A DNA stretch of 63,784 bases, the filler included, from Platydemus manokwari (lineage: Eukaryota), in assembly GCA_037951405.1 (NCBI GenBank). It is 5 parts of 5 records of this genome, joined end to end, with 100 filler letters (N's around TTAATTAATTAA, not from the genome) between each part and the next. Parts side by side here need not be neighbours in the genome. Positions count along the whole stretch, not along the records: positions 1 to 9,375 come from JBBMOY011257652.1; 4 more parts are not named here. One strand, 5' to 3'. The number at the start of each line of letters is the position of its first letter. Within the stretch, counting starts at the first letter, position 1. Below the pieces are notes generated by a model. The model made no database searches. It had not been told where the DNA came from and was given only the letters and a program-made list of their open reading frames with translations. This document shows positions 1 through 63,784 of this stretch, one piece after another. Made by a program: the position numbers and the translations under genes.

Positions 1-254
1 TTGATGTATTGGCGAATAGATTTTTTGTTCTGTTGTAAACATGGCTTTTGATTTGAATATTAAAAATGAAGAAATTTCGGAAACTAACAATCGTAATTAA
101 TAATAAAAAATCAATAAAATATTTTCATTAATAATTTTATAATCAATATCAATCAATCGATATCTATATCATTGATATATTTAATTATTATCATTATTCG
201 AAATCATTATTAAATCATTGATAAATATCAAATCATTATTATTGATAAAATTAC

Positions 255-3200
255 TTTTTCGATTGAAGAATTTTCTTCTCAAAATTATATATTTTCTCTT
301 CATTATCATTATTATTATTATCATTAATACATTTACATTTTATTATACATTTATCTTCTGATGATAATTTGTCAAATGTTTTCATGAATAATCCAACGAT
401 TTCTTCATCAGCTTTAACATAAAGAAATAATAAATCAGTTTTTATATCGATTATCTCATTATTAAATGGTTTCCAATTCATTTCCGATTTTAATCTGGAA
501 AATTCATCAATAGCTTCATGATCATATTTGCCAATAGGACTTGAATTATTGGCTCTATAAATGACAATCTTCATACATTCCATTGGCATTCCAGCAATTA
601 TCCATGATGCACAAGCTTTGACCATAGCTCTCATCATCAATCGTTTACCGAATCCCTAAATATGCAGAAATAATCCATATAATAGGCTATTTTGATTTGT
701 TTAAATATATCGATCTATTATTTTCAACATGTTTAATAAAATAAAAACACACATCTCATAACTTGTAGACTATTTTCAAATTTGCTAAGCAATATAATTA
801 GTTTTTAATGGAATCTGTGAAATCAATATTTAATAAAACACAATAAATTGCCACAACTGGAAAATTCTGTAATCAATTTCTAGTTGTCAAAAAGCGATAA
901 TCAAGCAGATCAAATATTTATCAGATGAAATTAATTAAATATATTTTTAATCTATCACCCAGAAATTATAGACACACACATACACTCATGTATATACATG
1001 AAAAATTAAAATCAAAATTTTTCATAAGCTATATAAAGGGTACAAAAAACATTTGACGTTTATTAAAATAAATATTAAAATTAAAAGTAATTAATGCTTT
1101 ATTTGTCAATAGGATTTGCTAATAAGACATTGAAAACGCAAACTAATACTGAAAGATCATCCATTGTCATGTTTAGTATTTAAAAGAGCATTTCATGTAA
1201 TAGATAACATGTAAGATGTAGAATAAGTATGATGATAAGTAAAGTATAAGCAATAACCATTTAAATAACCTAGCGAACTCATATAGATCTCACAAGTACA
1301 TGTAGACACATGTTCGATTGAATCAAAAGAAAACAAATATTTATCAAATTAATCAGGAATTTCAAATCAGATGGATTAGAAATGCAAACAAATGAATTCT
1401 GGAATAATGAACGCTATATAAATCAGTACATTCGCAAAATGAGAGATTATGATACGATAATTGTTATTGCTTTTGGTGAAAAGGTTTATTTATAACAAAT
1501 CAGTGCAAGCTCATAAACAATTGATTAATTTGTGAACACAAGAATCATGATTTCAGATGAAGATGTCTTTCAGTTTGAAAATTCCTTTGCATTTACGATG
1601 AAAGTCAGCTTCGCAAATGATGAAGACATAACTCATAAAGAAAATATAAAAATCAAAATGAATAATTTGCTTAAATTTCACCAATGATTCTGAATCAATA
1701 TGAAAGAAAAATAATCGAAAACCAGCTAGATGTATCAAACGAGAGATAATGATAATCAATAATGTGGAAATGGAAATGCTGGAATATCCAACAATGAGAT
1801 TACAATAATGAAGAATACAAATGTAACATAGGTAATCATCATAGGTAATCGTCAAGTAATGAATGTTCTATCACACTAACCGAAGTTTGTTTCATAAACC
1901 AGCGCAAAAAGAATACACAATTATTTCATAGGTGAATTTGTTATGATAAAATCATTCGGAAATTATAACATCTGACTAATAGATGTCCCAATTAGTTATG
2001 ATAATTAAGAGCAGGGGTCTCCAAAGTACGGCCCGCCAAGCTTACTATGAAACACACGAACATTATGACAAAAATCTTGCTACAGGTCATGGTTGTCTGA
2101 TGAACATTTAAATGACTTATTAATGACTCATTTTGAACCCCAATTTTTGTAAACCTAGCATAGTTTTGGCCCTCCAAATTTTAAAAAATCAGCAATGTGG
2201 CCCTTTACTGAAAAAAGTTTGGAGACCCCTGATTAAGAGAATTAAATCAATCAGTGTGTGTGCCATTTATCGTAGAGTTAATTCAATAATTAAGAAGTAA
2301 TGGTTTTCCTTTTCTGAGCATTAATGCAAAAAAGTCAATAGATCTCGGATAAGCGAGTTAATCGGTTGAAGTTATGCAAAATGTATTACAGTATTAATAT
2401 AAAAATTGATTAGTTTGTTTTAACAAACTTCTCATTGCATTAGGTAAGGCCCCAATAACTAATCGAAGCTTGATGGACAAGTTATTGGCAAGCTTGATTT
2501 TTTAAGATTCTGTAGTCTACTCGGAGACACAGACAAGTCATAGCGAATTATTATAGAAGATATATTATTGTATTCATGTATATGATCTGAAGATAAATTC
2601 TGATAAATCCACTTCCTTTAGAAATAAGATCATGGAGTATGCGAGAATTAGATCAGAAATTTGGACAAAATTACACAAAACATGAATACTGAGAGCAAAA
2701 ATGCGTCACGGAATTAAAATGAACTATTTTTTGAACTATCAAATTCCTATAACAGGTTTATTAAAGATTGTGCGCATCTTTATACATCGAGATGTATTGA
2801 GATGACAAACCCATACAATCGACTATGTTATGTAATAAGAGGTTTAATAAAGGAATTAAGGCTACCAGAATTAATGGGAAACTAGAATATTTGCCATTGA
2901 TTATGGTGCTAGTTTTATAGGCTTACTTTTTAAAGTAATGAAAAATGGTAATAAAGTCAAATGGTCGTAAAATCTGTCAATTAACAACAAGGAACCACTT
3001 GCTCTATCCAAGTTTGTTGTTCATATCTTAGCTTTACGAAAAGATATTCATCAATTGAATCAGATAACAAGATATTGGTTTTCTTGAATACATATAACAG
3101 GCCCATCAACACTCTGTTCTGGTTGACTGGATGGCCAGAAGGATTCCATAAAGCAATATAAAAGCAAGAGTACCAAAACAGCATAGATTATTTATAAAGT

Positions 3201-4178
3201 ACTGGTAAAACACCGTGTGTATTGCTCCAAGCGAATCACAGAGAATACAAAATTGGAAAACCAAATCCATGGCAACAGATTCAAAAGAATTCAGTGCTTG
3301 TATAAAGGATTATAGAAGAACAGCAACCTAATATTCTGAGTTTGAATGCAATGTTTTTTCCCAATTTTTATGATTTATAAATGATTATTGAATCAAAAGC
3401 CAAACCTCATAAAATGGGACAAGTTTTAAATTAATGATATTATTTGATTTTTTTGAACTTAAATAATAATTAATTAATGATATGATTCATCCGATTTATT
3501 TTTATCGCAATTAAATTACTAATTTAACAAAATAAATCCAATCGTTCTTATACTAGCCTATATAAGAAATATAATGAATGAAACCTGATTGCCAGTTGCA
3601 AGTATTGGTGTTATCATTGACCATTCTTTTTTACGGAATGTTGTAAACAATGCTCGAAAAACTGCACCCACTAATGCAGCTGGATTCTCTAAAATAGTTT
3701 CAGTTGACTGATTGTTTATCCCTTGTTCAAAACAAAGAATTCGTCTGATAGACATTATAACAATATCAATTGGTATAGGAAATTTAAATACCTATAGGGT
3801 AAATCAACTGGAAGAGCCTTCGAAATCCAGCAATGAAAATTATTTCGTAAATCTTCGGCTTTCTCCAGTGATAGCGATTCGATTGATAATTTCAAATCAT
3901 TGTATAATGCACCAATCAAAGTATCTTCTATGGGTTCGTAATCACCTAAATTCATCATTAATACTAAGTATATTTAGACATTTGTTATAAGAATTTTTAA
4001 TTCCGAAAATATTAACGATGTAAAACCATTAAAAACCATTAAACACACTTGGAAAAGCTGAAACCAACAAAAGATCAACTTCAGAGTGTTTCGATAATTT
4101 TGTAATATCACCCAAATAAAGTTCAATTTTTCTTAATTTACTATTAATCTGAAAATTTATAGATTCACATAACTCCAT
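255..4178 (-). CDS. Macro-domain + TIR-like protein, 5' four exons; gene continues beyond the left edge of the window
   Basis: Exons 4178-4049, 3945-3792, 3744-3585 and 655-255 have GT-AG boundaries with consistent phases (1, 2, 0; a phase-2 GTAATT donor at 254). Spliced protein: MELCESINFQINSKLRKIELYLGDITKLSKHSEVDLLLVSAFPSDYEPIEDTLIGALYNDLKLSIESLSLEKAEDLRNNFHCWISKALPVDLPYRRILCFEQG...SMITPILATGNQGFGKRLMMRAMVKACASWIIAGMPMECMKIVIY...TDLLFLYVKADEEIV...ILQSK. Macro motifs: GDIT, VDLLLVSA, LIGAL, PILATGNQG. The distal segment resembles TIR betaA-alphaA. Confidence 0.8.
2012..2231. mobile_element. hAT (Charlie/Buster-type) non-autonomous element / MITE, 220 bp, inside intron 3 of the Macro-TIR gene
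   Basis: Perfect 14-bp terminal inverted repeats CAGGGGTCTCCAAA...TTTGGAGACCCCTG. Perfect 8-bp TSD ATTAAGAG at 2004-2011 and 2232-2239. Confidence 0.92.
2400..3330 (+). mobile_element. Possible highly decayed LTR-retrotransposon pol remnant
   Basis: Purine-rich, coding-like but broken sequence with fragments such as GWPE and NPWQQI, reminiscent of the Gypsy pre-integrase/integrase region. No intact ORF. Confidence 0.3.
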
Positions 4179-7100
4179 GGTTCAATACTTAATAATTACA
4201 TTCAATTCAAACATCAAAATTTAATTAAATATAATTTACTCGATTTTAACAAACGCTTATTTGAAGAAATTAAGTTAGAAAATTTAAAATTATTAAGCTA
4301 ATAAAAAAAATATTAAATGTTTCTTATTTATAAAAAATTATCTTGATGTGAGGAAATAAAGTTCATTAAAATACTAAGAAATTATTTACAGAGATTATTT
4401 GTGCGTGATGATAAAATAAATAAAATGCCAACTGATCCTAGGAAATTTAAAAAAATACTTATACGACTGAAAGTCAATGATTTCCTTAAAACAAATAGTC
4501 AGTTCAGACAACATTGTAATAATAAAATACATTCAAATAATTTATAGAACATTTCTTTACAATGCTGACACGATAAAATTCACGCGTGTATCACAAAAGA
4601 GCTCGGTAAAAAACCAAAAGGAACATGTTGTAATTTTTTAATTGGTTAAATGATCTCACTAGTATGTGAGAGCTTATTTTTCTTAAGCTTACAATTACTT
4701 ATATATAAAATTTGGTATATGAATTCCAAAGATGCGATCTTTTAGAACCTTTAATTAGGTGTGGATTAAGTTTTGTTGTTACTTATTCTTATTAAATATT
4801 GCTTATAATTATCAGAGCTTAAATTCTAGCGATCGTTTCTAAATTTATCCAAGTTTATCTTTTTCTATACCAAAGCTTTAAAAGTCAATATCCTCGAAAA
4901 TAAGTTTTTCGTTAGCGAATTTTATCAGGTAAATTTTTAAGATTGAATTATGATAGAAATCCATCAGCTTATATAGATGCTGAGATGCTTAAATAGATAG
5001 GATTTTCTGTTACTCTTGTAAATTTTAATTTTTTTAATACTTTGTCCCTTAATTATTTATTATTTTATTAATTTGGTTGGAATTATAAATTTTACTATAT
5101 TATATGTCAACCTTTAAAATTTATAATTAAAACTCTTTTTTATTCCTTCCTTATTTATAATTATAATTATTGGATTTATAAATTATATATACATATATTA
5201 TTGACATATTTTATTTACAAATTTAAATTCAAACTTTTTGCAAATAAAAAACACAAAATTTGTCACAATAAAACGGAATCATAAAAACTCAATCGAATAA
5301 AAAATTGTGATTAGTTGTCACGTAAATTCAAAGATCGAATCGAATAAATGAATGAATTGGGAGAAATACCTGTGGAATTCTTGCAAACTATTACATGTCC
5401 AAATCCACGCTACAATTTCTCATACCGCAAGTCTCCCATTTTGGATTAGGTTTAATTGGGTCTTGTTTCAATTCTCTTTTTAAATTCATCTTATTGGGAT
5501 GGTGTTGCTTGGTGCTGTTTATGTTTTTCCCTGGCTATTTTGCTCTTCCATTCACCATATGAACTGATGGTAACAAGAGCTTTTTCTTCCCTTTCTCCTC
5601 GCTATCTGAGTACAGCATCAGTCGATCAATGCTTTCCCAACATCACCAAATGTTACTATATTTTTTACGTTATAATTTTAGGGCGAACTTTACGAATATG
5701 TTGCCGCTAATATATTAGTTATATGTGATTTTTATTATTCTGGGGATTTTTTAGGAATTTTATAGTTGAAATTTTTGTCCTCTTTATTGTTTAATAGATA
5801 TTTTCGGTATTTTATTGATTTGTTTAATTCTATTTCTGATTATTATTCGATTTTTAGTCATTTTACCATTTATGGATTTATAATTAGTCATTTTTGTGAA
5901 AAAATCTAGCTATTAATTAAAATTTTATTTATTAATTATAATTATCTGTTTATTAGTAATAACCATTCTTCATTGTAAAGGGTATACCCAACATGTATAT
6001 AAAGTGGAATATTCAATAATAATGATGTATTTTGGGGTTGCACTTAATTCATTTGAATTATCAGTCTTTATATTGAATTCTACTGTGGATCAATGCCGAC
6101 TTGATCAGTCTCTGTGAGCTCTGACCAACCCCTTAAGGTACACAATTTAAACCTTAACTTATTGTTTTTATTTTTCACCTCACTATCAATACTATATGAA
6201 GATAGTATGATAGGCAGCAATGATCCAATTAATAAATTTATCAGTCTCAAAATGTATTTTATCTTCAATCAGTCTCAAATTTCAATATCCTTATCCTATA
6301 GCCTACGTAACAACTTATGTCTACAATATGTTTATTAGCGATACAAAATTATACAATTATACAATTATAAAAATGTTTTGTTTTACAACTATTAATATAC
6401 ACCGAAATTAAATAACCTAGACGATGACGCTTACAATTCTGGAAAAGATTACGGTTGCAAACTTCAACTCTAGAAGCCGAACCTTAACCTGCAAGATATT
6501 TGAGACAAAGCTCTATAATAAGTTGATAGCGCGATATTCTATATATAGTATTGATTATGATTTTACACAAAAATCTAACTCACTAAGCTTGATGGCAAAG
6601 AAACGAATTCGAAGGGCATAAACTTGAACAAATCTACTTTGTGGCAAACGTATTCTCAAAATCAATGTTTTCTTTTTTCGTAAATCTTCTTACACAACCT
6701 AGTGGTTTCTTAGAATGGGCGAGCTGTAATGATTAAAACTCCTATTTATATGGTTTGAATGTCGGCGCTTTTATTCCTCCAAAATAAAATATTTTGTTAC
6801 ATTTTCCGAAAAAATTCCCTCATATTTAATTTATAAATTTCCTTTTAGTTTTCCCGCTATTATGTTTCTTGCCATAAAATTAACCATATATTCAAATTAT
6901 ATTCCATTTTAAATATATATCAGAATAAATTGTTACATAAAATAATATATATTTTTTCTTTCAGAACTGCGAACATTTAAAATCATCGTCGCGTAAAAAT
7001 ATATCGCTACAATGCGATTAAAATAAAATTTACAATATCGCTACAGTGCGAATAAAATAGAATAAAATAAAATAGTTGCTTCATGCAATAGCAACTATGT

Positions 7101-7269
7101 TTCGATTTTCAACAATATCATAAAAAATTTATCAACATCAGGCGTCGATGTTGAAAATGGTTGAAAATCGTTACAATATTTATTACAACTAATTATAAAA
7201 ATTATATACCATATATATCGATATTATACTTTATACATTCAATACCACATTGTCATTGTTAATATTGTC

Positions 7270-8560
7270 AATTTTGTTGGAACCCCAACATAAAGAAAAG
7301 TCTAATGTATTTAGAGTTCATATGGAAGCAGAAAAGAATATATTGAGAAAGACGAATTATTAGCATAAGAAAATAGAAAATATCAAAAATAATAATAAGA
7401 AAAAGTGCAGGAGAAATGACAGGAAGACATGACAAATAACAGATCCATAAAGGAAGGAAAGCCAAGAAATATATAATGACCACGAAGAACTTTATGAATA
7501 TTACCCTTAAGAATTAATGAAGAATCCAATCGAAAGTCAGAAAACATGTGTATCGCCACAAACGAATCTTGAAATAACGGATTAAATATATCAAAAATTC
7601 TAAAGGCAAACCGTTAAATTGTAAAAATATGGTAAAAAATATCCTAGTGTGAATTAATAGTCTAATGAGCATGCAACAGGTCCCAAAAAAGGTCATACCA
7701 ATAATCAATAATATAACCAAATCACTAGATGTTATAATCAGCAACATGATCAGCACCAATAATATCAATACAAAAAATATGTCTGAATCTATAACAAATC
7801 TCTAAATGGGAAAAGACATAAAATAACATGAACAATAATCCGTCAATTATTGCGAATCATAAATTAATCTCGCACCTTTAAATCTAATGAAAGAGAAGAC
7901 ACGCATAGACTATGCGATCTTACAAATTTAATTAATAATTTAATTATAGAAATGCCACATTCTAATAATAAATTAGAGTTTACAGAAAGGATGCAAGAAG
8001 TAAGTGAGGGAGATAAAACAGCATGATGAATACCAATAACGCTTAAAACATTAACCAATGAAGTTGACAAAGGAATATAGATATAGAATTGAAAGAAAAA
8101 ATTAATAAATGATGATTTTTAACAAGGTTGGACATCAATAACTAGCACCTAATCAAGAGATGTATGGAAACTAGTATGAGCACAACAGATACATAATAAC
8201 TATAATAATGGAAGCAATATTTGCAACGCATGTGATAAACGCTGTAAGAAGAGTAAACGCAAAATAAGTGAATACAACAGAAATGGAGGAATATTCATCA
8301 TTAAATATAGATCAGTGCTCATAAGCATGCACAGTAAATATAGCACAACTAAGACGGAAAGAAAAATGAGCTTATCAAAAGATAGAGTTTCTTTTTTGAC
8401 AAGCGAAAGTGTACAATTTTGTGTATCATGAAACCCTTTTCAATGCTCATATAAGAGAGTGGGTTATGTACTAGTGGGTTCCATAATATTGATTTATATA
8501 AGGAATTTAAAGAAGCTCAAAAATTAAGTAGAAAATAATGCAGTATTCCTATTTAAATTC
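7270..8560 (+). mobile_element. Possible highly decayed LTR-retrotransposon internal region
   Basis: Strong A-rich strand bias and broken coding-like segments (e.g. IVNY...INLAPL, similar to the RT thumb region). Many stops. Confidence 0.25.
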
Positions 8561-9070
8561 GTTAGTGATCATTGTTATTATGACTCCAGTAGGTGTAGGT
8601 CTTTAATAGAAATATAACATTATTATATTTTTATAAATGAATAAAGTGAAGGCCAATATTTCACTAAAATGAAATGTTTGACATATGACATAATGATAAA
8701 ACAGCTAATAGAATAAATAATCAGGTTTAAATTAAAATTTATTAAATTGATTAGTTATTGATTCTATTATTGTTTGAATTTCAAATTAAAGATGTTGGAT
8801 CCCCATAATACCCATTTAGTTTGAATAAAAGTCCAAAAAATAAAACAAAAAACAGAAATCCAAAAAAAGCCCAAATCTATATAAATATAAATCGTATAAA
8901 GTTATATTGTAACCCAGTTAGGATTCCCGTATGTGTAAAATATTGTAACCCAGTTAATCTTTGAGTATGGATTGGTAATAGCTCGAATATGAGAAGCTAG
9001 AATGAGAAAATGATGTCAACAGTTCGCCTCAGAACACAATCCCAAAACAATGCAACAATCCAAAAAGAAA

Positions 9071-9248
9071 CAATTCACTTTGTGTTATAACAATATTGAT
9101 ATTATGTGTTTGACATTAACATTTACATGAAATATTATGTGTCTTAATATTTTTATTCTCAATTCACTTTATGTTATAACAATATTGATATTATGTGCTT
9201 GACATTAACATTTACATGAAATATTATGTGTCTTAATATTTTTATTCT
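9071..9248. repeat. Direct tandem duplication, two copies of an 89-bp unit
   Basis: CAATTCACTTT(G/A)TGTTATAACAATATTGATATTATGTG...TTTTATTCT occurs at 9071-9159 and 9160-9248 with few mismatches. Confidence 0.9.
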
Positions 9249-9375
9249 TTGTTTTTTAATTTTTATTTTTTGTTGTGAAAATCCGGTGGAGGATTAAGAG
9301 AGAGAAAAACGCGGAAAGTTTAAAATAAATAAATAATTAATATAATAAAGATAATTAATATAATAAAGATAATTA

Positions 9376-9475
9376 NNNNNNNNNNNNNNNNNNNNNNNNN
9401 NNNNNNNNNNNNNNNNNNNTTAATTAATTAANNNNNNNNNNNNNNNNNNNNNNNNNNNNNNNNNNNNNNNNNNNN
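9376..9475. other. Synthetic contig spacer N44-TTAATTAATTAA-N44 (assembly artefact)
   Basis: Identical 100-nt structure at 9376, 28418, 43488 and 54776. The central 12-mer puts stop codons in all six frames. Confidence 0.97.
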
Positions 9476-10061
9476 TTGAGAGATATTCTCAATGTTTACA
9501 ATTATTTTATAAAAATAACCAATAATATTATTAAACATGTCTGTAATTAACTGGATTTATAATTTTAAAAATTTCAATTTCAAAACTAAATTTATCATTT
9601 TGAAGTGTAGCGATTAGAATAGGAACATAATTTTAAAACTATGTTTTGTCTCTATAAGACATCCTAAAAAATGAGATATTAACTGAATTATACGAATAAA
9701 TCAAACATAGAATAATAATTATTTCAGAAAATTATCTTATGTGCCAAAATTCATTACTACGAAAATTGGTCAAAGGATCCGCTTTCTAAACTTAAGCTTT
9801 ATTTTTAAGGCTTTTAGAAAACTTGATAAAATAGAATAAATTACAAAAAAATTTTGAAAATCGATTATTTCAGGATTTTTAAGTTTTTATAAATAATATT
9901 TTCAATTAATAATCAAAAATACTGTAAATAATCTGTTCGAATATTTTGCTTAAATATACTTAAGTGGGTTTTACTTCTTAAATCGTATTCAATTAACATA
10001 TTATTTTTTCTAATAAATGCTTAACCTAATATAATTTGTATTTTGCTCATAATACTTCTAG

Positions 10062-10152
10062 GTTTCCCAAGTCTCCTTTAGACATACGTACATCTGACAC
10101 ACACAAACCCAGATACACAAAGGGAGAAATTATCGTAAATAAGATTTATTAA
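10062..10152 (+). CDS. Possible terminal exon of an unidentified gene (FPKSPLDIRTSDTHKPRYTKGEIIVNKIY*)
   Basis: Pyrimidine-rich acceptor TACTTCTAG, then a locally GC-richer open frame to TAA. No recognisable homology. Confidence 0.25.
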
Positions 10153-12149
10153 TCATCAACGAATGGTGGTAGAAAAATCTCACAAGGATAAAGTTGACAT
10201 TGATTGAGAAATGAATTGAATAGCATTTCATAAAATCCCGACAAATCTTGTTTGTTAAGTCGGGTTCATTTGGAGCTATCAATAACAATGTGGTTTATGA
10301 TTGGAAATTTATTTTTCATTAATAAATTGATTTTATGCTAGAAATTGAAACGGGAAAATCTGTTAATGAAGAATGACTGGCAAAAATTATCGTTATTGTT
10401 TCAATAAAATTTGGCTTCAGTTTCCAATTCTTCCATTTCAAAAGAACAAACTCCCAGTACAATATCCAGTGGAGAGATTTGTCTATTAAAATGATTGATT
10501 TTTTGCTCTATTTTAACTTCGGATTTAATTTTTTCTGTAAAATTTTATGTGTTCAGAGAGAGAGAGAAGTTATTATTATTATAATCTTATCACCCGATAG
10601 TTGGAATTGATTTTTAGGAGATTTTTGAAAATGGTGTTTAGTGAAAATTATTTTTTTTTTCATTTGATTTTTAAAAATAGAAGTGATAACTCAATAGATT
10701 TTGATGGTGAAAGTCAATATTATCTTGTTTTCATATTATCTTGTTTTCATATTTTCAAGAAATCCTATTGTGATTTGTTAAAGCGAGCTATTTTAGAAAT
10801 TGTTAATATTAGAGCATTTATAGAGAAACAAGATATTGATTTTGATGACGAAATAATGTTGGATGAAATATTAGATCTGTTCATTTGGAGAAAACAGTAG
10901 GAAAACTAAATGATTGGGTATAATGGAAATAGATTTCATTTACAAATGCCAATCATGTAATGATTATCTTTACCAGATCAAGGTATATTGGTAATATTGG
11001 AACACATCAATTTATCAAATAACTATGGATTATGTCTCTTATATGATGATAATAATAAAGACAATTATAATAAAACAATAATTATAATATTAATAAAATT
11101 GATGAAAATTATTAAAGTAATAATATCTGTGATGATTTTAAAATCAAATTATTATCTGAATTATCATTCTAAATATAAAATATATTGATATTACAAAATT
11201 TAAATGATCAATTTAATTTAGCTTAATATTTTTGATTAAATATATTTTGATGGTTTGAAATACTAAAATTCGTTCTCAATGTTTATTTTATGAAAAAATA
11301 GTAGGCAATAATACCAAAGATAATAATTATTCAACAATAATATTAATAGTAATTATTATTATTTTATAATTTTGTAAATTATATAAAAAACAAACTTAAA
11401 ACAAATTTTAAAAAGTAAATACAATAAAAATATTTCGTTTTAAGAAAAGAAATTAGTTATCGTGTCTTAGTTTTAATTAATGACGAAAATTATTACATCG
11501 ATAATGTCGTTAGTTAATGTTTCAAAACTCTAGAGATCAAGGTCATCATCGTAGTATTGTTTAAGATATCGTAATCCCCAGATTTCTTGTTCATCTTTTG
11601 ATCTCTAAAATGAAACGTCTTATTTGTATTTATTCGAATTGTTTAATGCCAACACAATCAGTAAGTATTCGCCATTTATTATCGATTTATTTCGATTAAT
11701 AACACTCAAATATTTTAAAATTTCATTTATTTTCATTTGGATAAATTGATGGTTTAAGATATTCAGTATTTGACAATTTTGACAATTTAATTTGACTTGA
11801 CAGTTCTAGATCGACTAACAATTACAGGTCATGAAAACTACTCCTTGATATAGCCGAACATAAAATAACAATTCTTTGGTAAAATTTTCAACTAATTAAT
11901 TGATTTTATTAGACCGGGCAAAATTCACTACACATGTTTTCGTCCAGTGGTTCAGACACTATTGAGCTCTTTAAATTTTCTCGGCACATTTATCACAAAA
12001 AATAAATATTTTCTACTCATAAAGACTTTTTCCAATGAATTAATATAAGACAAAGAAGATCATATAAGGAGAATTTTTATTCACAATGTGAGGTTTAAAA
12101 TTTAAATAAATTTAAATGAATTATATTAAAAATATTTAATATTTATCTT

Positions 12150-12383
12150 GGTCAAACAATTACTGTAACCTCTCAAAAATTTTGAAATAATTTATAAAAT
12201 TTTTAAAAATTGCAATGGGTTAAAAAACAATTTTTATATTAATTAAAATTGAATTATTAAAGAAGGTTAAAAATAAAAGAATATATATTTGAAAAATATG
12301 TAATATGAAATGTATATTTTTTGTAAGTTGAGAATTATGACTTTTGAATCCAACATAAAAAACGAAGAAGTGTTAGCAACTGA
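12150..12383 (+). repeat. Dispersed repeat, homologous in inverted orientation to 16579-16820
   Basis: Shared blocks ATTACTGTAA(C/T)CTCTCAA and GAAGAAGTGTTAGC(A/C)ACT. Confidence 0.7.
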
Positions 12384-12384
12384 C

Positions 12385-13640
12385 ACACGCATGAATGCAA
12401 CATATCCTGTATTCAATACCGGGTCTGGAATAATAATGGTGAATGGAAGTGAGACAGTTGTACCTGATGCTTCTTCACTACTGCTTCAAATTTTGGGTGA
12501 ATGTGAGAAAGACATACTCTTTTTTTATGTAAGTTTTTTATGTAAGAAAATTCCAGTTCAAAGAGTTACGAATTTGAGAATTTCAGCAAGACTTGGATGA
12601 CTTTTTTTTTACTAAAACTCTTCCATAACAGAAATCCAAAAAGTGTCTAATTGCAGTTGAGCACAATTTAATTTGCGTTCCCAATCACTGGAAAAACTCG
12701 TTAGTTCCTTTTCTTCACATAATTTAAAGTTGAAAAGGAATGCGAATTCAATTAAATTCTTCAATGCTTATAGAGAAGAAATATTCTTCAATTTTATTTT
12801 CCAAAATTCCCAAAAGCTCACTAATAATGAGAATCATTTCGGTAACGCAGGTTTTTGAGTACTGATGGAAACATATCCAAATAGTTTATCATCATTCTAT
12901 TCTTCCAAAATGCAGTTTTTCTAAAAAAGTAAGTAATTTATCTGTTGCGTAGGAATATTTTCATTTCTGCCTTGCATATTGCTATTCAGAATATTGAGGT
13001 ATCCAAATATCTCAATTAAGTACTCAATTTTGGACATCCACAATTCATTTTTAAGGAATTTACAAAATATATCAAGCTTTTCATTTTCAAAAATATAAAA
13101 AGTTCTTTCTGGAGCTCAATTACTCGAGATAGCACCTTTCTTTTCGATACCCATCTTATGTCAGTGTGCAATAATAAAAGGATATAATGAGAACCCATAT
13201 CTTTGCACAGTAACTCAAAAACTCTGGACTTCAACGGCCGAGTTTTTATGAAATTCACCATTTCAATCACCGGATTCAATGCCTCCTTTAGTTCATTTTT
13301 TGTTATCTTTGAAATTAGTCCTTCTCTGTGTAAGAAACAATGAGTTCGCACGATGTTAGAATTATGCTTTTCTACTAAAGACGAAACACCTTTAACAGAA
13401 CCAACCATTGATGGTGCTGCATCGGTACATGTTTCCACACATATATTCCAGGATAAGCCTTAATTTTCCAAATATAGTGTGATTGTATCAAAAATATCTT
13501 GGCCTTTTGTAGTTGCGGCTAAATTGTTGCAGTATATAAATTGATTAATTATGGTACCTTCATCGATGACACGTATAAATAGAAATAAATGTCTATGGTT
13601 ACGGATGTCAAAGAATTCACCGATTTGGAGAGTATAGATT
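12385..13640 (-). pseudogene. Decayed hAT transposase (Buster/ZBED5/SCAND3-like)
   Basis: CTDAAPSMVG, THCFLHRE, VNFIKTRPLKSRVF and LLLHTDIRWVS motifs in ORF 13016-13438. Upstream YTLQIGEFFDI is a degenerate FSLQLDESTDI. Frameshifts and stops are present. Confidence 0.9.
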
Positions 13641-28517: not shown

Positions 28518-29663
28518 TTATCCTCAACGAATTAATAGATCGAATTAAACATTTAATTGGGTTAATTAATTAACTAAATCAAATTATTGGACTAATATAG
28601 TATAATAATGAAAACCAATCAATTTATCACAAAATTATTTTAAAATGAAAATTATTAAATTATTTTTACGCTAATTATAAATAAAATATCATTTATATAT
28701 TATTTTATTATTATTATTTTATGATTATATATAATATACATTCTGATTTATGCGTTGAACTTCTTGATCAGATATTCATAGAATATATTCCTATAGAAAT
28801 ATGATGTACTTCATAACACCAAAAGTAGAACTGAAATAGTAATGACAATATTTACTATGATTGTGATAATAGTTATAAAATAATAATTATGATCACTGCA
28901 ATAATTATTGTTATTTAGTTGTAATGGTAACAATAATGATAATTATTATAATTCTAATAATAAATAAATATAATTATTAACATATTAATTAATATAATAA
29001 TGGCATTATTGTTATTAATAATAAGTTGATTTTTCGTGTTTGATATTAATTGGAAATATAAATTATTCATTTAAGATAATATTGAATATAATTCATTTTT
29101 TCTCATTCTGTTGAAAGCCAAATATTGATTTCAGGATTTTTAAGGTGAATGTCAGCCAAATCGATTAATTTCCCAAAAAATATTTTCCTTAAATTCTATT
29201 AACAAATTACCGGGTATAATAATAAAATTAATATCCAAAGGAAAATGATTAAAAAATATAAATTTGTTTTAATTCATATCATATAGTTAAGAATGTTGTT
29301 TGAATATAATCATCATATAATTGGAATGAAAGCAAAAACACTAGTTTCAGGAAAATTCAAATGAATCATTTGAAAGTCTGAATGAAAACCAATGGGCAAC
29401 AAGTTATTTATTAGTGAATCGAATTAATGTTGAGCAGGTGTATCTGACAGATTAAAATGTGAACTCATGAAAATGATTCACTTTGTTTTAATATTTTATT
29501 TAAAAAGGAAATATTCCTTGAAATAGTAAATCCCATTTTAATGTTTTTAATAATGAAAACAAATTAAATTATTAAGTGATAAATGATGTATGATATCATA
29601 AATTTTGAATAAATATTTTGCTTGATTTTATTATATATCGGTGATTCTTAACTTTCGTAATTA

Positions 29664-29824
29664 CCGTATTTTCCGGACTATAAAAAGATTTTTAGGCTGG
29701 AATAATAAAAAAAGATAATGATGACATCAATATAACCGAGTGTGATATTTTAAAATATATTTTATTTAATATATTAATCAGTCAACTCAGAGTTAGCATC
29801 CGCCTTATAGTCCGGAAAATACGG
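29664..29824. mobile_element. Tc1/mariner-pogo-type MITE, 161 bp
   Basis: Perfect 20-bp TIRs CCGTATTTTCCGGACTATAA / TTATAGTCCGGAAAATACGG with a TA dinucleotide on both sides. Confidence 0.92.
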
Positions 29825-30408
29825 TAGTTGTTTTCTAAAATCCATATGAAAGTCGAAATCCACAATAGTGGAACAATGGATAAAATCATATAAAAGTATT
29901 TTTAAAAATTTTATTTTTTAATGAGGTATATTAAGATGTAAATTTATATCAATAATATCTAGAAATGGTGGAATTTTCTTGACAAGTAGCTTTGAATTTC
30001 TTCGTATATGATAACTGATGATTTATGTTTTATTGGGGAATTTGAGAATCTTGGCATTAAAATAGGAGCGATTTTGCGTAACATTTCTAATTCATTGTTA
30101 AAAATACACAAATATTGGGAAAATTGTGAATTACCAGCAATATCTTTAAATGGCTTGACAATTTCTAATTTTATTTATTATAAATATGAATTTGAATTGA
30201 GAAAAATCTACAAGTGTTTCAAAGATGATATTTTCCTTTGAAAATTATGAAGAATCTCATCATTTCTTATAAATATTTATTTATTTGTCACTTGATCGGA
30301 ATAATATTATCGATTATAATTTCGATTAAAACAAGAACTATATTTACAATTTTAAAAGAATAAAAATTATAATTAAAACCCTTTAACAATTATTACTCTC
30401 TCTCTCAG

Positions 30409-33400
30409 ATTACAAGAAGTCAATGATCTCCATCAAAAATTACTGAACCATTCAACCAGTCCTTCTAGTAGTATTATCTACCCAAAGGATTTACCAAACG
30501 ATTCTGATGTATAAATGATTGTTGTCCTTGATAATTATGTTGTCGTTATGGTTTAGAATTATTCAGTTAAAAGTAAAGAATTAAAGAAAATCGACAGTCT
30601 TAATGGTTCTATAGCTTCTATACCCAATAATGAGAATCTCAACACCAATGAACTTTATATTTGTTCCCTAATTGATAAAATCAGTCAACTGGAACAAAAG
30701 ATTATCGTTTTGGAACTGGAAAATCAAGTCACAGCAAAACGACATCAAATTGAAACCAAGGTAGATTTATATTTGAAATTATTCGATTATCCCATTATTT
30801 TTAATATTTCAATTTTTTTATTTTTATAATAAATTTTATTTTGAAAAATTTTCATCGATTATATTCATTAAAATATAAAAATCGGTTGGGAAAGGTTTTT
30901 GAGCTAAAAAATCTGATTTAATGATAATTGATACTGTTCATCATTTCTGTTGCTATTCATATTATCGTTCTCTAATGCTCAGTATCGGGAATTGTATGAA
31001 GAATATATTACCAAGAAAGGAGAAGAATTACCGAAATTAGATTCCAATAAAACCGCTATGGGAACAACAAAAAATTTCATGTTATCTGACAATAATCAGT
31101 TCATTGCAGAGTTCTATGAGTCGAAATTCATTTCTCTCAATAAGCAGATGTATCAAGCTATTTCTAAAGCGGCACTTTTTTACGATGAAGTAATTATATT
31201 ATTTTATCCTATGAAATAATTTATTTTTATTTATTATTAATACTAATTATATTACGATACGTCATTCGAGGTTTTGCAGAGTTGATTTACATTATTATCT
31301 ATTTCCCCTCTCACTCTCATATCAAAAACCGTTATTCTATAAGAATGCCTACACAAACACGGATGCATTTTTGATATTGATAATGGCTTTTGATTTATTA
31401 TTATCTCGATTTATTCAACTGGTTTATTATTTGGAGTTAAATGGGTTTTGGTTTGTGGCTTTTGAAATGGTGTCGTGTTTGGAATTGAAATAAAAATGTA
31501 AAGGGATGCTTTATTATTAAAGAGATTAATATAGTAATCACGAAAGAGAATTTGAGGAAATTTCTAGTTAATTTTACTGGTCAAATCATGTGAGTACATC
31601 TGGGTATTTTTTCATCCTGTAGTATGAGAAGTTTTATTGTTGTTATTTATATGGTTCCCAATTAACTGAGACTCATCTTTTGGCCGCTGGTAAATCACAA
31701 TTTGCTATCACTTAATTAATGAAAAATTTTACAAGAATTTCTCGCATATCTGAGTGTAAATTATAGATATTAATATCACAAAAATTTCGCCAAGGTAAGA
31801 TAAATCGATTATGGTTCCCTAATTATGTCAACTCTTAAAGATCCGGTCTGTAATTATAGTTGTGAATTTCAAGACGATTTCAAGTTCAATAGAAATGTAT
31901 GTTTTATATGGTTCAGATCAAGATTAAAAAAACAAAGATCAAAAATATTCTGGCTATAATTACGTAGATGAGTAGTACCCAAATTTTTTCAATTTATTTA
32001 TATTTTAATGTTTAACAACGTACTGTCAAAGTAAATGGTGATTTCTTAACATAAACCTTTCAAATTAAGCATTTTCTTGACTAGCTAGATCAATATTATT
32101 AGTTCACATTAGATCGTGCTGACAACAACCTAAATTCACGATATTCTGGTTTGCAACCATATTTTGTGATCAGTCAATTTTATTTATCATTACTTTTAGA
32201 AACATCACATTATCGATTTTCTTTTCATAATTTCAATTTACTTTTAATTTTCAGTCGTTTATTCAAGATTTCTTTTCAAAAAGACCATTGTATTGTACGT
32301 AGTATGGGTTTTCGAATAATAAACGAATGAAGTACACTGATAAATTTTAACTATTTTTTTTAATTAGAAAATCATTTAACCACAAGTCCTTGAAAATATA
32401 ACCAACACATATTGAATGAAATTTTTCTTCAATTTTAAGGATTTATAATCAAATGAAAGTTGTAATGTGCGAAATTAGTATTTGAAGTTTTTGATTCCGT
32501 CGATTAATTTTTGAAACATTCTTGAAAAAAATGGCTTTTTATATTTTGCTACGAGCAACTAAATATTTATTTATAAACATTGGCTGTCGAGATAGCCAGG
32601 TAAATCTGACATACTATTAGAGTTTTCCTCACGACGAACTCTAAATATCACGGATAGTCTTTTGATTTGTTGCTGGCATATTCGTAGAATCTCATTCGTT
32701 CATTAACAATAGTGCCATATGTATCAAGATTGTAGTCATAGTCTATGGAACTGTCGCTAATCTCGTCGCTGTCGTCATAGTCATCGGGAGGGTAGAGATG
32801 TTTGTTTCTTTGTCAAAACTTCTTGCTCATTATAAGCCTTTGTTTTCTCGAATTCCTTTTTTGAGTTGGAATTGTCATCAAGTTTCGCCGATTTTAGCTT
32901 TGAACTGTTCTTTGACTGAGAAGAGTTATTGTGGTCACAGATTCACTGAGTTTCCTGTTGAGTCCCAATCTTCTTGTGATATTTGTTCGATGGTCCAAAA
33001 CAGGATTGCCATTATGCTTCGATTTTTTGGTCGAATTGTTTGAATTTGTCGACACGTTGAACCGTTATGTCTGCCAGCGGGCAATAGTCTGTCTTTTGCA
33101 ACGTTGGCTTAACCGGAGATTTTAGTTTCGTACTGTTCTAGCTAGTCATTTTGGTGGTCTCATCTACGTCAATATTGTTTGGGATGGGTTCACTATTATC
33201 TTTGATCTCTGTTGGAAGTTTGACTTCTGGTGATTCAACTTTGATGTTTTTGTAGCGGCATGTTTTGACTTTCATCCGGTGGGTTCGTATCGTTTGAATT
33301 ATTTTGAAAGTCGATTTCTCTGACTGGAGAATAACCTTAAGTCATTGTTATCTGCCGTTTTCGAGACTGGGGCTTGGAGGGACAATCACTTTTTTAAGTT

Positions 33401-35757
33401 TGATAACGTCCGTCATTCCATTCTTGCAATTGTTTGCGTTTATATTAATTGATATCGAGTTGTCTGAGTTCATGGCGATATTTTAGGCTTTATTTGGGAT
33501 ATCAGGTTCTTTTTCTTTAATTTGCTAACTGTTTTTTGCCAAGGAGGATTGTCTCTGGTGGGATCATTGTCTTTGAATTAAGTTGGTTCGGTTCCCACCG
33601 TAGTGGATGGTCTTAGATGATCAATTTTGTCGGGTTTGCCTTTTGTGATTTTATTGATAACTTCGGTATAGGTCTTTTTTTGTTTTAATCCAGAGATTAT
33701 GGTCTGAGGATTGAGTTTTAGCCCAGATTGTTTAGCGTCTGAGCTAAAGCTGGTTTCGGTCATTATATCCTGTGGTGTGCCAGTTGATGAGATTGAACAT
33801 ATTTCTTGAAGATATTAAATATTTGGTTGAGTAACCATTTTTCATAGAGAGACCGAGCGTTATTATTGATGGAATAACCTTCCTTAAATGTGTTGTCAAT
33901 GAGACTATGAGCACGAATTGGCTCATTATCCTTGCAAACGTACTCAGATTTACTATTAAGGCAACATTGGCACTTCCCATGCCGAGTAAGTTTACTGTGA
34001 CATAAGTTTAAAATTCCGACTTGTTCTAAAAAGTTTTTGCTCAAGTATCACCTGATTAAGCCCGTCATCCTTGTGGGAGTACTCTTTAGACAATTTCAAA
34101 TCAAAATTAACCATACTAGATAATATTGATCAAATTCAATTCTCGCAATCTTGCTTTGATTTCATAAACTTTTGATTTTTCAGAATTATTATTATTATTA
34201 TTATTATCGGTAAAAATTTGAATTCTGTTAGATTTATTTATTTAACTTGTTGGAACGTGTTATATGGTAACGCTGATAATTTTTATTTTGTCTGACATGA
34301 TAATCACTGATTTATAAAAGTATTGAATAATTGTCTTTGTTAACAAGAATTTATTATAATATTATCATTGTTGAAATTGTTTTTTTTTATTTTAAATATG
34401 ATTTGTTTGAGTGATACATGATCATACTTAGTAGCAATAACATTTATTCAATACACCGGTCCTTGAGAAACGGTGATGCTGTGATAAAAATGTACGATAT
34501 GGAAAAATTTAAATAATTTATGATTGATTGGTATTTGAGCATTGTCGGTTTGAAATGTTCATGTTTAATATTTTATTTCTTGAAATTGTACTTCAATAAA
34601 TGTCGAAAATTGCTAAATTCTGTTCATTATTTATATCTCATTTTTCCTATTATTAACAATGTGCGAGTATCGATAATAAATATTTTTCAAAGATATTTTA
34701 TTCCATATTTGTTGCAATAAATATGATTATAATTATTATTGTAATAGTTATGAAGCTTTTGGTGATAATTTGTTTTGATTGTATCATTATTAGTGATTTA
34801 TGCTTGAGCGAATTTAATCCAGTTCAATGATTTGATACCAAAATAGAATATCAGATTTTCCATCTCATTTGTGATTCTATTTTTACAAAGAGTTTCTTTA
34901 TTTATTAATATTATTATGTGCTTAAATTATGAAAAGTTTTCATAAAAATTACCAACGGTACATTTCTTAGATAGCCTTTTCCCAGATTGTCTTTTATCAG
35001 AATAAAATGATTTCACAATCTTCTGACTTTTATAGATGAAATGATTTTTCAAAATTAACCCGTTTCATTTTAAAGCTAGATTTGATAAATAAGTTAGTGA
35101 TTAATCTGAAGTTAAATTCTGAAAACCTAATTAAATTTTTACAATTTTGACAGATTTTTCTCGAAGTTTTGTAGAGATTCGTTTGATATTTATTAAGCAA
35201 CTTCAACATACAAAGCAACATAAATTGTTAATAATTTAAGAAAAAACAATTCATGCCAATTATGTATCAATAAGAACCGATTTAAATTCGTTGGTATAAA
35301 TTAAGCATGCGGTATTGTATTCATTACAATTGGATTCTTGTTTGATTCCAGGCAAAAGCCATGGAAAATCGATTAGAAATAGAGCGATCAGAAACTCAAA
35401 ATCTTCGGGTCGAGATTGACTTGATGAAAGACAAACTAGTATCGTGTCAAGTATTAAATCTCAGATTTCTCGTCATTTTTCAAATGAATTGCTATTGATT
35501 TTAGGAAGATATAGATTTAACAGCGAAACAGTACGAGAAAAAGATGCGAGAAATGTCCATTCATCTAGCTGAGTTGAACTCACAGGTAGAGAACAGAAAA
35601 ACCAATTCCACACGGAATAATCAAATGAACGGAGATAATGTTATGGTTGGAAATGACAATATTTCATCAATAAAAGTAATTTTATATGAAAACCGTCGTC
35701 ATGTGATTTTTGTCTTAATTTTTTTTTCAGGGGTTTATTAACTCACTGAAAAAATAG
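30409..35757 (+). CDS. PPP1R21: Protein phosphatase 1 regulatory subunit 21 (FERRY subunit Fy-2), 3' six exons; 5' part not found in window
   Basis: Exons 30409-30508, 30557-30760, 30983-31189, 35352-35450, 35505-35675 and 35731-35757, all joined in phase 0. DKISQLEQKIIVLELENQV, YESKFISLNKQMYQAISKAALFYDEAKAMENRL and DIDLTAKQYEKKMREMSIHLAELN align by eye with the PPP1R21 C-terminal coiled coil (TTKRSYEDQ region). Confidence 0.8.
32570..34200 (-). mobile_element. Decayed retroelement-like insertion in the large PPP1R21 intron
   Basis: GC-richer, strand-biased, frameshifted coding-like sequence (ORFs 33578-33763 and 33763-34044 with Cys/His residues). Class not determined; possibly the N-terminal region of a non-LTR element. 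Confidence 0.45.
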
Positions 35758-38700
35758 AACACTGAAAAAATCTTGAGGTGATTTGTGTTATCTCGTTCAG
35801 ATATTTTATATATTGTTGAGGATTTTTGTAAATTTCTTATCATCATATTAACTTTTACATAAATTGATTTGTTTTTTGATTTTTCAAATGGACTTTTTGT
35901 TATTTTCAATTATGGCAATAAAATTTTTCGATGTCAAAAAATGAAATTAGCAAATTTCTATGCCTATTTGGTCATTGAAGAGAGAGCATTGCGCTGAAGG
36001 ATTGCTCATATGGGAAGAACTGTTAGGATTTTTTCGTTTTATAAAAGCTTCTTTTGCCAATAATATCGAATTTTTTCAAAAAATTGCGAAAATTTTAGGT
36101 ATATTTTTGTATATAATAGATTTCAATGGATTTTAAAACGAATTTTTGAAGTCAAACAGCTTAGAATTTTATTTGAAATTATCAATTTTTCTGCTTGGTG
36201 CCTTCTTCGTTGGGTGATCTGAAATTACTTGTTAAGTATAAATATTTCGAAGGATAAACAGAAATTGTATTGATTTTCTGCTATTATTTATTTGTAATTA
36301 TGACATAAAATTAATGTTCATAAAATTTTATTTGGATATCTCTACTTTTATTTTCAATAATCGTAACTACAAATAATCACACAAATATCGATGTTATCAT
36401 CCGGCACAAATTAGATTATCATTCCGTTATCATAGTGATTATGAAGGCATGTAAATATCTTGTGACATTTCTAATTGTGTTTTTCCTTACATAGTTACAC
36501 GGGGAATTTGATTGGTCTGGTATTCGTTTAAAAATGTTTGAAATTTATTTCACTTTTGATTGATTAATTTTGGTATTTATGCGTCTGTGTTCGATTTTTA
36601 AACTTTCCCAGGTTTATTGTGGTCGTCGTACTTCATTCTTTACAAGTTTATAAATATAACGAAAAATTGTACGTAAAAAAATTAATTAATTGTGATATGT
36701 GTTGCGTAATTGTAGTTGAAATTATATTTGTAAAAAGTTTTTGATCCTAATAACAAATAATTTTTTATAAAACTTATAATTTCGGTAAATCGTTATGGGA
36801 AAAAAACCTTTGCTTTTTTTATCTATTGAGTTGCTATTGCGAATTATTTTTATTTTATAGAAATTCCAAGATAACACAAAATAACCGAAAATCAACAATA
36901 TTTAGCATCACATATCCGAGTCCCCAGCTTCTAATGTAAAATTTCCTAATCTTTATTTTTTAGCATTAAGATCAATGGATGATAATGCTGATAATAATAA
37001 TTTATCTAATAATTATAGATATTTTTATTATTTCTCTTTACTGCTTCGTGATAAAATATGAAAAGTATCATAAAACCTAAAATTCTTCTCATCTTTTTTA
37101 TTGATAAAGAACGAAGTTTTTGGTATGGTCTATATATTTTAGAAATTTTAACAGATCATTTTATTGATGGAAATTTTGCAATGCATCTGAAAAATCTGAT
37201 TTGTATTGATTATTTCAAATATTTTTCTCGATTGGTCCTGTTATAATGCATTCCGATATTTGGAATTATTCTTTGACACTAACAACTCTCCATGCATTAA
37301 ATGGATATACTTTTAGTATTATAATGCAATTATGTTTCATTCAGAAGAGAAATTGGATTCAGAGAATTGAGTGAAATGTTTGAAATTCAATTAGTAAATT
37401 GATCCGGTTTTAAGTTGAAATAATTAAACACTTTAATGACATCAAAACCAATGGATTTTGTAAACATAATTAAGGTAATAATTAAAGGATTTAATATATT
37501 GATGCTCGTATTTTACAAAAAATATCGATTCTGTTCATTTTATCAATAAAAAATCACTAATTAGGTAGAAGAGCTAGTTGAAGTTTTTATGTTAATTTAG
37601 TAGTTATGGTATTTTTTATTCTAATTGATTGAGAAAGAATCATCAAGTATCGTTTGAATGTAATGTTTAATCACTCTGCATAGTATTTGACAACATTTAT
37701 TCTAATTAATTCAAAGGCAAATGACAACAAAATTAGGTACATTTCAATATTATAAGGAAATGACTCAATCAATATCTGCATTGATTTTTAAAGGAATATA
37801 AATACTGTGTTTCTAAAAATAGATTGTGAAATATATGCCAAAGATTCCAAGTTTTTAATACAATCAATAAGAATTGGAAAAATATAAAATTTTCAAAGTT
37901 AATGGTAATTTTAGAAATTTATTTACTAACCAGCTCAGTCTTGAAATCAATCCAGTGTTTATCAAAGATTTAAACAATAAATTCTGTAAAGGTTAGGGGA
38001 GTTTGTTAATTTATCCATTGAAAATCGTATTAGATAGTTTGGCCAACACACTGATTGTGTAGCTCTTTGTACTTGAAAATATTTTTATAACTCGAAATCA
38101 CGGTCATTTCATTTTAATTTACCGCTAAATTATCTGGTATAGTGTATACTTAAAAGTTACTACAACATTGTAGTCTATTTTATATAATTTAAATATAAAA
38201 TTTCAATTACTTGATTGCATGATCTACTCCCATTTTGTAAAATTAATTCTTCTTTTTCATTATTATGTTTTTTAATTTAGACTTAATATTTGAAATCATT
38301 TTTAAAAATTTTCAAAACATTTACTAGACAAAAAATACATTTTTATTAGTTAAGATGATGAGAAGTGACTCTTCTATAAAGCTTTCAATACATGGCAATA
38401 AACCAAAAATAATTTAGTAATAAATGAGTCAAAAATTATGATTAATAAATAATATATTTAAAAATAATATTATTTTTCCTTTTCTTTTTGAATTTCTATC
38501 AATTAATTAGCAATAGATTTGAGGCTATGATTAAATTGAATCTATAGATAAATCATGGATTTCCCTGATACAGTCATCTATAATCGTGTATAATAATAAA
38601 GGAAAAATGTACGATTTATCTTATATTTAATTGAAACATTAACTTGATTTAAATATTGAACTGACTCATTTATTATGCAAGCAGAGTAGAATTGACTGGA

Positions 38701-40178
38701 AACCCAGGCATATTGGTTTTTATAGAACCGTAAGACGATAACACAGTTTTTTAAGTAATTTAGTTATATACTTGAAATGACTATTAAATTCTTTTAGAAT
38801 TAAATAAATAAGATATTATAATGAATTAAAGAATCTCTTTATAATGGAAGTTTGATAAGTTATCTGAATAATGAGGATTTAATCCAGTGGAAAAAATTTA
38901 TTTCCTTACCAAGAACTAGCTCACGTTGAGTAAAATCCTGAAAATTTTAAGTGACTTTAATATTAACTTTTATATATTAAACAAATATTTCTTTCATGAG
39001 ATTACAGTGTTCTTATAAAATCATTTCGGTTTGAGAAATCACTTCAAATTTATCAATAAATGGCATTTAATAAAATTGTAAAACTAATTCTATTATAACT
39101 TTATTTAGCTTAGTATTATTGAACCACATCAGAAATGGATTGGTTGAGTGAAGCTAGATCGGTGAATTCAAAATTTATGAAATTTTAATAAAATTGTTTC
39201 GATGTGACAATAAAATTTTATAATGAATTTGAGTTAAAAAAAATGATCACGTCAACCAAATAATTGGGATGCCTTTTATTTGAATATTCAAACTTTTTTA
39301 CGGGTTAGAAATATGTAGATCTCATATGTACTCTTCAACTGCAATGTCTTCTTTTTCAAAGATGAGTCTTAAATTTTTAGAAACAGTTATGTTTGTCTAG
39401 ATTTCTGAACTACAAGCTAACCGACGCAGAACTTCAAAATTTAATTGACGTTTAGCTTTTTTAATATTTGGATCAAAATATAGTATTTTTAATTTAATTT
39501 CTAACCGAATTTTATCAAGTATTTGAAGATCTTATAACTTCTTATGTGTAACTTTATGAATATGTAAATTAATTCACAAATCTACTATTTTTACTCATTA
39601 TAAAAATTCAATTTTAAATTATTTTTAGATTAGCTAAATATAATTCTATAGACAAATATTTTTGTATATAAACATTCAAAAAAATTCTAAATTCAAAATT
39701 CGTTTGATAAATTCAGAATTTGTTTTCTGTATTTTTATATTTTATAATATTAAAGTAGCTATTAAGAAGCAATCGAATAAAATAACCAAGATCTCTGGTA
39801 AAATATAAAAACATTGCAAATATAACTATGTAAATATATGATAAACTACAAAACCCTGTAAAATTCGGTATTTTAATACCTGTCTTAATCATTTAACAGA
39901 ATCAATTTCATTTATACTATACTGGATGAAAAAGTTCCACGTTTTTCATTAGTTTAAAAGTATTCGCTAAGAATCTTTTATATTGCATCGCATTGATCAT
40001 TTTACTTATAAAAGTTAAATGTAAAACATATCTAATTTCACTTTGTTTAAATATATGGTATATCAATAAGTTTCTAATTTATGTGATTTAGTTAAGTTTT
40101 TCAAGTTTTATATGTATTGTTATTAGTTTGAAAATTTTCTTATTACAAATTATTAACAAATTTCAATTAAAATAACAG

Positions 40179-40604
40179 GAGCAAAATTTAGAATGTCATG
40201 AACAATGTTGTTATTGTGGTCAAAATACAATCAAAGAATGTAGTGGTTGTGGGTGGGCATTCTATTGCAGGTTGGTCGTTTGATATAACGAATTTTTCAA
40301 AACAATGTTTTTTTTCTTCAAACACAGTCGAGAATGCCAGGAAAAACATTGGTGCATACATAGATTCTTTTGCCAACAAGGTTACGAAAGAGAATTTCCC
40401 AAACTTGAAGGAATGAACATCGTTCCATGTAAAGATTCTCAAATCCAAAAACGACAAATGGTCGTCGAGGAATGCATTGCTAAAAGTGCAGGTCCACCAT
40501 GTTGTGCAATTTGTGCAGATATTCCCAATCAAGTGCGATTGGCTAGATTTGCTGGCATGCTGATTTGTACTGATTGTGTTGAGATTCAGGGCTCGATGAA
40601 TTAG
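40179..40604 (+). CDS. MYND-type zinc finger protein, last two exons, with an additional C-terminal C4 finger
   Basis: Exons 40179-40270 and 40328-40604 (phase-2 GT-AG intron) give CCYCGQNTIKECSGCGWAFYCSRECQEKHWCIHRFFC, the exact MYND spacing C-x2-C-x7-C-x2-C-x5-C-x3-C-x7-H-x3-C. This is followed by CAIC-x17-CTDC. Confidence 0.85.
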
Positions 40605-43487
40605 TTGTGCAACGGGCTCATTTTTATTAAGGAAATTATTTTATTTTATTCATTTCGTTAAGGATATGAAATAATTAATAGTTAAAAAAAATAATTTTTA
40701 TTTAACATATAAATAATATGTAAAAATTAGTTTATAATATTAAGGTGTTTGGCATCACATGGTGTAGAGATGGAGTTATTTATTGAGTTTTTTTGGTGAT
40801 CAATTGTGTTGGCTTGTTTTATTGAGTTGTTGTGTAATATTGTTTTAATACCAGAGCATTTATTTTATAGGTGGTTTTTATGAGATTAAATGAGGGGGGT
40901 AACTAATATCGGAATGAGATTAGTCGATAAAGTATTTTTTTATAAATAATCGATAATTAAATTTTAAAAGAAATATTACAGTATATGAAATTCTGTTGGT
41001 AAAATCTAGTTATACATGGTCGTGATTGAAAGGTTCCAAAACAATAATTAACATGAAAATCATGGTGGTAATCTCTATTTCTCGAATCAGTATGACGGGG
41101 TAATTGAAAATCTTATCATGGGTTGATATTGATTTATTCGTCACGGTTGAGTGGATTGCTATGAGCAGTTTTAACCTGTATGGTATATAGAGAGGCTTCG
41201 TTGATTGGAAATTTTTGTTGCGGGTATTTTAATTATTTCTTCACTAGCCTTTGTTGTCTAATTTTCGTCGGTTTGCATATGCTTGAGAAATTTTGTCCAT
41301 GTGTTATTAATGATATTCACATATAAATCTTTAAATTTAAACACAAAATTAACTAAGTGTTCCAAGTAGGAATATTCTAACCATTTATCAAGGTACCTTC
41401 AGTAATAGTTCATATTGTTAATGATTTTATGTTGGTTTAATGTAAATTTATGGCAGAAAATTGAATCTTTAAGAAACATTAAAATGGAAATAGTGTAATA
41501 TTAAATTTAAAAAGTGTCACTTTCATTGAATTTTCATTCAAATATTGTAAAAATTTTCTGCTTTCAATATGATTATTATTGCGTTTTCTGAGATATTGCT
41601 AACCAAACAAAATTAATTTTTTTGTGAGTAGAACAATATTCTTCTAGTTTGAAGTTTTTCTCGACTCAAATTCATTCAACATTAATTCGGATTCATAAAT
41701 TGGAAAATGTGACCTATTGCTTCGATCTATTTTAAATATTTCAATTATCGCACTACATATGGATCAGTTATTACACGAATCAACATTAACACACATCTAC
41801 ATTGAAAGAATTCTTCAATTCATCTATGATTGAGTCAAAATTTAAATCCATTCTGTTTAGTTATGTTGATGAAAATATGTTAATAACATATCAACACAAT
41901 CATGGAAAATTTTATTTCACTTTCAAAGATCTTAGTAATATGAATTTCTACAGATTGTATATTGACTGTTTGACAGAAAATTTTATTATTTTTTGAAATT
42001 GGTGAAATTAATTTGAAAACAGAGATTACCAATTTGATTGTATCGTGGCATATTTACGACCATTTGTGAAAACATTATACCACAGAATTTAGAAAGAAAT
42101 TTTTTACAGGTGGTTTATTTCAAGCAAAATCTTAAATAAAAATTTTAAATCTACATTTACTTTCTTTAACTATAATAATTATAACCCACACTTATAAATA
42201 TTAGTTCTAAATAATCTCCACAATTTATTATTATCGATTTTTACAAATTTCAGTTACCCGCATTATTTATCATGATTACAACTACAGATTATTTGAAAGT
42301 AATACAAATGTGGATTTTTAATTTCACAAACAATTGATCAATACAATCAGAATTGTTCATTTGTTTTACTCTGTCTGTTAATAATAGATTTTCAAGTTAA
42401 ATTTTTATGAATAATTTCAAAATTGTGAAGGAGAGCTGAATAAATCAAACCCTATTTGAAACAAAATAATACAATAATCTGCAGCGTTTTTAGCAATAAA
42501 AAGGCAATCAAAACTTTTTAATGAGTCTCGTGTGTAGTTTTTAGTGATTACGGTGTGAACAGTTTTCATGAACTATATCGCAATCTGTCTACCTTAAAGC
42601 TGGTGACAGATTGATTAACTATTGGTATTGTGCACAGGTTGAAACTTATTTCGTAATTATGTTTTCAAGCTCTTTAACAAGCTGTGTGAATTTTATGATC
42701 TACTTTAACGATTTGTAAATGGCCGTTTATTAAGTGACAAGAATAAGTGGCTCGTGGATTGGATCCAGATGAATTTCTTCAGTACTAAATCCTTCAGTTT
42801 TGACTTTGGATCTTGTTTATCAATATTGGTATCAACAATAATTATAATATTGGTGAATGATATCCGTAATTCTTAATAGACATTTAAAAATTATTTATTT
42901 TTAATCGAAAAAAATTCGATAATAATATTGATTTAACATAAATACTTGAATTTGAAATTGACACGAATAAGACTGCAGTGAAATATAGTATTGATTCCGA
43001 TATTTTGTTGATAGTCGATTATTAAGAATTATAAAATTAATTTCAACCAGTTAATTTTTAAACATCCACAATCAAGATCATTTAACAATATCCAGATATT
43101 TCGAGCTTAAATCATTTTCTTAACTGACTTAATATTTTAAGATCAACGTTGGTATTTTATTGATTTTCTGTTACTTATCTTGAAATTCATTGGATAAAAA
43201 TAAATTCATTAATAGCATTTCATTTGGATAATCTCAAAATAAGAATTTTTTATAAAATTTAGATTTTTTGGTGGCAATTGCTTGTGTTTTCCTGTGAAAA
43301 AATCGGTGAGAATGTTTTGGAATTGCAATGAATTATAATTGAGTGAAAATCAGGCAATAAAAATTGGTGTTTTTTGATATTTAAATTTGCAAGACAATGA
43401 TGAATTACTATTGTTGTGAGGAAATCTCTCGAAAAACTTATTAAGAACATATTTATTATTATTTATTAATAAATATTTGTTTTTTTT

Positions 43488-43587
43488 NNNNNNNNNNNNN
43501 NNNNNNNNNNNNNNNNNNNNNNNNNNNNNNNTTAATTAATTAANNNNNNNNNNNNNNNNNNNNNNNNNNNNNNNNNNNNNNNNNNNN
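43488..43587. other. Synthetic contig spacer (assembly artefact)
   Basis: N44-TTAATTAATTAA-N44. Confidence 0.97.
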
Positions 43588-56099: not shown

Positions 56100-57526
56100 C
56101 GAAATGCATGGACTGATTTATTTCTCATTACAAACTACCGTAATTGAAACAATATGTAAAACTTTACGCCAAAGGGATCCAACAGCTCGAGAAAGGAACA
56201 ATATCTAATACAAGGATATATCTTATGCCGACCCAAACTGTGAAATATTGAAAGTACTATTTGACAAATGCATGGAGCTAAAGGAAATTCCTGAAGAATG
56301 GAAAACAAATTCTACGATCGTGATCCCCAAATCGAATAAGGACGGTGAATATGACAGAGTCAGATCATGGAGACTGATCGCACTCCTCGATTTTTGTTAC
56401 AAAATACTAACAATAATCCTATGCCAACAACTTCGGAGTTTGATCGATGAGAACAACCTAATTCATCCATTGCAAAAGAGTCTGGGGCCAACTGATGGGT
56501 GCGCGGAGCACAACTTTATTTTTCGAGCGCTGTTAGAAAACTACTCAAAGAAAGGAAGAGATTGCATTCACATCTCAATCATGAACATTGAGGAGGCCTT
56601 TCCTTCGATAAACATCACAGCAATGACAGAGATATTGGAATATATGGGCCTGGATGAAAATGCTGTAAGAATGGTCAAATACCTGTACAACAACTGCTGG
56701 ACTACTTTCAAATGTGGAGATTATGAGCCGTGTTCGATTGAAATGAAACGTGGGGGTTTGTCAAGGTGGCCGAATATCAATGATGTTATTCAACATTTCA
56801 ATGAACCCAATTCTTGTAAAGATGGATCAAAACCGATTGGGTGGATTATTATTGGCTAATAATACTATCTCTTTCCTGATGATCTTGCGATGATCGGTAG
56901 GGGCACCAATGGTGTACAATCAATGATCAACGAGGCTTCCGAACTAGCGACCTCACTCGGATTCAAGTTTACACCATCTAAATGAGGATACCTACTCAAT
57001 GAAAGAGAAGGTTCTATGTTATATAACTAAGAAGTGAACAATGAACCAATTCCAATAATCACTATGGACAACCATTAACGGTATTTGGGTGTGAACTTTT
57101 CACTGAAGTTACAAAATTCCACAGAAAATCTATTCAACGATCTGAAAACTAAGATGAAAGTCCTCACAAACTCAATTCTGCTTCCATGGCAAAAACACAG
57201 AGCATTTGAACTGTTTATCTTTACGAAATGCATTTTCTTCCTGAGAAATTATTATATCACCTATATAAAACTCAACGGATTCGCCATTATGATGAGAAAA
57301 TACTTGAAGACAATACTGGGTGTACCAAAATATTGCAGTACAAATTACCTATATGACTCCAAAGCCAAAGGGGGGATGCGGTTTACGCAATGTGACAGAA
57401 GGTTATACAATTCAATCAATCATCCATGCCTATTATCTCCTCATTATCAAGCATTATGCAATCAGACTGACAGCAAAAACCGAAATAGAGGTGAATAACA
57501 TCAACGACGCACTCAATGTAAACTAA
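56100..57526 (+). pseudogene. Decayed non-LTR retrotransposon reverse transcriptase (R2-group: NeSL/R2/R4-like)
   Basis: IPEEWKTNSTIVIPK, SWRLIALLDFCYKIL, DGCAEHNF, frameshifted RGVCQG, FPDDL (degenerate YADD), YLGV, LLPWQK and SKAKGGCGL. Several frameshifts and stops. Confidence 0.9.
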
Positions 57527-58840
57527 ATTTTCCTATTCTATGTACATTTTTTCGAAATTTGAATCAATTTTATTTATGATTCATAGTTTCTTTAAAACAC
57601 CATCTATAATATTGTTGTCTTACTCATACTCATTTGATAACATCGTCATATAACTTCAATTAACTTCATCAAAAAGGAAATCATTTGATACTCATCAATT
57701 AAGATCACTTTTTTGGATTTTTGATGTTACCAGAGGTAGTGTGAGTCTAAAGCTCATTTATTTGTGTTCATGTACCTCTCTTTTACTCATGAATAATGTA
57801 TTTGGTGTGGAACCTTTGTACCTAAGAATCTAAGATAACAATAATTTGTCTCATCTAACTGTGTTTGTTATTTCGTAAATTAGTGACAGAAAATTTCAAA
57901 GATATATCTGGTAAACAAGCCGTACATAGATTTTCAGTGTTGCTATCCAAATTGGTATTTTTTCATTTATTTGCTGATTCGTCTCGTATGAAGTGTTTGG
58001 TTCATATACATTTCTTTAACACTAGCTTCATTCATTGGAGTAAGGCTATCAGTTTTTGTTCGCAATGAGTGATTACTGACTTTTCCATATTTTTCCAAAA
58101 GAATTATTTTTATGCATTTTAGAATTAAATAAAGTTAAAACCATTAAGCAGCAAGTTAGTATACAGTCCATAAAAGGAGTACACAATCGAAAACAACTAA
58201 AAATCGGTAATGATTGGTAACTTCTATCTTTGTAATTAACTTTCAGTTAGTGAAAACATCAAGAATTTGACATTTGATTCCTTGGAGTTTTATTTCTTAG
58301 AACAATAGTTTTGTGATTTTTCAGTGTTGTATATTGTTGATTTTATTGAACTTATGTGAAGCTTTATTTGCGAATTATATTCTTCGGATATTCAGCTTTC
58401 CTATTTATAGTAACAGATGTGTTACCTTGAACTGATCACATTATCTATGTTCACATCTTTATTGAAAATAATATTTAAATTTTCAATATCATGGTTTAGA
58501 TTTCACTACTCTTATATGAAACAGTACAATCTTATACTATGAACTATCATTATGATTCTTTAACAAGAGTAAAACATTGATTTTTCTCATTTTTTATATT
58601 ATTAACTTAATTGGGTCGTTTGTGATTGTTGTTAGCTTTTACTTATCCTAGAAGGCTTCAGTAACTCGTATTCGGACGAAGTTACGTGAAAATTACTGAA
58701 ATATCTAAAGATCGAAGCTATATAAATTATTGACTGTTGCAGCAAAGATTATTTGTCCCACTGCAGCAAGTATGGCTGGCACTAAACATACGCCAAAATA
58801 TGTTAATAAAATTATTCTTATTCGATGTGCGTATTGATAT

Positions 58841-59426
58841 TGTAAGCATTTCAAATTGAATTAAAATTTTGATAGATTAAATTTTATATAAAATTTAATT
58901 TTTTATAAATTTAGTTTTGTATAAATCAAATTTATTTGTTTAAATAATTGTATTTAGATATAATTGGATGTCGTGACTTTTCAGTTCGTTTTCGATGTTT
59001 GTTTTATAAAATACTAGAAGCTTACATGGCGACCTCGCATCAGGATTCGATCATGAAATGATCTATGATTGAAAATTATGGAAAATAAGGAGAAATTTGT
59101 TGCGATTATATACATAATAAAGAAAGAAGATGCAGAGTATAAATAAAGAAGATTTAAAACAGATCAAATTACTAAAGTTTTTTTAGATAACAATGTGGGC
59201 ATTCGATACAATATCGATTAAGAATAAAAAGAAAATCAAAGATTTAAAAGAAAGGGGATGTAAGCATTTCAAATTGAATTAAAATTTTGATAGATTAAAT
59301 TTTATATCAAATTTAATTTAGTATAAATCAAATTTACTTGTTTAAATAATTGAATTTGAATATAATTGGATGTTGTGACTTTTCATTTTGTTTTCGATGT
59401 GTTTTAAAAAATAGTAGAGGCTTACA
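58841..59426 (+). mobile_element. TRIM (terminal-repeat retrotransposon in miniature), complete 586-bp copy
   Basis: 5' LTR 58841-59026 and 3' LTR 59259-59426, both TGTAAG...CTTACA. PBS TGGCGACC at 59027. PPT AAAAGAAAGGGGA directly before the 3' LTR. Perfect 5-bp TSD GATAT at 58836-58840 and 59427-59431. The 232-bp interior is non-coding. Confidence 0.95.
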
Positions 59427-60149
59427 GATATAATTAATAGGATAATAACTTGGTTAATATTGTCAAAATTTGTATAGGAAATTGAAAATTAAATAAGACT
59501 CAAAAGAACACAATAACTGCCAAATGCGCAGCACTACACAAATAGATTGCTGCAAAATATTCACATGACGGATATCAGAAATCCAAATGGAAGCGACTGT
59601 TAATTAATTTAATTAATTAATGATTAAATATTTATTGTGATAACGTTAGTTAGCTCTAAAAAATTTTCTTTTGTCAAATAGTTCTTTTAATAATCTTTGC
59701 TTGCTTCTATTTTAACTTTCACTCCGAATCAGAACTTAAGATTTTTTTTAGTGAGTGAATGTTATGAAATGTTCTGTCTTCATGTATTATCTTTCTACTG
59801 ATGCTATCGTTTGTTTTTATCTCCATTTATTTTAAATTTTTTATTTATTCTATGGTAATTTTTCGTTTTTTCCATATTAGTGCCTGGATACTATTTTTAT
59901 TTGCTAATAAACTACGTAACAATTTTCTGGTTTACTATTTCTATCCCACGCTTCTATTTCTCACTCAAAAAACTACACAGGTCGCGAATATAAAAATCCA
60001 TTTAAAGATGGCCAACTGCCAGTTGGAAGCGAAGTTTTGGTTAGTACTTTGTGAAGCTTGATTTATGTGTAACTGTTCTGAGTAGTACACAAGAAAATAT
60101 ATTATTAGCCTTCTATTTTGAAGTCAGCTTAATTACTTGTAGAAGATCC

Positions 60150-62400
60150 CAACACATCATGAGATTTCAAACAATAAGCAAACGAAGAAATAATAATTAA
60201 AAATTAAGATTATACAAAAGATAATTATAGACTAATATTATTACATATTATTATTATTAATAATAATAACATCAAGCTGAAGCGAAGTAAAATGCAAACA
60301 TTTGTTTATCTGAGTCCTAAAGTCCGAAACAGATGGTGAGAAGCATCGATTATGACGGTAATCAATCATATGCCATATCACATAGAGACCACAATCAAAC
60401 GAAGCAATTTGTATTGATACATTTTCAATAAAACACTTAGTAAATGAAAAGACAACTCTCAGCGCAAGTAAGAGTTTCAAGAGACAATTCAATTTATTTC
60501 AAAGAAAGTTTTGCTCGACATCAAGTTCGCGTTTAGCAGGGTCTAATGAGTAACATTTTTGTTCATTTATATAGTCCATATAAGCAAGCCAATGGTCATT
60601 ATTCTAATGGATAAGCCAAAGGACTATGTCAGGTGCTCTTCTGTTCCGAAACGGGAAGTTATCATAAAATATATCCGTTTTAAAGCAGGCAATAGCAAGA
60701 GCAGGTAGTGGGGTATGAAAACTATTCGACAATCTCAGGCGGGAAAAACCTTCAATCGCCGGCTCGCATAATCATTCCGAAGTGAGATCTTCTCCTAACG
60801 ACTACTTCATCAGTTTCATCACCTAAAGATAAAGACTCAGTCAACACTATACGACAAATAATGTAGTTCGAAGTTAACAGCATTACCAAAAAACTTACAA
60901 TAACATTAGATACCAAAAATTGAGGTATCTGTTTCCTTATAGAGACAAGCAAAGTGTTTTAATAGGTGCAATATTTGTATTACACAGCAAAGAAAAAGAT
61001 TTCTTAACTGAACATAAATTACACCAAATCTTATAGTCCGAACACACTTTAAAGATCGTAGAACCTATATTATTAGTATCAGGTATAATATCAACAATTA
61101 TATTAGAAATCGGTACCGAATCAGAGTTTCGAGTACCACCAAGTGGTTTATAGTCTTTTAGTTCTTTGGAATAAAAAATAGCGTTATCACTATCTGAAAC
61201 CAAGTCGATCTGTACTTTATTGGAAGTGTTAGCAATCATGGAATCATTTTTATTCCCACTAGATATATAAATCATGTATAGGACATAGGTTTAAATATGT
61301 TTAATTTTTTCATTTTAGATTAGAGGAAAATTGTCGACTCAGGAACTTTTGTTAATTTTTATTTTATATTGTTCTATATTTCGCAATCGAGGCTTTAATA
61401 TTTGATCAATCAGAGTTTTGATATACAATTTTGACGATGGAAAATTTTACTACCGAGTTTTAATTACAAAAATAAGAAACTTTGTTATATTGATAAATCT
61501 TTGAACATTGAAGAACTGTTCTTCTTTGGTGATTTGCAGTCATTGAATCGAGCTAAGTTTATAGATTTTGTGAGATAGAACGAAAGTCTCTGCATAAACC
61601 GGTCCAGCCTGGGTTTCTCTCGAGATTCCAGGCTAGTCAATGAATAGAGTATAATTGACTTTTAGTCAATTCAGTCTTGATTCTGACGCATTTTGACTTA
61701 ATAACGATCTAAGTCTTGCGATATTGGCGACTGGTGTCTTTGTTCTTAGTAGAACTCCGCTAACTTGTCTGCTGTTGACTAGGTTCTGACTTGCACTGAA
61801 TGTGACTTTGACGAGGCACTCAAATAAGAACAAACAATAGGATTTCCTTTAGTGAAAGGTCTCTTTGAGCAAGGATATTTTATGCTCAAAATCCAACTGA
61901 TTGAGAGTACAGTTCGTTTAGATTATACTCCACATTTTACTTACTGTTATCGCAAGGACGGTTGAAAGAAAATGTGTGAGCTCTTGACTGCCAATAACTC
62001 ACAAGCCACTTGGACTTTATTAAGTTTTTATATAAATAATCTGATTTTTTGGCCTTCTAGTTGTTTTTGTAAAATTTGTTTGATTTCTACCTTTTTGAAT
62101 AGGATCAAAAATCGATTTAATCTCGTTCTGGAGAAAACCAGGCTAAAAAACAGTAGGTTCAAAATCATATTTTCAGTTTAAGAACAAATTAAACTCTCTT
62201 AATTCGTGGAGGTTTTGTGCCGGAATTTTTTGTTCTCCCTTGTTGTTTTTTAGACTGGTCTCCGAACCGGGTAGATTAAGCATTGAAAACCTGTACAGTT
62301 CTGCTTGTTGGAACTGTTTTCACCTAATTATATTTTATATAAACCAATTTGGAACCGGATAAGCGATGAATATCTTTTGTTTTGTAATACATTTTCACAT
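60150..62400 (-). pseudogene. Decayed NeSL-like retrotransposon 5' region with Ulp1 (C48) cysteine protease domain
   Basis: Minus strand ~60640-60300 reads DIVLWLIH*NNDHWLAYMDYINEQKCYSLDP...QIASFDCGLYVI, giving the His-Trp, Asp and Q-x3-D-C-G motifs of Ulp1. There are no introns, and stops and frameshifts are present. Outer boundaries are approximate. Confidence 0.7.
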
Positions 62401-63784
62401 TCTGATTTCTAATAATTTAGTCAATTGTGCATGAAAGGCAAATCAATCACTTCTTATGATTTAAACTGATGCTGAAGACTGAAAATTGTTTTTGTAAATC
62501 ACAGCAAGTTACAAAACAAATTATCTCTAAACACAATCAAAATTACGTAATCATGCAAGGTTGGATCAGCACACTAAAGTTAAACGGCGAAACAGACGAT
62601 AAACACAAAAACCGGTTTTCAGAAACAACATGTAAAATGCACATAAAATAGAAGTTATGTACTAAAAAACTGAAATCCAACATCTTTTATAGACTTATCG
62701 TGTGTTTTCACTTCTTAGAGCTTCACTTTTTTATTTCATACAGTCGCTCACAGGTCGGTCTGCAGGCAAATTATCTTGTATCTCTAGCGAAATAGTGGAT
62801 CTCGATATCGGTGTGCGCTAGTTGATTATTGAATTCTAAATATGAATTGATATTGTGTGTCTTTTGTAAAAGCATTATGAATAAAAAATTTAAAAATTTT
62901 AAATACAATACTAACAAATATATATTGCTGGGTATCAGACCCCACCCAAGATAGAAACAATAATTAATACAAAATATTTGAAAAGTATTTAAGGAATCTC
63001 ATTGGCTATTAGCACGTGAGCTTATTGAATCTGTAAAGGTTATTTCCGTAGTTTCCTTGAATAATTTGATTGTTTTTATGACCTACCCATCACAATCAAT
63101 AATGAGGATTTTATAAAATGATTAAAGCTTATCCACTTCCATTTGATAACAATGATTTTCAAATCATAACGGGTTTATAGTTTTTAGACGATTAATTACG
63201 CGAATTAATTCAGTGCACCGCAGACTGCACAAATCGATTATATTTTTTTTTAATAAAGATGAAATTTCTTAGAAGAAAAACGATTTTACACCCTGTAATT
63301 CTTATTTTATCACTTTAAGCATTTGCATACCCACACAACAATACTGGCATAGTAACTAACCAACCATAGAAGACTTGTAAGGTAAATTCTAGTTCGAAAA
63401 ATGCACTTCACTACACAGTAATACACCAGGCACGAGCTCACAAAATCAATAAATCTAATTGGAACTTGAGAAATAAAAGATAAAATCAAGAAGCGATGTA
63501 CAGATGACACACAAATCTCAAATATACATTGGTGTAAAGTTGGCCAACTGCCGAGTATTATTATCTAATCAGTCTCAGGCTATAATCCGTATTAATGATT
63601 AAAAATTTATTTAGCATAAAATTAGTCTTCACGAGATGGTGGGAAATCCAACCACCTCGACTTTAATAAACTTTTATATGTCTTCTAAAGTGGTATCTTC
63701 CTTAATCGAGCTTGCAGTGGTGCCAGCTCTGAGTTTCGGGAGCATCAAATCTTTGTGCTTCCCCAATAGTTTTCTTTTTATTTT

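Follow-up and report, generated by a model that had tools for sequence, protein, structure and literature searches.

A spliced animal gene predicted to code for a divergent macrodomain and the start of a TIR domain, with single-ORF relatives in bacteria

The window examined here, a stretch of 63,784 nucleotides composed of five joined parts of the Platydemus manokwari assembly GCA_037951405.1, carries what reads as exons 1 to 4 of a spliced animal gene, predicted to code for a divergent macrodomain of ~190 residues that leads via a helical linker into the first part of a TIR domain. The family to which it belongs appears in two forms, namely animal proteins organized as Macro-TIR1-TIR2(-TIR3) and bacterial Macro-TIR proteins encoded by a single ORF. 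Our full reading combines this gene model with a continuation on a second contig (C901977) and with a macro domain that would act as a sensor gating a TIR NADase; we give this combination a probability of about 55%.

All four ORF fragments occur on the minus strand, and removal of three canonical GT-AG introns (103, 47 and 2929 nt) brings them into a single reading frame. Exon 1 (4049..4178) opens with an ATG at 4178-4176, set in the sequence ACCATGG and preceded two codons earlier by an in-frame TGA, and supplies residues 1-43 together with the first base of codon 44, including the GDIT and VDLLLVSAF motifs of the macro domain. Beyond intron 1 (3946..4048, phase 1), exon 2 (3792..3945) codes for residues 44-95, with partial codons at both ends, and holds motifs DY, LIGAL, DLR and CWIS. 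It is separated by intron 2 (3745..3791, phase 2) from exon 3 (3585..3744; residues 95-148, with RILCFE, VFRAL and PILATGNQ), and intron 3 (656..3584, phase 0) leads to exon 4 (255..655), which completes the macro domain with residues 149-~185 (window 655-~545) and goes on to a linker helix and the first part of TIR1. The macro motifs were located in the product in the order given by an earlier note on this DNA, i.e. GDIT (23-26), VDLLLVSAF (34-42), LIGAL (53-57) and PILATGNQG (141-149), the last one straddling the junction of exons 3 and 4. Intron 3 contains an interspersed repeat of ~230 nt at about 2008-2244, and the alignment of homologues indicated no missing exon within it.

The apparent stop of exon 4, a TAA at 253-251, lies inside a putative donor of intron 4 (GTAATT, 249..254, minus strand, phase 2), and the exon most probably ends at 255, where AA precedes GTAATT, rather than at this stop. 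Retention of intron 4 yields a product of 282 aa. The four spliced exons of the earlier note stood, whereas the gene itself appears longer, with further exons off the contig. The C-terminal TIR that it had attributed to the protein was found in the homologues (one to three Pfam TIR_2 domains each), the window holding only the first ~55-60 residues of TIR1, from DLLFLY (436-419) to the end of exon 4. At its end, the contig displays another interspersed repeat (1..107; 40 scored copies, 940 candidates), which probably sits within intron 4 and is the likely cause of the assembly break. As a separate observation, the assembly was both fragmented and mixed, with no fewer than four distinct complete COX1 genes, two of which we take to be gastropod-like.

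Splicing at the window junctions was deduced from sequence, a search for sequencing runs of the organism having returned one DNA run and no RNA run, and colinear alignment together with matching intron columns argues against a fortuitous reading. Across all three junctions, the product of 282 aa was colinear with 20 or more animal proteins (E 1e-53 to 1e-35, 34-40% identity), the best alignment running unbroken over residues 6-250 (E 1e-53); these partners are composed of the N-terminal domain and tandem TIRs. Introns 1 and 3 occupied exactly the same alignment column, in the same phase, in genes of Porites, Ptychodera, Lottia and Candidula. Intron 2 was located 7-9 residues upstream of a phase-2 intron in the molluscs and the hemichordate, with no counterpart in the coral, and putative intron 4 has a counterpart at the same column and phase in Lottia and Candidula. 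Altogether, genes of Porites, Ptychodera, Lottia or Candidula (coral, hemichordate, gastropod) shared the position and phase of five of the six introns. Since introns are shared between coral and bilaterians, the family would have been present in animals before that split.

Conservation and phylogeny likewise indicate an old, vertically inherited and constrained animal gene. The window protein retained 38 of the 43 family-conserved positions, every invariant one included, and comparison with a second copy of exons 1-3 (contig C1475629) gave a dN/dS of 0.10. In the Macro-TIR tree, animals and window formed one clade (100/100 support) whose branching order resembled the species tree, and the window fell outside the molluscs.

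The N-terminal domain is predicted to be a macrodomain with a three-layer alpha/beta/alpha fold, as judged from an AF2 model of homologue P0018:10-217 (pLDDT 92.7), which is 40% identical to the window protein. Foldseek searches with this model returned 226 matches at E<=1e-3, and the best 50 of these 226 were all macrodomains. A family profile matched only macrodomains among PDB sequences and placed GDIT opposite GDITK of PARP14 macro 3, and the P..TG..G loop opposite PAIGTGNAKQ of the same domain. Both the adenine-contacting Asp motif GD[IL]T and diphosphate loop 2 (P..TG..G) are present in the window protein. Pfam Macro (PF01661) gave no match, even at E<=10, in window exons or in animal or bacterial homologues, and the NCBIfam search did not yield a macro domain either. 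Because the macro domain was missed by both collections, proteins of the family presently bear generic labels, only 'TIR domain-containing' or 'uncharacterized'; a description of the Macro-TIR family was not found in the searchable literature. A single-exon Pfam match to DUF7886 (E 0.09) was rejected as chance.

Animal members were recorded in cnidarians, echinoderms, a hemichordate and molluscs, and single-ORF relatives in bacteria (23 genomes, about 10 phyla), with 40-47% identity between bacteria and animals. The claims of the earlier note on kinship were supported: the macro fold that it had assigned was recovered by modelling of a homologue, the bacterial homologues with a TIR that it had mentioned exist, and its signature delimits a clade of uncharacterised bacterial Macro-TIR and invertebrate proteins, distinct at the sequence level from PARP9/14/15, MacroD and macroH2A. 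That the window gene would be an intron-bearing animal member of this bacterial-type clade agrees with the tree and the shared introns.

Taken singly, window exons gave no TIR call in Pfam, the TIR fragment included, and a feature search of the ESM Atlas using exon 4 returned only weak, unrelated hydrolase clusters. In alignments with homologues whose TIRs are recognised by Pfam, the fragment covers the opening ~50 residues of TIR1. The gene probably continues on C901977 with the remainder of TIR1 and a complete TIR2, both catalytic sites being located there, outside the window. This presumed link between exons 4 and 5 is consistent with the acceptor phase of exon 5, which equals the donor phase of exon 4, and with the alignment of the joined protein to animal homologue P0018 (residues 15-477, E 9e-92). 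Putative exon 7 of C901977, whose connection to the window is also deduced, reached 37 bits in Pfam against a cut-off of 28 bits for TIR. A copy of the contig-end repeat occurs upstream of exon 5 as well; at 81% identity, the two copies are too different to mark an overlap of the contigs. C901977 might belong to the second copy (C1475629) instead of to the window, but exons 4, 5 and 7 each occur only once in the assembly.

According to the proposed mechanism, the macro domain would sense an ADP-ribose or NAD-derived ligand and would gate TIR self-association. The degenerate TIR1 would provide a built-in partner for an active TIR2, and the latter would cleave NAD+, resulting in depletion or in ADPR/cADPR-type products, the whole forming a one-chain sensor-effector that might serve stress or infection responses. 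Such control of a TIR NADase by a sensor macro domain is suggested by analogy with the ligand-triggered oligomerisation of STING-TIR and SAVED-TIR and with SARM1 autoinhibition (PMC11204291).

At the catalytic Glu position, TIR1 displays Thr on C901977 (AIETY) and Gln in other animals, and its lack of this Glu would suit a different function, in which the TIRs are non-enzymatic scaffolds as in MyD88/TIRAP and the macro domain reads ADP-ribosylated proteins, recruiting the protein to a signalling complex. The family TIR2 also matched the TIR domains of MyD88, TIRAP and TLR2 in the PDB, and PARP9 macro 2 and macroH2A1.1, to which the macro domain is structurally closest, are known for binding and not for catalysis. 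Yet, in an alignment with plant TIR NADases, the family motif CQEEY of TIR2 fell on their catalytic WCL(D/E)EL, and the TIR2 Glu was kept in the window organism (CSEEF on C901977), in animal homologues P0002, P0009 and P0010 and in four aligned bacterial relatives. Moreover, no TLR-like partners were found near the bacterial one-gene relatives (24 loci). We consider such an adaptor role unlikely.

An enzymatic macro domain would instead process the ADPR-type product of the TIR, or remove protein ADP-ribosylation, rather than sense a ligand. Residues D35, D45, Y46 and E101 are invariant across animals and bacteria, and D35, Y46 and E101 may point to a catalytic role. Structural comparison placed the macrodomains of YmdB and Oceanobacillus, which are catalytic, within 1.5-3 Z units of the top matches, and one bacterial neighbour gene coded for an ADP-ribosylglycohydrolase. 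MacroD-type ADP-ribosylhydrolases, however, are characterized by a catalytic Asn in a NAAN motif and by a GGGV/GGG loop 1, and the alignment showed neither this Asn nor the GGG loop in the window macro domain: VSAF occupies the VNST position of PARP14 macro 3, and (T)LIGAL replaces GGGV at the loop-1 position. A hydrolase in place of a sensor is quite improbable.

A truncated outcome is very unlikely, either as a short product with intron 4 kept, composed of Macro and a truncated TIR, or as a decaying, truncated duplicate: although the ORF does end at the TAA, isoform X3 of Ptychodera (294 aa) parts from the long isoform precisely at the adjacent intron, entries from Acanthaster and Batillaria are comparably short and the junction with C901977 is a deduced one, the stop falls within a good donor at an intron position and phase shared with Lottia and Candidula, a phase-matched single-copy exon 5 is available and the low dN/dS of exons 1-3 opposes decay. 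By comparison with the annotated short isoform of Ptychodera, a Macro-only product may nevertheless be made.

Returning to the sensor-gated NADase, its immune role was not supported by genomic context in bacteria. No conserved partner gene was observed around 24 bacterial loci beyond close relatives, and at most a few of the 53 flanking genes matched PADLOC models (phospholipase effector, BrxH/Mko-type helicase and PDC-S37, one member each), the remainder being housekeeping genes. A clear setting in defence islands, which the earlier note had proposed to look for, was not observed in these flanks. PADLOC matches to the family itself fell on the TIR part only.

On its own, the window is a modest result, adding one more and rather divergent member to the family. 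A broader proposal, tentative and on balance doubtful, is that a bacterial-type one-chain immune module was kept in animals, from corals to molluscs and this protostome, since before the cnidarian-bilaterian split, its Pfam-invisible macro domain sensing an ADPR-derived second messenger and activating a tandem-TIR NADase. If true, Thoeris-like small-molecule signalling would take place in animal innate immunity, alongside cGAS-STING. The reuse of TIR, STING, cGAS-like and further bacterial defence modules in animal immunity is an active field to which the family would add a case, and it would offer a tractable test of whether animal TIR enzymes are under the control of ADPR-type ligands.

Among known systems, type II Thoeris also pairs a TIR with a macrodomain in NAD+/ADPR chemistry, and the ThsA macro structure 8r66 was among the fold matches. 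It ranked only 49th (TM 0.49) among the best 50 of 226, far behind PARP9 and macroH2A. Furthermore, Thoeris is a two-gene thsB/thsA operon in which ThsA consists of a Macro domain and transmembrane helices, in contrast to the single soluble chain predicted here, and neither a conserved neighbour in the bacterial loci nor a match to the ThsA model of PADLOC was observed. PARP9 macro 2, PARP14 macro 2/3 and macroH2A1.1 share 10-16% sequence identity with the family macro domain; unlike them, the window protein has no PARP or histone part and its macro domain is undetected by Pfam. A bacterial cluster of the ESM Atlas (64 members, Macro/ThsB-like, ~360 aa) displays the same order, Macro then TIR_2, but its macro domain is recognisable by Pfam and its TM score was 0.73, against 0.91 for the family's own mollusc cluster; the window clade is a separate macro lineage unrecognised by Pfam. 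TIR-STING (bacteria, oyster), SAVED-TIR and SARM1 (ARM-SAM-TIR) combine a ligand-binding domain with a TIR NADase bearing a conserved Glu, as the family seems to do by its sequence, and TIR-STING is likewise an architecture common to bacteria and invertebrates. The family differs from all three by a macrodomain as putative sensor and, in its animal forms, by a degenerate TIR1 followed by an active-looking TIR2.

The gene occupies part of contig JBBMOY011257652.1 (9375 b, AT-rich, about 27% G+C), and the assembly searched comprised 911 Mb in 1.99 million contigs. The earlier note had read four ORF fragments, every one on the minus strand, as a single spliced Macro-TIR gene, and they do join into one protein. 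Reading of the DNA and scripted joining placed exon 1 at 4178-4049, exon 2 at 3945-3792, exon 3 at 3744-3585 and exon 4, with an apparent stop TAA, at 655-251. The three introns (103, 47 and 2929 nt) each displayed GT-AG borders, and the joined exons formed an open frame of 282 codons whose ATG (4178) lies in an ACCATGG context, two codons after an in-frame TGA. The Macro motifs quoted in the note were complete and in the order stated, PILATGNQG arising only on joining exon 3 to exon 4. The best match of the spliced protein was a Ptychodera homologue (E 8e-53, 40% identity over residues 6-250), and its alignment to animal homologues was unbroken over all three junctions.

Exon structures of four homologues were also mapped to their genomic loci and all introns placed on one alignment. 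For intron 1, of phase 1, and intron 3, of phase 0, the window gene agreed exactly in alignment column and phase with the coral, hemichordate and two gastropod genes. Intron 2 had the phase found in bilaterian genes at a position 7-9 residues upstream of its counterpart, which is absent from the coral gene. Comparative support for genuine splicing of exons 1 to 4, as judged from sequence, is thus strong. Intron 3 contains, at about 2008-2244, an interspersed element of about 230 nt, SINE- or MITE-like and without tRNA or Rfam match, whose candidate copies, at about 90% identity, number over 1200. Elsewhere on the contig were found an 89-nt unit duplicated in tandem (9071-9248, 97% identical) and, at the other contig end (9320-9375), an AT-rich 9/18-nt microsatellite. 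Most sampled contigs of the assembly were just 230-650 b; sampled long ones were AT-rich, as is the gene's contig. Mitochondrial COX1 was present in at least four different and apparently intact versions, their proteins 64-87% identical (C1514745, C1389203, C1344449 and C1440324; loci L043-L046). Either several animals are mixed in the assembly or it includes unusual mitotypes.

The four-exon gene stood as far as its exons are concerned, but it most probably runs on beyond this contig. The exon 4 tail aligned to the first TIR domain (TIR1) of the homologues, as far as the residues before strand C, and the apparent stop (253-251) sits within a putative donor, AA|GTAATT, at exactly the column where Lottia and Candidula display a phase-2 intron. 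Positions 1-107 are a dispersed repeat (40 scored copies among 940 candidates elsewhere in the assembly, 81-97% identity), which probably explains the assembly break at this contig end. Searching the assembly with homologue TIR1 led to contig C901977, where the minus strand has an acceptor, ...ttccag|A, followed by an exon whose phase matches that of the window donor. This exon 5 codes for the remainder of TIR1, and two further exons code for a linker and a second TIR domain (TIR2); both introns between them agreed in column and phase with those of Ptychodera, Lottia and Candidula. A hypothetical join of the two contigs gave 586 residues aligning to Ptychodera residues 15-477 (E 9e-92), and exons 4, 5 and 7 were each single-copy in the assembly. 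Most simply, the two contigs would carry one gene. They do not overlap, since the repeat copy upstream of exon 5 (C901977 3918-4007) is only 81% identical to that at 1-107. Exon 7 matched Pfam TIR_2 with 37 bits, above the cut-off of 28; for the TIR fragment of 60 residues in the window itself Pfam gave no match. Retention of intron 4, yielding a short Macro-only product, is one rival reading, and it has a parallel. The annotated short isoform X3 of Ptychodera flava (P0036, locus L069; 294 aa, 287 of them common with the long form P0018) diverges exactly at an intron four alignment columns (about four residues) from window intron 4 and stops 7 residues later. An isoform with Macro and half a TIR may be a recurrent product.

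Neither Pfam nor NCBIfam recognized the N-terminal domain in the window or its relatives, even at E<=10. A profile of 20 homologues and the window exons, run against PDB sequences, matched macrodomains only (PARP14, alphavirus nsP3 and YmdB), with weak E-values of 0.05-1, and aligned GDIT and the P..TG..G loop to the equivalent motifs of PARP14 macro 3. The Macro fold proposed earlier was thereby upheld: the domain is a macrodomain, with only 9-18% identity to any solved one. The protein kept 38 of the 43 positions conserved at 80% or more across 46 animal and bacterial members, including all invariant ones (D35, S40, A41, Y46, L68, W83, E101 and G146). Nor does it belong with the PARP-type or histone macro proteins.

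With exon 4 alone, HMMER recovered 12 weak matches among 1.84 billion representatives (best E 4e-5), animal proteins of Candidula, Pomacea, Batillaria and Ptychodera; in the longer ones, about 200 unannotated N-terminal residues preceded between one and three Pfam TIR_2 domains. Seeding with one animal homologue added further gastropods, bivalves and sea urchins. Database entries of the family are labelled only 'uncharacterized' or 'TIR domain-containing'. No description of it was found in the searchable literature, nor did 2026 preprints that survey the TIR domains of eukaryotes or of animals mention a macro partner. Within this family the window gene is a new and divergent member.

In an unrooted maximum-likelihood tree of 47 macro domains, every animal sequence and the window formed one clade (100/100), ordered as coral, then echinoderms with hemichordate, then a protostome group (98/95) in which the window was the long-branched sister of all molluscs. 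This clade and the common introns bear out the earlier description of the gene as an intron-containing animal member, and they indicate that it has been inherited vertically since before cnidarians and bilaterians split; it is neither a recent transfer nor contamination. The unrooted tree gives no direction for any ancient bacteria-animal transfer. Exons 1-3 occur once more, with the same splice sites, on the minus strand of contig C1475629 (1380-2082; 80% protein and 72% DNA identity); exons 4-7 were not found a second time in the assembly. Between the two copies dN/dS is low (0.10; dN 0.127, dS 1.28), and both have thus been under purifying selection. The second copy could be a paralogue or the orthologue of a second related species in a mixed sample. 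Beside it, on the plus strand (381-638), lies an 85-aa ORF without Pfam match.

The signature given in the earlier note for bacterial proteins was correct: profile searching recovered metagenomic single-ORF relatives of about 345 residues, Macro then TIR as in the animal proteins, whose macro domains are 42-47% identical to that of the hemichordate. Scanning one genome per GTDB species confirmed 23 Macro-TIR loci, in Actinomycetota, Cyanobacteriota, Alpha-, Beta- and Gammaproteobacteria, Gemmatimonadota, Myxococcota, Planctomycetota, Bacteroidota and Bacillota. Three are from cultured isolates: Nitrosomonas sp. Nm34, Primorskyibacter sedentarius and Hominibacterium faecale, the tblastn match of the last spanning the macro half only. 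All-against-all comparison of flanking genes revealed no conserved partner beyond close relatives. The 53 nearest neighbours were mainly housekeeping genes, a handful at most matching defence models, and no clear defence island, as raised earlier, was seen. The patchy spread would suit a mobile defence system consisting of one gene, but such a system is not demonstrated by the context. Neighbours among loci L015-L035 included one ADP-ribosylglycohydrolase and one patatin-like phospholipase; on metagenome contig L013 a bacterial-type Macro-TIR gene adjoins BrxE, and the gene-dense contig L012, with mostly unannotated ORFs, could be viral. PADLOC and NCBIfam models matched the TIR half only (ThsB-like, SAVED-TIR and PDC-S66, all sub-threshold). 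Of three relevant ESM Atlas clusters, one comprised the family's own mollusc proteins (TM 0.91), a second joined a related macro fold to DUF4145 (Bacteroidota, about 349 aa, TM 0.80), and a third, separate one comprised bacterial proteins with canonical Pfam Macro plus TIR_2. As in the DUF4145 cluster, the sensor-like macro domain may also occur joined to effector-type domains of other kinds.

In TIR2, the family motif C-x-E-E-[YF] aligned with WCL(D/E)EL, the catalytic motif in plant TIR NADases, and its Glu was kept in C901977 (CSEEF), in four aligned bacterial proteins and in the inspected animal homologues. TIR1 is probably inactive, because this Glu is replaced by Gln in the inspected animal homologues and by Thr in the C901977 part. 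TIR active sites span two TIR domains, and the sensor-TIR fusions STING-TIR, SAVED-TIR and SARM1 are switched by ligand-controlled self-association (PMC11204291). By analogy, a one-chain sensor-effector is favoured, in which the macro domain would bind ADPR or an NAD-derived ligand, TIR1 would serve as built-in partner and TIR2 would act as NADase or cyclase. A purely adaptor role is a rival reading, against which the Glu kept in TIR2 speaks. Another is an 'eraser' macro domain with hydrolase activity. At the VNST site of PARP14 macro 3 the profile alignment places VSAF, and at loop 1 it places (T)LIGAL; in MacroD-type hydrolases these two sites have the catalytic Asn (NAAN) and GGGV, and such hydrolase motifs are therefore absent. 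The favoured sensor-effector is not type II Thoeris, which is excluded by the single chain without membrane effector or operon partner; nor does ThsA macro bear special likeness to the window macro domain. Closest in inferred working are TIR-STING and SAVED-TIR, with a macro sensor replacing STING or SAVED.
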